Shown here one piece after another: positions 1 to 64,000 of a stretch of DNA of 64,000 nucleotides. Origin of the DNA: an uncultured Gemmatimonadaceae bacterium (GTDB lineage: Bacteria > Gemmatimonadota > Gemmatimonadetes > Gemmatimonadales > Gemmatimonadaceae). Location: contig CAWAGQ010000005.1 in assembly GCA_963781585.1 (NCBI GenBank), positions 224,001 to 288,000 on the forward strand. The letters are read 5' to 3'. The position numbers and the translations under genes were made by a program. Under the pieces are notes generated by a model, which was given only the letters and a program-made list of their open reading frames with translations, was not told where the DNA came from and searched no databases. Numbering within the stretch: position 1 is the first letter of the stretch; each line of letters begins with the position of its first letter.

Positions 1-1
1 T

Positions 2-2704
2 GAGCGCGGGCTCTACAAGACCGGGGACGGCGGGCAGACGTGGCAGCTGGTGAAGTTCATTTCGGACAGGGCCGGCGTGGTGGATGTGGCGCTCGACCCG
101 TCCAATCCCGATGTGGTCTGGGCCGCCAGCTGGCAACGGGTGCGTGGCCCGTACTTCCTGAATTCCGGCGGGCCGGGCTCGGCACTGTGGAAGTCGGCCG
201 ATGCCGGCAAGACCTGGACCGAGGTCAAGGGCGGCGGCTTCCCCGAAACCACCAAGGGGCGCATCTCCATCGCCATCGCGCTCTCGAATCCAAAGATCAT
301 GTACACCATGGTCGAGGCCGATACGGCGCCTAACGCCAAGCCGGCACCCGGGAAGCCGCGACAGGAGGCGCCCAGTGGGCTGTACCGCTCCGACGACGGC
401 GGCGCCACCTGGACCCGCACCAGCAACCAGAATACGCGGCCGTTCTACTACTCACAGGTGCGAGTCCACCCGAAGAACCCCGATCGCGTGTACTGGTCGT
501 CCACTCCGGTGCTCGTCTCGAACGACGGCGGACGCACCCCGATGAATGCGACGGTCGGCATCCACGTCGACCACCACGCGATGTGGATCGATCCCGTCGA
601 TCCCGACCGCATGATCGTTGGCGACGATGGAGGCGTCGCCATCTCCTTCGACCAGGGTGGAACGTACGTCTTCCCCAACGTCTTCCCCATCGGGCAGCTC
701 TACAACATCAGCTTCGACATGCAGGTGCCGTATCGCGTCTGCGGCGGACTCCAGGACAACGGATCGTGGTGCGGGCCCAGCCGGCGCCGGCAAGGCCCCA
801 TCACCAACAGCATGTGGTTCAACGTCGGCGGTGGAGACGGGTTCGTCACCCAGCAGGACCCCACGGACCCCAACATCATCTACAGCGAATCACAGGGGGG
901 ATCGGTCGGGCGCCTGAACTACGCGACCGGTGAACGGGTCAGCCTCGTGAAACCGCAGTGGCGCCCTGCGTACGACATGTGGGAGGATTCCCTCCTCGTC
1001 GACTTCCCGGATACCACCAAGCCGGCGACGAAGGCGCAGAAGAAGCAGGTCGCCGGGATCCGTGCCCGTCAGCGCGCCGATTCCACCGCCCTCGACCTGC
1101 GCTGGAACTGGAATTCGCCCTATTTCATCTCCCCGCACAACCCGCAGACCCTGTACTTCGGCGCGAATCGTGTACTCAAGTCCACGAAGCGGGGCGATGA
1201 CATGTTTCCGATCTCGCCCGATCTCACCACCGCGGACACCATGAAGATCCGCGTCTCGATGAGAACCACCGGCGGCATCACCAATGACGCTACCGGCGCC
1301 GAGACTTATTGCACGATCGTCTCGCTCAACGAGTCGCCGATCCGGCCGGGGATTCTGTTCGCCGGCACCGACGACGGCCGCGTCTGGCTCACCCGCAATG
1401 ACGGCGGCACGTGGGAGGAACTCACCGGGCGGTTCCCGGGAGTCCCCGCCGGCACGTACGTCACGCGCATCGAGCCGTCACCGCACGATTCGATGACCTT
1501 CTTCGTCACCTTCGACAACCACCGGAACGGCGACTTTACACCCTACGCATACCTGACGACGGACTTCGGCAGGACCTTCAGGTCCATCGTGGCAAACCTG
1601 CCGAGAGGGGGGCCGGATTACGTCCACGTCATCCGGCAGGACCTCGTCAACAGGAACCTGCTCTTCCTCGGCACCGATGTCGGCGCATACGTCTCGGCCA
1701 ACCTGGGACAGACGTGGCAGCGATTCATGACCGGACTGCCCACTGTGCCCGTACACGATCTCCGCATTCATCCGCGCGATCACGAGCTGATCGCAGCGAC
1801 ACACGGTCGTGGAATCTGGATCGTCGACATCTCGGCGCTCGAGCAGGTCACGCCCCAGATCATGGCCCAGGATGCCCACCTGTTCGAACCACTCACCTCG
1901 TACGAGTTCGGCGACGTGCCCGTGGAGGGACAATCCACCGGGAACATGGTCTTCGAGGGAACGAGCCCGCCCTACGGCGCTGTCATCGCGTATCGACTGG
2001 CTACGCGCCAGTCACAGGTCCGCGTGGCGATCATCGACGCCGCCGGCGACACGATGCAGGTGCTCAACGGACCGGGGGCGCCCGGAATCAGCCGCGTCGC
2101 GTGGGGGTTCCAGGGCAAGCCACCAAAGCGTCCGCCGCTGTCCATAGCGCAGCACCGTGACTCAGTCGCACAGATGCAGCGGATCGTGTTCGTGCTCGAT
2201 TCCCTCGAGAAGGCTGGCATGAACACGATGATGCTCGGGATGATGCGGCAACTGGCGAAGACCGGCGACCTCACGCCGTTGTTCGCAATGTTCGGCGGGG
2301 GCGGACGCGCAGCGGGACCGGGGGGCTTCGGACCGCCACCGCCATGGAACCCAAGGCCGGCCGAACAGGCGGGCCGTGGGGGTGGTCGCGGCGGCGCCGC
2401 AGGCGGCGGTCGTGCGGGCGGGGCCGGCACGCCCGGCATGGATCAGAACGGTCTCCTCCAGGTGATCCAGCTCTTCCAGCTCCCTGGAAAGCCCGCTGCC
2501 AGTGGATTCGCGGCCTTCAACTTCCTCACGAATCTTGGTCTTGGACCCGTCGGCTTCGGCGGCGCAGCGGGTGGCGGCGCCGTGGCCCCCGGTGACTACA
2601 TCGTCTCCGTGACCGCTGGCGGCCAGACGATGCGGCAGAAGGTCCGGGTTGAGCGCGCGAACACCACGGGCGCCGCGACCTCGCCCTTCCAGGAGCGGCC
2701 CTGA
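2..2704 (+). CDS. VPS10/sortilin-like beta-propeller protein with BNR/Asp-box repeats (glycosyl hydrolase-like); 5'-truncated by the window edge
   Basis: The frame is open from base 2 (ERGLYKTGDGGQTW...). Repeated S/T-x-D-x-G-x-T-W Asp-boxes (WKSADAGKTW, YRSDDGGATW, LTRNDGGTW), the HVDHHAMWIDP and GGLQDNGSW family motifs, and a Gly-rich C-terminus. Confidence 0.85.
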   Translation, partial: ERGLYKTGDGGQTWQLVKFISDRAGVVDVALDPSNPDVVWAASWQRVRGPYFLNSGGPGSALWKSADAGKTWTEVKGGGFPETTKGRISIAIALSNPKIMYTMVEADTAPNAKPAPGKPRQEAPSGLYRSDDGGATWTRTSNQNTRPFYYSQVRVHPKNPDRVYWSSTPVLVSNDGGRTPMNATVGIHVDHHAMWIDPVDPDRMIVGDDGGVAISFDQGGTYVFPNVFPIGQLYNISFDMQVPYRVCGGLQDNGSWCGPSRRRQGPITNSMWFNVGGGDGFVTQQDPTDPNIIYSESQGGSVGRLNYATGERVSLVKPQWRPAYDMWEDSLLVDFPDTTKPATKAQKKQVAGIRARQRADSTALDLRWNWNSPYFISPHNPQTLYFGANRVLKSTKRGDDMFPISPDLTTADTMKIRVSMRTTGGITNDATGAETYCTIVSLNESPIRPGILFAGTDDGRVWLTRNDGGTWEELTGRFPGVPAGTYVTRIEPSPHDSMTFFVTFDNHRNGDFTPYAYLTTDFGRTFRSIVANLPRGGPDYVHVIRQDLVNRNLLFLGTDVGAYVSANLGQTWQRFMTGLPTVPVHDLRIHPRDHELIAATHGRGIWIVDISALEQVTPQIMAQDAHLFEPLTSYEFGDVPVEGQSTGNMVFEGTSPPYGAVIAYRLATRQSQVRVAIIDAAGDTMQVLNGPGAPGISRVAWGFQGKPPKRPPLSIAQHRDSVAQMQRIVFVLDSLEKAGMNTMMLGMMRQLAKTGDLTPLFAMFGGGGRAAGPGGFGPPPPWNPRPAEQAGRGGGRGGAAGGGRAGGAGTPGMDQNGLLQVIQLFQLPGKPAASGFAAFNFLTNLGLGPVGFGGAAGGGAVAPGDYIVSVTAGGQTMRQKVRVERANTTGAATSPFQERP

Positions 2705-2825
2705 GCGGAGTACCCGAGCGCGTGTCACCCCTCGCTCGTCGTGGCGAAACGACGCATCCAGGGAGCGCTTCGGGACTGGCGTGGGTTATGGTAGCTGGCG
2801 GGTATGGGCGGAGGGTTGCACCCTC

Positions 2826-2880
2826 ACAGCTGATGGCTGTCCGCTGACAACTGTTCGCTGCTGTTCACAGCCGATAGCTG
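2826..2880. repeat. Degenerate 7-bp tandem repeat (GCTGATG/GCTGTCC/GCTGACA-like)
   Basis: cagctgatggctgtccgctgacaactgttcgctg shows 7-nt periodicity in intergenic DNA. Confidence 0.45.
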
Positions 2881-2931
2881 GTATCTTGCTACCAATCGGC
2901 CCATGCCGGGGTATGCCGGCGGGGGCTGGAC

Positions 2932-3014
2932 TGTCACTGGCCAGGTGAGGGCCGGTTTGTCACTGGCCAGGTGGGGGCCGGTTTGTCACTGGCCAGGTGG
3001 GGGCCGGTTTGTCA
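2932..3014. repeat. 26-bp direct repeat x3.2 (TGTCACTGGCCAGGTGGGGGCCGGTT)
   Basis: Copies at 2932-2957 (1 mismatch), 2958-2983 and 2984-3009, plus a partial TGTCA. No spacers. Each unit has a palindromic CTGGCCAG core. Confidence 0.95.
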
Positions 3015-3056
3015 ATCTTGGAAGTATCCGCGAACCCGCAGCCCGATCAGCTCGAG

Positions 3057-4676
3057 ATGTCAGCACTGTCCTCGTATCGCCAATCGCGCACATCGCCCTT
3101 CGAACGCCGCCTGGCGTCCGTCGTGCTCGCAGCGTTGTTCTTGAGCGCCGGTGGAAATCTCGGCGCGCAGGGCGGCAAACCCCCCTCCAAGCCGCCCGCT
3201 CAACCACCCACGTCCCCTACGGCACCGCCCGCGGACAGCGCTCAGCCCCGATCTGACAGCACCCAGGCGCCGGAGAGTGCGCTCGCCTCGATCACCGGAT
3301 CGGTCTACGACAGCGTGCATATGGCCCCGCTCCAGAGCGCTGCCGTGCACGTCGTCGGCACCACCCGCATGTCATTCACCAACGAGTCCGGGCGCTATCG
3401 CATCGACAGCGTCCCTCCGGGAATGCATCGCGTGGGTGTCGAGCACGCCCTGCTCGATTCCATCGGGGTGACGATGGTGACGGATTCCTTTGAACTCCAC
3501 GAGAACGACAGCAAGATCCTCGATCTCGCGGTTCCATCGAGCGAGACGCTGGTCGCTGTCTCCTGTCCTCCGGCGCGGCGCGCGCTGGGACCGACGGCAA
3601 TCATCGGACGGCTCCTCGATGCGGACACCGATGCGCCGGTCCAGGGAAGCCGCGTCTCCTTCGCCTGGTCGGAGATCTCGATCACGTCGGGGTTGCGGCG
3701 TGTTCCCCGGGTCATGGATGCCACCACCGGAGCCGATGGTGTCTTCCGGGTGTGCGGGCTGCCCAAGGACGTCGAGGGGACGCTTCAGGCTGAGATGAAG
3801 GGGATCACCACCGCCGAAGTGCCGATTCGGATCGAGGCGACGCCGCTCAGGATTCAGGGGCTGCGCATCGGCAACGCCAAGACGGTCGCGCAGGTGGATA
3901 GCTCCGTGTCCAAGCCGGGTACCAGCGACAAGGCGACCGGTCAGCGTTTCTCTGCGCTCAATCTCCAGCGAGGCGATGCGGTCCTGCAGGGACGAGTGGT
4001 TTTCGCCAACGGGCAGCCTGTGGTTGGCGCGCGCGTGGACGTTCGGAATGCCGTGAGCGCCACGCTGACGAAGGAGAACGGGGAATTCACGCTTTCGGAG
4101 CTGCCGCCTGGTACCCAGACCGTGATCGCCCGCCAGATCGGGTTCGCCCCGGTTGAGGTCCCCGTCGACCTCTCCACCCGCGCCACCAGGACTGTGACCA
4201 TCACGATGAGCAAGCCGGCGGCTCAGCCGCTTCCCACCGTGGAGGTGAAAGCCGAACAGGACAAGGGCCTGGACAACCTCGGATTCATCTCGCGGCAGCG
4301 CATAGGAAACGGGTATTTCGTGACCGGCGACGACGTGATGAAGCGTGCACCGAACGTTCTCACCGACGTGTTCCGTACCATTCCGTTGCTGCGCGTTACC
4401 CCAGGCGGAGCGTATGGCAATGAGTACATCGTCGAGGAGACGCGCAGGCAGGGATTGACCAGTTGTGTGCGCTATGTAGTGGACAACGCACCGTGGGAAG
4501 CCCTGTATCCGGGTGATCTCGACCGCCTCATGCCCCCGTGGGAAGTCGGCGCAATCGAGGTCTACTCGTCAGCAAGCGTGCCGATCCAGTTCACCGGCGC
4601 TGGTCAGTCGGCCTGTACGGTCATCGTGATTTGGTCGAAGTCCAGCGTTGACGCGGCGAGCAGGCGGAAGAAGTAG
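3057..4676 (+). CDS. Exported protein with carboxypeptidase-regulatory-like domains and a C-terminal TonB plug-like domain (no beta-barrel)
   Basis: Signal-like N-terminus, then several GxVxD...PL/V.GA.V....T...G.F repeats typical of CarboxypepD_reg domains. The C-terminal VGAIEVY...P.QF...ACTVIVIWS is plug-like. Start chosen at ATG 3057. Confidence 0.7.
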   Translation: MSALSSYRQSRTSPFERRLASVVLAALFLSAGGNLGAQGGKPPSKPPAQPPTSPTAPPADSAQPRSDSTQAPESALASITGSVYDSVHMAPLQSAAVHVVGTTRMSFTNESGRYRIDSVPPGMHRVGVEHALLDSIGVTMVTDSFELHENDSKILDLAVPSSETLVAVSCPPARRALGPTAIIGRLLDADTDAPVQGSRVSFAWSEISITSGLRRVPRVMDATTGADGVFRVCGLPKDVEGTLQAEMKGITTAEVPIRIEATPLRIQGLRIGNAKTVAQVDSSVSKPGTSDKATGQRFSALNLQRGDAVLQGRVVFANGQPVVGARVDVRNAVSATLTKENGEFTLSELPPGTQTVIARQIGFAPVEVPVDLSTRATRTVTITMSKPAAQPLPTVEVKAEQDKGLDNLGFISRQRIGNGYFVTGDDVMKRAPNVLTDVFRTIPLLRVTPGGAYGNEYIVEETRRQGLTSCVRYVVDNAPWEALYPGDLDRLMPPWEVGAIEVYSSASVPIQFTGAGQSACTVIVIWSKSSVDAASRRKK

Positions 4677-4679
4677 CCC

Positions 4680-5561
4680 TCAGACCCGTTCTTCGTGCGG
4701 CTCCATGTGGATCAGCACGCCCTGCACCGCCGGAATCGCGCCCATGATTGCCCGCTTCACCTTGCCGCTCACGATGTGGGCATCGTGCAGTGACATCTCG
4801 GGCGCCGCTTGAACGTGGAGGTCCACGAAGTACCCCGGGCCGGCGCGTCGTACCTTGAGCTTTTCGATTGCCTGAACGTCGTCCACGCCGCGTGAGATCC
4901 GTGTAATGCGCTCGAGCAGTTCCGGCTCGGCGGTTCGGTCCATGAGCGCTTGTACGGCGGGTCGAATGAGTCGGGTCGCACTCCATCCGATCACCGCGGA
5001 TGCCGCGAGAGCCGCCCAGTCGTCGGCAGACTCCCAACCCGGGCCCTTCCACAGCGCGACGCTGATGCCGATGAACGCTGCCGCCGAAGTCAGCGCGTCG
5101 CTGCGATGGTGCCAGGCGTCCGCGGTGATGGCCGCACTGCCCACGTCTCTGCCGACGGCGGCCACCCGGCGATAGAGAACCTCTTTCACCACCACCACCC
5201 CTACCAGTACCACGAGCGTGAATGGCGCGGGGGCGTGCTGTGGAGTGATGATCTCGCGGACGGCTTCGATCGCGATACCCGCGGCCGCGCCGAACATCAT
5301 CAGCGACACCGTCGCGGCGGCGAGGGATTCGGCCTTGCCGTAGCCGAAGGGATACACATCGTCCGCTTCACGCGACGCGATGCGCAGACCGCTCCAGACG
5401 ATCACCGACGACAGGATGTCGCCGGTGGATTCCACGCCGTCGGCGATCAGCGCATAGGAGTTCCCCACCACACCGGCGACGAGCTTGAAGACCGCGAGCG
5501 CAGCGTTGATGAGGAGCCCGAGTTGGGCGAATCGGATGCCGCGGGCGATGTCGAGAGGCAT
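4680..5561 (-). CDS. Cation diffusion facilitator (FieF-like) transporter
   Basis: SYALIADGVES, YPFGYGKAE, ADAWHHRSD and C-terminal LHDAH...VLIHMEP motifs. Confidence 0.92.
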   Translation of the reverse strand: MPLDIARGIRFAQLGLLINAALAVFKLVAGVVGNSYALIADGVESTGDILSSVIVWSGLRIASREADDVYPFGYGKAESLAAATVSLMMFGAAAGIAIEAVREIITPQHAPAPFTLVVLVGVVVVKEVLYRRVAAVGRDVGSAAITADAWHHRSDALTSAAAFIGISVALWKGPGWESADDWAALAASAVIGWSATRLIRPAVQALMDRTAEPELLERITRISRGVDDVQAIEKLKVRRAGPGYFVDLHVQAAPEMSLHDAHIVSGKVKRAIMGAIPAVQGVLIHMEPHEERV

Positions 5562-5668
5562 GGTGCGCGACGTGGCCGGTGTGTAATGGCCCGCGCGCGG
5601 CAGCGTGGCAAGGGAGTCCCCACGGTGTGGGGGACGGTCACCTATGCCCGATTCTCGGTTCCAACCAC

Positions 5669-5701
5669 GCGGTGAACCGGGGGCGACCGCCGGTTCACCG
5701 C
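5669..5701. terminator. GC-rich stem-loop downstream of the outer-membrane protein gene
   Basis: GCGGTGAACCGG / CCGGTTCACCGC 12-bp inverted repeat, 15 bp after the stop at 5716. No clear U-tract on the minus strand. Confidence 0.55.
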
Positions 5702-5715
5702 AAAACTTACAGCCT

Positions 5716-6315
5716 CTACTGCCCGCCCTTCATCTTGAAGGTCAGCCCGACGTTGAGCGTGGCAGCGCCGGCTCCCACGTCCCCGTAAAGCGCCATGCTC
5801 TGACTCATGAAGTAGCGGGCGCCGAGCCGACCAATGAAGTAAAGGCCCGAGGAGTATGCCCCGCAATAATTCGACAGCGCTCCGGAGCAGCTCACGACTT
5901 CAAAGCCCAGACCCAACCCGATAAACGGATCGAACTTGGTGTTGTTCTCGAGATGGAAATGGTAGTTGGCGGTGGCGCCAATGGGGATGTAGCTGACACT
6001 GCAGTCGTAGGGATTGCAGCCGTTCCAATGCCACCAGTCCGCGCTCACTTCGAAGCCCAGGACGCCGTTGCTCAGGCTTGGAAGCGTCTTGATGCCGTGT
6101 TCGAAGCGTCCGCCAATGGAAATGCTGGCCGAGCCGATGCCGCCCAGCCCGATCACCGGGCCAATGTCCGTGTAGCCGGGCCTGAAGCCTCCTCCGGCAG
6201 ACGCGCCTTGCGCGGCCGCCGTCGTGCTCCCGCGACTTGCCTGTGCGTGGGTCGTCGAGTTGAGCACGAACGTCAGTGCGGCGGCGACACCCAATACACG
6301 CGTCATTCTCGGCAT
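5716..6315 (-). CDS. Small outer-membrane beta-barrel protein
   Basis: GAGGAGGAG RBS before ATG 6315, signal peptide ending THA-Q, alternating amphipathic strands (ANYHF, FDPFIGLGLGF, LGARYF) and C-terminal VGLTF. Confidence 0.8.
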   Translation of the reverse strand: MPRMTRVLGVAAALTFVLNSTTHAQASRGSTTAAAQGASAGGGFRPGYTDIGPVIGLGGIGSASISIGGRFEHGIKTLPSLSNGVLGFEVSADWWHWNGCNPYDCSVSYIPIGATANYHFHLENNTKFDPFIGLGLGFEVVSCSGALSNYCGAYSSGLYFIGRLGARYFMSQSMALYGDVGAGAATLNVGLTFKMKGGQ

Positions 6316-6663
6316 ATCTCGCTCCTCCTCGACATGAGTGGAAACGTGCGCGGACCCCACGCACCCAGGGCGGCACATGTGACGGCTCTAACGGCCCACA
6401 CAATACAGTGCGAAAGACCAATTCGCCACACGTCATTTCGGGCCGATCGGTGGCATGTTGCCGTTCTCGCTTGCTGCCTATGCGCAAATGTCGGGTGATA
6501 CCTCTCAGCCGGTGATCGTCCAGCCAAATCGCTCGGCTTGTTCCCCGCGGGACGGGTCTCGCGCGTCAGGCGCGTCACTTTGTTCGGTCCCGACACATTC
6601 TCCGGGAACGGTCCGCTCTTGGTGGAACCATCACGAGGATGGTCAACCGGGCGTGTCGTATGA

Positions 6664-6795
6664 CCTTTGGCCTTTGGCCTTTGCCTTTGGCCTTTGAGCC
6701 TTTGGCCTTTGACCTTTGGCCTTTGCCTTTGGCCTTTGGCCTTGGCCTTTGACCTTTGGCCTTTGACCTTTGGCCTTTGCCTTTGACCTTTGGCC
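6664..6795. repeat. Heptamer tandem array of about 19 units CCTTTG(G/A)
   Basis: cctttgg/cctttga/cctttg units run continuously, starting about 7 bp past the M48 gene stop codon. Confidence 0.95.
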
Positions 6796-6802
6796 CTATC
6801 GC

Positions 6803-8251
6803 CTACTCCACCACCCGCTTCACGATGGTCCCGGCCGCGAGCGACTCGTTCACTTCCACGCCGTTGATCAGCGCCACCTCGGCAAGGGGGATGACCGACG
6901 GGTAGGTCTGATTGAACTCCGTCACCGTCATGGCCCGCGGCAACGTCACGAGTGTGATGCGCTGAGGCTTCACGTTCAGTGCCTGCGGATCGGTCAGTTG
7001 CTGGAACGAGGACATCGTCTGTCGGAACGCTGCATCGTACCGGCTCTCCATCGCCGTCGTGGAATAGCCGAGGATCCGGTACGTACTCCCGCTCAGACTC
7101 ACGAACGCCACCCATCCACTCAGGGCCCCCTGGTCGGTCTGGGCAGTGAACGAGCCGACAGCAGACGGCAGACCGTTGATGCTCGAGGTGCCGGTGCGCT
7201 GTCCGCTCAGGCCCTGCTGGCCAAGGAACGTCGTGAGGGCCTCGGACGGAGGCGTGGTTCCCGCCAGTGAGAGCACCAGCACCGCATCCTGCGCCGAGCT
7301 GACCCCCACCACCTGGTCCGCCTGGTTCGCGGTCTTCCATCCGCTGGGAAAATCAAGACGGAATCGCAGCGTTGGGTGGAGGAATGTCGTGCCGCGGAAG
7401 TATCCCAGACGCGGGTCCTCCCCGAAAACGAGTCCTCCGATGTGCTGAAGGTATTGGTCGCGGTCGATCTTCAGCCCGCTGGGGAGTGGGCTCGCGGCGG
7501 CGATGCGCTGCTCTGTCCTGGCGACCCGGTCACCGGGGTCTGGATGGGTCGATAGCCAGCCCGGGGTCTTTCCGCCGCTCGCGTCGCTGATGCGCTGCAG
7601 GGTCTCGAACATGCGTTCCATGGCGTGCGGGTCATACTGCGCCTGCAGCGTGTAGCGGAATCCCAGGTCGTCGGCCTGCGTTTCCTGATCCCGGCTGAAC
7701 TTCAGGAAGAGGACGTTCATGGCGTCGCTGGCCAGATTGCCGAACTGTTGGAGTTGCGGACTCACGATCATCCCGACCCCGAGAGCAAGTCCGGCGAGTT
7801 GCTGCCGCGACATTTCGTGCACCTGATGCTTCGCGGTGATGTGCCCGGTTTCGTGTCCCAGCACGGACACCAGCTGTGCCTCGGAATTCGCGTAGGTCAG
7901 CAGCCCCCGGGTGACGAACACGGGGCCGCCGGGCAGCGCAAAGGCATTCACCGACGCATCCTCGACCACCTGGTACGACCACGGCAGGCCGGGACGCTCC
8001 GATTTCGGCCCCAGCAGCATGCCTAACGACGACACGTACGCCTGCAGCGCCTGATCATCGGTGAGCCCGATGGTCCGAACCACCTCCTCCTTCCCCTGCT
8101 GGCCGAGGGCGATCTCGTCCGACTCCGAGATGAGCGACAGCTCCCGCTTCCCGGTGACCGGATTGGTTGCGCACGCCGCCAGGGCGAGGGTGAAAGCGAC
8201 ACCGCGGAACGCGGGACGAATCAGCAAGCGAGAGCCCTGAGACATGCGCAT
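6803..8251 (-). CDS. M48 family (BepA/YfgC-like) zinc metalloprotease lipoprotein
   Basis: Lipobox LALAAC, NAFALPGG, HETGH zinc motif, FSRDQETQAD, WLSTHP. GAGGT RBS before ATG 8251. Confidence 0.92.
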   Translation of the reverse strand: MRMSQGSRLLIRPAFRGVAFTLALAACATNPVTGKRELSLISESDEIALGQQGKEEVVRTIGLTDDQALQAYVSSLGMLLGPKSERPGLPWSYQVVEDASVNAFALPGGPVFVTRGLLTYANSEAQLVSVLGHETGHITAKHQVHEMSRQQLAGLALGVGMIVSPQLQQFGNLASDAMNVLFLKFSRDQETQADDLGFRYTLQAQYDPHAMERMFETLQRISDASGGKTPGWLSTHPDPGDRVARTEQRIAAASPLPSGLKIDRDQYLQHIGGLVFGEDPRLGYFRGTTFLHPTLRFRLDFPSGWKTANQADQVVGVSSAQDAVLVLSLAGTTPPSEALTTFLGQQGLSGQRTGTSSINGLPSAVGSFTAQTDQGALSGWVAFVSLSGSTYRILGYSTTAMESRYDAAFRQTMSSFQQLTDPQALNVKPQRITLVTLPRAMTVTEFNQTYPSVIPLAEVALINGVEVNESLAAGTIVKRVVE

Positions 8252-8552
8252 GGTGACCTCGTGCAGGCGTGTCGGTTTCGGCGTACGCGAGCCGGCGGGC
8301 AGGCGGACGCGCGGCCCTTGGGCGATCAGCGTCCCGCGGCGAATCCGTGTGGACGAGCGCATCCATCGCGTGGGCCACCAGTACGATACTACGATCCGGG
8401 GCTCGAGGTTCGCGCCTCCTGGCGTCCGTCCACCGGCCTTGGGTATGCACGTCACATCCATGACGGGCTCGTGCGATCTCCATCCGCCGACGGCTAATCT
8501 TCCGCTCCGGCCTGCTGCGGCCTACGTTGGATCGACCTTGACCTTCCTGATC

Positions 8553-9314
8553 ATGCTGCCCTCTTCCGCTCGCACAGGATTCCGGCGGGTGCGTCCCCTC
8601 CGCCTGGCCGCACTGGCGTGGCTGGGCGCCATCTCCTGCTCGCACCGCGCAACCAACGGTATGTCAGCTGTAGCGCCGGACGTCGATCCGCAATCTCCGC
8701 GCAACCAGCAGGGCGCATCCTGGCGCGCGCTGTTCGACGGGACGTCGCTCGAGGCCTGGCGGGGGTACCAGTCGGCCGCGATTCCCGACGGCTGGACGAT
8801 CGTGGACGGCACACTGGCCAAGGACCATACCACCGGCGACATCATGACGAAGGACCAGTTCGGCAATTTCGAACTGGAGTTCGAATGGAAGATCGGGACC
8901 GGGGGCAATGGGGGCGTGTTCTATCGCGCCACGGAGGAATACGACCACATCTACTGGAGTGCGCCCGAATACCAGCTGCTCGACGACGCCAATGCGCCCG
9001 ACGGCCGGAGCCGCCTGACGTCGGCGGGTTCGGACTACGGGCTGTATCCCGCGCCGGCAGGCATGGTGAAACCGGCGGGTGAATGGAACGCCTCACGCAT
9101 CGTCGTGAACGGCCCCCACGTGGAGCACTGGCTCAACGGCACCAGGCTGCTCGAGTACGATCTCTGGAGCCCTGACTGGGAGGCGAAGGTGAAGGCAAGC
9201 AAGTTCGCACCCTGGGCCAACTACGGACGGGCGAAGACGGGATACATCGGGATGCAGGGCGATCACAATGGAACGCTGGCCTTTCGCAACATCCGGATCC
9301 GCGTCCTGAAGTAG
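8553..9314 (+). CDS. DUF1080 / 3-keto-disaccharide hydrolase family lipoprotein
   Basis: [59 protein letters not shown]. Lipobox-like LGAISC. Start uncertain. Confidence 0.9.
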
Positions 9315-9318
9315 CACG

Positions 9319-9348
9319 CCTGGCCCATGGCCTGTGGCCTCTGGCCTC
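9319..9348. repeat. Short heptamer repeat CC(C/T)NTGG x3-4
   Basis: cccatgg cctgtgg cctctgg lies between the DUF1080 stop and the permease start. Confidence 0.6.
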
Positions 9349-9366
9349 TACACCTGTCTCCACTGC

Positions 9367-10617
9367 ATGCCCACTCGACTGAAGCTCTCGACGATGATGT
9401 TCCTCCAGTACTTCATCTGGGGAGCATGGTTCGTCACCATGGGCACGTACCTGAGCCAGACCCTCCACTTCAGTGACCCGCAGGTCGGACTGGCGTACGG
9501 AGCGACGGCGATTGCCGCGCTTGTCTCGCCGTTCTTCATGGGAATCGTCGCCGATCGGTTCTTTGCCACCGAGAAACTGCTGGCAGCCCTCCACATCATC
9601 GGTGGCGGCGTGATGTGGCTCGTCTCCACCCAGACGACCTTCGCGACGTTCTATCCGCTGCTGATCGTGTATGCGCTGTGCTACATGCCCACGCTGAGCC
9701 TCACCAATTCCATCTCGTTTCACCACGTGGAGGACGCGGCGCGCGATTTCCCGTTCATCCGGGTCCTCGGAACCATTGGATGGATTGTTGCCGGCACGCT
9801 CATCGGGAAGGTGCTCCACGTGGAACCGCTCGCCACACCAATGCGGATCGCGGCAGGGGCCTCGTTCGTCCTTGGCCTCTATTCCCTGATGCTGCCGCAT
9901 ACGCCCCCCAAGGCCGCCGGTGCCCCGTTCAGCGTACGTGACGCCCTCGGCCTCGACGCCCTGCAGCTCCTCGAGCAGCGTGACTTCTCGATCTTCGTCC
10001 TGGGCTCCTTCCTGCTCTGCATTCCGCTGCAGTTCTACTACACATTCGCCAATCCTTTCCTGAACGAGATCCGCGCGCCCGAGCCGGCGTTCATCCAGAC
10101 GTTCGGCCAGTGGTCCGAGATCTTCTTCATGCTGCTCCTGCCCTTCTTCCTGAAGCGGTACGGCATCAAGGCGATCATGCTCGGGGGAATGCTCGCCTGG
10201 TCCCTCCGGTATTTCGCCTTCGGCGCAGGGGATGTGGGGACGGGGATGTGGCTCATCTACGCAGGAATCGTTCTCCACGGCGCCTGCTATGATTTCTTCT
10301 TCGTCGCCGGACAGATCTACACCGATGAGCGTGCCGGCCCGCGCATTCGCGCCGCGGCGCAGGGACTCATCAACTTCGTCACCAACGGGGTCGGGTACTT
10401 CGTGGGTGCGTTCGTGTCCGGGGCCGTGGTCAGTCGGTATGCGGTCGCCAATCCCGCGTGCAGCGACGCCGCCGCCGCTGCCAATCAGTGTCTGCAGACC
10501 GTGCACGACTGGCATGGGGTGTGGCAGGTGCCAGCCCTGGGTGCGCTCGCCGTGCTGATTCTCTTCCTGATCCTGTTCCGTCCTCGTCGCAGCGCCGGCG
10601 CTCCCGCTCCCGTGTAG
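9367..10617 (+). CDS. Nucleoside:H+ symporter (NupG/XapB-like MFS permease)
   Basis: [50 protein letters not shown] and RAAAQGL motifs, about 12 TM segments. Confidence 0.92.
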
Positions 10618-10619
10618 GA

Positions 10620-11555
10620 ATGGCAGGCGAGCGCCCGCGTCCAAGTATCGATACTCACACCCTCCGGCAGGTCGCGGCCGTGACGGCCCGGCCCCCAGTC
10701 GTCATCGCCGCCCATGGACGTCACGCGCAATGCGTCGCGTTCACCCGGACCGGGCGAATCCTGCTGTCAGGTGGCCAGGACGCCCAGATCCGCCTCTGGT
10801 CCGTGCCCGGCTTTCATGCCGTGGGCACGATCGTCGGACATCGCAACAGTGTGAATGGTATCTCCTTCTCGCCTGACGAGAAATGGCTCGCCACCAGTTC
10901 GAGCGATGGGACGGTCCGGATCTGGTCGTTTCCGGAAGGCCATGCCGACCGCATTCTCCAGAAACAGATCTGGTCCGGTTTCTCACCGTCAGGGCGTCTG
11001 CTTGCGACCATTTCAACCAGGCGCGTCGTCACGCTCTGGGAGGTCGAATCAGGCAGGGAGGTGACGCGGGTGAGCGCGCTCGATCGAAGGATCCTCAACG
11101 CGGCATTCACGCCTGACGAGCGCACGCTCCTGCTGGGCGGCACCGGTCGCATCCATCGCGTGGCAATTCCGGATGGTGGCGTGGAAGGATCGTTCCCCGC
11201 GCATCAGGGCGTGGTCGCGAATCTCCGCGTCGCGCCGGACGGCTCGACGCTCGCGTCGAGCGGGCCGCCGGGCGAGGTCCGGTTCTGGTCCCCGCGCGAC
11301 TGGGCTCTCCAGGGCGAGGTCGCCCTCGACGCGGCAGGAATGCTGTCAATGGCCTTTGCGCCCGATTCTTCCGAGGTGACCGTCGGTGTCGACTTCAACC
11401 TGCTGACGGTGAACCTGGCCGAGCGCGCGATCACAGCTCGCCGCCGCGTCGGCGTGAAGGGCGTCTATGGGATCGCCTATTCGCCCGACGGCCGATACCT
11501 CGCCAACGCCGCCGCCGACGGAAAGGTGCGCGTCTGGGAACTGGAGCGGCCATGA
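10620..11555 (+). CDS. WD40-repeat beta-propeller protein
   Basis: Repeated GH...V..(I/V)xFSPD...LAT/S.S.DGxVRxW units. ATG lies 2 bp after the permease stop. Confidence 0.88.
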   Translation: MAGERPRPSIDTHTLRQVAAVTARPPVVIAAHGRHAQCVAFTRTGRILLSGGQDAQIRLWSVPGFHAVGTIVGHRNSVNGISFSPDEKWLATSSSDGTVRIWSFPEGHADRILQKQIWSGFSPSGRLLATISTRRVVTLWEVESGREVTRVSALDRRILNAAFTPDERTLLLGGTGRIHRVAIPDGGVEGSFPAHQGVVANLRVAPDGSTLASSGPPGEVRFWSPRDWALQGEVALDAAGMLSMAFAPDSSEVTVGVDFNLLTVNLAERAITARRRVGVKGVYGIAYSPDGRYLANAAADGKVRVWELERP

Positions 11556-11612
11556 GCTATGGCCTGTGAGCTATGGCCTGTGAGCTATGGCCTATGGCCT
11601 TCCCCTATGGCC
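11551..11612. repeat. Heptamer/14-mer tandem repeat (GCTATGG-CCTGTGA)n
   Basis: gctatggcctgtga x2, then gctatgg cctatgg, between convergent stop codons. Confidence 0.85.
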
Positions 11613-12837
11613 TGAATCTCCCCCGCGCCACCGCCGGAACGAACTTCTCGATGCCTCTCGGGGGAAAGGCCAGCGTCCTTCCCTCTTCCGCACTCTGATA
11701 CGCGGTCATCAGCAGCTTCACCACCTCCACACCGTCACCAAAGCTGAGCCGCGGTTTCTCCTTGCCGAGAAACGCGCGCACGAAATGCTGATCCTCGTTG
11801 GAGTAGCCATAGGCGGCCCATTCCTCGGGGACCACCGGCATCAGCCCCACCTCCGCATTCTGCTTTTCCACCAGATCCTCGCCCGCCTTCCCCTGCACCT
11901 CTCGGCTGAAAAAGAGCGACAAGCCGCTGTCCAGCGAATTCCACTTCATCGAATACTCCGGGCCGAGCAGCTCCGCTGAGAGACGCAGGCCTGCACCCAC
12001 GAAGCTCCACGAGGTCGTGGCCTCGCCAACCACGCGGTAGCCGTCGCTGGTGTCGAATTCGATGGTCAGGCTCGCGAAGTCCTCGGCAGGCGCCTTTCGA
12101 TAGTTCACCTCGCTGCCCATCGTCTTCTTCAGGCGCTTCACGTACTCCGGACGCGTCCACTTCAGCGACGCAATGTGGCCCGTCACGCGCGCCGGGCGCA
12201 CCGAGTCCAGGGACTCGCCGGGCGCGGTCAACAGATGCCTGACGACCAGCGCCGAGTGACACATCATGTCGTTCAGCACGCCGCCGCCCTGCAACCGCCC
12301 CTGCCAGAACCAGGGCATGTGGGGCCCCGAGTGCTCCTCGGCCGCTCTTGCCAGGTATGGACGGCCCGTCGTGGCCGCTCCGCGTGCCCACAGCAGCGCC
12401 TTCCCTGCCTCGATGTGCGGCGCGAAGAGCTGATTCTCCAGATACCCGGTTACCAACCCTGCTGACTCCGCAAGGCGACGCACCTCCATGGCTTCGCGCA
12501 CGTTACGCGCGAGTGGTTTTTCGCAGGCAATCGCCCGGAGTCTGCCGCGGCCGCGTCTGAGCGTATCGACGATTTCCTCCACGTTCTCGACCCGGACGTG
12601 GTTCGGCCCACAAAGCCAGATCGCGTCGATCGCCGGATCCGCCACCATACTGGCGATGCTCGCGAACGGCTTTGCGTCCCCCACATCCAGGTCGCGGGCG
12701 AGCCGGGCGGCAGCGGCGGCCCGCTTGGCGTTCGGGCTCCAGACGCCGCGGATGTCCGCGTCGCGTACGCTGCGCCATGCCTTGAAATGAAACTGTGCGT
12801 TGAAGCCCGAACCGATGAAGCCGACGCCGAGAGTCAT
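11605..12837 (-). CDS. Gfo/Idh/MocA family NAD(P)-dependent oxidoreductase
   Basis: N-terminal VGFIGSG Rossmann motif, ACEKPLA, GGGVLNDMMCH. Confidence 0.9.
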   Translation of the reverse strand: MTLGVGFIGSGFNAQFHFKAWRSVRDADIRGVWSPNAKRAAAAARLARDLDVGDAKPFASIASMVADPAIDAIWLCGPNHVRVENVEEIVDTLRRGRGRLRAIACEKPLARNVREAMEVRRLAESAGLVTGYLENQLFAPHIEAGKALLWARGAATTGRPYLARAAEEHSGPHMPWFWQGRLQGGGVLNDMMCHSALVVRHLLTAPGESLDSVRPARVTGHIASLKWTRPEYVKRLKKTMGSEVNYRKAPAEDFASLTIEFDTSDGYRVVGEATTSWSFVGAGLRLSAELLGPEYSMKWNSLDSGLSLFFSREVQGKAGEDLVEKQNAEVGLMPVVPEEWAAYGYSNEDQHFVRAFLGKEKPRLSFGDGVEVVKLLMTAYQSAEEGRTLAFPPRGIEKFVPAVARGRFRP

Positions 12838-12992
12838 TGGGATGGGTATTGGTGATGGCCGCGAAAGCGCAGGACACGCCCGGTCACGAACATGTCGCCC
12901 CGACGACCCGCCGAGAAGACCGCGCACCCGTGGAAATCACCACCCCACCTCCTCCATGTTTCGGGTATCGACTTTCCCCGGGGCCGCGCTGC

Positions 12993-14117
12993 ATGCCGCC
13001 TGCGCTCACCACGCCTCCCCCCGATTCCGCAGACCGGTTCACCGCGTCCACGGCGTTCTGGCATCGCCTGGATGATGGCCGCGTACAGTGCGATATCTGC
13101 CCCCGGGCCTGCCGGCTTCACGAAGGGCAGCGCGGGCTGTGCTTCGTGCGCGCGCGGCACGGCGGCGAGATCGTCCTCACCAGCTACGGTCGCTCGAGCG
13201 GATTCTGCGTCGACCCCGTCGAGAAGAAGCCGCTCAATCACTTTCTTCCCGGCACTCCGGTGCTCTCGTTCGGGACGGCTGGTTGCAACCTGGCGTGCAA
13301 GTTCTGCCAGAACTGGGACATCAGCAAATCCCGCGAGATCGACACGCTCGCTGATTCCGCCTCACCTGCGCGCATCGCCCAGGTCGCGATCGACTTGGGC
13401 TGCCGGAGCGTGGCGTTCACCTACAACGACCCCGTCATCTTCCACGAGTACGCCATCGACGTGGCGCAGGCATGTCACGCCCGCGGTCTCCGCAGCGTTG
13501 CCGTCACCGCGGGATATCAGAACCCGGCGCCACGCGCCGAGTTCTATCGGCACATGGACGCCGCGAACGTCGACTTGAAAGCCTTTACCGAGAAGTTCTA
13601 CCACGACATCTGCGCCGGCCACCTGACCGCAGTGCTCGAGACGCTCGAGTACCTCAGGCACGAGACCACCGTGTGGTTCGAGATCACCAACCTCGTCATT
13701 CCCGGCCTCAACGACAGCGATGAAGAATTCCACGCCATGACCACCTGGATCGTCGAGCGGCTCGGCCCCGACATTCCCATTCACTTTACGGCCTTTCATC
13801 CGGACTGGAAGATGCGGGACCGGCCTCCAACCCCGCCGGCTACCCTCGCGCGCGCCCGCCGTATCGCGATGCAGAACGGAATCCGCTACGCGTACATGGG
13901 CAACGTGCACGACGTGACCGGCGGTACGACCCGATGCCACGCCTGCGATGCCGCGTTGATCGAGCGCGACTGGTACGAGATCCGAGGCTGGCACCTGACG
14001 AGCACTGGGCAATGCGAACGCTGCGGCACCCCGTGCGCCGGAGTGTTTGACGGTGTCCCGGGAACCTGGGGAGCACGCAGACGCCCCGTGTGGATGGGTG
14101 GCACGCATCCCCGCTGA
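12993..14117 (+). CDS. amrS: AmmeMemoRadiSam system radical SAM enzyme
   Basis: N-terminal CxxCPxxC...GxCxVR, DPVEKKPLNHF, CNLACKFC radical SAM motif, AFTYNDP, FHPDWKM and a C-terminal CxxC...CxxC. Confidence 0.93.
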   Translation: MPPALTTPPPDSADRFTASTAFWHRLDDGRVQCDICPRACRLHEGQRGLCFVRARHGGEIVLTSYGRSSGFCVDPVEKKPLNHFLPGTPVLSFGTAGCNLACKFCQNWDISKSREIDTLADSASPARIAQVAIDLGCRSVAFTYNDPVIFHEYAIDVAQACHARGLRSVAVTAGYQNPAPRAEFYRHMDAANVDLKAFTEKFYHDICAGHLTAVLETLEYLRHETTVWFEITNLVIPGLNDSDEEFHAMTTWIVERLGPDIPIHFTAFHPDWKMRDRPPTPPATLARARRIAMQNGIRYAYMGNVHDVTGGTTRCHACDAALIERDWYEIRGWHLTSTGQCERCGTPCAGVFDGVPGTWGARRRPVWMGGTHPR

Positions 14118-14196
14118 GGCGGAGCCGCATGGCGACGGGCGCGGTTGTGTCCAGCGGATTTGCGAGTGCCCATCGCGGCGCGCAGGATTGCCATCC

Positions 14197-14745
14197 ATGA
14201 CCTCCGACCGCCGACTCCCCGCCGTGGCAGGTCGCTTCTATCCGGCCGATCCCGGCGAACTCCGCCGGACCGTGGCCCGTCATGACGCCAGTGCACACCG
14301 CTTCGAACACGCCATCGAAGTCGAACTGCCCTTCATTCAGGTGCTGGAAACGGCGGTGCGCATCGTGCCACTGGTTCTCGCGTGGGATGACTGGGACCGG
14401 TCCGAGAAACTCGCCGCCGCGCTGACGCAGGTGATCGCCACATCGCCCCAGCCGGTGTTGCTCCTCGCCTCATCAGACATGACCCATTACGAGAGTGCTC
14501 GCTCGGCGGCCCGAAAGGACCGCATCGCTCTCGACGCGATCGATCGGCTCGACGGGCAGGCCCTGCTCGCGGCCTGCGAGCGCGAACGCATCTCCATGTG
14601 TGGACGAGCGCCCGCGGCGGTAGCGATCGAAGCCGCACGCCAACTCGGGGCCACCGCGGCTGAGTTGGTGGACTACCGCCATTCGGGTATGGCCTCGGGC
14701 GACGATCACACCGTCGTCGCCTACGCCAGCGTCCTGATCCCGTAG
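14197..14745 (+). pseudogene. amrB: AmmeMemoRadiSam protein B (MEMO1 family) with a large in-frame internal deletion
   Basis: PAVAGRFYP is joined almost directly to AHRFEHAIEVELPF; ASSDMTHY and SMCG are present. The PHAG and GP(N/S)H segments are absent. Only 182 aa. Confidence 0.75.
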
Positions 14746-14770
14746 GGCGAGGCGATTCGGAGCAGACGAC

Positions 14771-15658
14771 TCAAGCCGGTGGAAGCTGCAGCACCACGAC
14801 CGTGACGTTGTCCTTGCCACCGCGCTCCAGGGCGAGATTGAGCAGATCGCGGCTGATTGTTTCTGCCTTGCCGCCCGCCTTGAACCGGTTCTGAATCTCA
14901 TCGTCGTTGACGTGCCGCGTGAGCCCATCGGTGCAGAGCAGTACCCCGTCGCCCCACTCGATGTCGGTCACCGCGAGTTCCGGTTCCAGCTGTGGACTCC
15001 CCAGGGCGCTCACCAGCACGTGCTTCCAGTGTGTCGCCTCCGCCACCTCCTTCTTCATCACGCCCGAGTCGACCATCGCCTGGGCCATGGTCTGATCCGT
15101 CGTCAGGCACTGGAGCGCCCCGTGACGGAAGCGGTACGCCCGGCTGTCCCCCACGTTGATGAGGAACCACCGAGGCCAGAAGCCCATCAGCATCGTGAAC
15201 GTGGTGGCGTTGGATCCCGGCGCCTCCGGCTTGTTGTCTCCCCGCAGCACCTCGTGCGCCTTGAGCACGAATGCGCGCATCCGCTCCGCCACCTCCGCCT
15301 CCCGAGCGGGGTCGGTCTGCATCGAGACCTCTCCCATGTCCAGGATATGCTGCGACACCTCGCGAATGGCCTGCGCACTCCCCTCCGCTGCGTCCGCCAA
15401 AGCACCCACGCCATCGGCCACCAGCATCAGGAAGCCGCGGGTGTAGGTCGAGAGCGACGGGAACGTGCCGGCCTCGATGCTCGACGAGACCACCTCCATG
15501 GCACGATAGAACTTTGCCACCAGGAAGTGATCGGCGTTGCGCGGCCGGATCTTCCCCGGATGCGTCAGGCCGAAAACGTCGGGCTCATGAGGTAGCGGCT
15601 TCTGCATGGGCAGTCTACTGCTCTTGCTCGTCTCGGCGGCGGGTGCGAAGGTCTTCAT
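14771..15658 (-). CDS. PP2C-family Ser/Thr protein phosphatase
   Basis: THPGKIRPRNAD, VADGVG, NVGDSRAY, LTTDQT, LLCTDGL, GGKDNVTV. Confidence 0.92.
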   Translation of the reverse strand: MKTFAPAAETSKSSRLPMQKPLPHEPDVFGLTHPGKIRPRNADHFLVAKFYRAMEVVSSSIEAGTFPSLSTYTRGFLMLVADGVGALADAAEGSAQAIREVSQHILDMGEVSMQTDPAREAEVAERMRAFVLKAHEVLRGDNKPEAPGSNATTFTMLMGFWPRWFLINVGDSRAYRFRHGALQCLTTDQTMAQAMVDSGVMKKEVAEATHWKHVLVSALGSPQLEPELAVTDIEWGDGVLLCTDGLTRHVNDDEIQNRFKAGGKAETISRDLLNLALERGGKDNVTVVVLQLPPA

Positions 15659-15682
15659 GGTCGGCGGTCTCCCTGCGGACGA

Positions 15683-16306
15683 TCACCACCGACAGCATGG
15701 CGCGCGGAGTCGTCGCGCGCCAGAGTCGGCAGGCCGCCCCTGGCGCTCCTGCAGCCGAGCCCGCCCTGGCTGCTGATCGTCACGCACCGCCGTGGAGTTA
15801 CGGCGCACCACCAGGTGGCCGGTGAGCGGCATCTCGACGTCCACCCACTCTCCCCGCCAGCGAACACAAACCTGCCGCGCGCCGCGCGATGTGTACTGCT
15901 CGCAGACGTCCTTCCGCTGTCGCGTGATGATTGCGGTGCGCCAGGTGCTGGCACGCGTGGGATCCCTGAGGCTGATCGTATACACGACCCGCTGAAATCC
16001 CTTCGTCCCCTCGCAGAGATAGTGCGCTGCGATCGTCGGATCGGATGACTCTCCCTCCGAGGTGGGGCGGCATGAGCCATCCGACGCCTCGAAGACAACC
16101 ACTTTCCCGCCGATGATGAATCGACCATGAACTTCGCTTCGGTCCATGAATGCGACGAAATCGAATGACCCCCGTGAGCTCCCGGCGTCGGAGCCGGGTG
16201 GAGAAGTGTGATGACAACCGACACCGGCACACAGCACGAGAGTCGCGGGGGAGAACGTCCAACCAGACGCCTGGCGCAATGCAAATGAACGCGTCTTGCG
16301 AAACAC
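15683..16306 (-). CDS. Hypothetical protein, possible lipoprotein
   Basis: Fills the gap between minus-strand genes. Hydrophobic stretch ending LCAGVGC and several Cys. No family recognised; start uncertain. Confidence 0.45.
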   Translation of the reverse strand: MFRKTRSFALRQASGWTFSPATLVLCAGVGCHHTSPPGSDAGSSRGSFDFVAFMDRSEVHGRFIIGGKVVVFEASDGSCRPTSEGESSDPTIAAHYLCEGTKGFQRVVYTISLRDPTRASTWRTAIITRQRKDVCEQYTSRGARQVCVRWRGEWVDVEMPLTGHLVVRRNSTAVRDDQQPGRARLQERQGRPADSGARRLRAPCCRW

Positions 16307-16317
16307 GAATCGGTCTG

Positions 16318-16398
16318 GTCAGCTATCAGTTATCAGATATCTGCGGTCAGCGGTTAGCCATATGAGCCATGACCTTATGAGCTATCGCCCTATGACCT
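16318..16398. repeat. Degenerate heptamer repeats (GCTATCA-like, then CCTATGA-like)
   Basis: gctatca gttatca gatatct gcggtca gcggtta, then catatga gccatga ccttatga gctatcg ccctatga, just past the acetamidase stop. Confidence 0.7.
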
Positions 16399-16402
16399 CC
16401 TC

Positions 16403-17425
16403 TCAGCGCCCACCAAGCAGCGCCTTCGGCACCATCATGTGCACGCCCACGTTACCATCCACCAGTTCCGTGATCCGGAGGTCGGCCGCGATGCTCGCCA
16501 GTTGATAGGCAGCCATTTGCGTCAGATCCTTCTTTTCCATCAGCAGCTTCACCATCTGGTCGATGGCAATGCGCGTCGCCCTGGTGAGCGAGGTATCCGT
16601 CCCCATCGTGATCCAGTGGGTTGGCGTCTCCGCTCGGGGCCAGTCCAGTTTCATGTCCTTGCGCACGGTCAGCTGCAGTCGACCGCGAAGGCTGGTTTCG
16701 ATAGCGGTCTGGTCCACCTCGCCGTCACCCTGCGCTGCGTGCCCATCACCGACTTCGAACAGCGCTCCCTTCACGAAAACCGGGATGTAGAGCGTCGTGC
16801 CCGCCACCAGCTCCTTGTTGTCGAGGTTCCCGGCGTGAGTGCTCGGGGGGTTGCTGCTCACCCGGCCCAGGCTGGCCGCCGGCGCTACCCCCATGCTCCC
16901 GAAGAACGGGCGCAGCGGCACCTCGATGCCGGGGGCGAATATCCCCACCTTGCGCTTGGCATCCAGTCGGATGATACGGGTCGCTGTGGGGTCTCCCCTC
17001 ACGCATAGGTCCCGCGCGAAGCCGCTGCAGCCGTTGTACCCGTATGGGATCTTGAGGTCGATCGAAACAATCCTGACCTCCAGCACGTCGCCCGAGTCGG
17101 CCCCCTCCACGAAGATCGGACCCGTGAGGATGTGACCGCCTGGTCCACGCGCGCTCCCCGTCACCTGCGCCACGATGTCTCGAAGCTCCGGCTCCACCTC
17201 GGCGGCTGGCACTCCCGCTGCCTCCAGCCGGTTCGGCGAGTTCGTGAGCATCGTGGTGACATCGACCAGGTCGCCTGAAGCGATCGTCAGAGCGGGCTTG
17301 GCTTCTGACCAGTAGTAGCCGTAGGCCACCGTTTGCGGTGTGGCAGGGAGCTTGTGGACCTTCTGCGCGCCACCCCGGGCGATCGGTAGGCCAAGCATGG
17401 CCAGCCACATGAGGTTTCGGATCAT
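16403..17425 (-). CDS. Acetamidase/formamidase family protein with signal peptide
   Basis: GHILTGPIFVEGA, PFFGSMGVAP, AGNLDNKEL, GDGHAAQGDGEV...AIE. AGGAG RBS before ATG 17425. Confidence 0.92.
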   Translation of the reverse strand: MIRNLMWLAMLGLPIARGGAQKVHKLPATPQTVAYGYYWSEAKPALTIASGDLVDVTTMLTNSPNRLEAAGVPAAEVEPELRDIVAQVTGSARGPGGHILTGPIFVEGADSGDVLEVRIVSIDLKIPYGYNGCSGFARDLCVRGDPTATRIIRLDAKRKVGIFAPGIEVPLRPFFGSMGVAPAASLGRVSSNPPSTHAGNLDNKELVAGTTLYIPVFVKGALFEVGDGHAAQGDGEVDQTAIETSLRGRLQLTVRKDMKLDWPRAETPTHWITMGTDTSLTRATRIAIDQMVKLLMEKKDLTQMAAYQLASIAADLRITELVDGNVGVHMMVPKALLGGR

Positions 17426-17757
17426 ACCGCAACATCTCCTGTCGGATACGGATTTGTCCTCGATCATACCGCACACCCGACTTCGGCGCCATTTGACGCT
17501 TGCCCCTCGGTCTCCCTCCGGTCCCGTACGGTCGGCCTCGGCACCACGGCGACCACCAGGGACTTCCGCGCGATCAGCGGTCCCGGCTTACCCTCCCGGC
17601 GCCACCACGTACCCTTCGCCGCCTCTCTCCCACCCCCCACCCCCAACCCCCCACCGGGGCCACCCACTGGCGGATTGGGATCGCCCCCTAACATTTCAGA
17701 GACATCAACATCGTCCACGGCGGCTTTCGCGCCGCCTTCATTCCGGAGTGACATCGT

Positions 17758-18246
17758 ATGCGACGTACCGCACTGTTCCTGAGCGTGGCGGCCCTCACGC
17801 TCGCGTCCACCACTGCTATTCATGCGCAGGCTGCGAATTTCGCGGGCAAGTGGACCATGGTTCCCGATCCCAATGCAGCGGGTGGTGGTGGTCGAGGGGG
17901 CCGCGGCGGTCTCGGTCAGGAAGTCACCATCGCGCAGGATGCGAAGACGCTTACCATCACTCGCACCACGCAGATGGGCGAGACGAAAAGCGTCTACAAT
18001 CTTGACGGGTCCGACAGCAAGAACACCATGACCATGGGTGGCAACTCGGTCGATCAGATTTCGCAGGCCAAGTGGGATGGCAGCAAGCTTGTCATCAACT
18101 CGAGCATGCAGATGGGCGACCAGGAGAGAAAGACCTCGATGACGTTGTCGCTCGATTCCTCGGGTAGCCTCGTCGTGGAATCGACGTCACCCGGACGTGG
18201 CGGCGGCGAGCCTGTGACCAGGACATCGACCTACAAGAAGAGCTGA
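17758..18246 (+). CDS. Exported hypothetical protein (lipocalin-like beta-barrel)
   Basis: GGAG RBS, signal peptide ending IHA-Q, NFAGKW start motif, YNLDGSDSKN and Gly-rich GGGRGG loops. Confidence 0.8.
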   Translation: MRRTALFLSVAALTLASTTAIHAQAANFAGKWTMVPDPNAAGGGGRGGRGGLGQEVTIAQDAKTLTITRTTQMGETKSVYNLDGSDSKNTMTMGGNSVDQISQAKWDGSKLVINSSMQMGDQERKTSMTLSLDSSGSLVVESTSPGRGGGEPVTRTSTYKKS

Positions 18247-18265
18247 GGACAATCCGAACACACGC

Positions 18266-18297
18266 GAGGGCCCGGTGCCGCATGGTACCGGGCCCTC
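18266..18297 (+). terminator. Rho-independent terminator between convergent genes
   Basis: GAGGGCCCGGT...ACCGGGCCCTC stem followed by TTGCTATTT. Confidence 0.75.
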
Positions 18298-18334
18298 TTG
18301 CTATTTCTCGGAGGAGACGGCGAGCTTCGGCCCG

Positions 18335-19309
18335 CTAATAGCGGTCCAGGTCCCTGGCGACCACCACCCGGCCGCCGAATCCGCCGCGCCTCACGCCGGC
18401 AAGCAGCTCGTCAGGCGTACCTCCCATCCAGACGATGTGAGTGAGTACCAGCAGCCTCGGTCTCGACCTGGCTGCCAGCCTGCCCACCTCCACGTCCGAT
18501 GTGTGGAACGAACGCATGTAGCGCGGCCAGTCTTCTCCTCCCGGACGCTGCTCCGCTTGCAGCCGCACTTCGGGATAGACCTCGTGGACGAGCACGTCCA
18601 CGCCGCTCGCGGCGTTCGCCAGCGCGTCGCTGTAGCGCGTGTCTCCGGAGATGACGATGGTCCGTCGGGGCGTATCGATGCGATACCCGAAGGCGTGCGG
18701 CCAGCTTCCGTGCGGCACCGCAATGGCTGTCACGCGCACGCCGCCACTGTCGTAGGCCACTCCCGGCTTCACTTCGTGCACCGCCACGCGATACCCTCCG
18801 GGCGCGGCGTGCTCCAGCCCTTGTACGCGAATCAGCGTGTCCTCGGCCCAGGCCGCCATGAGATGGTCGGTCATCTGCTGCAGCCCCGGCGGGCCGTATA
18901 CCTGCAGGGGCAGGTGCCGTCTCATCACCCACGAGGTGAAGATGAGATCCGGGTAGCCCAGCGTGTGATCGCTGTGGAGGTGCGTGATGAACACGGCAGT
19001 CACGCCATCGATGGGAAGTCCGGCCGCGGCTATCCGGCGCATCACCCCCGGCCCGGCGTCGAACAGGAAGACGCGGTGTCCCACAACCACGGCTGTCGCG
19101 GGACCCGAGGCCGCGGGGTCGGGGAACGGCATTCCGGTTCCCAGCATCACGACAACCGTGCTGTCGCCCTCCGGCATCGGCGGCCCGCCGGGGACGATCC
19201 GCTGCGCGTTCACCGGGGTGCCTGCGAATGCGAGCCCGGCAAACGGTATCAGGATCCGCCGAGCGACCCCGCGCGCGACCCGCCTGTCTACTCGATGCAT
19301 CCGATCCAT
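18335..19309 (-). CDS. MBL-fold metallo-hydrolase (RNase Z/arylsulfatase-like), exported
   Basis: LGTG.P, FDAGPG, THLHSDH, ISGDT, LVHE, FHT and LTH motifs; N-terminal signal-like segment. Confidence 0.88.
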   Translation of the reverse strand: MDRMHRVDRRVARGVARRILIPFAGLAFAGTPVNAQRIVPGGPPMPEGDSTVVVMLGTGMPFPDPAASGPATAVVVGHRVFLFDAGPGVMRRIAAAGLPIDGVTAVFITHLHSDHTLGYPDLIFTSWVMRRHLPLQVYGPPGLQQMTDHLMAAWAEDTLIRVQGLEHAAPGGYRVAVHEVKPGVAYDSGGVRVTAIAVPHGSWPHAFGYRIDTPRRTIVISGDTRYSDALANAASGVDVLVHEVYPEVRLQAEQRPGGEDWPRYMRSFHTSDVEVGRLAARSRPRLLVLTHIVWMGGTPDELLAGVRRGGFGGRVVVARDLDRY

Positions 19310-19320
19310 CCCTCGTCGCG

Positions 19321-19929
19321 TCAGGTTCCCGGGTACCGGACCCCCAGTTTGCGCAGTGCCGGCGCCGGACAGCCATTCCACACGGTGGCCGTATTCCCGA
19401 TGTAGCCCAGATCCTGCACACCGATCCGGCTCGACCAGAATCCGGACGCCGTGAAATCACGGAATCGTGAGAAGAACCGGACACCGGCCTCCATCCCCGC
19501 GGGCGCCCGCTTTGGCCAGGCAATATCGTCGAGAACCGCTTTGCGCTGCGCCGCGGTGCAGGCCGCAAAGGGCTGTCCGAACCGCTTCCCGCACTCGCCC
19601 CCGAGCCAGGCCAGCCCGTCGTGCATCCAGCGCTGCATCGACGTCCGGTCGCCAAGAATGAAATCCATGAACTCCGGCACGCCCGCGTCGGTGGCACTCC
19701 CCGATCGCGCATCGCGTGGAATCACCAGGTCGACCAGGATGCGGACCACGCGCCATTCGTCCGCCGAAAAGTTCTTGGGCTGATACGCTTGGCCCCGTCG
19801 GGCGAGGGCTTCCAGCGTGTCGCGCGTGAGCCCCGCCGCCCGATCGATGTCGAGCGCGCTCACCGCGAACTCGGCCAGCGACGCCGCAGCCAGGAATTTC
19901 AGTACGTCGCGTCTCGTGACGTCATCCAT
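19321..19929 (-). CDS. Gluconate 2-dehydrogenase subunit 3 family protein (Tat signal)
   Basis: TRRDVLK twin-arginine motif, IP....SGSATDAGVPEFMD, GFWSSRIG..DLGYIGN. Confidence 0.9.
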   Translation of the reverse strand: MDDVTRRDVLKFLAAASLAEFAVSALDIDRAAGLTRDTLEALARRGQAYQPKNFSADEWRVVRILVDLVIPRDARSGSATDAGVPEFMDFILGDRTSMQRWMHDGLAWLGGECGKRFGQPFAACTAAQRKAVLDDIAWPKRAPAGMEAGVRFFSRFRDFTASGFWSSRIGVQDLGYIGNTATVWNGCPAPALRKLGVRYPGT

Positions 19930-19954
19930 GCCGTTGATACCTCTGGACTCTGGA

Positions 19955-21640
19955 CTAGACTTCTCCCGCCTTGCGAATCTCCATGATCCGATCCGCGGTT
20001 CGCATCGCCAGGGCGAGAATCGTCCACGTGGGGTTCTTGTCCGCCTGCGAGACAAACGGTCCGCCGTCGGCGACAAACAGATTCTTGCAGTCCCACGCCT
20101 GCGACCAGGAATTCAGCACCGACGACTTCGGATCGCTCCCCATCCGCACTGTGCCCAGCTCGTGAATGATCGAGCCCCCGGTGCTGATGCCGTATCCGCG
20201 CTCTTGCGACGGCATCGGGGAGAACACTTCGCCGCCCATCTCCGACACCAGCGCGCGGAATGTCTCCTGCATGTGTTTCACCTGGTTGATCTCGTAATCG
20301 CTCCACTTCCAGTGGAAGCGCAGCACCGGGATTCCCCAGATATCCGTGCGCTCGGGATCCAGCTCGCAGTAGCAGTCCTCGTTGGGAATCTGCTCGCCGC
20401 GGCCGGAGAATCCGATGGTGGAGCCGTAGTAGCGTCGATAGTCGTTCTTCAGCGACGCGCCGTAGCCGCCGCCCGGTTCATACCGTTCGATCCCCCCCAT
20501 GAACCCGTACGACGGCACTCCCAGTCCGCCCCACACTTCGATGTGATAGCCCCGCGGAAAATCGAGCTTCTTGTTGTCCACCCACCACGGCATGTAGATG
20601 TGCCCGCCACCCACGCCATCGCAGTTGTGCGACACGTGATCCATCAGTTTCGGAATGAAGCCTGATACATCCGTCCCCGTGGTGTCGGTCAGATATCTGC
20701 CCACCATCCCGCTCGAGTTGGCCAGCCCCTGCGGAAACGCCGACGACCTGGAGTTGAGCAGCAGACGCGCCGATTCGCACGCGCTCGCCGCGAGCACCAC
20801 CACCCGGGCCCGCACCGTCCGGTCGCGCCCCGACGTCTTGTCGATGTACGACACGCCCGACGCCAGTCCGCGACTGTCGACCGTGACCTCGTGGACCATC
20901 GCGTTCGTGATGATCTTCAGTCGTCCGGTCTGCATGGCCGGAAAGAGCAGGACGTTCGGCGATGTGAAGTTCGAGTTCGTCATGCACCCGCGATTGCACT
21001 CGCCACAGTAGTGACACGGCGCGCGATTGCCTAACGGCTTGGTGATGATCGACAGGCGCCCGGGGATGCACCAGATGCCCAGTTTGTCGGCTGCCTGCTT
21101 CACGTAGAGCTCGTAGCACCTCGGCTTCGGCGGAGGCTGGAAGATTCCGTCGGGATGGTTCGGCAGGTTCTCCCTGCTGCCGAAGATGCCGATCAGTCGG
21201 TCGATCCGGTCGTAATACGGCCGTACGTCCTCATACGAGATCGGCCAGTCCTCGCCCAGACCGTCCAGGCTCTTGCGCCGGAAGTCGTCCGGGCCGAAAC
21301 GGAGCGAGATGCGTCCCCAGTGATTGGTGCGTCCGCCCAGCATCCGGGCGCGCCACCACGAGAAGTTCGTCCCCGGGGCCCGCGTATAGGGCTCCCCCTC
21401 CACGTCCCAGCCGCCAATGCACGCATCGAACTCGCCGAACGGACGCTCCGGCGTCGATGCGCCGCGGCGCGGTGACTGGTACGGCCAGCGAAACATCGCG
21501 CTGTCCTTGGTATTGTCCCACCAGTCTCCTGCCTCCAGCACGACCACCCGCGCGCCCGCCTGGGTCAGTCGGTACGCCGCCATCCCGCCGCCGGCACCAG
21601 AACCGACGATGCAGACATCGTAGATTTCGTTCTGGATCAT
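19955..21640 (-). CDS. GMC family FAD oxidoreductase (glucoside/lactose 3-dehydrogenase-like large subunit)
   Basis: IVGSGAGG FAD motif, LGGRTNHWGR, CHYCGECNRGC Fe-S motif, IHELGTVRMG, KNPTWTILALA. Alternative ATG at 21649. Confidence 0.93.
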   Translation of the reverse strand: MIQNEIYDVCIVGSGAGGGMAAYRLTQAGARVVVLEAGDWWDNTKDSAMFRWPYQSPRRGASTPERPFGEFDACIGGWDVEGEPYTRAPGTNFSWWRARMLGGRTNHWGRISLRFGPDDFRRKSLDGLGEDWPISYEDVRPYYDRIDRLIGIFGSRENLPNHPDGIFQPPPKPRCYELYVKQAADKLGIWCIPGRLSIITKPLGNRAPCHYCGECNRGCMTNSNFTSPNVLLFPAMQTGRLKIITNAMVHEVTVDSRGLASGVSYIDKTSGRDRTVRARVVVLAASACESARLLLNSRSSAFPQGLANSSGMVGRYLTDTTGTDVSGFIPKLMDHVSHNCDGVGGGHIYMPWWVDNKKLDFPRGYHIEVWGGLGVPSYGFMGGIERYEPGGGYGASLKNDYRRYYGSTIGFSGRGEQIPNEDCYCELDPERTDIWGIPVLRFHWKWSDYEINQVKHMQETFRALVSEMGGEVFSPMPSQERGYGISTGGSIIHELGTVRMGSDPKSSVLNSWSQAWDCKNLFVADGGPFVSQADKNPTWTILALAMRTADRIMEIRKAGEV

Positions 21641-21872
21641 CCCTGTCATTGTGCTCGCGAGTCGCTCGGATCCTGGGTTCGCTGTCCCTCGCGGCGGATC
21701 GCCACGAGTCGCGCGCCAGGGCGCACCGCGCCATGGGCTACTCTCCAATCCTCGCCTATTGAAGCCGGGGACGCTACCCTGACGCCCCCTTTTCGGCCGG
21801 AGACGGGTCCGCGTGAATGCAACGACGCGACCCAGGCCGCTCCACATGACTCCCGCCGGCCGATCACGTCAA

Positions 21873-22898
21873 CTAGAACTCGATCGAGAGACCAAGCCGG
21901 GTTGGCGTCATGATCGGCGCAATGCGGACTCCCCTGGCCTCACTGAATTCTCCCCGCGATCCCGGCTTGAGACGCGTGCGGCCCCGCGCCACCGCCGCGT
22001 CCGCCACCGTGGCTCCGATGCCGATGGCCAGCGGATAGTCGCTCGCCCAGTGCACCCCGGTGTTCACCATCGCGAACGACAGAATTCCCAGCAACGCGTA
22101 CCCCACCGGCCGCACGAACCGGTTCTCCGGATAGTTGCCCGCCACCACCCACACCGTCGCCACCGCGGCCGCCAGATGACCTGACGGAAACGCGTCGAAC
22201 GCCGGGGTGTTGCGCGCGTAGGCCGCGAGGCTGGGGAACGGACGCCACCGCCCGCGCCGCACCGTGGCTTCTGATGGTGTCTGCCGCCCGAACGTGTGCT
22301 TCAGGCCCTGCGTGATGATGCCTAACGTGAAAAGCGACTCGGTGATCTCGCTCGCGGTCCGCAGCGCCCGGTAGTCGTTGTGCCAGACCCCGACCACGAA
22401 GAAATGCCCCGCCACCGCCATGCTCATCCACCCATCACCGAGGAAATACATCGCCGACGAAATGGTCGTGGGAAACGGCAGCACCTTCACGCCGGCGACC
22501 ACCAGGTTCGCCGACGGATGCGTCGGTGGAATGTCCAGATGTCGCGCGACGTTGCGTGTCTTGTCCAGGACCCACTCGTCGGCCGCGATCAGACCCAGCG
22601 TGCTGGTGGTGATCACCGCCCACCCTCTCACCCGATCGCGACGGAAGGCGAGATCCATCGTCCGCCCAAGCGTCCCGGGAACGTTCCGAAACGCCTGCAG
22701 GCGTCCCGGCCGCGTATACGCAAACCGGCCGAACGCCCCCAGGTCCACCTCCTGGGCCGCCCGTGACCCGTGCGACCCGTTGGGCTTCACGCACGGCGCC
22801 GTGGAATCCGCGTCCGGGCAGCTGTCCTGAGCCGCGAGGACCCCCGGTACCAGGATCCAGACCACCAGTACGGACGCAAGGCGCCGTGCGATACGCAT
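21873..22898 (-). CDS. PAP2 family phosphatase
   Basis: KHTFGRQTP, FPSGH and HWASD motifs; signal peptide from ATG 22898. Confidence 0.85.
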   Translation of the reverse strand: MRIARRLASVLVVWILVPGVLAAQDSCPDADSTAPCVKPNGSHGSRAAQEVDLGAFGRFAYTRPGRLQAFRNVPGTLGRTMDLAFRRDRVRGWAVITTSTLGLIAADEWVLDKTRNVARHLDIPPTHPSANLVVAGVKVLPFPTTISSAMYFLGDGWMSMAVAGHFFVVGVWHNDYRALRTASEITESLFTLGIITQGLKHTFGRQTPSEATVRRGRWRPFPSLAAYARNTPAFDAFPSGHLAAAVATVWVVAGNYPENRFVRPVGYALLGILSFAMVNTGVHWASDYPLAIGIGATVADAAVARGRTRLKPGSRGEFSEARGVRIAPIMTPTRLGLSIEF

Positions 22899-22969
22899 GC
22901 TGCGATGTCCTTCAAGGGCCACTGCCGGCAGGCTCGAACGAAAGCGCGGCGACGCCAGAAACGTCAAGC

Positions 22970-23728
22970 CTACCGCCGGCTGGTCGAACCGGCGGCCGGC
23001 GGAAGGCTCCGCAGCACGCTCTCCGCGCTCAACACGCCTAACGCCGCACCCGAAAGTACGTCGCTCGTCCAGTGATCGTTCTGATAGATGCGCGACACCC
23101 CCACCAGCGTTGCCGCACCGAAGAACACCGCCCGCAGCATCGTCCGGTGACGCGGGTGAGCACGGCCCAGCTGGCTGGCCAGCGCCGTCGCCGCCGCGAA
23201 CGCCCCGCTCGTGTGCCCGGACGGAAACGACGTTTGGCTCCCGTCGAAGAAGCCGCGCCCCGGAATGTACATGTCCGGGTCCCCGGGATGACTCTTCGGC
23301 CGTCCTCGACCGATCAGCCCCTTCGTCAGCTCCGTCAGCACCGCGCTCAGCAGTACCGCGTGAGTCGTCACCGCTCCCAGATGCTGCATTACACTGTCGT
23401 GACCCACACGACCCACCAGCCAGAGCGTACCGCCCGTCACCAGCGGCGCCGCACCACCGATCGAACTCACGTCCAGCGAGACGTGGCGCAGCGTCGCTCC
23501 CCCGTGCACGTTCAGCTTCTGCGACTCGTCCGACAGCCGCACATCGAACAGTGACACCGTCGCCGACGCCGCCAGCGAGATCGCGCCCACCACGAGCAGG
23601 GGACGCACGCTCGCAGCCGCCGGAGCCGGGAGGCGCGTCGTGACCGTGTCGCCGCCCTGCGCCGCAACATCTCGGCCCAGGACGGCTCCCACCACTACCA
23701 ACGTCAGACCGCAGCGCCTCACATTCAT
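22970..23728 (-). CDS. PAP2 family phosphatase
   Basis: KGLIGRGRP, SFPSGH, SRIYQNDHWTSDV. GAGGTG RBS before ATG 23728. Confidence 0.9.
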   Translation of the reverse strand: MNVRRCGLTLVVVGAVLGRDVAAQGGDTVTTRLPAPAAASVRPLLVVGAISLAASATVSLFDVRLSDESQKLNVHGGATLRHVSLDVSSIGGAAPLVTGGTLWLVGRVGHDSVMQHLGAVTTHAVLLSAVLTELTKGLIGRGRPKSHPGDPDMYIPGRGFFDGSQTSFPSGHTSGAFAAATALASQLGRAHPRHRTMLRAVFFGAATLVGVSRIYQNDHWTSDVLSGAALGVLSAESVLRSLPPAAGSTSRR

Positions 23729-23837
23729 GACCACCTCGTCGGACGAGCTCAGCCAAGCCTGCTACACTCCTAAGACTCGGCCCTCTCGCGCCGCCTCGCA
23801 ATGGCGGCATCCCCGAAACAGGGCGTCCCTCCTGGGT

Positions 23838-26333
23838 TCACCTCCACCGCAGCACGCTGAGGATGTCGGAATAGTCATCCGTCCACACCCGCGTTGCCGG
23901 CTCCGGCGGCAGCGGCGTCCAGTCGGGCTGCCGGAGCAGCGTCGCAAGCGTTGCCGGTTTGTTCGCCAACACCACCCAGCGGCTCCCGTAGTAGAGCTTG
24001 AGCCGCTCCTCCGCGGTGACGTCGCGGTCGCCCACGGCACCCGGAATGCGCGCATCGTCCGCCAACCCGGTCAGGACCGGGCGCAAATCGACGTAGCGGT
24101 TGCTGATGTGGAACGCCACTGCTCCCCCGTCGCGCAGCTTCCGTCGGTAGAGGGCCAGCGCCTCGCGGGTGAGCAGATGCGCCGGGATCGCATCCGACGT
24201 GAATGCATCCAGAATGATCAGGTCGAACTCGGAGTCCGGCGCCTGTGCCAGCGAGAGCCTCGCGTCTCCCAGAACGATGTCTATCGTCGGCGGGCAGTCG
24301 CGTATGTAGGAGAACAACGACGGAGAGCGGGCAATCCGCACCACCAGCGGATCGATCTCGTAGTACGTCCAGCGCTCACCCGTCCTGCCGTAGCATGCCG
24401 TCGTCCCCGTTCCCAGTCCCACCACGGCAACCCGTCGCAGCGGACGCGACGTCGCCACGGTCTCGAAGATCTGGCCCAGCGGACCGCCCCGGAAATAGTA
24501 CGTGATGGGCTCGAGCCGCCGTTCAGGATTCGTGCTCTCGGCACCGTGCGTCGTCGTGCCGTTCTGGAGCACCGTGTATTCGAGGATCTGCCGCACCCGA
24601 TAGATGCCGAAGAAGCTGCGCCGCTGGAAAATGATGTCGCTGTTGGCGGCATCCGCGAACCGCGCCCCCCCGTATATGGCGAACGCGCCGAGCGCCAGCC
24701 GGAACGGTCGCTTCCAGAAGAGTGCCACCACCAGCCCCGCCACCCCAAGGAAGATCTGCGTGCCGTACGTCCCCCACTCGTCAGGCGGCTTCGGAAGCCG
24801 GTACCCGCCCCAGACCGCCGCGCACACCAGCGCTGGAAGCAGAAGGTCCAGCAGCAGCGCACGGCGACTGCCGAACTGACGCGAGAACGACGGTCGCAAT
24901 CCGAGCGCGATCACCAGCGCAAACGGATACTCGATCAGCGTGTCGTAGAGTTGCGGCGCCAGGATCACGTTGAACACGCCACCCAGCACCCCACCCAGCG
25001 ACATCCACAGATAGAACTCGGTCAGATGCTCGGCCCGGGGCCGGCTGTCGGCCAGCTCCCGGTGACACACCATCGCCGTCACGAAGAACGCCAGGAGATG
25101 CAGCGCTGCCTGCGTCGTGATCCGGCGCCCTGGGCCAATGCAGATGGACACCATCAGCGCCAGCCCCAACGCCAGCTGTAGAAGCAGCATGAAACCCCGC
25201 CCCAGGGGAGGCCGTCGCGCAAACACCAGCACGAACGTCAGCAGGTAGAGCGCCAGCGGAATGACCCAGAGAAACGGGACTGACGCGATATCGGTGCTGA
25301 GATACGTCGTCACCCCGATGAGCAGACTCGACGGCGCAAACGCCAGCAGCACCCAGCGCAGTCGCCAGTGTCGATTGGGGATGATCGTGGGTCGGCCGGG
25401 GGCCTTCGCGCTGGCGTCAGGCATGCCGCTGGCGCCGGGTATGGTCGTGCTCGCGGCTGCCTCGCCACCACCGGTTGCGTCGCGTACGTCGCCGCTGCTG
25501 ACGAACGGCGCGCTTCCCTTCGTCTGCCGCGTCACCACACCCGCGTCGACACTCGCGACCGACGGGGGCACCATGACCGCCGCCTCCGGAGCGCTCGCCG
25601 CAACCGAAACCATCGGTCCTGTTGCCCGCGCCCCTCGCAGCAGGTACGTCATCAGCGCGCAGAGCGCGAGCAGCGCGATCAGGAAATAGTAGATCTCCAG
25701 CCACGAGACCGTCTGCTCGGAAACGCGCAGCCGCGGCTCGATCAGGAAAGGATACGCCAGCAGCGCCGCAAAGCTTCCGAGATTGCTGGCCGCGTACAGG
25801 AAGTACGGATTGTCCGCTGCCCGATGGCGCGTGGACGCAAACCAGCGCTGCAGCATCGGCGCTCCCGCCGCCAGCAGAAAGAACGGGGCTCCCAGCGACA
25901 CCGTCAGGAGACCCAGCAGCCACGGAATCGGCAGCACCGTCCCGGTCGGGTGGGACCAAGCCGATGGTACGCGAATCGGCAGCAGCGCCAGGGAACCCAG
26001 GAGCAGCACCAGGTGCACTCCGGCTTGCACCTTCGGTGACCAGATACGCGACGTCAGGTGTGCGTAGAGATACCCGGCCAGCAAGGCGGTCTGGAAGAAC
26101 AGCAGGCAGGTGTTCCAGATCGCCGGAGACCCGCCCAGCAGCGGCAGTACCATCTTCGTGAACATCGGCTGCACGGCGAACAGGAGCGCCGCGTTGAGGA
26201 AGATGGCCGAGGCAAACGTGACCAGCAGCAGGACCGCGCTGGCTCCCGACAGAGAGCCGGCATGCTCCCCGGTGGTGGGCCCAGTGTGAATCTGCGGGGC
26301 CGTTTCGGCCACCACCGGCGTTACCTCCGACAT
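23838..26333 (-). CDS. Fused membrane domain / spermidine-synthase-like SAM methyltransferase
   Basis: Many TM helices (LLFAVQPMF, NPYFLYAASNLGS), then LQNGTTTHG, VVGLGTG, YEIDP, GDARL, LDAFTSD and WTDDYS. Confidence 0.9.
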   Translation of the reverse strand: MSEVTPVVAETAPQIHTGPTTGEHAGSLSGASAVLLLVTFASAIFLNAALLFAVQPMFTKMVLPLLGGSPAIWNTCLLFFQTALLAGYLYAHLTSRIWSPKVQAGVHLVLLLGSLALLPIRVPSAWSHPTGTVLPIPWLLGLLTVSLGAPFFLLAAGAPMLQRWFASTRHRAADNPYFLYAASNLGSFAALLAYPFLIEPRLRVSEQTVSWLEIYYFLIALLALCALMTYLLRGARATGPMVSVAASAPEAAVMVPPSVASVDAGVVTRQTKGSAPFVSSGDVRDATGGGEAAASTTIPGASGMPDASAKAPGRPTIIPNRHWRLRWVLLAFAPSSLLIGVTTYLSTDIASVPFLWVIPLALYLLTFVLVFARRPPLGRGFMLLLQLALGLALMVSICIGPGRRITTQAALHLLAFFVTAMVCHRELADSRPRAEHLTEFYLWMSLGGVLGGVFNVILAPQLYDTLIEYPFALVIALGLRPSFSRQFGSRRALLLDLLLPALVCAAVWGGYRLPKPPDEWGTYGTQIFLGVAGLVVALFWKRPFRLALGAFAIYGGARFADAANSDIIFQRRSFFGIYRVRQILEYTVLQNGTTTHGAESTNPERRLEPITYYFRGGPLGQIFETVATSRPLRRVAVVGLGTGTTACYGRTGERWTYYEIDPLVVRIARSPSLFSYIRDCPPTIDIVLGDARLSLAQAPDSEFDLIILDAFTSDAIPAHLLTREALALYRRKLRDGGAVAFHISNRYVDLRPVLTGLADDARIPGAVGDRDVTAEERLKLYYGSRWVVLANKPATLATLLRQPDWTPLPPEPATRVWTDDYSDILSVLRWR

Positions 26334-26688
26334 GCTCGCGAATGTGATGTCCGGCCCGCGCCACGTCCATCGGCGGATGTCCGAGTAGCCACCGTCGCCA
26401 ACAGCGTCGCCGGTATTCCAGGGCTGAACGCACCAGTTGCCCACTGCACACCACCTTCGCCCCTCTCCACCACGCGGCCAGGTTGCCCCGGCCAGTCGCC
26501 GGACGGCCGCGAGTCATCACAACGATACCGCGCCTTGTCCCGTCGCTCTGGCCGTTGCGCATCCTGGTCTGTCTTCTTCGCTCGACCTGATCCAACCAAA
26601 TACCGCCGGCGACCGGCTTCCGCCGAACCGCATTCGGTCCTAGTCTCCCTCACTCGGATCCGCCGTCGTCTCCAATCCACCTCCTCCG

Positions 26689-28323
26689 ATGCCTTCTCGC
26701 CGGGACTTTCTTCAGCAAGGCGGGGCCGCGGTCGGCGCCATTGCCCTTGGCGGAGCTCTTCGCGCCGCGCACGCCACCGCTCCCGCTCCGCCAGCCGCGC
26801 CACGTGGCCCGCATGCCGCCGACATGGACGCAGCGGTCAAGGAGCTTCTCATGGAGGCGCTCAACGCCGCCAGGATGGCCGGAGCGACCTACGCGGATGC
26901 CCGCATCGCCCGCTACCTCCAGCAGTTCATCCAGACCCGCGAACAGCAGATCCAGACGGTCGCCGATACGGATTCCATCGGGTGCGGCGTCCGCGTGCTG
27001 ATCGCCGGAACCTGGGGCTTCTCCGCCACTCGCGAGCTCACGAAAGCCGGCGTTGCCGGTGCTGCCCGCGAGGCGGCCGCGATCGCCCGCGCCGATCGCG
27101 TGGCGCGCGATCGCGCCGTCGAACTCGCCCCTGCGCCGCCGGTAGCGGACGCCTCCTGGAAGAGCGCCTGCGAGATCGATCCCTGGTCCATCCCGCTCGA
27201 GCAGAAAATCGACGTGCTCCTCAGGGCGAATGCCGAAGGCATGAAGGCGAAGAATGTGAAGTACGTGTTCAGCGGGATGTTCTTCCGCAAGACGCAGCGC
27301 GACTACGCCGACACAAACGGCTCGCTGATTTCCCAGACGGTTGTGCAGAGTTGGGCGCCCCTGCAGTTCACCGCCGTGGCGTCGGATTTCTCCGACTTCC
27401 AGAACCGCGCCAACATGACGCCGCCCATGGGGCGCGGCTATGAGTATGTCACCGCCCTGGATCTGGTCGGGAACGCCGGCAAGTGGGGTGACGAAGCAAG
27501 TCAGAAGCTCTCGGCCAAGCCCGTTGACGTGGGACGGTATGACCTGGTGCTCCACCCCTCGCACCTCTGGCTGACGGTGCATGAGTCCATCGCGCATCCC
27601 ACCGAACTGGACCGCGCGTTGGGATACGAGGCGAACTACGCCGGCACCAGCTTCGTCGCGCCTCCCGAGAAGTTCCTCGGCACCTTCCGGTACGGTCCCG
27701 AATTCATGAACATTCGCGGCGATCGGTCCCAGCCCGGCACCCTCGGCGAGATCGGCTACGACGACGAGGGCGTGGCGCCGGATGACTTTCTCATCATCCG
27801 CAACGGCGTCGTCAACGACTACCAGACCACCCGCGAGCAGGCCACCTGGCTGAAGTGGTGGTACGACGCGCAGAAGCGGCCGGTGCGTTCCCATGGTTGC
27901 TCCTACGCCGATAACTGGTCCAGCGTGCAGTTCCAACGCATGCCAAACGTCTCGCTTCTGCCTGGCGAAAAGGACTTGTCGTTCGACGACCTCGTTGCGG
28001 CCACCGACCGCGGCATCGCCATCATCGGCGACGGGTCCTTCTCCATCGACCAGCAGCGCTACAACGCGCAGTTCGGCGGACAGCTCTTCTACGAGATCCG
28101 CGGTGGCAAGATCACCGGCATGCTCAAGGACGTCGCATATCAGATGCGCACCCCGGACTTCTGGAACTCCATGGACATGCTGGGTGGGAAGTCGAGCTAT
28201 GAAATCGGCGGCTCGTTCTTCGACGGGAAGGGACAGCCGGGGCAGATCAACGCCGTCAGTCACGGTGCTGTCCCCGCTCGCTTCCGGAATCAGAACGTGA
28301 TCAACACCGGGAGGAAGACATGA
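26689..28323 (+). CDS. tldD: TldD-family metalloprotease with Tat signal peptide
   Basis: SRRDFLQ twin-arginine signal, GVRV...GTWGF, HESIAH(PTELDR), YDDEGV, QRMPN, VSHG. Confidence 0.9.
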   Translation: MPSRRDFLQQGGAAVGAIALGGALRAAHATAPAPPAAPRGPHAADMDAAVKELLMEALNAARMAGATYADARIARYLQQFIQTREQQIQTVADTDSIGCGVRVLIAGTWGFSATRELTKAGVAGAAREAAAIARADRVARDRAVELAPAPPVADASWKSACEIDPWSIPLEQKIDVLLRANAEGMKAKNVKYVFSGMFFRKTQRDYADTNGSLISQTVVQSWAPLQFTAVASDFSDFQNRANMTPPMGRGYEYVTALDLVGNAGKWGDEASQKLSAKPVDVGRYDLVLHPSHLWLTVHESIAHPTELDRALGYEANYAGTSFVAPPEKFLGTFRYGPEFMNIRGDRSQPGTLGEIGYDDEGVAPDDFLIIRNGVVNDYQTTREQATWLKWWYDAQKRPVRSHGCSYADNWSSVQFQRMPNVSLLPGEKDLSFDDLVAATDRGIAIIGDGSFSIDQQRYNAQFGGQLFYEIRGGKITGMLKDVAYQMRTPDFWNSMDMLGGKSSYEIGGSFFDGKGQPGQINAVSHGAVPARFRNQNVINTGRKT

Positions 28324-29750
28324 GTCCGTCTCGAGACACGGTCGAGTCCGGAGCGCCGCGCCGGCTCCTCGACCGCCCTGCAACCGACCGACCGCTGATT
28401 GCTGTTCCGGCGGGCGCCGTGCTGTCGCGCGATGACGCCCAGGCACTCATCCGGCGCGTCATTGACATGTCGCACGCCGAGACGGTCAAGGTGATCATCG
28501 GCGGCGGGTACAGCGCCAACATCCGCTTCGCAGACAATCAGATTTCCACCGCCGGGAGCAGCACCGACTTCAACATCCAGGTCGAGAGCGCCTATGGCCC
28601 CAAGCACGCGATTGTGGTCACCAACGACACCAGCGACCAGGCCCTGAGTCGTGCCGTCGAACAGTCCGAGCGCCTGGCGCGGCTGTCGCCCGACGACCCC
28701 GAGGCCATGCCACCCCTTGCCTCCCAGACCTATCAACCCGTTGGCGCATACTTCGATTCGGCCGCCGACATGACGCCGGACGAACGTGCACGAGTCGCGC
28801 TCACGGCCCTCGATCCGGCTCGCAGGGCCGGTGACCTCAAAGCGGCTGGCTTCCTCGTTCTCAATGCCGGGTGTACCGCGCTCGGCAACAATCACGGCCT
28901 GTTCGCCTATCACCGCTCCACCAACGCGAACTACACGCTCACCGTCCGCACCGCCGACGGCACCGGTTCCGGCTGGGCCGGCGCCGAGCATAACGACGCC
29001 GGTAAGGTCGCCTTCGACGCCGTGAGCCGGCAGGCCATCGAGAAGGCCAGACTCTCCCGACAGCCGGTCGCGATCGAACCGGGACGCTACACGGTGATCT
29101 TCGAACCCCAGGCCGTCGGTGACCTCTGCCAGCTCATCGGCTTCTACCTGGACGCCCGCTCCAGCGACGAGGGACGAAGTCCGTTCGTCAAGCAGGGCGG
29201 CGGCACCAGGATCGGCGAGAAAATCATCGACGAACGGGTCGATATCTACGCCGACCCCTTCGACCCCATGGTGCTGGCTCAGCCGTTTGACTTCGACGGC
29301 CTGCCGTTAGGCAGACAGGATTTCGTCCGCAAGGGCGTGCTCCGGACGCTGTACTACTCCCGCTTCTGGGCGAAGAAGAAGGGCGTCGATCCCACCGGCG
29401 CACCCACCTCGTTCGTCATGAGCGGCGGACAATCGAGCCTCGAGGAGATGATCGCCAGCACACCCCGCGGCGTCCTCGTCACCCGCCTCTGGTATCTCCG
29501 CGAGGTCGACCCCAGGACCATCCTCTACACCGGCCTCACGCGCGACGGCACCTTCCTCATCGAGAACGGAAAGATCACCAGGGCCATCAAGAACTTCCGG
29601 TTCAACGACTCACCCCTGATCATGCTCAACAACCTCGAGATGATCGGCCGGCCTGTACGACTGGCCGGCACCGAGGCCGGTGGAGCGGTCGTCGTCCCGC
29701 CCATCAAGGTCCGCGACTTCAACTTCACCAGCCTGTCGGACGCGGTCTAG
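28320..29750 (+). CDS. pmbA: TldE/PmbA family protein
   Basis: ATGA overlap with tldD. RFADNQI, EPGRYTVIFEPQAV, FDFDGLP, TGLTRDGTFLIENG, NFRFN. No HExxxH. Confidence 0.88.
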   Translation: MSPSRDTVESGAPRRLLDRPATDRPLIAVPAGAVLSRDDAQALIRRVIDMSHAETVKVIIGGGYSANIRFADNQISTAGSSTDFNIQVESAYGPKHAIVVTNDTSDQALSRAVEQSERLARLSPDDPEAMPPLASQTYQPVGAYFDSAADMTPDERARVALTALDPARRAGDLKAAGFLVLNAGCTALGNNHGLFAYHRSTNANYTLTVRTADGTGSGWAGAEHNDAGKVAFDAVSRQAIEKARLSRQPVAIEPGRYTVIFEPQAVGDLCQLIGFYLDARSSDEGRSPFVKQGGGTRIGEKIIDERVDIYADPFDPMVLAQPFDFDGLPLGRQDFVRKGVLRTLYYSRFWAKKKGVDPTGAPTSFVMSGGQSSLEEMIASTPRGVLVTRLWYLREVDPRTILYTGLTRDGTFLIENGKITRAIKNFRFNDSPLIMLNNLEMIGRPVRLAGTEAGGAVVVPPIKVRDFNFTSLSDAV

Positions 29751-29770
29751 TCGGCCACCCCACGGAGCCC

Positions 29771-31396
29771 TCAGCGGCGCGACGCCCTCTCTCGTCGCAG
29801 GGCGCGGCCGGCCAGGACCCCGATCACCCGCCCATCCTCGACCGCCGGCCTGCCATTCACCCACACGTACCGCACCCCGACCGCCAGTCGCTCGGGCTCC
29901 TGATACGTGGCGCGATCCGCGTAGGTCGCGGTGTCCAGCACCACCACATCCGCAAAGTACCCCTCGCGGAGCATCCCGCGCGCCGCCAGCCCCAGCTCCT
30001 CCGCCGCCAGACTGCTGCTGCGTCGAACCGCCTCCGCCAGCGACATCACACCCTTGCCGAATACGTACTCGTGGAATTTCCGCGGAAACGTGCCGTACTT
30101 GCGCGGGTGACCGTCCGATCCGTCCGACCCCGTCATCACGAAATCCTGCCGCATGAAATTCACGATGTCGGACTCCTGCATGTTGAAGCTGGCAATGCCC
30201 GCACCACCCGTCATGATGATGTCGATCGCCGCCTTGATCGGATCTGCTCCTCGTGCTGCCGCGATTTCGGCCAGCGTCTTCCCCACCAGATCCGCCCGCG
30301 ATCGGTCCGTGATCAGAATTGCCGCCGCGCCGCCGCGGCGGCGGAGATTCTCGCGCATCTCTCCTTCCAGTCGCGCACGCGTCGCGCTGTCGGCCACCCG
30401 GCGCCGCAGGGAATCGCGACCCCCGGCTTCCGCCCACCGCGGAAGCAACGACGCGCTCACACTCGACCCGCTCGCGGTGTACGGATACTGATCGGCCGTC
30501 ACTCGCTCCCCCGACGCCCGCGCCGCGCGAATCATCGCGATGATCGAGTCGCTCATTCCCCACACATCCGTTCCGAGCGCCTTGATGTGCGAAATGTGGA
30601 CCGCCACCCTCGCCTCGCGGCCGATCCGCAGGGCCTCCGCGACCGCTCCCGATAACCCGATCGTGTACGAGCTCTCGTCGCGCAGGTGCGAGTCGTAAAT
30701 CCCGTCCGGCGCAATCTCTCGCGTCAGGGCGATAACCTCTTCCGTTGTCGCATAGCTCTGCGGAGCGTAGTACAAACCGGTGCTCATGCCCAATGCACCA
30801 TCGGCCATCGCCCGCCGTACCAGCACACGCATTGAATCGACCTGAGCGCGGGTCGGTGCTGCCGATGACATGCCGAGCAACCGTTGGCGCACGCTGCCGA
30901 ACCCGATATACAGCGCGGCGTTCGTACCGATCCCCTGCCGTTGCCAGCCTGCCAGTGCCTCGCCCACGTCTACCGGACCACCCCCGTCGTTTCCGGTGAT
31001 CGTCGTCGTCACCCCCTGCAGCAGATATGGCGCGTTCACGCGACGGCTATAATCACGGCTCGCCAGATCCGCCATCACGTGCGCGTGTGGATCGATGAAG
31101 CCCGGCACCACCACCAACCCCTCGGCAGGTACCGTCCGCACCGCCGTGATCCCGGCGCGCGCCGCGTCCCCGATGAATGCGATCCGATCATCCCGGATGC
31201 CGACATCCGCGATCCGCGGCGCGGCGCCGCTGCCGTCCACCACCAGACCACCCCGCACCAGGACGTCGAGGCGCCCGGCGCCTTGGGCGTGCAACCCCGC
31301 CGTCACACTCCACAAGGCGAGCGCCATGACCCCGCGTCGGATCGACGCGGGGACACCGGCACACCGACGGAGCGAAAAACGGGTCTGCGCCGACAT
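29771..31396 (-). CDS. N-acyl-D-amino-acid deacylase (amidohydrolase family), exported
   Basis: GGLVVDGSG, PGFIDPHAH, GMSTGLYY, SHLRDE, HISHIK, DQYPY, GSDG...HPR.YGTFPR. Start uncertain (31396 or 31327). Confidence 0.9.
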   Translation of the reverse strand: MSAQTRFSLRRCAGVPASIRRGVMALALWSVTAGLHAQGAGRLDVLVRGGLVVDGSGAAPRIADVGIRDDRIAFIGDAARAGITAVRTVPAEGLVVVPGFIDPHAHVMADLASRDYSRRVNAPYLLQGVTTTITGNDGGGPVDVGEALAGWQRQGIGTNAALYIGFGSVRQRLLGMSSAAPTRAQVDSMRVLVRRAMADGALGMSTGLYYAPQSYATTEEVIALTREIAPDGIYDSHLRDESSYTIGLSGAVAEALRIGREARVAVHISHIKALGTDVWGMSDSIIAMIRAARASGERVTADQYPYTASGSSVSASLLPRWAEAGGRDSLRRRVADSATRARLEGEMRENLRRRGGAAAILITDRSRADLVGKTLAEIAAARGADPIKAAIDIIMTGGAGIASFNMQESDIVNFMRQDFVMTGSDGSDGHPRKYGTFPRKFHEYVFGKGVMSLAEAVRRSSSLAAEELGLAARGMLREGYFADVVVLDTATYADRATYQEPERLAVGVRYVWVNGRPAVEDGRVIGVLAGRALRRERASRR

Positions 31397-31523
31397 GCCG
31401 GCCAAACTATGCCCCGGCACCGGCGGGAGTCAGGGGCTCCGGCCGGGAATTCCCACCCGGCCATGGTTGCCTCGTCGCGCACCGCTGCGCATCGTAGCCC
31501 ACTCCCGTGACGAGACCAGCTTG

Positions 31524-33011
31524 ATGCCATCGATCCGATCCACCCATTCACTCACCGCGCTGTCGACATCCCTGGCGCGGTCGACGCAGCGATCACGCGG
31601 CGTCCGCTCCTCCGGTGTCGGCTTGCCCGACCACCAGCTCCGCAAGGGACCCGCGCACCCTTGGCAGCGCGGTTGGCGCTTTCCCGTACTGCTCGTCGCC
31701 GCGCTGCTTGTTGCGCTTCCCGCAGGCCTCCACGCACAGCGACTTCGGGATCGTCTCTCTCAGCTGTTCATCTTCGGCCCGGGCGAGGAACCCTTGTTCC
31801 TGGCCGGAACCGCCACGGCTTCCAACCCGGACATCATCCGCATCCACGGCAATCACTTCGTCCCCTCCGCCGTGGCGGAAAATGGATCGGTCATCGGCTT
31901 CGTGACCGGCGCCCTGGCCTCGCGCGTGGCAAGTGTCCCCATCGGCGCGACCACCAGCGGCGAGACCTTCCGCTTTGAAGGCGGCGTGCCGGTCAGCACC
32001 TCCACTTCGGCCGGACCGGTATTCGCCGAACGAGCCCAGACGCTGGGACGCGGCCGTGTTCTCGCCGGCGTGAACCAGACCAATCTCACGTTCACCTCGT
32101 TGCGAGGCGTCCCCCTCAGCGATCTCCACCTCACGTTTACTCATGAAAACGTCAATTTCGACGGGTGCAGCGCGCAACAAGGAGACGACTGCGCCAAGAT
32201 GGGTGTGCCGGTGCTCGAAAACGATCTCATGCAGTTCGACCTCGGACTCGACATCCACGTCTCCGTCACCTCGTTCTATGCCACGTATGGAATCAGTGAC
32301 AAGGTCGATTTCGGCATCGTGCTCCCGCTGATGCGCACAACCATCAGCGGTCGCAGCGATGCTCAGATTCAACCCTTCGGCGGCACCACTGCCACGCATT
32401 TCTTCGCCGGCACCCCCGAGAACCCGGTCCTGCAAGCCAGTCGCACCATCTCCGGATCATCGTTCGGCATCGGTGACGTCGCCGCTCGTCTCAAGATCAA
32501 CGCGCGCCAGACCCCGAGCAGCGGCGTTGCCCTCCTCTTCGAGGCTCGCCTCCCGACCGGAGACGACGCGGATCTGCTCGGCTCGGGCCACTTCGGCGGC
32601 CGCGCGCTGGCCATTCTCTCATCCACCATCGGCTCGTTCTCACCGCACTTCAACGCGGGATACCTCTACACCGCCGACCGCACCCGGAATGACTTCGTGG
32701 TGGCCACCGCAGGGTTCGATCAACTGCTCGCCAAGGGGATCACCATGGCCGCCGACGTCGCCGGGGAATTCCAGGTGGGCGCGAGCAAGCTGCTCCTGCC
32801 ACGCCCGGTAGTGTACGACTCGCCGTTCCATCGCACGGTGAACCCCACGTCCATCCCCGACATTCGCGATGACGTCATCAATGGGAGCTTCGGGCTGAAG
32901 TACTCGACGCCGAGTCGCGTAACCCTGGTCGCCAACACGATCTTCCCGCTCAACGACGGCGGCCTGCGCGCACGCCTCACCTACACGCTGGGTATCGAAT
33001 ACTCCTACTGA
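31524..33011 (+). CDS. Putative outer-membrane transporter (MetA-pathway/SphA-like C-terminal barrel)
   Basis: Signal-like LLVAALLVALPAGLHAQ, GPVFAERAQTLG, GIGDVAARLK, RLPTGD...LGSG, and C-terminal GIEYSY beta-signal. Start uncertain. Confidence 0.7.
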   Translation: MPSIRSTHSLTALSTSLARSTQRSRGVRSSGVGLPDHQLRKGPAHPWQRGWRFPVLLVAALLVALPAGLHAQRLRDRLSQLFIFGPGEEPLFLAGTATASNPDIIRIHGNHFVPSAVAENGSVIGFVTGALASRVASVPIGATTSGETFRFEGGVPVSTSTSAGPVFAERAQTLGRGRVLAGVNQTNLTFTSLRGVPLSDLHLTFTHENVNFDGCSAQQGDDCAKMGVPVLENDLMQFDLGLDIHVSVTSFYATYGISDKVDFGIVLPLMRTTISGRSDAQIQPFGGTTATHFFAGTPENPVLQASRTISGSSFGIGDVAARLKINARQTPSSGVALLFEARLPTGDDADLLGSGHFGGRALAILSSTIGSFSPHFNAGYLYTADRTRNDFVVATAGFDQLLAKGITMAADVAGEFQVGASKLLLPRPVVYDSPFHRTVNPTSIPDIRDDVINGSFGLKYSTPSRVTLVANTIFPLNDGGLRARLTYTLGIEYSY

Positions 33012-33035
33012 TCGACGGACCGTCCGTCGCCCTGG

Positions 33036-34913
33036 CTAGCGTACCGAGACGATCGTCCAGCGGTCACCATCCCGGCGAAAGGTGGCACGAAACGCCACGC
33101 GCTGCTGCTGTTCCTTCCCCGCGGCATCCGTGTAGTCGTACATGCCACTCACCTGGGCCGTTGCCGAGGCGGCGTTGACCGTTGGGGTGCCCACCGACAG
33201 TCTGGCGCGCAGCGACCTCACCGTGGCAAAGAACCGCTGAAACCCGTTCTGTTGCTCCGCGCTGATTGAGGGATACACCGCCTTGATTGCCGTCAGATCG
33301 CGCGCTTCGATCGCCCGCGCGTACTCGGCCACCAGTGCGGCGATCTCCGCCGCCACTGTCGGTGCCTCAGGGACCGTGCGAGCCGGAGGCGGTGCCGAGA
33401 CCTTGGGCGGTGACACCACCGGCGGCGGCCCCGCCCGCGGAAGTGCACTGTCCGGAGCCACCCGTGCGCTATCCGACTTCGTCGGTGCCGCGGACGCTGC
33501 ACTGCGCATCGTTCGCTCCGCATCCGACCACGTGCCCCAGGCCCTGTTCATCCCCGCCACCGCCTCTGCATACCGCTTCTGGACGACGAGCCGGTCCGCC
33601 GCGACAAGCTGCGTATCCCCCTCCGCCAGCTTTGCCGGCGTAACGCCGCTCGCGGCCGCGCTGGCTCGCGCCCTCATCGCCGAGGCGCGAACCTCCGTCA
33701 CAACCGTCACCATCTCCCCTTCGGTTCGCGTAGGTGCCGCCCCACCTTCGACGCGCGATGACTTCGGGCTCGGTGCAGACGTCGTCGGTGGCGGTGGCAC
33801 AGACACCTTCGATTCCGAGTCCGCCGGCGCGGTCGGCGGGCTCGTGGCCGTGACCGGAGCCGCGGTGTCGCTCCTCACCGGGCCACCCGTCTCCGCTGCC
33901 GGTCGCGAACGCAAGGCGTAGATCCACGTCGCTCCCACAAGCCCCAGCGCTCCGACCACACTGGCCACGATCGCGCGCGCCGAAGTCCACCGCCGGGGTT
34001 CCAGATCGGCTCGCGATCTGGTGCGACGCTCGCCCGTACGCGCCGCGATCGTCGCTCCCAACGACAATGTTGACGTGGGCGCGCCCGGGCTGAGCGCGGC
34101 GCGAATCGCAGTCAACTCGTTCGCCATCTCCTGCGCCGACTGGTATCGCTCGCCCGGCTCCTTGGCGAGGGCTTTCCGCAGCACCGGATCGAGGGCCCTG
34201 GGAAGTTCCGGCGCGACCATCGCCAGCGGTGGGGGATCCTCCGAAACCACCTTGAACAACACGTTGTGCAGGGACTCGGCGCCAAACGCTTTGCGATGCG
34301 TGAGCAACTCGTACAGCACAGATGCCGCAGCAAAGATGTCGGTGGCGGGACCGACTTTTTGACCGGTCACTTGCTCGGGCGCCATGTAGTTGGGCGTGCC
34401 GACCATGACACCGGTGGCCGTCATCTTCGTCGACTCCAGATGGGCCACGCCAAAGTCCATGATCTTCCCGCGACCATCCTCCGTCACCCGGATGTTCGCC
34501 GGCTTGATGTCGCGGTGCACGATGCCGCCGCGATGCGCATACGTCAGGCCGACCAGTACATCGATCATGATCCCGAGCTTGTCGTCGAGCGACATTGGAA
34601 TCCGCTGCTCGATCATCTCCTCCAGATCGATGCCATCCACGTATTCCATCGCGATGTACAGGTGGCCGTCCACCTCCCCGAAGTCGTAGATCGTGACCAC
34701 GTTCGGGTGCTGCAGCGACCCGGCGGCCTGTGCCTCGCGCATGAATCGGTCGCGCAACGAGAGATCCCGCGCGATCGCATCGCTCATCACCTTCACGGCC
34801 ACCGTGCGGTTGAGCACTGGGTCGAGCGCGCGATACACGTTGCCCATCGCACCCTCTCCCACCAGCTCGAGGATCTGATACTTGCCGACGAAAGTGGCTG
34901 GGGCGTTTGCCAT
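33036..34913 (-). CDS. Hanks-type Ser/Thr kinase with TM helix and C-terminal SnoaL/NTF2-like domain
   Basis: GEGAMG, VAVK, HRDIKPAN, DFG, GTPNYMAPE; one TM segment, Pro/Ser/Ala linker, C-terminal YARAIEARD...FRRDGDRWTI. Confidence 0.95.
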   Translation of the reverse strand: MANAPATFVGKYQILELVGEGAMGNVYRALDPVLNRTVAVKVMSDAIARDLSLRDRFMREAQAAGSLQHPNVVTIYDFGEVDGHLYIAMEYVDGIDLEEMIEQRIPMSLDDKLGIMIDVLVGLTYAHRGGIVHRDIKPANIRVTEDGRGKIMDFGVAHLESTKMTATGVMVGTPNYMAPEQVTGQKVGPATDIFAAASVLYELLTHRKAFGAESLHNVLFKVVSEDPPPLAMVAPELPRALDPVLRKALAKEPGERYQSAQEMANELTAIRAALSPGAPTSTLSLGATIAARTGERRTRSRADLEPRRWTSARAIVASVVGALGLVGATWIYALRSRPAAETGGPVRSDTAAPVTATSPPTAPADSESKVSVPPPPTTSAPSPKSSRVEGGAAPTRTEGEMVTVVTEVRASAMRARASAAASGVTPAKLAEGDTQLVAADRLVVQKRYAEAVAGMNRAWGTWSDAERTMRSAASAAPTKSDSARVAPDSALPRAGPPPVVSPPKVSAPPPARTVPEAPTVAAEIAALVAEYARAIEARDLTAIKAVYPSISAEQQNGFQRFFATVRSLRARLSVGTPTVNAASATAQVSGMYDYTDAAGKEQQQRVAFRATFRRDGDRWTIVSVR

Positions 34914-35127
34914 GGCGCGGATGAGCGGGAACATCCCGGACGTAGTCCGGGACGTTTATAGTGGGCGCACCGCTCCCCGCTCGCAACCGTGGCCCTGAGG
35001 GCGGAACAGTGGTCGCCGGAGGTTTCTCGCTGCCGGGGCCCGCGCCTCTGGAGACCGACCCGTTCCCGCCCGACCGGCACCGCGACCGCCGCGGCCCGCT
35101 GTCGGGGCTCGGCCGTCGCCCTCTGCG

Positions 35128-35496
35128 TTAGGCGACGAGAATCCTCAGCTGGATGTGGTCACCGGGGTCGATCAGCACATCGCGGCTGCTGATCGTGACC
35201 TGCGCTCCGAATCGCCGCACCATGAAGCGCATCGACGATCGCGCCCGCGTCAGCGATCGCGGCAGCGTGAAGGTTGTCTTCTGCATCGCGTGGACCACCC
35301 CGAGCTCCGTTGGAAGCCCCCCGTACACCACGTACACCACCATGTCATCGAGACGCTCGTTGCGCACCTCGAGCACGGTCTTCGTCGAGTCGACTGGATC
35401 CGGGGTGGTCGTCTCGACGATCACGGATTGCGCCCGCGCCGTCCCGCCAATCGACGCGACCGCCACGAGCGCCAGCATCGCAACAAGGGGCCGCAT
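35128..35496 (-). CDS. Exported hypothetical protein
   Basis: GGAGG RBS, signal peptide ending ARA-Q, beta-rich mature part (LEVRN...VVYV...LGVV). Confidence 0.75.
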   Translation of the reverse strand: MRPLVAMLALVAVASIGGTARAQSVIVETTTPDPVDSTKTVLEVRNERLDDMVVYVVYGGLPTELGVVHAMQKTTFTLPRSLTRARSSMRFMVRRFGAQVTISSRDVLIDPGDHIQLRILVA

Positions 35497-35741
35497 GGTA
35501 CCTCCCCGGTTTTTTTGGGATGGAACCTCGGCGGTTGTCTACCCCACCCTCGTTGTATGGGTTTCGATCCGGCGCGACCCCGGGAGTCCGTTCGCGTCCA
35601 TTGGTGTCCTGCATCACGCCTGTATGGCGATGCGGCGTCGGGGTTTGACCCATGGCCACCGGCCTTTCGTTCCTGCTTCCCGGCCGAGCCTCGAACAGGC
35701 GGAGATTCCGCCTGGCACGCGCGCAGGATCGACCCTCCCAG

Positions 35742-35813
35742 AGGCGCGGGCCGGAATCGAACCGGCGAATGGGAGTTTTGCAGACTCCTGCCTTACCACT
35801 TGGCTACCGCGCC
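35742..35813 (-). tRNA. tRNA-Cys(GCA), CCA not encoded
   Basis: Reverse complement GGCGCGG-TAGCCAAGTGGTAAGGCA-GGAGT-CT-GCA-AA-ACTCC-CATTC-GCCGG-TTCGATT-CCGGC-CCGCGCC-T folds as a cloverleaf with a U discriminator. Confidence 0.97.
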
Positions 35814-36003
35814 CGGACCACGGCAAGCTAGAGTCGACCCGACCCTTCCTCAAGCGTTCACACCCCGTGCGCAAGGCGGATCGTCCCGAACACGCGTCCG
35901 AAAGGACAGGGTTTTCAGCAGGCCGACCGGCACTGCCTGGTGTTCTGCGCCCTGTCGTCACGGCATTTTGCTGAGCGGGGCCCGGACTGCAGTTCCGATT
36001 CCC

Positions 36004-37011
36004 ATGTCGAGCACCCACCCATCTCCTCCGTCCCGACCGGCATTGCCGTCTTCCGCCTCCCCGCTACTGGTGTCCACCGCAGCCATCCGCGAAGCCCGAG
36101 ACACGATAGGCACGCGACTGCACCGCACACCCCTCGTCGGCTCGAGTTACCTCAGCCACGCCGTGGGTGCCAATGTCTCTCTCAAACTCGAGCTCTTTCA
36201 GAAGACGGGTTCTTTCAAGCCCCGCGGCGTACTCAACGCCCTGGCCGCCCTCGATGTCGCTTCGCGCGGTCGTGGCGTCATCTCCCTCTCCGCGGGAAAC
36301 CACGCCCAGGCGCTGGCCTGGGGCGCCACGACGCTCGGTATCCGCAGTACCATCATCATGCCGGCGACCGCCGCGCGATCCAAGGTCGACGCGACTCGCG
36401 CCTACGGCGGCCAAGTCGTCCAGACCCAGGATGACCTGCTCGCCACGGCGCTTCAGTTCCAACGTGATCGTCACCTCACCATGGTGCATCCGTTCGACGA
36501 TCCGCGGATTATCGCCGGACAGGGTACCGTAGGGCTTGAAATCCTTGAAGATGCGCCGGACGTGGACGTCGTAATCGTGGGCTGCGGTGGGGGCGGCCTC
36601 CTCTCCGGCGTCGCTGCGGCAATCAAGCAAGCGCGTCCGACCGCATACATCGTGGGCGTCGAGCCGGCCGGCGCGGATGCCATGCGACAGAGCATTGCCC
36701 GCGGCCTACCAGTACGACTCGAGCGCATCGACACCATTGCCGACGGCCTGGCCGCCCCCTTTGCCGGCACGCACACGCTCGCCCACGCCCTCGCTTTCGT
36801 CGACGAGATCATCACCCTGGAGGACCGTGAAATCCTCGACGGAATGCGCGTCCTCATGCAGCGCTGCAAGATCGTCCCCGAGCCCGCTGGCGCTGCCGCA
36901 ACGGCTGCCCTCCTCACCGCACGACTGCCAATTTCTCCAGGGGCGCGCGTGGTCAGCATCGTGAGCGGCGGAAACGTCGACCTGTCCCGACTCGCCAGCT
37001 ACCTCCAGTAA
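36004..37011 (+). CDS. PLP-dependent threonine/serine dehydratase (no ACT domain)
   Basis: LKLELFQKTGSFKPRG, SAGNHAQ, GQGTVGLE, GGGGL, SGGN. Confidence 0.92.
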   Translation: MSSTHPSPPSRPALPSSASPLLVSTAAIREARDTIGTRLHRTPLVGSSYLSHAVGANVSLKLELFQKTGSFKPRGVLNALAALDVASRGRGVISLSAGNHAQALAWGATTLGIRSTIIMPATAARSKVDATRAYGGQVVQTQDDLLATALQFQRDRHLTMVHPFDDPRIIAGQGTVGLEILEDAPDVDVVIVGCGGGGLLSGVAAAIKQARPTAYIVGVEPAGADAMRQSIARGLPVRLERIDTIADGLAAPFAGTHTLAHALAFVDEIITLEDREILDGMRVLMQRCKIVPEPAGAAATAALLTARLPISPGARVVSIVSGGNVDLSRLASYLQ

Positions 37012-37051
37012 CCGCGTAGTCGGTTGACTGACGACCGACGCTCCCGTGGGC

Positions 37052-38062
37052 CTATCGGTTCCGGTGCGGTAGCCAGGGACCCTCCCACCTGGCATCCGTT
37101 CCGCGTACGTCCACGTGCACGAACGGTCCGCGCGGTCCCATCGCTGCGTACGTCCCCAGCCCACCGACCAGGTCAGGGAACCGGGCCTCCAGGCGCGCGA
37201 TGCCACTCGTGATCGGCCGAACATCGCCCAGATTCGATTTTCCGTCCCCGTTCAGATCGTCCATCCGCCCGTCACCATCCTCGTCGATCACGAGATCCGC
37301 GGCGTCACCGTACTGATGGCGACTCGCACGAGCCATGCCCTCCCCTTCGCCACGCTCGTTGTAGTACGGAGCCCGAAACCCGGACAGAATCACGGGATGA
37401 TCCGACGGATGGCCGTGCGCCGCGAGGTCCTCCAGAATGAGCTCGAGCTTGTCAATCAGTTTCGGCTCCAGAACCACGTACTTCGGCCAGACCGACTCCT
37501 GATCATGGGTCACGAACTCGCCCAGGACGAAATGGCGCGAGAGTCGAAGTGTGGCCGTCTCCGGCGTGACCTCGATGAAGCCATCGGGATTGAAGTAGTT
37601 CCGCGCCATGATCCAGCGCTCCGCTGGCCAGAGCCCGACACGATAGCCGTTGACGTATTCCCCGTGCTTGCTGCCAAAGGCGCGGAGCGTGACCAGGGCA
37701 AACGAATCGGCTCCCGCTGGCACGAAGTGCGCAGCCGGTATTCGAAGCGCGGATTCGCCGAAATGCGACAGAAACCCTGAGAGCCCCTCGGCGGCGGACG
37801 GCGTGAGTGTCGCAAAGAGGACCGCGCCACTGTGCCCCCGCAACGAATCCGGCAGAGCCATTGGCGCAGCCGCGCTGTCAGCAGTAGTGTCGCTCCCACT
37901 CTCGTCAGGCGCCATGAGCGTGCCCGTCGCGTGCGCTCCGCTACCCGATGCCACAAACGCGCGAAAGGCGGCGTATGCGCGCGTCGAAAGGACCACCAGT
38001 ACGATGGTGCCGGCGATGAGCGCAAAGCGGCGTTTCAACGTCAACCAGGACCGATGTCTCAT
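37052..38062 (-). CDS. Peptidase M15A-like (D-Ala-D-Ala metallopeptidase) protein
   Basis: LSRHF...EF, SGFRAPYYN, ASRHQYGDAAD and FVHVDVRG zinc motifs; N-terminal TM/signal. Confidence 0.85.
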   Translation of the reverse strand: MRHRSWLTLKRRFALIAGTIVLVVLSTRAYAAFRAFVASGSGAHATGTLMAPDESGSDTTADSAAAPMALPDSLRGHSGAVLFATLTPSAAEGLSGFLSHFGESALRIPAAHFVPAGADSFALVTLRAFGSKHGEYVNGYRVGLWPAERWIMARNYFNPDGFIEVTPETATLRLSRHFVLGEFVTHDQESVWPKYVVLEPKLIDKLELILEDLAAHGHPSDHPVILSGFRAPYYNERGEGEGMARASRHQYGDAADLVIDEDGDGRMDDLNGDGKSNLGDVRPITSGIARLEARFPDLVGGLGTYAAMGPRGPFVHVDVRGTDARWEGPWLPHRNR

Positions 38063-38244
38063 CCCCGACAGGCCTCTTCCTCAGCTGTATCTGCCATGCG
38101 GCGGGCGCGTGTCTTGACCCGCAAACGCTTCCAAAGGTCCCGGTGCCCTGCACGCGTTTGGCCTCCTCCGCGTCGAGCGCCAGGCGACGTCGTGCAAACC
38201 ACCCAGAGATCCCGGGTCCGATCAGCCGCCCTTGTGGCCCAGCT

Positions 38245-39919
38245 CTACCACGCCACGGCGTATGCCTCCCGCCGCGGATCGGCGCCCGCCAACCGCACTC
38301 CGGACCGATCGATCAGGATCATCTGCGCTCCTCCGAACTCGGCGCTGGGTGTCCTGCACTGTAACGTTCTGTCCCCGACGCTTCAGTTCACTGCGCACGT
38401 CCTCGGCAATTCCCGGTTCCACGCCAATGCGTCCGCGATTGAACACACGCCAGCGCGGCGCCTCAACAGCCTGCTGCGGTGTCATGCCGAATCGCCACAC
38501 GTTGTTCAGGATCTGGATCAGGGTCTGAGGCTGCCCATCCCCACCCGGAGTCCCGAACACCGCCGCGACCGACCGATCCGCATTCAGCGCCATGGCCGGA
38601 CTCAGGGTGTGGAAGGGTCGCTTTCCCGGCGCAATGACGTTCGGGTGTGAGGGATCGAGGCTGAACAACGATCCCCGGTTCTGGAGTATGATCCCCGTAC
38701 CCGGCACCATCCGCCCACTCCCGAACGCGGCAAACAGACTCTGAATCATCGATACCGCATTCCCGTCCTTGTCCACCACGCACAGATAGACCGTATCACC
38801 GCTGCCATCGAACGGTGGATTGCCCTGGGTGGGTGCGGAAATGGTGTCGGCCCGGATGCGGCTGCCCAGATCACGCGCGTACGCCTTCGAAAGCAGCCGG
38901 TCCACCGGAACAGGCGAGAACGCAGGATCGGCCAGGTACCGGTCCCGGTCTGCATAGGCCAGCTTGGCGCCCTCGGCCAGCATGTGGATGTACGCCGCCG
39001 AGTTCCACCCCGCGCGTGTCAGATCCGTCAGCTCGGCGAGATTGAGCATCTCCAGAAACGCCATGCCTTGCGAGTTTGGCGGGAACGCCAGCACGGTCCT
39101 TCCGAGATAGGTCGTGGATATCGGCTCCTCCCATGTCGACCGGTGACCCGACAGATCCGGACCTGTCAGGAGCCCTCCCTCTCGCTCCATGAACTGCACG
39201 ATGTTGCCGGCAAGGACTCCGGAATACAGCCCCGCCGAGCCATCGCGCGCGATCGTACGCAGCGTACCGGCCAGATCGTCTTCGACCAGCAGGCTACCCG
39301 GTCGCGGCGCTGCTCCATCCGGCAGAAACACCCGCGCAAGCGCTGGATCGGCTGCGACCTTTGCCTTCTCCTCCGTGATATCACGTGACAGCCGTGTGCT
39401 GACCGGGAAACCGCGCTCGGCATAGGAAATCGCCGGCGCAAGCGCTTGGTCGAGTGTGATCGTCCCGAACCGCTCCAGTGCATCCTCCCAGGCCCGCACC
39501 GCACCCGGTACGGAAACCGAGAGAATTCCGGTCGCCGGAACGGCCTTGAGATTGCGTTCAGCGAAGAACGCCGGCGTCGCTCGAGCGCCAGCTCGTCCGC
39601 TGCCGTTCAGTGCGTACACGCGACCCGTTCGCGCCTCGCGAATGAGCAGGAACGCGTCTCCCCCCACACCGTTCATATGTGGCCGCACCACCGCCAGGAC
39701 TCCGGCCATGGTGATCGCGGCATCAACCGCATTCCCCCCGCGCTGCAGCACCGCCGCGCCCGCTGCCGATGCGAGTGCATGGTCGGATACGACCGCCGCC
39801 TCTGATCCCATGACATCCGGACGCACCATTGATCGCTGGGCTCCGAGCATGCCGGAAAGACTCAGACTTGAGGTTAGAATCAAACCGCTGACTGTGGGTG
39901 GCCGCAGATCAACGTTCAT
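38245..39919 (-). CDS. ggt: Gamma-glutamyltransferase, with a single frameshift near the 3' end (about 38350)
   Basis: GGNAVDAA, GVGGDAF, catalytic GDT(VYL), LQNRG, PGKRPFHTL, GTPGGDGQPQ. The canonical tail FGGAQMI...GADPRREAYAVAW* is in the adjacent frame, ending at 38245. Confidence 0.9.
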
Positions 39920-40258
39920 TGAATAGTCTCCACACGTCTGCCGAGGGGTTGGTTCATAGCTTGTGCGTTGCTGACGCACGCGCAACCCATACGACCATCC
40001 CCTGGTCTGGGAAAGGGCCCTTTGGACGATGGGGCAAGCCACTCAACCCTGGCGAGCGGCTCCCACGAGCAGCCCCCACGACCCCGTAATCGATGCGGCT
40101 GGGGCACCGCCTCGGGGTTTGGCGATCCGAGTTGAAACAGATGTTTCCGTCGTTGACTTTGGCTCTCAACCCCACGTAAGTCATTTCGTGCAGATATGGC
40201 AAGTCGTGTTGCACATCTTGCCGAGATTGCGTTAATTCATGTCCCAATGCGAGACGAT

Positions 40259-40274
40259 TGGTGCGATATTTGCA
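40259..40274 (+). promoter_or_regulatory. Putative sigma-54 (-24/-12) promoter for the type III glutamine synthetase gene
   Basis: TGGTGCGATATTTGCA has GG-N10-GC spacing with TTGCA, in a lower-GC intergenic tract about 145 bp upstream of ATG 40420. Confidence 0.45.
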
Positions 40275-40419
40275 CGAAACGGCGATCACCAGTCCATGCA
40301 GACCGTTCGAGAAAGACACTATCAGCTCCCATTAGGCGACGGGAATCCCTGTCCCGAGGTCTCACAATGCAGCTCCTCGTTCACGCCACTTTCGGTCATC
40401 GCCTTCTTCCGGGTTCCCC

Positions 40420-42667
40420 ATGACGACAAGCGCGAACTCTCCGCGCAAGGACGTGCTCGCACGCCGTCTCCGCGCGCCTCTTCAAGTCCGCTGCACATGT
40501 CTGCCAATGGCACAGGAGCCCAAGCAATGCCGCGCCCGTGTCCGAGTACTTCGGCATCAACACCTTCGGTGTTAGGCCAGATGCGCTCCAAGCTGCCGGT
40601 GGAGGTCTGCGACAAGCTTGTCAGCGCCATCCGTCACGGCAAGAAACTCGACATCGACATCGCTCCGACCGTCGCGCAGGCTATCAAGGAATGGGCGATC
40701 GGCCGCGGCGCTACGCATTTCACGCACTGGTTCCAGCCGCAAACCGGACTCACTGCCGAGAAGCACGACGCCTTCCTGACCTTCGACGAGAATCGCCAGC
40801 CGATCGAGCAGTTCTCCGCGCGCGCAGTTGATTCAGAGCGAGCCTGATGCCTCGAGCTTTCCCTCTGGCGGCTTGCGCGCAACCTGGGAAGCGCGAGGCT
40901 ACACCGCATGGAATCCCGCGAGTCCCGGTCTTCATTTTCGAGTCGGGTGGCGTCCGTACCCTCTGCATTCCGTCTGTCTTCATCGGCTACAACGGCGAAG
41001 CGCTCGACGAAATGACGCCGCTGCTGCGCAGCTCCGACGTCCTCTCCGTCAAAGGCGATCGAACTGCTCGAGCTGCTCGGCGACAAGCGGCGTCTACCGC
41101 GTCTACACCACGCTCGGACCGGAGCAGGAGTACTTCCTCATCGACCGCCAGCACTTCGCGTTGCGGCCGGATCTCGTCATGGCGAACCGCACGCTCATCG
41201 GCGCGCCACCACCGCGCGGACAGCAGCTCGAAGACCACTACTTCGCCGGCATTCCCGGAGCGCACGCATGCCTGCATCGCAGAGGTCGAGCACGAGCTCT
41301 ACAAGCTCGGCGTACCCATCGTCACCCGTCATAACGAGGTGGCTCCATCCCAGTTCGAGATGGCGCCGCTCTTCGAGGAAACCGACATCGCGGTCGACCA
41401 CAATCAGCTCGTCATGGCTCTGCTTCGGCGCGTCGCCCTGCGGCACGGGCTGCAGGCGATCGTGCACGAAAAGCCGTTCGCCGGAATCAACGGCTCCGGG
41501 AAGCACTGCAACTGGTCAATGGCGGTTGCCGCAGACAGCGATCTCGACGGCCTCAATCTGCTCAAGCCGGGACATACGCCGCACCAGAATCTCCGCTTCC
41601 TGCTCTTCCTCGCGGCCGTCCTCAAGGCGGTGCACGAGCACGCCGGACTTCTGCGCGCCGGCGTCGGCCAGCTCAGGAAACGAGCACCGGCTCGGCGCGA
41701 ACGAAGCGCCGCCGGCGATCATCTCCGTCTTCATGGGCGACATGCTCACGCGCTCATCAAGGGCATCATCGCCGGCAAGGAGGCCAGCAAGAGCGCTGAG
41801 CAGGAGCTCATCCGGCTCGGCGTGGCGAAACTTCCCGAGATCGAGAAGGACAACACCGACCGTAATCGCACCTCTCCGTTCGCCTTCACCGGCGCAAAGT
41901 TCGAATTCCGCGCCGTTGGCGGCGGCCAGTCGATCGCCTGGCCTGTCACGCTGCTCAATGCCGCCGTTGCCGGCGCCATCGAAGCACATCACGAAGCGAT
42001 CTCCGCGCTGAGAAGAAGAAGACGCGTAACGTCGACGACGCCGTCCTCAGCGTCGTGCGCCGCATCTTCAAGGAAACAACACCGGTACGCTTCGAGGGAA
42101 ACAACTACGCGGAATCATGGGTGACCGAAGCGGCTCGGCGTGGGCTGCCGAATATCCGGCGCACGCCCGAGGCCCTCGGCCAGCTTATTACGCGGAAGAG
42201 CCGCGCGTTACTCGTCGGACTCGGTGTGCTCACCGACGCGTGAACTCGACTCGCGCTACCACGTGCGCATGGAGCGCTACATGAAGGACATGCTCATCGA
42301 GCTGCACACCATGCGCGAAATGGTGGACACCATGGTGCTCCCCGCCGCGTTTGCATATGCCGGAAGTCTCGCGGCGGCGGCCGCGCAGGCGAAGGCGGCC
42401 GGAATCAAGGAGATCCCCCAGATCGACCGCGCGAATGAGGTCGGCAAGCTGGCCAGGGAGCTCAAGGCCAGGCGCGACGCGCTGGTAAAGATCGTCGAGA
42501 AGGCCGAAGCCCTCCACGACGACGCCACCAGGGCCGCAATGTTGCTCACCGGAGACGGCGCCGCAGCAATGGAGAAGGTCCGCCTGGCATCCGACGCCCT
42601 CGAACTGCTGGTTGCCGACGAGCAGTGGCCGCTACCAAAGTATCGCGAAATGCTCTTCCCCGTCTGA
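40420..42667 (+). pseudogene. glnN: Glutamine synthetase type III, broken by at least 10 frameshifts (pseudogene or sequencing errors)
   Basis: GSIII motifs in shifting frames: [108 protein letters not shown]. Confidence 0.88.
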
Positions 42668-42747
42668 CCGCCCTCGCCCGCCATTCCCGGTTGCACGCGC
42701 CGACTTCTCGCAGGAAGTCGGCGCGTGCGGTATCCGGGAGACAACGA

Positions 42748-43755
42748 TCAGTCCCCACCCTGAAAGGGTGCCCTCGCCGTCGGGGCGTCCAGCACCAGGG
42801 CCAGTCGCTCAGGACTCACGTTTCCGCCGCAGAGCACCACGACGATCCGGGCATCCCGTAGCTGGGAGGCCGTGTGGAAGAGGGCCGCGACCGCCACTCC
42901 TGCAGAGCCCTCGACCACCACGTGCTCTTTCAGGAGGCAGTGACGCACGGCACTGGCAATCTCGTCCTCAGGTATTTCTACCCAGTAATCAACCAGAGTC
43001 CGACATAGCTCGAACGTGATGCTGTTCGCCTCGATCCCGCCCGCCGTTCCATCGGAAAGAGTCGGTTGGCTTGGCATTGCGATGACTCTTCCCGCTCGGA
43101 CGCTCCGCGCCATCACCGGGGAGGCCTCGGGTACCGCACCGATGACTTGCAGTCCCGGAAGGAAATCTTTCAGGTCTGCCGCCAACCCGCTCACCAGGCC
43201 GCCTCCTCCCACCGCGACGATCAGCGCGTCGAAGCGCTCCACTTGCCGGCGAAGCTCCGCCCCGATCGTGCCCTGTCCGGCCACGACGATCAGATCGTTG
43301 TACGGCGAGATGTAGGGACGCCCGGTGGAAGTCGCAACGGCACGCGCGTGCTGCTCGGTGTCGAGACCGTCGCGACCCACAACGACCACATCCGCCCCCG
43401 CTTCCCGTATTGCGCCCACCTTCACCTGCGAGGCTCCCTCCGGTACGAACACGGTCACCGGGATCCCCAGCACCCGTCCGGCGTGGGCCACCGCCACACC
43501 GTGGTTCCCCGACGACGCCGCGATGACGCCTGGGCGCGCTTCGTCACCAAGACTCAGCAGTCGGTTCGTGGCACCGCGCAGCTTGAACGATCCTGTGTAC
43601 TGCAGATTCTCGAGCTTCAGCAGTATCTGCGCGTTCGTCAGCTCGCGGAGAGCGGGCGATTCCAGGAGCGGCGTTTCGCGCACGAACGGGGTGATCCGGC
43701 GAGAGGCGATCGCGATCTCGGCGCGCAGGTCATCCAGGGGTCGCTCAGCAGACAT
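42748..43755 (-). CDS. PLP-dependent threonine/serine dehydratase (second paralog)
   Basis: LKLENLQYTGSFKLRG, SSGNHG, GQGTIG, VGGGGL, CGGN. Confidence 0.92.
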   Translation of the reverse strand: MSAERPLDDLRAEIAIASRRITPFVRETPLLESPALRELTNAQILLKLENLQYTGSFKLRGATNRLLSLGDEARPGVIAASSGNHGVAVAHAGRVLGIPVTVFVPEGASQVKVGAIREAGADVVVVGRDGLDTEQHARAVATSTGRPYISPYNDLIVVAGQGTIGAELRRQVERFDALIVAVGGGGLVSGLAADLKDFLPGLQVIGAVPEASPVMARSVRAGRVIAMPSQPTLSDGTAGGIEANSITFELCRTLVDYWVEIPEDEIASAVRHCLLKEHVVVEGSAGVAVAALFHTASQLRDARIVVVLCGGNVSPERLALVLDAPTARAPFQGGD

Positions 43756-43816
43756 GTGGCCGTGACTCGTCACGTCGACCGCTCGAGGTCCGCGTCACCA
43801 TGTTGACTTCGGGCAA

Positions 43817-45220
43817 TCAGTACTTCAGGAGGTAGTTGTCGAGTTCCCACCTGGTGACCTGACTGATGTAGTCACGCCATTCCTCGCGCTTGGCGTAAAG
43901 GAAATGCTTCGCGACATGCTCGCCCAGCGCCGTCATGATCACCCCGTCCTTCTCCAGTTCGTCGCATGCCTCGTTCAGGTCGTGCGGCAGATCATCAATG
44001 CGCAACCGTCGCTTCTCCCGGTGGGACATCTCGAAGATGTTCGTGTCCACCGGCTCGCGATGATCCGCTTTGCTGTCGATGCCATCGAGTCCCGCCGCCA
44101 GCATGACGGCCAGAGCAAGGTACGGATTTGCCGACGGGTCCGGCATGCGGAGCTCCAGACGCGTACCCGCGCCGCGCCGCTGCGGCACGCGGATCAATGG
44201 CGAGCGGTTCCGCATCGACCATGCGACATTGACGGGCGCCTCGTAACCCGGCACCAGTCGCTTGTACGAGTTCACCAGCGGATTGGTGATGGCGCAGAAA
44301 CCACGGGCATGCGCGAGCAGACCTCCGAGGTAATGGAGCGCGACAGGACTCAGCTCCCACATACTGTCGGAATCCCAGAAGGCGTTCTTCCCATCGTGAA
44401 ACAACGACTGATGCGTGTGCATTCCGTTGCCATTCTGCCCGAAGATCGGCTTCGGCATGAATGAGGCGATCAACCCGAATCGCTGGGCAACGTACTTCAC
44501 CACGAAGCGAAAGGTCGCGATGTTGTCAGCCGTGGTCAGCGCGTCGGCATATCGGAAGTCGATCTCGTGCTGTCCGTGAGCCACCTCGTGGTGCGCCGCT
44601 TCCACTTCGAATCCCATTTGCTCGAGCGCAGCCACGATGGCTCGACGAGCGTCTTCCCCCAGATCGGCTGGAGCCAGGTCGAAATAGCCCCCCACATCCT
44701 GCGTCACCGTTGTCGGGCGTCCGGTGGGTTCCGGTTTGAAAACGAAGAACTCGGCCTCCATTCCCGCGTTCATGGTAAACCCCATCCCCGCCGCTCGCTC
44801 CAACTGACGTTTCAGCACACCGCGCGGGTCGCCCTCGAACGGCTCGCCATCCGGGCGGTTGATGTCGCAGATCAGACGCGCTACCCGACTCTCCGCGTCG
44901 CCCCAAGGGAAAATGCGGAACGTCGATAGGTCGGGCGCCAGCAACATGTCGGACTCCTCGATCCGCACAAAACCCTCGATCGAGGACCCATCGAACATGA
45001 TGTCGCCGGCAAGGGCCTTTTCAAATTGTGAGCCGGGGATCTCGACATTCTTGTTGACGCCGAGAATGTCCGTGAACTGCAGACGCAGAAATCGCACGTT
45101 CTGGCGCGATGCCAGCTCCAGGATGTCATGCCGGGTCGCTCCGGCCAGACTTCGCGTGTTGGTCACGTTGAGAGAGGTTGACACGTTGCCATTCCCGTCC
45201 ACCGGCCGATCTGCCTCCAC
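43817..45220 (-). CDS. glnA: Glutamine synthetase type I (GSI-alpha-like)
   Basis: LQFTDILG, FDGSSIEGF, HHEVAHGQHEI, FMPKP, NGNGMHTHQS, NSYKRLVPGYEAP, ELRMPD..ANPYL. Start uncertain. Confidence 0.95.
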   Translation of the reverse strand: MEADRPVDGNGNVSTSLNVTNTRSLAGATRHDILELASRQNVRFLRLQFTDILGVNKNVEIPGSQFEKALAGDIMFDGSSIEGFVRIEESDMLLAPDLSTFRIFPWGDAESRVARLICDINRPDGEPFEGDPRGVLKRQLERAAGMGFTMNAGMEAEFFVFKPEPTGRPTTVTQDVGGYFDLAPADLGEDARRAIVAALEQMGFEVEAAHHEVAHGQHEIDFRYADALTTADNIATFRFVVKYVAQRFGLIASFMPKPIFGQNGNGMHTHQSLFHDGKNAFWDSDSMWELSPVALHYLGGLLAHARGFCAITNPLVNSYKRLVPGYEAPVNVAWSMRNRSPLIRVPQRRGAGTRLELRMPDPSANPYLALAVMLAAGLDGIDSKADHREPVDTNIFEMSHREKRRLRIDDLPHDLNEACDELEKDGVIMTALGEHVAKHFLYAKREEWRDYISQVTRWELDNYLLKY

Positions 45221-45343
45221 GGCGTGGCCCGTAGCTTACGCAGTCGAGGCACACGCCTCAACGCCAGCTGACGGGAAGAACAACCCTCGCGGGCGCGGGG
45301 GAGTATCTTTCTCGTCCCACGAACACCCCTTCCGATTCAAACC

Positions 45344-46162
45344 ATGAGCGCCTCGTCGCCCCCATCCCGGATCGTTTGCCCGGCCTGTGGCACAGCGGGA
45401 ACAGGTCGCTACTGCGCAGAGTGCGGTGCCGTCCTTCAGGGTGCCATCTGCGCAGGCTGTCGTTCGCTGCTCGCACCCGGGGCAAAGTTCTGTCACCGAT
45501 GCGGAGCGGCCGTCGGCTCGTCTCTCCCGGCATCAACTCCCCTGCCGCCTGCCCAGCGCGCGTCTGGTGCCCCTCCGATAAGTTCACTTCCCTGGCTCTT
45601 TGCCGGCCTTGCCATCGTGGCTTTGATCGTGATCCTGCTGGCTCAACGATCCAGCAGCGCTGGCGCGGCAGGCGGAGCGACACCTGGCGGTGCTCCGTTC
45701 GCGGGTGCGCCGGGAATGGTATCCGCTCCCGACATCTCGTCCATGACTCCCGAAGAGCGCGCCAGCCGACTCTTCGATCGGATCATGCGATTGGCAACCG
45801 AAGGCAAGCAGGACAGCGTGAGCCTGTTTGCCTCAATGGCCATTCCAGTCTACGAGTCGTTAGGCCCTCTCAATGCGGACCAGCGTTATGACTTCGGGCG
45901 CGTTGCCGAAGTGAGCGGCAATCTCGACATCGCGGCGGCGCAGGCGGATTCGATTCTGAAACCATCACCGACTCATCTCCTCGGACTCATACTCGCCGCG
46001 CGTGTCGCCGACATGAAGGGCAACCAGTCCGCTCGGAGTGCGTTCGAAAAGCGATTCCTTGCCGCCCAAGCTGCGGAACTCGCAAAGAACCTCCCCGAAT
46101 ACGCCCTGCACCGCACCGACATCGAGGCCGCTGCCGCCGCCGCCAATTCCGGTAAGCGGTGA
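45344..46162 (+). CDS. Double zinc-ribbon membrane protein with helical C-terminal domain
   Basis: Four CxxC motifs (CPAC, CAEC, CAGC, CHRC), one TM segment, then a TPR-like helical region. Confidence 0.8.
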   Translation: MSASSPPSRIVCPACGTAGTGRYCAECGAVLQGAICAGCRSLLAPGAKFCHRCGAAVGSSLPASTPLPPAQRASGAPPISSLPWLFAGLAIVALIVILLAQRSSSAGAAGGATPGGAPFAGAPGMVSAPDISSMTPEERASRLFDRIMRLATEGKQDSVSLFASMAIPVYESLGPLNADQRYDFGRVAEVSGNLDIAAAQADSILKPSPTHLLGLILAARVADMKGNQSARSAFEKRFLAAQAAELAKNLPEYALHRTDIEAAAAAANSGKR

Positions 46163-46217
46163 GTCGCTCCGCTGCGCTTCCTTCCCTGGTAAACCTCAAC
46201 TCCGCCCATCCTCACCC

Positions 46218-47060
46218 GTGCCCCATTCCCGCACGATTCGCGTGTGCCACAGTCCGGATTCGGACGACGCCTTCATGTTCTTTGCCCTTGCCAACGGACT
46301 GATCGCGACCGACGGCCTGACATACGTGCACGAACTGCAGGACATCGAAACCCTGAATCAGCGGGCGCTGCGTCGGGAGCTCGAAGTAACCGCCGTTTCC
46401 ATCCACGCCTACGCCTACCTGGCGAAAGACTACCTGCTACTCCCGCACGGGGCCTCGATGGGAGATCGCTACGGCCCGCGGCTGGTCGCCCGTGGTCCGC
46501 TCACTCGAACGGACATTCGCGGACGACGCGTTGCGATTCCGGGCCTCCTCACCAGCGCGTATCTCGCACTCCGCCTCTTGGAGCCGGACTTCGAGGCCGT
46601 GCCCACCCCCTTCGACCAGATCGAAAACGCAGTCATCAGCGGAAGCGTGGATCATGGCCTCCTGATCCACGAGGGACAGCTCACCTACCGCGACGTGGGG
46701 CTCCACCTCGTCGTCGACCTCGGCGAGTGGTGGTATCAGGCAACTGGTTTGCCTCTTCCACTCGGTGGGAATATCATCCGAAGAGACCTCGGTAGCGACC
46801 TCATAGCGACAATTTCACGACATCTACGAGACAGTATCGAGTATTCATTAAGCCATCGTGAAAACGCCCTCGATCACGCGATGCTCTTCGCGCGAGGCTT
46901 GGACCGAGCCCGCGCCGACACCTTTGTGGACATGTACGTCAATAACTGGACCCGCGATTACGGTTCACGCGGACGCGAGGCCGTTCGTACCTTCCTGCAA
47001 CGTGGCGTCGAGGCCGGCATCATCCCGCATCCGGTTCAGGTGGAGTTCGCGCCGGGGTGA
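46218..47060 (+). CDS. mqnD: 1,4-dihydroxy-6-naphthoate synthase (MqnA/MqnD family; futalosine menaquinone pathway)
   Basis: HSPDSDDAFMF, DIETLN, GASMG..YGP, IHEGQLTY, DLGEWW...TGLPLPLG, MYVN. Confidence 0.88.
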   Translation: MPHSRTIRVCHSPDSDDAFMFFALANGLIATDGLTYVHELQDIETLNQRALRRELEVTAVSIHAYAYLAKDYLLLPHGASMGDRYGPRLVARGPLTRTDIRGRRVAIPGLLTSAYLALRLLEPDFEAVPTPFDQIENAVISGSVDHGLLIHEGQLTYRDVGLHLVVDLGEWWYQATGLPLPLGGNIIRRDLGSDLIATISRHLRDSIEYSLSHRENALDHAMLFARGLDRARADTFVDMYVNNWTRDYGSRGREAVRTFLQRGVEAGIIPHPVQVEFAPG

Positions 47061-47367
47061 CGGGCCTCGTTTGCCGGCGCCTAACGCCCAGGGCTGGCTC
47101 TCACTCCAGTACCCGTCACGCCAGTACAGAGGCCCCCCATCCGGCAGCGCCGGCTTCCACGCGTATCCCTGGCCTACCGAGCTCATTCTTCCGGCTTGAC
47201 GCCACGGGAACATGATTGTACTACGGTGTTCGCGCCGCGACCGTCTTGAGCACGGCGCGTCGCCGTGCGTATGGGCACGGTGCTACTGACGCACGGGTTG
47301 CAGCTGGCAGCGGCTCGTGATCTGACTTGGCATCTGTTTGGTTGACCACATCAAGCAGGAGGCGGTC

Positions 47368-47901
47368 ATGCCGCGCGGCGAGGAGTGGACGAGGAAGCTG
47401 AGGTTCTCCGACGATGATGAGGTGGACGACCTCGGATATGGCGGCTCTTCGTTCGACGATGATGAGGATGACGACGAATCCGGATGGACGTCCGCGAAAC
47501 AGAGCAGCGGTCTATGGGATGAGCCGGAGGAAGCAGTCCTCGAGGAAGAAGAGGACCTCGTCGACCTCGCTGATGAGGAACCCGCAGCCGCGGTCGAAGC
47601 GGAGGAGGAGGAGATCGCGGTCTTTGGGGCACCACCCCCCGTCGCACGAGTGAGGGCTGCTAGAGCTTCGGCAACGCCTCGTCAGGAGGCTGCAAAACCC
47701 AAGGCGGCCAAACCTGCGCCCCGAAAGCGCCCTGCGGCCATCGCGCGAAAGGCAGCCCCCAAGAAGAAGGCTGCGAAGAAGGCCCCGTCTCGGCGTTCGA
47801 AGCCCGCGGCGAAGAAGAAGGCCACCAGAAAGGTCGCTCCGAAACGCAGTGCCTCGTCCAGGAGCACCAAGCGCGGCAAACCCGCGAAGCGCAAGAAGTA
47901 G
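47368..47901 (+). CDS. Hypothetical protein with acidic N-terminal half and histone H1-like Lys/Ala/Pro-rich C-terminus
   Basis: AGGAGG RBS. D/E tracts (DDDEDDDE, EEEED) followed by KPKAAKPAP...KKKAAKKAP...KKKATRKVAPKR repeats. Confidence 0.8.
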   Translation: MPRGEEWTRKLRFSDDDEVDDLGYGGSSFDDDEDDDESGWTSAKQSSGLWDEPEEAVLEEEEDLVDLADEEPAAAVEAEEEEIAVFGAPPPVARVRAARASATPRQEAAKPKAAKPAPRKRPAAIARKAAPKKKAAKKAPSRRSKPAAKKKATRKVAPKRSASSRSTKRGKPAKRKK

Positions 47902-48018
47902 TCGGGTCGCTGCCTCGCCTGGCGTTGGAGCGCACCGCGCCGGCACCGGCGCAGAACACCGCCTGGGTCGCGTCGGTCGGCTGGCGGACCGAAGTGGATC
48001 CGCGGTAATCTACGCATC

Positions 48019-48564
48019 ATGGCGGAGTCCCCGCTGGCACTGCTCCGCGCACACGCGCGTCATGCCCCCTGGAATGCGCGGGGACTCGCGGCGCATGTAA
48101 CCGCGCTCGTTGATGCGGCCGGCGTGCGGCCGACCAACACGTCGGCCCGCGCTGCACCTACCGCCCGCGCGGTGCGCTTCTACGTGTCCAATCAATTGAT
48201 GGACCGCCCCGATGGCCTCGGTACTTCGGCGACCTACAACTACCGCCACTTCCTCCAACTCCTCGCCATCAAGATCCGACAGCGTGAGGGCATTACGCTC
48301 AGCGCCATCAAGAAGGAGATCCGCGAAACAACCGGTGATGCGCTGGAGCGTCGCGTGGCGCAGGCGCTCGCCCCGGTGCTTCTCACCGGCACGCCCGCCG
48401 CAGCCGGACACGACGAGGAACAGCCTGCGTCGTGGCGACGCGTTCCAATTGCCGACGGTATTGAACTGCATGTGCGCGACGACTCGCCCGCTTCGCGGGA
48501 TGATACCGTCGTCGCCATGCGGGAGGCGGTCAGAGCCACGTTAGGCAGAACCGAGATGCGATGA
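48019..48564 (+). CDS. MerR-type HTH DNA-binding protein
   Basis: RAVRFYVSNQLMDRP.G....ATYNYRHFLQLLAIK..Q..G.TLSAI MerR-like winged HTH; C-terminal WRRVPIADGIELHV. Confidence 0.82.
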   Translation: MAESPLALLRAHARHAPWNARGLAAHVTALVDAAGVRPTNTSARAAPTARAVRFYVSNQLMDRPDGLGTSATYNYRHFLQLLAIKIRQREGITLSAIKKEIRETTGDALERRVAQALAPVLLTGTPAAAGHDEEQPASWRRVPIADGIELHVRDDSPASRDDTVVAMREAVRATLGRTEMR

Positions 48565-48583
48565 GACATTGGTGACCACGACC

Positions 48584-49294
48584 ATGGACTTCCGCCAGGC
48601 GGTCATCGTTATCACCGGTGTCGGGCGCCGAGGGCAGGTTGGGGAGATCGTCGCCCGGGCGTTCCTCCGGCGCGGTGCAACCGTGTGCGTCGTGGAACGC
48701 GATCGCACGCTCCTTGACGAGCGTGTCGCGGACCTGTCGGGGACTGACAACAGCGTATTCGGGTTCGCCGGTGATCTCACCGATCCGGTGGCCGTGGCAC
48801 AAATCGTTGGCCGCGTCGGCACCCTGGCGCCGACCGGTATCGCCGCCCTCGTGAACCTGGCCGGCGGATTCGCCAGCAGCGGTCCCGTTGCCGACTCCGA
48901 TCCCGAGACATGGCACCGACTCTTCTCGATCAACCTCACCACGGCGTACGTGGCGACTCGCGCCTTCCTCCCCCTGTTGCGCCGTGCACAAGGCTCGATC
49001 GTCTACTTCTCTTCGGCGAGCGCCCTGCCGGGAGCAAGTGTCGCGGAACTCGCCGCCTACGCCGGCTCCAAGGGCGCGGTGCTTACCCTCATGCGCGCGG
49101 TCGCCGCCGAGGAACGAGACAGCGGCGTTCGAGCCAATGCGCTCGCACCAAACGCGATACGAACGTCCGCAAACCTCCAATCGATGGGCGACCGCACATC
49201 ATACGTCGAACGGGAGACGGTTGCCGACTGGGTGCTCTGGCTTGCGGACCCAGGCTCTGGAGCGGTCACTGGTCAGGTGATCAGACTCGGCTAG
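48584..49294 (+). CDS. SDR family oxidoreductase
   Basis: ITGVGRRGQVG, VNLAGG, YAGSK (YxxxK), VRANALAP, VTGQVI. Confidence 0.9.
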   Translation: MDFRQAVIVITGVGRRGQVGEIVARAFLRRGATVCVVERDRTLLDERVADLSGTDNSVFGFAGDLTDPVAVAQIVGRVGTLAPTGIAALVNLAGGFASSGPVADSDPETWHRLFSINLTTAYVATRAFLPLLRRAQGSIVYFSSASALPGASVAELAAYAGSKGAVLTLMRAVAAEERDSGVRANALAPNAIRTSANLQSMGDRTSYVERETVADWVLWLADPGSGAVTGQVIRLG

Positions 49295-49364
49295 CGAAGG
49301 CCCCGTGCTCGGGAACCCGACTCCATCCAGGTCCGCCAGCCACCCGCGCTCCACTGGAAGGCGC

Positions 49365-50192
49365 GTGCCGGTTCGCCTTGTTCTTCTCGATCGTTCCCTT
49401 GAAGGGTTGCCGGTCTTTCGCCTCAGCGACTCGTCGGAAGAGTCAGCCATCGTGTTCGCGCCGGAAACTGGGGGAAGATGGCGCGTGATCCCGAATCCGG
49501 GGGATCGACTTCCGGGCACCTTTGACCAGGATGTCTACGTCGAGGTGTGCCGTCGCTTTATCGAATCCGGCATGCCTGCCGACGGCACCATTCGTTTCAC
49601 GTTGCACGCCTTTCTTCGATCCATCGGTCGGCGTGCAGACGGCCGCACCTACGAACAACTCCGCAGCGCTCTCGTGCGGCTCGAGCGCACATTGCTTGAG
49701 TCCACCGCAGCCTATTGGAACGCCTCCACGGGCAGCGCGCTCGATCTGCGCTTCAGCCTCTTTCAGGCCGTGGCGATAGACCGGAGAAGAACGCTCGACC
49801 GCGATCAGATCCCCCTGTTCCCATCGCTCGCCGCCCACGAACCGGGTGACGCACGAGTCACCCTGGCGCCGAGCATACGGAGCAACATCGCTGCCGGTCA
49901 TGTGTCCATGGTTTCGACCACACAGTATTTCTCGCTCTCGTCTCCGGTCGCACGCAGGCTCTACCGCTTGCTCGAGGTGGCGCGCGCCGAAGGACTGCTG
50001 GCGTGGCGCATTCCGCTGTCGCAACTGGCCGCTCGCGTGCCGCTCACACAACGCTATCCCTCCCACCTGCGACGAGTCCTTCAACCGGCCCATGAGATGC
50101 TCCTTTCCGCAGGGGTCGTAAGGGACGCTCGCTTTCTACAGGTCGGCCGACGATGGATTGCGGACTACGTGCTCGCCGCTCGGCTCAGATGA
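49365..50192 (+). CDS. Replication initiator protein A (plasmid RepA/RPA-like) homolog
   Basis: P(V)FRLS, LPGTFDQDVY, FTLHAFLRSIG...GRTYEQLRSALVRL, YFSLSSPVARRLYRLL match the RPA-type initiator pattern from memory. Start uncertain (49305 or 49365). Confidence 0.7.
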   Translation: MPVRLVLLDRSLEGLPVFRLSDSSEESAIVFAPETGGRWRVIPNPGDRLPGTFDQDVYVEVCRRFIESGMPADGTIRFTLHAFLRSIGRRADGRTYEQLRSALVRLERTLLESTAAYWNASTGSALDLRFSLFQAVAIDRRRTLDRDQIPLFPSLAAHEPGDARVTLAPSIRSNIAAGHVSMVSTTQYFSLSSPVARRLYRLLEVARAEGLLAWRIPLSQLAARVPLTQRYPSHLRRVLQPAHEMLLSAGVVRDARFLQVGRRWIADYVLAARLR

Positions 50193-50474
50193 CTGGCTCG
50201 TCGCCCGGCTCATTGACCCGCATCCCAGAACCGTCGGACCCTCCCTGGTGTCGAACTGGGCAGTCCGGCCTTCCGGGATCATCTTGCGCAGTGCTAGGCT
50301 TGAGGTAATTACCATCGGTTCGTGGCTCTGCGTGCGGTCCCTGCCGGGCTGCGGCATCATCTACGTGACCTCCTGAGCAACGCCACGTCATGGAAATACC
50401 CGGGGCCGAAGGAACTTGCGGTGCCCCAGCACGTATTCACACGGTAACAAATTCACCCCTCACCGAGTCTCTCG

Positions 50475-52058
50475 ATGCGCCGGATCCGGAAAGTCGCGCT
50501 CGCGGGCGTTGTCCTTGTTCCGCTCCTTGCAGGCGCCTTCGTTGTCCAGGAACGGTCCTCCCGTGAAGGAGGGCGTCTCTTCAGCCAGGTCCTTGATCTG
50601 GTTTCGAACAAGTTCGTCGACTCAGTGAACGATGGGGATCTCTACGAAAAGGCCGCGCGCGGTCTCGTCGAACAGTTGCAGGACCCCTATTCGGAGCTGA
50701 TGTCGCCGAAACAGCTCCAGCAATTCAATACCACGACCGCCGGTCGCTACGGCGGGCTGGGCATGCGGATCGAGGAGCAGGCCGGCAAGGGCGTCATCGT
50801 GTCACAGGTCTTCCCCAATACCCCTGCGGAGAACGCGGGTATTCGTGAGGGCGACCAGATCGTGGCGGTCGACTCCCTGTCCACACGCGGCTGGAACTCG
50901 CGCCGCATCTCGGATTCGCTGACCGGCGCGCCAGGGACCAAGGTTTCCGCCAGCTTCGCCCGGCCCGGCGTCCCTGAGCCTATCAAGGCGACGTTTACGC
51001 GCGCCCTGATCCATGTTCCGGCGGTCCCCTACGCCATCGTTCTGGATGGCGGCGTTGGCTACGTCCCGCTCCAGGGATTCATGGAGACCGCGACTACCGA
51101 GATGGCGACGGCCGTCCGGAATCTGGAGACGCAAAACGTCAAGGGACTGATCATCGATCTCCGCGGCAATCCAGGTGGGTTTCTCGAGCAGGCGCTCGCG
51201 ATCAGCAATCTCTTCCTCAAGGAAGGCACGGAGATCGCCAGCGTGCGCGGACGAAACATGGACCCGCAGACGTATTTCGCGCGCGAACGGCCGCTCGCCG
51301 CAACGCTACCGTTGGTCATTCTGACCGACCAGTACACCGCCTCAGCGTCCGAAATAGTCGCCGGTGCCCTCCAGGATCATGATCGAGCCGTCATTGTTGG
51401 AACGACGTCATTCGGGAAGGGACTCGTGCAGAGCCTTTTCTCGCTCGACGGTGGCTACGCGCTCAAGATGACCACGGCGAAGTGGTATACGCCGAGTGGT
51501 CGCTCAATCCAGAAGGAACGCCGCCTCAACGAGGATGGCATTCTGGTCGAGGTCCACCCTGATTCGCTGGAATCGGATTCTGCGCGCAAGGCGCGACCCG
51601 TCTTCCATTCGGACGACGGCCGTGTCGTATACGGAGGTGGCGCCATAACGCCGGACCTGGTGGTACAACCCGATACGTTCAGCACCGCCGAGCAGGAGTT
51701 TCGTAAGGTCACAGCGGCAAAATGGCCCGACATCTACAGCGTTATCTACGACTACGCGCTCGAACTGAAGCCGACGGTTTCACGCGACTTTGTCGTGAAG
51801 GCAGCCTGGCGTGAAGAGCTCTACCAGCGACTGCACAAGCAGGGGATCGAGATCGACAAGAAGCTCTACGATGGCGCGGCTCGGTACATCGACGACTACC
51901 TGGAACAGCGCATCACCCGGTTCGCGTTCGGGGACTCCACCGCCAGACGGCGAAGTCTCCACGACGACCCGCAGATGCGTCGTGCCCTGGACCTTCTGCA
52001 GCACGGCCAGTCGCAGAAGGAACTGTTCGCGCTCGTGGCTGCCAACAAGCCGCGTTAG
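50475..52058 (+). CDS. ctpA: S41 family C-terminal processing protease (PDZ)
   Basis: LQDPYS, GGLG PDZ loop, IDLRGNPGG, TASASEIVAGALQD, SFGKG, TTAKWYTPSGRSI. Confidence 0.95.
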   Translation: MRRIRKVALAGVVLVPLLAGAFVVQERSSREGGRLFSQVLDLVSNKFVDSVNDGDLYEKAARGLVEQLQDPYSELMSPKQLQQFNTTTAGRYGGLGMRIEEQAGKGVIVSQVFPNTPAENAGIREGDQIVAVDSLSTRGWNSRRISDSLTGAPGTKVSASFARPGVPEPIKATFTRALIHVPAVPYAIVLDGGVGYVPLQGFMETATTEMATAVRNLETQNVKGLIIDLRGNPGGFLEQALAISNLFLKEGTEIASVRGRNMDPQTYFARERPLAATLPLVILTDQYTASASEIVAGALQDHDRAVIVGTTSFGKGLVQSLFSLDGGYALKMTTAKWYTPSGRSIQKERRLNEDGILVEVHPDSLESDSARKARPVFHSDDGRVVYGGGAITPDLVVQPDTFSTAEQEFRKVTAAKWPDIYSVIYDYALELKPTVSRDFVVKAAWREELYQRLHKQGIEIDKKLYDGAARYIDDYLEQRITRFAFGDSTARRRSLHDDPQMRRALDLLQHGQSQKELFALVAANKPR

Positions 52059-52069
52059 ATTCTCGAGGC

Positions 52070-53116
52070 ATGAGAACCCTGTTCTACGGCGCCGCCACGG
52101 CTCTTGTGGCGGCGCTCTCATCTGCACGGGCGCAGACGCCTGTAGCCATCACGCCCGAGCAGGCGGAGCGCCACCTCACGAACGTCATGCGGTTGACGGC
52201 CGAGGGCGAAAACGCGGAAGCGTATTTCAGCCACGACGGCCAGTGGATCACCTTCCAGACAACCCGCGACGGCTACGACTGTGACCAGCAGTACGTGATG
52301 CGCATCGACGGCACAGGGCTGCATCGCATCTCCAACCGCCGCGGCAAGACCACGTGTGGCTGGTTCTTCCCCGGTGACGGACGGCTCTTTTTCGCCTCGT
52401 CGCAGGCATACGACAGCGCCTGCCCACCCCGACCCGACCCCTCGAAGGGGTACGTCTGGGGGCTGGACCGGTACGATATCTACACGGTCAATCGCGACGG
52501 TACCGATTTGCGACGACTCACCAACTACGGCGTTTACACGGCCGAGGGCGTGCTCTCTCCTGATGGCCGGCGGATTGTCTTCACGTCGCTGAAGGATGGC
52601 GACCTTGAGATTTACACGATGAACGTCGACGGTACCGACGTCCGGCGCCTAACGAACGCTGCCGGATACGACGGCGGGCCATGGTGGTCGCCCGATGGCA
52701 CCAAGATCGCATATCGCGCCTACCACCCCAGCGATCCTGCCGAACTCGCGGACTATCAGAGCCTGCTCGAGCAGCGTCTCGTCCGGCCGACCAAGATGGA
52801 ACTCTGGGTGATGAATGCCGATGGATCCAACCAGCACCAGATCACTCACCTCGGCGGAGCAAACTTCGGTCCCTCGTGGACGCCAGACGGCAAACGTATC
52901 ATCTTCTCCTCAAACTACAGAAACCCCAAGAGCCGGAATTTCGATCTGTACCTGGTCAACCTCGACGGCACAGGTCTCGAACAAATCACCACACATCCGG
53001 AGTTCGACGGCTTTCCGATGTTCAGCCCGGACGGAAGGAAGCTCATCTGGGCCTCCAATCGAGACGCCGCGAAGGAAGGGGAAACCAACCTCCTGATCGC
53101 CGACTGGAAGAACTAG
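52070..53116 (+). CDS. TolB-like PD40 (WD40-like) repeat protein, exported
   Basis: Signal peptide, GENAEAYFS, repeated SPDG..I.F.S...IY.MN.DGT..RRLT units. Confidence 0.88.
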   Translation: MRTLFYGAATALVAALSSARAQTPVAITPEQAERHLTNVMRLTAEGENAEAYFSHDGQWITFQTTRDGYDCDQQYVMRIDGTGLHRISNRRGKTTCGWFFPGDGRLFFASSQAYDSACPPRPDPSKGYVWGLDRYDIYTVNRDGTDLRRLTNYGVYTAEGVLSPDGRRIVFTSLKDGDLEIYTMNVDGTDVRRLTNAAGYDGGPWWSPDGTKIAYRAYHPSDPAELADYQSLLEQRLVRPTKMELWVMNADGSNQHQITHLGGANFGPSWTPDGKRIIFSSNYRNPKSRNFDLYLVNLDGTGLEQITTHPEFDGFPMFSPDGRKLIWASNRDAAKEGETNLLIADWKN

Positions 53117-53169
53117 CTCCTGCACAACTCCTTCGGCGTATCCCCCCTTCCCGCCTGTCGCTCGGAACC

Positions 53170-53710
53170 GCACAAGCTACTCCCGCCCTCCGGGATTCCA
53201 TTCGTCGAACGACCGCGATCGCTTGACGTTCGATACATGCAGACCGACATCTCGGGCCTCCGTCGCATTACGACCGGGTCCACCTCACGAATCGACTTGC
53301 GTGAGCAAGTGCTCAACTTTCCGAGTCAACCGGTCATCACCAAGGACAACGTCACCATCGGCATCGATGCGGTGTTGTACTACCGGGTTACTGATCCACA
53401 AAGCGAGGCTGGCAAGAGGGCCGCAATTCTGGAAGCCGAGGGCATCCGAGGGTGAGCGGGAAGCCGCCATACTGCGGGCACAGGGGCAGGCGGAAGCTCG
53501 CCTGGCTACCGCCCAGGCAGAAGCCGAGGCCATTCGTCGTATCGACGGCGCCCTCCCTGAAGGACAGGCAGCAACGTATCTGAGTGGCCAGAAGTACCTG
53601 GATGCCCTTCCCGCTCTCTCGCAGGGTAAGGGCTCCACTATCCTCTCTTCCTGCCGAAGCATCGGGCGTCATGGGGGCACTTGGCGGTCTCCGCGAGCTG
53701 GCTCCGCGCC
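53170..53710 (+). pseudogene. SPFH/band 7 (stomatin/QmcA-like) gene remnant
   Basis: IPFVE...IDLREQV.NFPSQPVITKDNV...DAVLYY is joined directly to KRAAILEAEG. It then shifts frame to EREAAILRAQGQAEA...KYLDAL and again to LPAEASGVMGALG. The N-terminal TM and SPFH core are missing. Confidence 0.8.
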
Positions 53711-54143
53711 GCTGGGCACGAGGCCACGGGCGGCGCCCCGACGGGCACAGCCACGAGGTCGCCCAACTCGGGTCCAGGCTCACAGAGCACATCCGTTCAG
53801 GGAAAGGCGACGGAATGATCGGAAGGTGTCCGGTGTCACCGCGCACGACACGGAGTTGTGGTAATTGGTTGCGCTCGGTACCACAACGTTGGCGCTTGAA
53901 TGCGCGTTATGAACGCGGCCGCCTCTTACACATACGGTTCGATGCGCATTGCCTCTCAACGTGGGGCAAGGTGTTTGCTGCGGCCGAGTCGGAGGGAGCC
54001 GCCAATCGGCTCGCACAGCTCCATGAATCGTCACGGCCGGTGGTACTGTGCCGAACTTGGAGATGTGACCTTTGGTGGTTACTTTTCAGGTGGCCTCGGT
54101 TCCCCAGCGGGGAAACGTCGGCTGCACCATCCAAGGAGGCCTA

Positions 54144-54353
54144 ATGCGCAAACCCCGTCCGGCGACCTACAATCCCGCACAAGCCCTGCATCTGATCGCC
54201 AGCGACAGGAATGGCGCTCCGCTCAGCTGTCCATCGTGCGCGGGCGCGATCGAACGCTCCCCTGCACTCGTGCCGCCACCGCCGCGTTCGCACGTGACAC
54301 TGCGCTGCACTTCCTGTGGGCGGGTGGCCCGCTACATCGCCGGCGCTGCCTAG
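54144..54353 (+). CDS. Small (69 aa) zinc-ribbon protein
   Basis: Perfect AAGGAGG RBS; CPSC and CTSC pairs. Confidence 0.75.
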   Translation: MRKPRPATYNPAQALHLIASDRNGAPLSCPSCAGAIERSPALVPPPPRSHVTLRCTSCGRVARYIAGAA

Positions 54354-54569
54354 CGGTTTCTGCGACCATCAGCTCGTGCGTCAGTTCAGTACCTCCAGGA
54401 AGGTCCGCTCCCGCCATGGCAATGTCGGGAGCGGCTCTCGTATGGGGGCCGTCACCCTGAGGTAGGTCCGCACCCCCATGATTCACATCCGCCGCACTCG
54501 CCTCGGGCGCTTGGATGTGGTGGACGTACTACCCGTCAGCCCCGGCAGGGGGAAGAGAGGAACGGTTGC

Positions 54570-54776
54570 ATGACACGCATCAGCGGCACAGTGAAATGGT
54601 TCAACGATGCCAAGGGGTTTGGCTTCATCTCACGTGAGGGCGGGCCGGATGTTTTCGTCCATTTCAGCGCGATCCAGATGCCCGGCTTCAAGTCGCTTGC
54701 TGAGGGCGACCGGGTCGAATTTGAAATCGTCCAGGGACAGAAGGGACCACAGGCCTCGGACGTCGTGAAGGTGTAG
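54570..54776 (+). CDS. Cold-shock protein (CspA family)
   Basis: [26 protein letters not shown]. Confidence 0.97.
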
Positions 54777-54794
54777 CTGCGCGTTCGCCAGAAT

Positions 54795-54836
54795 AGCGCC
54801 CCTGGGACCCGAGCGGTCCCGGGGGCGCTTGCTTTC
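54795..54836 (+). terminator. Rho-independent terminator after the csp gene
   Basis: AGCGCCCCTGGGACC / GGTCCCGGGGGCGCT stem followed by TGCTTTC. Confidence 0.8.
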
Positions 54837-55171
54837 TCGCACGCTCGCCTCAAGAACCCGGTCACTCTTGTGACTCTGAAGGCCGGTGAATAACTGACCA
54901 ACTATCATACGATGGTTACTGCGGCTCGGCCGATAATTCTGGATCGGTGGAGTCCGCGATCTCCCCTCGCGAACGGTGCTCACTGCGGCTCCGCTCGGCC
55001 TGCCCGCTTGTCCCTCAGGGAGGCTGGAGTGAGCAGCGGAACCCTTCGAAGAACCGGGTGGAGGCGAGCGAAGCACGTAACGAACTCGCTAACTGGGTCG
55101 TCACGTATTCGGTCGCAAACGGGTCTCGTCCCTCGCGCTCCCCACTCTTGCCCACAAACAGCCCCCCTGAG

Positions 55172-55456
55172 ATGCAGGGTCGCAGAATCCTCTACCGGCG
55201 CGAGCTTCCGGGCGGAGGATACGTCAACGTGCACGAAGAGCCCGTAGCAGCCGGCGAACCACATCGGGCCTACGTCTCCGTGGAGCGTCGATCAGACCCC
55301 GAGCGGCGCGACGGCCACCCCGCACCCGTCATCGCCTCGGCCGAGGGCGCGTCGACTCACACCGTGTTCCGCCAGCTTCTCGAGATCGCTTCGGATAATG
55401 TGGCCATTGCGCGCGCATTGCTGCACTGGCAGTCCGATGGGAGAGCGCGGTTCTAG
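55172..55456 (+). CDS. Hypothetical protein (94 aa)
   Basis: GC3-biased codons from ATG 55172 and a globular-looking sequence (RRELPGGGYV...VERRSDPERR...DNVAIARAL). Confidence 0.65.
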   Translation: MQGRRILYRRELPGGGYVNVHEEPVAAGEPHRAYVSVERRSDPERRDGHPAPVIASAEGASTHTVFRQLLEIASDNVAIARALLHWQSDGRARF

Positions 55457-55599
55457 GGGGCACTGCCGGCTGTGAGGAACAACTCCGCACACTAGGCTGT
55501 CTTCAGGACCGCGTCGGACCTCCGAATGCATCACGGCTGGGGTGCCGTGGCGCCGAATGATGCCCGGTCAGCCTCGGCCCCGGATCGCGCTCGAGAGTG

Positions 55600-55917
55600 T
55601 CAGCCGGCACCGGAGTGCGCCGTCTCACGTTCAAGGGGAAGGTCCATCTGTCGCATTTCGTTGCCTGGCCCGGCTGGCGCTCGGCGACGGGTTGCGGGAT
55701 CGCTGGAGACTCCCAGCAGGTGGGCAGTCTGGTGGTACAGATGAAGGGCATGCAGCGGGGCGACGAAGGTGCGCCGCTGACCGTCGGCGATTGCGACCGC
55801 TTCGTCCCGGACGGCTCGGGGCAGGGCGCGCGATAGCGGATGCGCGAGGAGCGCACGAATGCGCTCGCCATTGCGCGCGATGAGAGCACCGCAGAGTGAG
55901 TCGAGGAAGGCGAGCAC
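55600..55917 (-). CDS. Hypothetical helical protein (105 aa), putative NrtR target
   Basis: GGAGG RBS 4 nt before GTG 55917, amphipathic helical sequence, operator-like site just upstream. Confidence 0.7.
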   Translation of the reverse strand: MLAFLDSLCGALIARNGERIRALLAHPLSRALPRAVRDEAVAIADGQRRTFVAPLHALHLYHQTAHLLGVSSDPATRRRAPAGPGNEMRQMDLPLERETAHSGAG

Positions 55918-55939
55918 GGCGCCTCCGGGGCTTTTTATG

Positions 55940-55960
55940 TAATTGACATCTTGCAACTAA
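55940..55960. promoter_or_regulatory. Putative NrtR-type 21-bp operator
   Basis: TAATTGACATCTTGCAACTAA, an AT-rich pseudo-palindrome sharing ACATCTTG(C/A)AACT with the site at 56871. Confidence 0.65.
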
Positions 55961-56164
55961 ATATAACGACCGCCACGCAGTCCAGAATGTCACTGGAACC
56001 CCGCCACGCCGTCGCAATTTCCCACGCACGCAGTCTGCAGGGGGATCGTCACACCGGCGTCACGCGCCCGCAACGGCTGCGCCTAGATACCGCCGCCTGC
56101 GGGTCGCCGTTCCACACCGACGCCAGCCTCAGGCCGGCACTCGGGTCCGACCCCCCGCATTCCT

Positions 56165-56860
56165 TTACAGGAGGTCCAACCGAACACCTCGGGGTCGCCG
56201 ACGGCGACGGCGCGGGGCATACCGAAACAGCTGCGCGGGCCGTCCGCGGCCCTCGCTTCGCCATTCGTCGATCGGCTCCACAAGCCACGCCGCGTGCAGC
56301 GCGCGCCGGAAACTCGCCTTGTGCACCGGCCGCCCCAGCAACAGTTCGTACACCTGCTGCAAGTCGCTCAGTGTGAATCGGGCAGGAAGGAGTCGGAACG
56401 GGATCGGCACGTAGTCCATGCGCTGCCGCAGCGCGTCCAGCGCGGCACGGACCATCGCCTCCTGGCGCACACCGAGTGCAGGCAGATCATCGCTGTCCTT
56501 CCAGCCTGCAGAGCGCGCGATCTGCTGATTCGCCCCGGACGGAGTCACCGATACGAAACACACCGACAACGACGCACCGCTGGGATGGGTCGCCGTTTCC
56601 GCAAACGCCCCCACCTGCTCCATCCACGCCGCGTCCAGTCCGGCCACCGCTCTGGTGATGCGCCGCGCTGCGGCATCGAGCGCCTCGTGGGCTTGCGGAA
56701 CTGCCCAGGGAATCTCCCAGGTCCTCCGCCCGCGCGGGCCGGGCGCCTCAACGCAGAGCACCCCGAGCTTCCCCAGATGGGGCGTCACGACCACGACGTC
56801 CACCGTGTACCACGATTGGCGCCCAGGTGCACGATGCGAAAGAGCAGGCCGGTCGCGCAT
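56165..56860 (-). CDS. nrtR: NrtR-like regulator (degenerate Nudix domain + winged HTH)
   Basis: TVDVVV, EQVGAF, C-terminal LLPARFTLSDLQQVYE.LLG..V.K.SFRR...GRPAQLFRY wHTH. The Nudix box has lost its glutamates. Confidence 0.88.
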   Translation of the reverse strand: MRDRPALSHRAPGRQSWYTVDVVVVTPHLGKLGVLCVEAPGPRGRRTWEIPWAVPQAHEALDAAARRITRAVAGLDAAWMEQVGAFAETATHPSGASLSVCFVSVTPSGANQQIARSAGWKDSDDLPALGVRQEAMVRAALDALRQRMDYVPIPFRLLPARFTLSDLQQVYELLLGRPVHKASFRRALHAAWLVEPIDEWRSEGRGRPAQLFRYAPRRRRRRPRGVRLDLL

Positions 56861-56870
56861 GTCGCGCGAA

Positions 56871-56897
56871 TTAGTCACATCTTGAAACTTATGTCAA
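56871..56897 (-). promoter_or_regulatory. nrtR promoter (-35 TTGACA) with overlapping 21-bp autoregulatory operator
   Basis: TTAGTCACATCTTGAAACTTA at 56871-56891. TTGACA on the minus strand at 56897-56892 directly abuts it, about 30 bp from ATG 56860. Confidence 0.65.
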
Positions 56898-56984
56898 GTC
56901 CGCCCTCAGCACCGACCATCCGATGGCCGACGTCCACCTCGATCGCCGCGCGCGGATAGTACGGCGCACCCAGGCCAGCGTCAA

Positions 56985-58832
56985 TCACGGCGACGGACCT
57001 GTGCGTCTTGCCCGTGTCAGCCCCGCACCTCGTGTCAGGTAGGGAGGAATTGAAACCGGAAGATGGGCGCTGATCGGCGTGATTCCCAGGAGGGCGCGCG
57101 CCGCTGCCCGCTGCGTCGCGTTCATCCCTCCCCAGGCCACTAGATAGCTGGAAACAGACGGCGCCTGCGACAGCAGATATGGTGTGCCGAAGGAGACGAG
57201 AACCACCGGCAGCGCACGCGATTGAAGCCGATCGAGAAGCAGGGCAAAGCTGCTCGGTGCGCTCGACGTTACACTGCTCGAACTGATGTTTACGTAGCTC
57301 CCGAGCACAACGACGTCCACGCTGTCTGCGCTCGCTATCACGGAATCCAGGTCCGGTACAGCCTCATCCGCGTCGACGAACGCGGTTCGAACCCGTACTC
57401 CCCCTTGTCGCAGCTCGACGTTGAAGACTACACCCGCTCCCAGATCACTACGGCGGGCGTACGTGACCGACAGGACTCGACGCGGTGGGACACTTCCGAC
57501 GAGCGGCACCAGGTCCAGCGAGTCCTTCGCCAGCACCACCGCCCGCTCCGCAATGCGGTCCGCCAGAGCAACGTGCCCCGAATCACCCACGACCGTCCGG
57601 ACGCTGTCCACATCCACCAGACGCGTTCGTTGCAGCCCAAGCTTCGCTTTCATCGTCAGCAGACGACGCGCCGACGCGTCGATCCGCTGCGCAGTGTAGC
57701 GCCCCTCTTGCACGCCGGCCACAACCGCATCGATGGTGCCCCGGATATCCGACGGCATCAGCAGGACGTCAGCCCCCGCCGCGACAGCCCTCTTTGCCGC
57801 CTCGAAAGCGCCAAACTGCGAGACAACTCCGGCCATGTCCATTGCGTCCGTCACAAGCAGTCCTTGAAACCCGAGTTCCTTGCGCAACAGGTCCGTCATG
57901 ACGCGCGACGAAAGGGTGGCCGGTACGCCGCTGGAATCGAGTGCCGGGAGAAACCCGTGGAAAGTCATGATCGCACCGACATGTGCATCGATGGCGGCAC
58001 GGAAGGGAGGCAGCTCCACGCTGTCGAGTCGCGCCCGGCTGGCGGTTACCACCGCGAGCGCGAGATGGGAATTCGTCTCCGTGTCGCCGTGGCCTGGGAA
58101 GTGCTTTCCTGTCGCGATCACGCCGTGGTCCTGCAGTCCACGCACGTATGCGGCCCCGAGCCGCGCCGTTACCAGAGGATCTTCGGAGAACGAGCGAGCC
58201 CCGATGACCGGGTTCGCGGGATTGTTGTTGACGTCGAGATCGGGGCCGAAGGCTATGTGGATTCCGAGCGCCCTCGCCTCCCGAGCGGTGGCGCTGGCCT
58301 CCTCGTACACCAACGCCGAGTCGCCCACTGCGCCCAGCGCCATCTGGAGGGGAAACGTCGTGGCACCGCCCAGCTCGATGGCGTTCGGCACGAAGAAACC
58401 GCCGCGAGCACGGAATCCCGCGCCGGTCTCCAGATCCGCGCCAACCAGCAGGGGCAGCCGACTCGCCCGCTGCAGTGCATTGAGTTTCACCGCGATATCG
58501 AGGGGTGACCCGACCGAGATAATCACACCGCCGACATGTTCCTCTTCCATCAGCTGCGTGATGCGGCGCCATTCACGAGAGTCCTGGGCCACGTAGTCTC
58601 CAAGAACCCAGGGCCACACCAGCTGCGCCACGCGGTCGCGGAGTGAAAGCGTGGCCAGCACCGAATCGGCCCACGCCGAGGCTGATTCCGTCCTCTCAAC
58701 AGCACCGGGCAGATCGACACCCGCTCCTGTTGCGATCGGCGTCCTGCAGCCAATCACTGCGAGTGCAGCAAACGGCACCAGGCGCCATCGGATGGGCGAC
58801 TGTCCGCTGCTCGAGGAACGGGCTTCAGTCAT
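56985..58832 (-). CDS. nagZ: GH3 beta-N-acetylglucosaminidase-like lipoprotein
   Basis: Lipobox AVIGC, ADLETG, P..DVNNNP.NPVIG.RSF, KHFPGHG, VTDAMDM, C-terminal GH3 domain. Confidence 0.9.
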   Translation of the reverse strand: MTEARSSSSGQSPIRWRLVPFAALAVIGCRTPIATGAGVDLPGAVERTESASAWADSVLATLSLRDRVAQLVWPWVLGDYVAQDSREWRRITQLMEEEHVGGVIISVGSPLDIAVKLNALQRASRLPLLVGADLETGAGFRARGGFFVPNAIELGGATTFPLQMALGAVGDSALVYEEASATAREARALGIHIAFGPDLDVNNNPANPVIGARSFSEDPLVTARLGAAYVRGLQDHGVIATGKHFPGHGDTETNSHLALAVVTASRARLDSVELPPFRAAIDAHVGAIMTFHGFLPALDSSGVPATLSSRVMTDLLRKELGFQGLLVTDAMDMAGVVSQFGAFEAAKRAVAAGADVLLMPSDIRGTIDAVVAGVQEGRYTAQRIDASARRLLTMKAKLGLQRTRLVDVDSVRTVVGDSGHVALADRIAERAVVLAKDSLDLVPLVGSVPPRRVLSVTYARRSDLGAGVVFNVELRQGGVRVRTAFVDADEAVPDLDSVIASADSVDVVVLGSYVNISSSSVTSSAPSSFALLLDRLQSRALPVVLVSFGTPYLLSQAPSVSSYLVAWGGMNATQRAAARALLGITPISAHLPVSIPPYLTRGAGLTRARRTGPSP

Positions 58833-58841
58833 GGCCGGATT

Positions 58842-59120
58842 TCACCAGCTGATGGTGCCCTTCTTGCTGGTGTCGACGTCTTCCCCCGATCCACTCTTGA
58901 ACAGGAAAGCCTGGAGGTTGCGCGTCAGGAAGGCCCGTGCCTGCGGATCCATCACATTGAGTCCGTAGTGGTTGATCAGCATGGTCTGCTGCCGCAACCA
59001 ATCTCCCCAACATTGCTGACAGATTTCGGCGACGATGCGAGCCCCTATCTGACCGGGGAAGGGCGGGCGCTCAAAGCCCGCGCGCGTCTGCCCGCAATGC
59101 GAGCAAGTGACTTCCGGCAT
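58842..59120 (-). CDS. yggX: Fe(II)-trafficking / oxidative damage protection protein
   Basis: PFPG..G.RI...ICQQCW..WL..QTMLIN.YGLN..DP..R.FL pattern. Confidence 0.88.
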   Translation of the reverse strand: MPEVTCSHCGQTRAGFERPPFPGQIGARIVAEICQQCWGDWLRQQTMLINHYGLNVMDPQARAFLTRNLQAFLFKSGSGEDVDTSKKGTISW

Positions 59121-59177
59121 GCCAGCCTCTGTTCTTCAGCGAGACAATTCGTCCGGCAACTCCGATACAACAAGATG

Positions 59178-59954
59178 TCAAGTCACCGGCTGCTGCCGCC
59201 GCCGGCTCGACCCGGCGTGAAGTATCTGCGCGAGGCCCAGCACCGAGAGCGCCCGGAGATACAGCCAGCCCACATCGAACTCGAACCATCGAGCCGCGAA
59301 ACGCGCTGATCGGGGGTCGGCGTGGTGGTTGTTGTGCAGCTCCTCACCGCCGAGCCAGATAGCAATCGGAGCGATGTTCCGGCTCTCGTCCTTGAGCTGG
59401 AAGTTCCGGTATCCCACGGCATGGCCGAATCCGTTGATCACGCCCGCCGCCCAGAACGGAATCCAGATCATTTGAATGCCCCAGACGACGCCCCCGATCA
59501 GAATTCCGAACAGGTATACATCGGCGGCCAGCATCACGATGACCCCAAGCCAGTTGAGCCTCGTAAACACATTCCGCTCGAGCCAGTCGTTGGGAGTTCC
59601 GCGACCGTACTTCTCGAGAATCCCCGGCTGGCGCACCGTGCGTCGATAGTAGAACGCCCCCTTCAGGACGATGTTCCGCAGGCCTTCGAGCAGAGGACTG
59701 TGCGGATCTCCTTCACGATCCGCGAAAGCATGGTGCTTTCGATGGCAGGCCACCCACTCCTTGGTCACGATGGCAGTAGTGAGCCATAGCCAGACCCGCA
59801 TCGGCACGGCGGCAAGCCACCGGAGCCTCACGGCACGATGCGTCTGAGAACGATGCAGAAAAAGCGTAACGCACACGTTCGTGAGATGACCCGCGATGAC
59901 GATGAAGACGACTGGCTTCCACCACGAGGCCGACCAGCTGCCAAACTCTGGCAT
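59178..59954 (-). CDS. Delta-9-type fatty acid desaturase
   Basis: His boxes HRSQTH, HRKHH (DPHSP) and HNNHH; GVINGFGH; EFDVGW. Confidence 0.92.
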   Translation of the reverse strand: MPEFGSWSASWWKPVVFIVIAGHLTNVCVTLFLHRSQTHRAVRLRWLAAVPMRVWLWLTTAIVTKEWVACHRKHHAFADREGDPHSPLLEGLRNIVLKGAFYYRRTVRQPGILEKYGRGTPNDWLERNVFTRLNWLGVIVMLAADVYLFGILIGGVVWGIQMIWIPFWAAGVINGFGHAVGYRNFQLKDESRNIAPIAIWLGGEELHNNHHADPRSARFAARWFEFDVGWLYLRALSVLGLAQILHAGSSRRRQQPVT

Positions 59955-60203
59955 TCATACTCCGCCGTCAGGGTTCGCTGCCGTAGTTCCATTCCCATTT
60001 CGCGCCTGGCACAACGCGTCGCGGCCCGGACGGTGCAAGCCGTCCGGGCCGCAGGGTCGTTAATCTACAGCCTACCCGTCTGACTGCCAACCGGGTGGCC
60101 CGAGTCTCAGCGGGCTGTGAGGGGCCCCTCGAGGTCTTGCTTTCAAGGTCTCGCACGGTGACCTCGAGGGCAGTCGGACTGCCCAGCCACGCTCTCCATC
60201 ACC

Positions 60204-61190
60204 GTGAACGACGCTGCACATCACTGCTCGGATGGGAGGTTCCGAAACCCTTGGCCGGGAGCGGAACCTCGAGAACTCCGCGACGTCATGCGGTGGCTCT
60301 TATGGGAGCGCTTGCGACATCCGCGTCCGGCTGATTCGCGACCTCACAGCTTTCCCGTCGCGCGCCCTGGCGAAGTGCCTGCGATTCCTCCCCGTGGCCT
60401 CGCCGTTACCTGGATCGGGCATTCTACGGCGCTCCTGCAAATCGGAGCAGTGAGCCTGCTCACTGATCCGATTTGGAGCGACCGCGCTTCGCCGGTTCGA
60501 TGGCTCGGCCCGAAGCGCTGGGTTCCTCCTGGCGTCCGGATCGAGTCCCTGCCAACGGTGGACGTTGTACTCCTCTCACACGATCACTACGACCATCTCG
60601 ACTTGCCCACGATCCGTCGCCTGACGAGACGATTCCCGGCTGCATCGTGGTTTGTGCCGCTGGGAATCGGCGAGCTGATTCACAGGGCGGGCGTCACATC
60701 AATCACGGAGCTCGATTGGTGGGAAGGGCGCACGCTGGGATCGCTGACGATCACATGCGCGCCGGCCCAGCACTTCAGCGGTCGCGGTCGCGGTGACAGG
60801 GGACGCCGGCTCTGGAGTAGTTGGTGCGTAAGAAATGAAGACCACGGGCTCTTCTTCGGCGGAGACACCGCCTTGCATCCCGAATTCGGACGGATCGGAG
60901 CCGCGTGTGGCCCATTCGATGCCGCGCTCCTGCCAATCGGCGCCTACGCACCCCGCTGGTTCATGCATGTGGTCCACATGGATCCCGAGGAGGCCGTGAC
61001 CGCATACCAGACGCTCACCAGTGCACAGACGCAGCCCTGCGTCTTTGTTCCCATTCACTGGGGTACGTTCAAGCTCGCCGACGAGCCGATGCGCGAACCG
61101 CCGCAACGTCTCCTTGCTGCCTGGGAAAGTGCTCGGCTGTCACCGGAGTCGCTCTGGTTGCTCGCGCACGGCGAGACACGGGCCCTCTAA
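60204..61190 (+). CDS. MBL-fold hydrolase (NAPE-PLD/RomA-like)
   Basis: GRFRNPW, TWIGHST, TDP, SHDHYDHLD, AQHFSGR, GDT, PIGAY, HMDPEEA, PIHWGTF. Confidence 0.92.
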   Translation: MNDAAHHCSDGRFRNPWPGAEPRELRDVMRWLLWERLRHPRPADSRPHSFPVARPGEVPAIPPRGLAVTWIGHSTALLQIGAVSLLTDPIWSDRASPVRWLGPKRWVPPGVRIESLPTVDVVLLSHDHYDHLDLPTIRRLTRRFPAASWFVPLGIGELIHRAGVTSITELDWWEGRTLGSLTITCAPAQHFSGRGRGDRGRRLWSSWCVRNEDHGLFFGGDTALHPEFGRIGAACGPFDAALLPIGAYAPRWFMHVVHMDPEEAVTAYQTLTSAQTQPCVFVPIHWGTFKLADEPMREPPQRLLAAWESARLSPESLWLLAHGETRAL

Positions 61191-61235
61191 ACTCTGCGGC
61201 GGCAGGCAGCGATACCTGATTGAATCGCTCAAGAC

Positions 61236-62153
61236 TCACGAGTCGCCCATTCGGGCGCGCACGTCCTCTCGCGCCTCGCCGTATTGACGCATCCACCCCT
61301 CGCTGCGCGCGAACACCTCGTCCCTTCCATAGTCCACCGAGAGGACATGGCCGCGCCCTTGCAGCCAGTGGAATTCTTTGGTGGCTGCGCCGAGGCGTTC
61401 GAATACCCGCTCGGCATCCCGTCGCAGAATCCGGTTGTCCTGCTGCGACTGAAGCATGAGCGTCGGCGCTCGGACGGCCGGAGCAGCATCCCACGCCATC
61501 CGCGTAATCAACGACAATTCCCCCAGCAATCGTGTCGGTGTGAACCCGAACCCGAGTGAGTTTGCGCGCTCAACCGGATCCCAGATCGATTCGGTGGTGG
61601 AGGAACGAACGTACGGCGCGATCCACGACAGGAACCGGCTGCGTCGTGCAATGCGCGACACCTTGGGCATCATTGTGAGATAGGGCGCCAGAAGCACGAG
61701 CGAGGGTAGCTCAGGCGCATCCGCAGCAAGGAGCACGGCTAGCGCGCCGCCCATAGACTGTCCAAGAACGGTCACGACGGGGTGGGTCCGACACAGCTCC
61801 CGATATGCCGATCGCGTCGCGTCGAGCCACGCCGTGGCAGTGCCCGACGCAAGGTCGCGAAGAGATCGACCGTGCCCCGGTAGCCGCGGGACGCGAACGG
61901 TCCAGCCGCGCTGATGGAGGAAATGGCCAAGGCTCCGCACCGACTGCGGGGTGTCGCCAAATCCGTGGAGAATGAGTACCGCCATCGGTCCGCCCTCAAG
62001 CGCGATCGCCCCGGCCCCGCGCACAGTTCCGTCCGTGGCCACGGGTAGCCGGGAGGCAACAAGGGCTTCGACCCGACGGGCTGCGATGTAGCGGAGAGCG
62101 ACAACCGCAGCCCCGATTCCTCCGGCGACTGCCACGGGGATGAGCGGGGGCAT
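61236..62153 (-). CDS. Alpha/beta hydrolase (carboxylesterase/monoacylglycerol lipase-like)
   Basis: LHGFG, LPGHG, GQSMGG nucleophile elbow, C-terminal D and H; N-terminal membrane anchor. Confidence 0.9.
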   Translation of the reverse strand: MPPLIPVAVAGGIGAAVVALRYIAARRVEALVASRLPVATDGTVRGAGAIALEGGPMAVLILHGFGDTPQSVRSLGHFLHQRGWTVRVPRLPGHGRSLRDLASGTATAWLDATRSAYRELCRTHPVVTVLGQSMGGALAVLLAADAPELPSLVLLAPYLTMMPKVSRIARRSRFLSWIAPYVRSSTTESIWDPVERANSLGFGFTPTRLLGELSLITRMAWDAAPAVRAPTLMLQSQQDNRILRRDAERVFERLGAATKEFHWLQGRGHVLSVDYGRDEVFARSEGWMRQYGEAREDVRARMGDS

Positions 62154-62312
62154 TGGCCGGCCTACTCGCAACTTCGCTTCACTACGCGACCTCCGGTCAC
62201 TGCCGCCGTGTCCGCAGAGTGATTCGTTGGTCCCGCCGCAGCGCTGGTCTGGACAGCCCAGCGGCCTGAATGTTGCTTTACGGACCGCATAGCGGGCTCG
62301 ACTGCTTATGGA

Positions 62313-64000
62313 ATGTCACCATCCTCCCCTGACGATCAACCGAGCAATTTCCTCGCCGTTGTCATTGTAGGGAATGACGCGCTCGTCGAAGCCCTTCCCG
62401 CACGACCAATCCAGTTCGCGCTCGCCTGCCGCGCCATCGGATTCGATGTGGTGCTTCCGGGATCGTGGGGTGATGAGCTCGTGGCGGCGGCAACACTCCG
62501 AATTCTGGAGACGCGCGACCACGCGCCTGCCGTATTCTGTGCGTGCCCGCATGTGCGGGACCGTCTGCTCTCTGGCGGTACCGAGCTCGGTTCGCTGCTC
62601 ATTGCTCCCGTTGCACCTCCAGTCGCCGCTGCTCGTTACGCGCGGGCTGCCTATTCGGGTCGTGCTCTTCATCTGACATATATCGGGGACTGCCCCGCCG
62701 CGAGCGCGCCGGACTTCGACACCCGGCACAAGACGCGCGAGTTTCTGGCGCTGCTGGGGTCGCGTGGCATCGACCCGCTCGAACAACCGGCAGTGTTCGA
62801 CGACATCCTCCCACCCGATCGCAGGCGACACTTCTCGCTGCCGGGTGGGTGCCCATCACCACAGGCTCTCTGGCAGCGTGCCAACGAGCGCGTCCTGGTC
62901 GAACTCGAAGGGGTGGACCTGACGCTGGATCTCGCCCAGCATCTCCTGACTCGGCAGCCTGCCCTTGTTGATCTCGCATCGGCACTCGGCTGCGCCTGCA
63001 GCGGAGTGACTGAACTGACGACTGGGCTGAGCGCGCGTGTCGCAGTCACGTCGCTGGAACCACCGAGATCCGCCAACCCGGTGATTGATCCGGGTCTCTT
63101 GAAACCATCCGACTTTCTGGTTCGCGAAGAGGATCTCGCCGAGGCAGGCAGTCGAAACCCGGCCTCGGATCCGGGCACGACCATGCAATTGAACTCGGGG
63201 GGGCGCGGCGTGTCGGCACGGCCAGGTGATACCGGGCTCCGACCCAATCCGCCGCATCGCCCGATCGCAATCACTCCTGTGGAAGCACTTCACGAAGACC
63301 TCGCAGAAGGGGGCTCGCATCGAGCTCGGCGCGGCAGGAGTCTGCCAGAGACCACCTCGCAAGAAGTGAAGATCCGCGCAGGCGTCGGCCGAACAGGGCA
63401 GGGCATGGCCCCCCCGACCGTGGCGGACGCCCCGTTCTCGCCAGAAGAACAGGCCTTCCCCGTTCGCGTTGAGGCCGAGCACAACGTCGAGCGATCAGTG
63501 CCGTCGCCGATCGAGTCGTCGCGACCGGTCGACCAGCTCCCGGAACCGGCACCGGGTAGCCGACGGAAACCTGCGGCGGGAGAGGCGATCAGAGAGCGCG
63601 GGGGAGCAGTGCTCCGGATCTCGACAGCCGGCTTCCCGACCGTGCGCCGTTCAGAGCCGCTGGTGAGTCGACTTCCGCGTGCATACATGGGCCGCCGGCC
63701 GGGCACAGCCCAGCACCAGGGCGGACACGCACCGCCAGCACCTGAGAGCGCGCAACCGAGGGAGTCACCGATGGCGGGCCGCGAGGATCGTGAGATCCCC
63801 ATGATACCTGCAGTCGAGCGCACTGCGCCGGCCATATCGACTTCAGCATCGGGACCTGTTTCGCCGGGACACCGCGACGAAGCGTGGATTTCCGCGACCG
63901 GGCGCGCCCCGGCACGACCGACGAGCGGCAGGTCAACGCACGTACCCACCACCGGTCAGGTTGTCGACCCCCTTAGTGGAGCGCAGCAACGCCTCCGCGC
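62313..64000 (+). CDS. Protein with N-terminal [FeFe]-hydrogenase H-domain/Nar1-like domain and long disordered tail; 3'-truncated by the window edge
   Basis: Not in the ORF track. I translated it by hand from ATG 62313 with no stop before 64000: ...ACRAIGFDVVLPGSWGDELV...PAVFCACPHV...APPVAAARY...TYIGDCPA...GIDP...FSLPGGCP...LGCACSG, then Pro/Ser/Arg/Glu-rich sequence. Confidence 0.75.
   Translation, partial: MSPSSPDDQPSNFLAVVIVGNDALVEALPARPIQFALACRAIGFDVVLPGSWGDELVAAATLRILETRDHAPAVFCACPHVRDRLLSGGTELGSLLIAPVAPPVAAARYARAAYSGRALHLTYIGDCPAASAPDFDTRHKTREFLALLGSRGIDPLEQPAVFDDILPPDRRRHFSLPGGCPSPQALWQRANERVLVELEGVDLTLDLAQHLLTRQPALVDLASALGCACSGVTELTTGLSARVAVTSLEPPRSANPVIDPGLLKPSDFLVREEDLAEAGSRNPASDPGTTMQLNSGGRGVSARPGDTGLRPNPPHRPIAITPVEALHEDLAEGGSHRARRGRSLPETTSQEVKIRAGVGRTGQGMAPPTVADAPFSPEEQAFPVRVEAEHNVERSVPSPIESSRPVDQLPEPAPGSRRKPAAGEAIRERGGAVLRISTAGFPTVRRSEPLVSRLPRAYMGRRPGTAQHQGGHAPPAPESAQPRESPMAGREDREIPMIPAVERTAPAISTSASGPVSPGHRDEAWISATGRAPARPTSGRSTHVPTTGQVVDPLSGAQQRLR

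Follow-up and report, generated by a model that had tools for sequence, protein, structure and literature searches.

The closest described systems are the catalytic [FeFe]-hydrogenases (HydA, among them CpI, CrHydA1, CbA5H and TmHydA), the putative sensory hydrogenases (HydS, groups C and D, for example TmHydS and TamHydS) and Nar1/CIAO3 (NARFL, IOP1). In the catalytic enzymes four cysteines, placed at motifs P1, P2 and P3 (CxxxC), ligate the [4Fe-4S] part of the H-cluster, and P1 (TSCCP) also supplies the proton-transfer cysteine (C299 in CpI numbering). In known hydrogenases the second cysteine of motif P3 bridges to the diiron site, and the lysine of motif P2 (MPCxxK) contacts the same site. 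Proteins of the HydS type have a compact H-domain without an insertion of about 25 residues, together with an N-terminal 2x[4Fe-4S] domain and a C-terminal Cx2Cx4Cx16C/PF04060 cluster; PAS or histidine kinase serves as their signal output and/or their gene adjoins that of a group A hydrogenase. The proton-transfer cysteine is missing from groups C and D as well (PMC8163306). Nar1/CIAO3 is related to the H-domain, has no hydrogenase activity and retains cysteines for Fe-S clusters (PMC12621388); it binds the CIA targeting complex (PMC12991071, PMC13451876).

Here we describe a gene at the end of a 64,000-nucleotide stretch of DNA from an uncultured Gemmatimonadaceae bacterium (the window). The N-terminal part of its product has the same fold as catalytic HydA (Z 15.5–18.7) and shares with it GFD..FGAD (here GFD..WGDE), the Cys-Pro of P1, SP..A, the P2 cysteine, GG and the second P3 cysteine. 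However, identity is only 13–19%, the query stays under the PF02906 cut-off, and the family lacks the proton-transfer cysteine, the P2 lysine, the first P3 cysteine and the GGGQP tail of P3, as well as the insertion of about 25 residues, the F-clusters and the maturases. The H-domain is compact, as in HydS; the P1 motif 'C-A-C-P' of the family resembles the HydS-like '[T/S/A]-C-P' ('C-S-A-C-P' in two members), and its P2 motif 'G-x-C' resembles 'G-P-C'. In contrast to HydS, the family has neither of the accessory cluster domains, a disordered tail and a transmembrane (TM) anchor stand in place of a PAS, histidine kinase or GGDEF output, the Lys-Lys after the P2 cysteine ('C-x-A-K-K') and the first P3 cysteine are lost, and the gene is not found beside a catalytic hydrogenase, in a genome without maturases. 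Nar1/CIAO3, which can be likened to the family by description, does its work in an aerobic organism as an Fe-S protein without catalytic activity. It occurs in eukaryotes and possesses a further cluster site at its N terminus, whereas the family, a separate bacterial offshoot, has no N-terminal cluster motif and a TM helix as its C terminus; the only cysteine before C76 is C39 and no Fer4-type match was obtained, so there is no Nar1-like N-terminal four-cysteine site.

A literature search returned no paper on this family and no described function, which agrees with the earlier note, made from the DNA letters alone, in which the locus had been put forward as a candidate for an undescribed system. 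With slightly better than even confidence, we suggest that the protein is a non-catalytic Fe-S module whose ancestors were signalling hydrogenases and which a disordered linker, carrying short conserved motifs, attaches to the membrane; Fe-S binding, sensing and partner recruitment are the parts of this reading that we infer.

Homology of the head to [FeFe]-hydrogenases

The features of the locus are listed here by window position.

62248..62255, plus strand: upstream TCTGGACA element, a possible -35-like box, 58–65 nt 5' of the ATG
62313 to beyond the window end, plus strand: H-domain-like gene, whose stop would lie at window position 64133
62313..63086, plus strand: N-terminal H-domain-like module, residues 1–258 (AF2, Foldseek, VIA, hhalign, dN/dS 0.17)
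62427..62429, plus strand: C39, a further conserved cysteine in helix 32–42 (296 of 333 relatives)
62538..62546, plus strand: C76-A77-C78, P1 equivalent, with C78 at the cluster-ligand cysteine position and A77 at the proton-transfer cysteine position
62691..62693, plus strand: C127, P2 equivalent (GxC-P in place of MPCxxK; hhalign, MAFFT)
62811..62849, plus strand: invariant PPDRRR-x2-S-x-PGG loop, residues 167–179 (counts in 333 relatives)
62991..62999, plus strand: C227-A228-C229, altered P3, with C227 as the second P3 cysteine (MAFFT, hmmalign)
63087..64000 and on to about residue 550 past the window, plus strand: predicted disordered Pro/Arg/Ala-rich linker (pLDDT, composition)
63255..63290, plus strand: tail motif HRPIAITPVEAL, residues 315–326, conserved in close relatives
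63555..63701, plus strand: basic motifs RR(K/T)P ... R.P...(F/I)P..R ... LPRAY..RR, residues 415–463
outside the window, plus strand: predicted helix 553–567 and TM helix 579–605 (pLDDT of the TM helix about 90)

An ORF scan found 562 open codons on the plus strand (62313..63998) running past the window end, as the earlier note had reported with more than 560 codons and no stop. On the contig the stop lies 133 bases beyond the window, and the full protein has 606 aa (locus L001, 1501..3321). The motifs that had been quoted are all present in the translation and in the order given, and the cysteine codons begin where they had been placed, at 62538 (C76), 62544 (C78), 62691 (C127), 62991 (C227) and 62997 (C229).

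The AF2 model of the head (residues 1–258) has a pLDDT of 90.4 and a pTM of 0.89, with the fold beginning at about residue 10. Foldseek gave 73 matches at E<=1e-3, and every top match listed is an [FeFe]-hydrogenase (best match 6ttl_A, E 5.3e-9, probability 1.00). When the model was compared by VIA with 48,161 chains, only four reached Z>=8; all of these are hydrogenases (Z 18.7, 17.2, 17.2 and 15.5, the next best match having 5.0), aligned over 252–255 of 263 residues at an rmsd of 3.4–3.6 Å. On the sequence level, hhalign against the H-domains of true HydA and HydS proteins gave a probability of 97.4% with an E value of 9.6e-12; this local alignment ends at residue 181, and the P3 region was aligned by MAFFT and hmmalign only.

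The query alone scores 12.8 bits against PF02906 (E 0.091), under the gathering threshold of 22.1 bits, and the C8 copy scores 15.9 bits. PF02906 is matched at E<=1 by 31 of 36 relatives (best 8.1e-9), and some database members carry a precomputed match to it. The trimmed profile A4 matches 12 PDB hydrogenase sequences (E 5.4e-4 to 0.86) and the trimmed profile A2 also reached PDB hydrogenases; profile A1, in which the tails were included, found nothing in the PDB at E<=10. A phmmer search of the domain against the PDB found no hydrogenase, and its best match, a muconate lactonizing enzyme (E 0.009), was judged spurious. Only Gemmatimonadota clusters, partly tagged PF02906, were returned by the ESM Atlas. 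The model strongly matches only [FeFe]-hydrogenases, and we conclude that residues 1–258 are a homologue of the [FeFe]-hydrogenase H-domain below the reach of the PF02906 model; the homology claimed earlier from the order of the motifs is borne out.

Conserved cysteines and their history in the relatives

Cysteine conservation was counted in 333 non-redundant relatives. C78-P79 aligns to the Cys-Pro of TSCCP/TTCP by HMMER, hhalign and MAFFT alike; C78 is present in 330 relatives, with gaps in the remainder, and C76 in 319. By hhalign and MAFFT, C127 aligns to the P2 cysteine of HydS-like 'GPCIAKK' and HydA 'MPCTAKK' (HMMER against the PDB set it two residues off that cysteine), and it is found in 326 relatives, the remainder again being gaps. 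At P3 the first cysteine is absent and a family-specific C229 follows C227 (MAFFT, hmmalign); C227 is kept in 324 and C229 in 323 relatives, and the remainder consists of gaps and one Ser. With this one Ser excepted, C78, C127, C227 and C229 are invariant wherever they are aligned, and a divergent paralogue in the same genome keeps exactly these four. The earlier assignments of C78 to the P1 cluster cysteine, of A77 to the proton-transfer position and of C127 to the P2 cysteine, together with the changed spacing at P3, agree with these alignments. Besides the four, C39 is invariant also in the seven GGDEF-type relatives of alignment A4.

Three of the cysteines, C78, C127 and C227, occupy canonical cubane-ligand positions and C229 lies outside them. 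It is unusual for a cubane to be held by a CxC pair, and because the fourth ligand is non-canonical and sits in such a pair, more than one type of cluster fits and a zinc or structural role is possible. The head probably still holds an Fe-S cluster, which, judged from the residues available, could be of the [4Fe-4S] type; the two CxC pairs would allow [2Fe-2S] too. The second conserved element of the head is the loop at residues 167–179, where D169 is kept in 324 of the 333 relatives, R170 in 323, R171 in 322, R172 in 326, S175 in 326, G178 in 325 and G179 in 326. Residues 166–170 have a low pLDDT, and G179 aligns to the GG of HydA 'SGGV'.

The family, found in uncultured Gemmatimonadaceae from soil, is confined to MAGs of the Gemmatimonadaceae/Gemmatimonadales; 93 genomes of its own taxonomic family (f1) were scanned, and 30 contain it. 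Matches were obtained in 202 of 401 genomes of the phylum, but this count was rejected as the range of the family, since the matches outside f1 are GGDEF-type and HydS-like architectures. The HydS-like relatives from the same phylum (f10) combine Fer4, H and FeS domains with HisKA/HATPase or PAS. In the GGDEF-type architecture, two Fer4 domains, an H-like domain (Fe_hyd_lg_C) and the FeS domain PF04060 are joined to GGDEF, and the gene lies beside a sigma-54 activator in seven annotated loci. Both relatives thus have Fer4 and PF04060, for which the protein described here gave no match at E<=10. In an H-domain tree of the family, its paralogues, the GGDEF-type group and five sequences each of the HydS-like and HydA types, which has long branches and for which a root on HydA was assumed, the family and its paralogues form a clade (100/99) that is sister to the GGDEF-type group (100/99). 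The two together sit on a long branch, apart from the HydS-like and HydA sequences, and the branch to the HydS-like proteins has a length of 1.74. On this basis the head appears to descend from signalling-type H-domain proteins.

The GGDEF-type H-like proteins of Gemmatimonadota are themselves apparently undescribed. They share with the family the invariants C39, GDEL, PPVAxARYxR, RRR-x2-S-x-GG-x-P and EPPR, including R170, R172, S175, G178 and G179 of the loop, but differ from it in their accessory Fe-S domains, in a diguanylate cyclase as output and in the absence of the disordered tail and the TM anchor. The P1, P2 and both P3 cysteines are retained in 7 of 14 GGDEF-type loci, with a canonical P3 (C-x2-C) unlike that of the family; as these seven were picked by best PF02906 scores, the sample is biased. 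The view that all GGDEF-type relatives lack the cysteines was rejected on account of these loci. In the other seven, P1 and both P3 cysteines are gone, and such an all-or-none loss is the pattern that would be expected of a shared metal site.

The same seven cysteine-poor sisters indicate that an H-like fold can serve without a cluster of its own, and they keep the invariants of the whole fold, Q34, E55, R108, Y109, R111, R170, R172, S175, G178, G179, E249 and P251. The family might accordingly be seen as an adaptor without a cluster, its H-like fold being a structural or protein-binding scaffold and its cysteines binding zinc or having a structural role without redox function, and the position of the fourth cysteine in a non-canonical CxC pair would suit such a protein. 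We consider this unlikely, though it is the strongest of the competing explanations. The four cysteines are invariant in 323–330 of 333 members and three of them lie exactly at cubane-ligand positions, the P1 and P3 cysteines of the sister group are kept or lost together, and those sisters carry other Fe-S domains (Fer4, PF04060), which the family does not.

It seems improbable that the protein instead carries or assembles Fe-S clusters, as a bacterial equivalent of Nar1/CIAO3 that would keep a labile cluster in the H-like pocket and hand it to membrane-proximal clients. A patchy distribution over 30 of 93 genomes would be odd for a core assembly factor, no isc/suf genes are among the recurrent neighbours in 80 loci, an N-terminal ferredoxin-like cluster domain is missing, and the tree groups the family with signalling proteins. 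What speaks for such a carrier is the invariant, Arg-rich flexible loop (167–172) beside the presumed site and the same building principle as in Nar1 (PMC12621388).

Hydrogen chemistry and the maturases

Position 77 is never Cys in the 333 relatives (the six commonest states are Ala in 146, Ser in 85, Val in 74, Thr in 22, gaps in 3 and Phe in 1). In the stretch from position 126 to position 135, Lys nowhere ranks among the five commonest residues, in agreement with the earlier claim that the P2 lysine is absent; position 130 is Ala in 255 and Gly in 62 relatives, and at position 132 the residue is Asp in 255 of the 333. The absence of hydE, hydF and hydG, at first stated for the window, extends to the whole host genome. 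The best match to HydF (TIGR03918) has 81.1 bits against a cut-off of 325.55 and that to HydE (TIGR03956) has 32.1 bits against 254.6, and HydG (TIGR03955) has no match; the genome is 93.53% complete, and in the controls each maturase model scored above its cut-off in 2 of 14 genomes. A PF02906 search of the host genome found nothing above the cut-off and no true hydrogenase, and no catalytic hydrogenase was found in the 93 sampled f1 genomes at E<=1e-20.

Absent maturases alone are no proof of inactivity, because most archaea lack HydEFG and yet encode [FeFe] hydrogenases that were active after semisynthetic maturation (PMC11216029). One could imagine that the protein is still an H2-sensing or H2-converting [FeFe]-hydrogenase that obtains its diiron site by another, unknown route, all the more as lineages without HydEFG can encode enzymes that were active after artificial maturation (PMC11216029), as groups C and D do without the proton-transfer cysteine (PMC8163306), and as the H-domain fold is intact and the second P3 cysteine is kept as C227. 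This is very improbable. In the host genome, which is 93.5% complete, no HydE/F/G scores above its cut-off; no Lys follows the P2 cysteine, position 132 is mostly Asp (255 of 333 members), the first P3 cysteine is missing, no accessory F-clusters are present to move electrons, and neither the host nor the 93 sampled family genomes contain a catalytic hydrogenase (E<=1e-20). With the proton-transfer cysteine and the P2 lysine lost and HydE/F/G absent, the head is unable to turn over H2 and is at most the binder of a simple Fe-S cluster.

This is of some practical consequence, since members are annotated as '[Fe-Fe] hydrogenase large subunit C-terminal domain-containing protein' or 'iron only hydrogenase large subunit', which could lead metagenome surveys of aerobic soils to count them wrongly towards H2 metabolism; the host phylum is an abundant but poorly studied one of soils. 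To our knowledge, H-domain relatives without hydrogen chemistry are in print mainly from eukaryotes (Nar1/CIAO3). The present family would be a bacterial offshoot with an independent loss of the catalytic features and with a different architecture, marked by a membrane anchor, by a long disordered linker in which motifs are conserved, and by the absence of accessory clusters.

Tail, membrane anchor and genomic setting

In the full-length AF2 model, residues 281–548 have a pLDDT below 50, with a few residues just above, and are therefore predicted to be disordered, as the earlier note had proposed for the extension; the tail is composed of 13.2% Pro, 12.6% Arg and 12.0% Ala. Several short motifs stand out in it. 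The pattern R.P.A.TP..AL is seen in close relatives (alignment A1) and TP..AL in 41 of 256 proteins among the matches listed, and the HRPIAITPVEAL region is an island of raised identity between the two copies. Further on, P455, R456, A457, Y458 and R462 are invariant in 50 full-length members, in which conservation reaches 90% or more at R417, R418, R435, P442 and L454; the consensus in 60 long members is VRRRTP...LPRAYVAKRP, and PR[AG][YF] occurs in 206 of 256 proteins among the matches listed. The full-length model gave no confident docking of these motifs onto the head. A TM-like segment is present in 169 of 256 database proteins, and roughly 51 of the 75 copies that are complete in the genomes have one too; hence the membrane anchor is not universal in the family. 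The C-terminal anchor, the tail motifs, a second paralogue in the host genome and the signalling-type descent had not been part of the earlier note.

Returning to the non-catalytic, membrane-tethered Fe-S module that we favour, its working may be pictured as follows. The 606-aa protein would be cytoplasmic and anchored C-terminally in the inner membrane, and its head, a compact non-catalytic H-domain derivative, would hold a cluster via C78, C127, C227 and the relocated C229. Whether this cluster is oxidised or reduced, or has been lost to O2, NO or a shortage of iron, would alter how the protein engages a partner. Output would run through the linker of about 320 residues, whose basic motifs RRxP ... 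LPRAY..RR may recruit or release the partner at the inner membrane. If Fe-S sensing is true, signalling close to the membrane and c-di-GMP would, through the family and its GGDEF-fused sisters, be tied to redox or iron status in Gemmatimonadota. A bolder proposal, which we regard as possible but doubtful, is that the family is a new bacterial signalling class of aerobic soil Gemmatimonadaceae, in which the diiron site has been shed, a solvent-exposed cluster in the emptied pocket senses O2, NO or Fe-S status and, in place of an enzymatic output domain, the linker motifs capture or release a cytoplasmic partner at the membrane. With the GGDEF-fused sisters included, a whole 'ex-hydrogenase' branch would then have taken on redox sensing in a phylum that is mostly aerobic, as an independent parallel to eukaryotic Nar1.

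The 62313 frame is a genuine gene. In the database 404 proteins match at E<=1e-3; among 50%-identity cluster representatives, 453 match at E<=1e-3 and 293 of these at <=1e-30, which goes far beyond chance. Against the second copy, which is 77% identical, dN/dS is 0.17 for the domain, 0.48 for the tail and 0.27 for the C-terminal part, which shows purifying selection on the gene, and members only 33–47% identical overall still keep the tail motifs and the C-terminal TM helix. The low complexity of the tail, and several long shadow ORFs that overlap the gene on either strand, a common thing at 65% GC, might raise the suspicion that the frame is open by chance in GC-rich DNA or that the tail is mis-called non-coding sequence. 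This deserves practically no credence and is already refuted by the conservation data, namely an N-terminal register common to hundreds of homologues, dN/dS below 1 in all three parts and the retention of motifs and TM helix at such low identity.

The gene is monocistronic and flanked by one divergent and one convergent gene; its neighbours code for an alpha/beta hydrolase and a nitroreductase. Among 80 loci, an alpha/beta hydrolase lies nearby in 43, an M28 peptidase in 39 and a Crp-type regulator in 33; these commonest neighbours look like plain synteny among kin, and no conserved operon partner indicates a pathway. The Crp-type regulator, divergently upstream in 33 of the 80 loci, was rejected as a candidate for the sequestered partner as it has no conserved cysteine cluster, and with that regulator as query it was not found in the host genome at E<=1e-5. 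The functional link to yggX and an O2-dependent desaturase that had been suggested from the window finds no support. In two 15-kb loci of relatives (L035 and L036) a GH3 gene adjoins the gene directly upstream of the target, which is an alpha/beta hydrolase in L035 and a 355-aa ORF without Pfam match in L036, and hence the three window genes between GH3 and the hydrolase are missing there; the target gene is monocistronic, as stated, and the 'desaturase' ORF has no Pfam match at E<=0.1. Upstream of the gene, CTGGACA is found in 16 of 82 upstream regions of the family, mostly near -64, against a mean of 0.5 in shuffled sequences, a count that is not independent because the relatives are kin.

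The gene and the fold of its head

The target frame opens with an ATG at 62313 (+ strand) and, by ORF scan and translation, stays open for 562 codons as far as the window end; in the contig it reaches a stop after 606 codons (cut-out locus L001, 1501..3321; the window itself is G000:C5:224001-288000). Its translation carries all the motifs that the earlier note had quoted, with the five Cys codons in place. A spurious ORF might be considered in a region of ~65% GC where, as usual, shadow ORFs occur on either strand; however, homologue searches showed that the + frame is the conserved one among the overlapping ORFs. Out of 8000 candidates scored, 404 proteins match the target at E<=1e-3, and the matching cluster representatives number 453 at E<=1e-3, 384 at <=1e-10 and 293 at <=1e-30; among the 150 matches listed, the domain is N-terminal in proteins of 283-811 aa. 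The existence of a second, syntenic copy on contig C8 (609 aa, 77% nucleotide identity, same neighbours) made it possible to estimate dN/dS between the two by the Nei-Gojobori method, giving 0.17 for residues 1-258 (the head), 0.48 for the tail that follows and 0.27 for the C-terminal part. We conclude that the target is a real gene under selection.

The target alone matches PF02906, the [FeFe]-hydrogenase active-site domain (H-domain), below the Pfam threshold (12.8 bits vs 22.1; E 0.091), and neither phmmer nor the untrimmed profile of the target's homologues (the family) retrieved a hydrogenase from the PDB. PF02906 is matched at E<=1 by 31 of 36 relatives (best 8.1e-9); a trimmed family profile (A2) found Thermotoga HydA in the PDB at E 0.08, and a further one with GGDEF-type relatives added (A4) brought up 12 hydrogenase sequences, with E ranging from 5.4e-4 to 0.86. 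When the family profile was compared by hhalign with the H-domains of hydrogenases from f10, another family of the phylum, 146 columns aligned with a probability of 97.4% (E 9.6e-12). The AF2 model of the first 263 residues (36 relatives) has a pLDDT of 90.4 and a pTM of 0.89, and with it Foldseek returned 73 matches at E<=1e-3, the top ones listed being all [FeFe]-hydrogenases (best 6ttl_A, E 5.3e-9, TMq 0.67). In a Foldseek-independent structure scan of 48,161 chains, four reached Z>=8, all of them hydrogenases (Z 18.7, 17.2, 17.2 and 15.5; 252-255 of the 263 residues aligned, rmsd 3.4-3.6 Å), and the next best chain had Z 5.0. The H-domain likeness claimed in the earlier note was thus borne out by the Foldseek and hhalign checks: the evidence for homology of the head to the hydrogenase H-domain is strong, its modelled fold is that of an H-domain, and the family belongs to the H-domain superfamily. 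Some members carry the NCBI label '[Fe-Fe] hydrogenase large subunit C-terminal domain-containing protein' or the JGI label 'iron only hydrogenase large subunit', and therefore the hydrogenase-domain likeness is already on record. No publication on the family came up; the supplementary figures of PMC11316326, a marine Gemmatimonadota survey whose accessible text mentions only 'few [FeFe] hydrogenases', might include such sequences.

Active-site residues and hydrogenase machinery

Cysteine motifs of catalytic HydA, of HydS-like proteins (sensor-type hydrogenase relatives) and of the family, in target numbering
P1 (three methods): HydA TSC[C/S]P; HydS-like [T/S/A]-C-P; family C76-A77-C78-P79, with C78 at the cluster Cys position and A77 at the proton-transfer Cys position
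P2 (hhalign and MAFFT): HydA MPCTAKK; HydS-like GPC[IV][AT]KK; family C127 as the P2 Cys, with Ala/Gly and variable residues instead of Lys-Lys
P3 (MAFFT and hmmalign only): HydA C-PGG-C; HydS-like C-NG-C; family G-C227-A-C229, with C227 as the second Cys, the first Cys absent and C229 new

The earlier motif-by-motif mapping (Ala at the proton-transfer Cys, P2 Lys absent, P3 spacing altered) proved right wherever it was testable; HMMER vs the PDB set C127 two residues off the P2 Cys. Counted over 333 non-redundant members, C78 is kept in 330, C127 in 326, C227 in 324 and C229 in 323, the remainder being gaps except for one Ser. C76 is found in 319 and C39 in 296, position 77 is never Cys, and position 132 is Asp in 255/333. 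Four Cys are strictly conserved in these alignments, three of them at cubane positions.

A search of the whole source genome (93.53% complete, 7.19% contamination) gave no PF02906 match above the cut-off, no match for HydG, at best 32.1 bits for HydE (cut-off 254.6) and only generic GTPases for HydF (best 81.1 bits vs 325.55), and the lack of hydE/F/G reported for the window holds genome-wide. Across the phylum PF02906 is matched at E<=1e-20 in 12/401 genomes, with 0/93 in this organism's taxonomic family. According to the accessible text of PMC11216029, lineages without HydEFG can encode enzymes that are active once artificially matured, and the case against a hydrogenase therefore rests on the missing maturases and the lost residues jointly. 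Both the residues and the genes needed for an H-cluster have been lost. Against an unconventional hydrogenase, for which such lineages would leave some room, stands this joint loss, and we consider it very improbable that the head handles H2.

It is probable, in our view, that the head binds an Fe-S cluster. Its two CxC pairs (C76-x-C78 and C227-x-C229) are compatible with more than one cluster type; some sensor proteins with a [2Fe-2S] cluster contain CxC. In a rival reading the head would be a cluster-less adaptor, to be weighed against the conserved Cys; in another the protein would be a Nar1-like cluster carrier, and by the defining tests the family falls outside Nar1, as it does outside catalytic hydrogenases and HydS-type sensors.

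Relatives within the phylum

The family profile found matches in 202/401 genomes of the phylum, a tally that takes in one unpublished genome (G057), on which nothing else said here depends. The target architecture is present in only 30 of the 93 genomes of the organism's own family, f1 (E 1e-73 or better); the weaker matches (E 1e-7 to 1e-42) in families f2 (153/166 genomes), f6 (12/30) and f5 (2/2) are a different protein, with Fer4 x2 + Fe_hyd_lg_C + FeS (PF04060) + GGDEF in 7/7 loci annotated. The gene for this GGDEF-type protein lies after a sigma-54 activator in the six f2 loci, and the f6 locus L050 has an unassigned 402-aa ORF there instead. Among the 14 GGDEF-type loci looked at, seven keep P1, P2 and both P3 Cys, a biased sample selected for high PF02906 score, and in the remaining seven the P1 Cys has been lost along with the two P3 Cys; the all-or-none pattern fits one shared metal site. 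This widespread Gemmatimonadota protein has the look of a redox-to-c-di-GMP sensor that arose from sensory hydrogenases and is so far undescribed. It is ~560-650 aa long (L041-L044, L047, L048, L050 and L136-L142, from f2 and f6 genomes), and its gene precedes a conserved ORF of ~250 aa in 6/7 annotated loci.

True hydrogenases were recovered from the same phylum in f10, where catalytic HydA and HydS-like genes stand in tandem (L143-L149). The HydS-like partners of HydA combine Fer4 + H + FeS + HisKA/HATPase or PAS, the architecture described in the accessible text of PMC8163306 for the putative sensory groups C and D. HydA P1 reads TSCSP in four genes (L143-L146), with Ser for the expected second Cys, and TSCCP in two (L147, L148).

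A maximum-likelihood tree was built from 32 H-domains (272 columns); it carries a long-branch warning. In it the family and two paralogues form one clade (100/99), whose sister, if the root is on HydA as assumed, is the GGDEF-type group (100/99, branch length 1.74); HydS-like (96/88) and HydA (100/100) are separate. The nearest kin of the family are signalling proteins.

Linker, membrane anchor and genomic setting

In the full-length AF2 model (50 relatives in the input), residues 1-258 stay confident, pLDDT is <50 across residues 281-548, few residues excepted, and a helix at 553-567 precedes a very confident hydrophobic C-terminal helix at 579-605. Since an Arg/Lys run lies before the latter and a single residue after it, the positive-inside rule would make the protein tail-anchored, with all else cytoplasmic. 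The tail contains 13.2% Pro, 12.6% Arg and 12.0% Ala; in 50 full-length members the residues P455, R456, A457, Y458 and R462 never vary, conservation of R417, R418, R435, P442 and L454 is at least 90%, and 60 long members give the consensus VRRRTP ... R.P...IP..R....LPRAYVAKRP. The model thus predicts a disordered, motif-bearing linker and a C-terminal TM helix. A TM-like segment is found in 169/256 listed database proteins (<=15 residues from the C-terminus in 119 of them), and among 75 complete genomic copies it lies <=15 residues from the end in 26 and further in in about 25 more; as part of both sets has none, the anchor is common but not universal in the family.

We propose that a single Fe-S cluster would sit in the head. 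As the pocket for the diiron site would be empty and the flexible, Arg-rich loop 167-172, which is invariant, lies next to it, small oxidants would have access to the cluster, whose state would be read out via the tail motifs at the membrane. A sensory or regulatory role of the protein is possible, if somewhat short of probable.

The one-genome-per-species contigs yielded 168 confirmed relatives, and 80 loci were retained. They all come from MAGs, with no cultured strain among the 80, and bear the label Gemmatimonadaceae, Gemmatimonadales, Gemmatimonadota/Gemmatimonadetes or Gemmatimonas sp., except for a 2.4-kb contig binned as Solirubrobacteraceae. The target gene lies between a divergent upstream gene and a convergent downstream one.

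Recurrent neighbours within ±3 kb
S33 alpha/beta hydrolase: 43/80 loci
M28 peptidase: 39/80 loci
Crp-type regulator, immediately divergent: 33/80 loci
Smr protein: 32/80 loci
ThiF-rhodanese: 31/80 loci
Phosphodiesterase: 19/80 loci

The Crp/Fnr-family regulator (cNMP_binding + HTH_Crp_2; L059 2109-3011, - strand, plus 32 other loci) has no conserved Cys cluster, and the query used for it found no match in the source genome; we read it as a lineage-specific regulator of expression at most.

Features upstream of the target gene
58842-59120 (- strand): yggX, Fe(2+)-trafficking type, PF04362 E 6.5e-25
59178-59954 (- strand): putative desaturase ORF, 258 aa, His-rich boxes HRSQTH, HRKHH and HNNHH
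62248-62255: TCTGGACA box

The yggX gene pointed out in the earlier note, whose immediate predecessor on the - strand is a GH3 glycosidase gene, was confirmed by its Pfam match; of the O2-dependent desaturase the His-rich boxes are visible, but no Pfam family is matched at E<=0.1. The suggested link of the target to these two genes was not supported, the adjacency not being kept in L035 and L036, where the stretch from GH3 to the target's immediate upstream neighbour lacks yggX, the putative desaturase and the MBL-fold gene.

CTGGACA occurs in 16/82 upstream regions, mostly near -64 (shuffled mean 0.5), which is weak evidence because the relatives are kin. Family members repeatedly carry the TCTGGACA / T[CT]T[GT]GACA box in their upstream regions (L051-L130; degenerate form in 24/82 regions), and TGCAATGTC precedes it in L059, L061 and L119, three loci with the Crp-type neighbour; this could be a promoter -35 element together with a regulator site.

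The second copy (G000:C8:292239-293932, L002) lies with its neighbours on a contig of ~430 kb, and among the neighbouring proteins the similarity looks much higher than for the 77%-identical gene. Given the estimated contamination, it may stem from a related strain that was binned together with the source genome, and not from a duplication. A divergent third paralogue of 778 aa on contig C4 (G000:C4:802509-803294; L034 7001-9337, + strand) keeps exactly C78, C127, C227 and C229, not C76, and has no Pfam match at E<=0.1; an M20-dimer peptidase-like gene follows it. Two copies are likewise present in genome G278, separated by ~35 kb, and one stands after an anti-sigma (zf-HC2/RskA), bPH_2, thioredoxin_9 cluster (L040).
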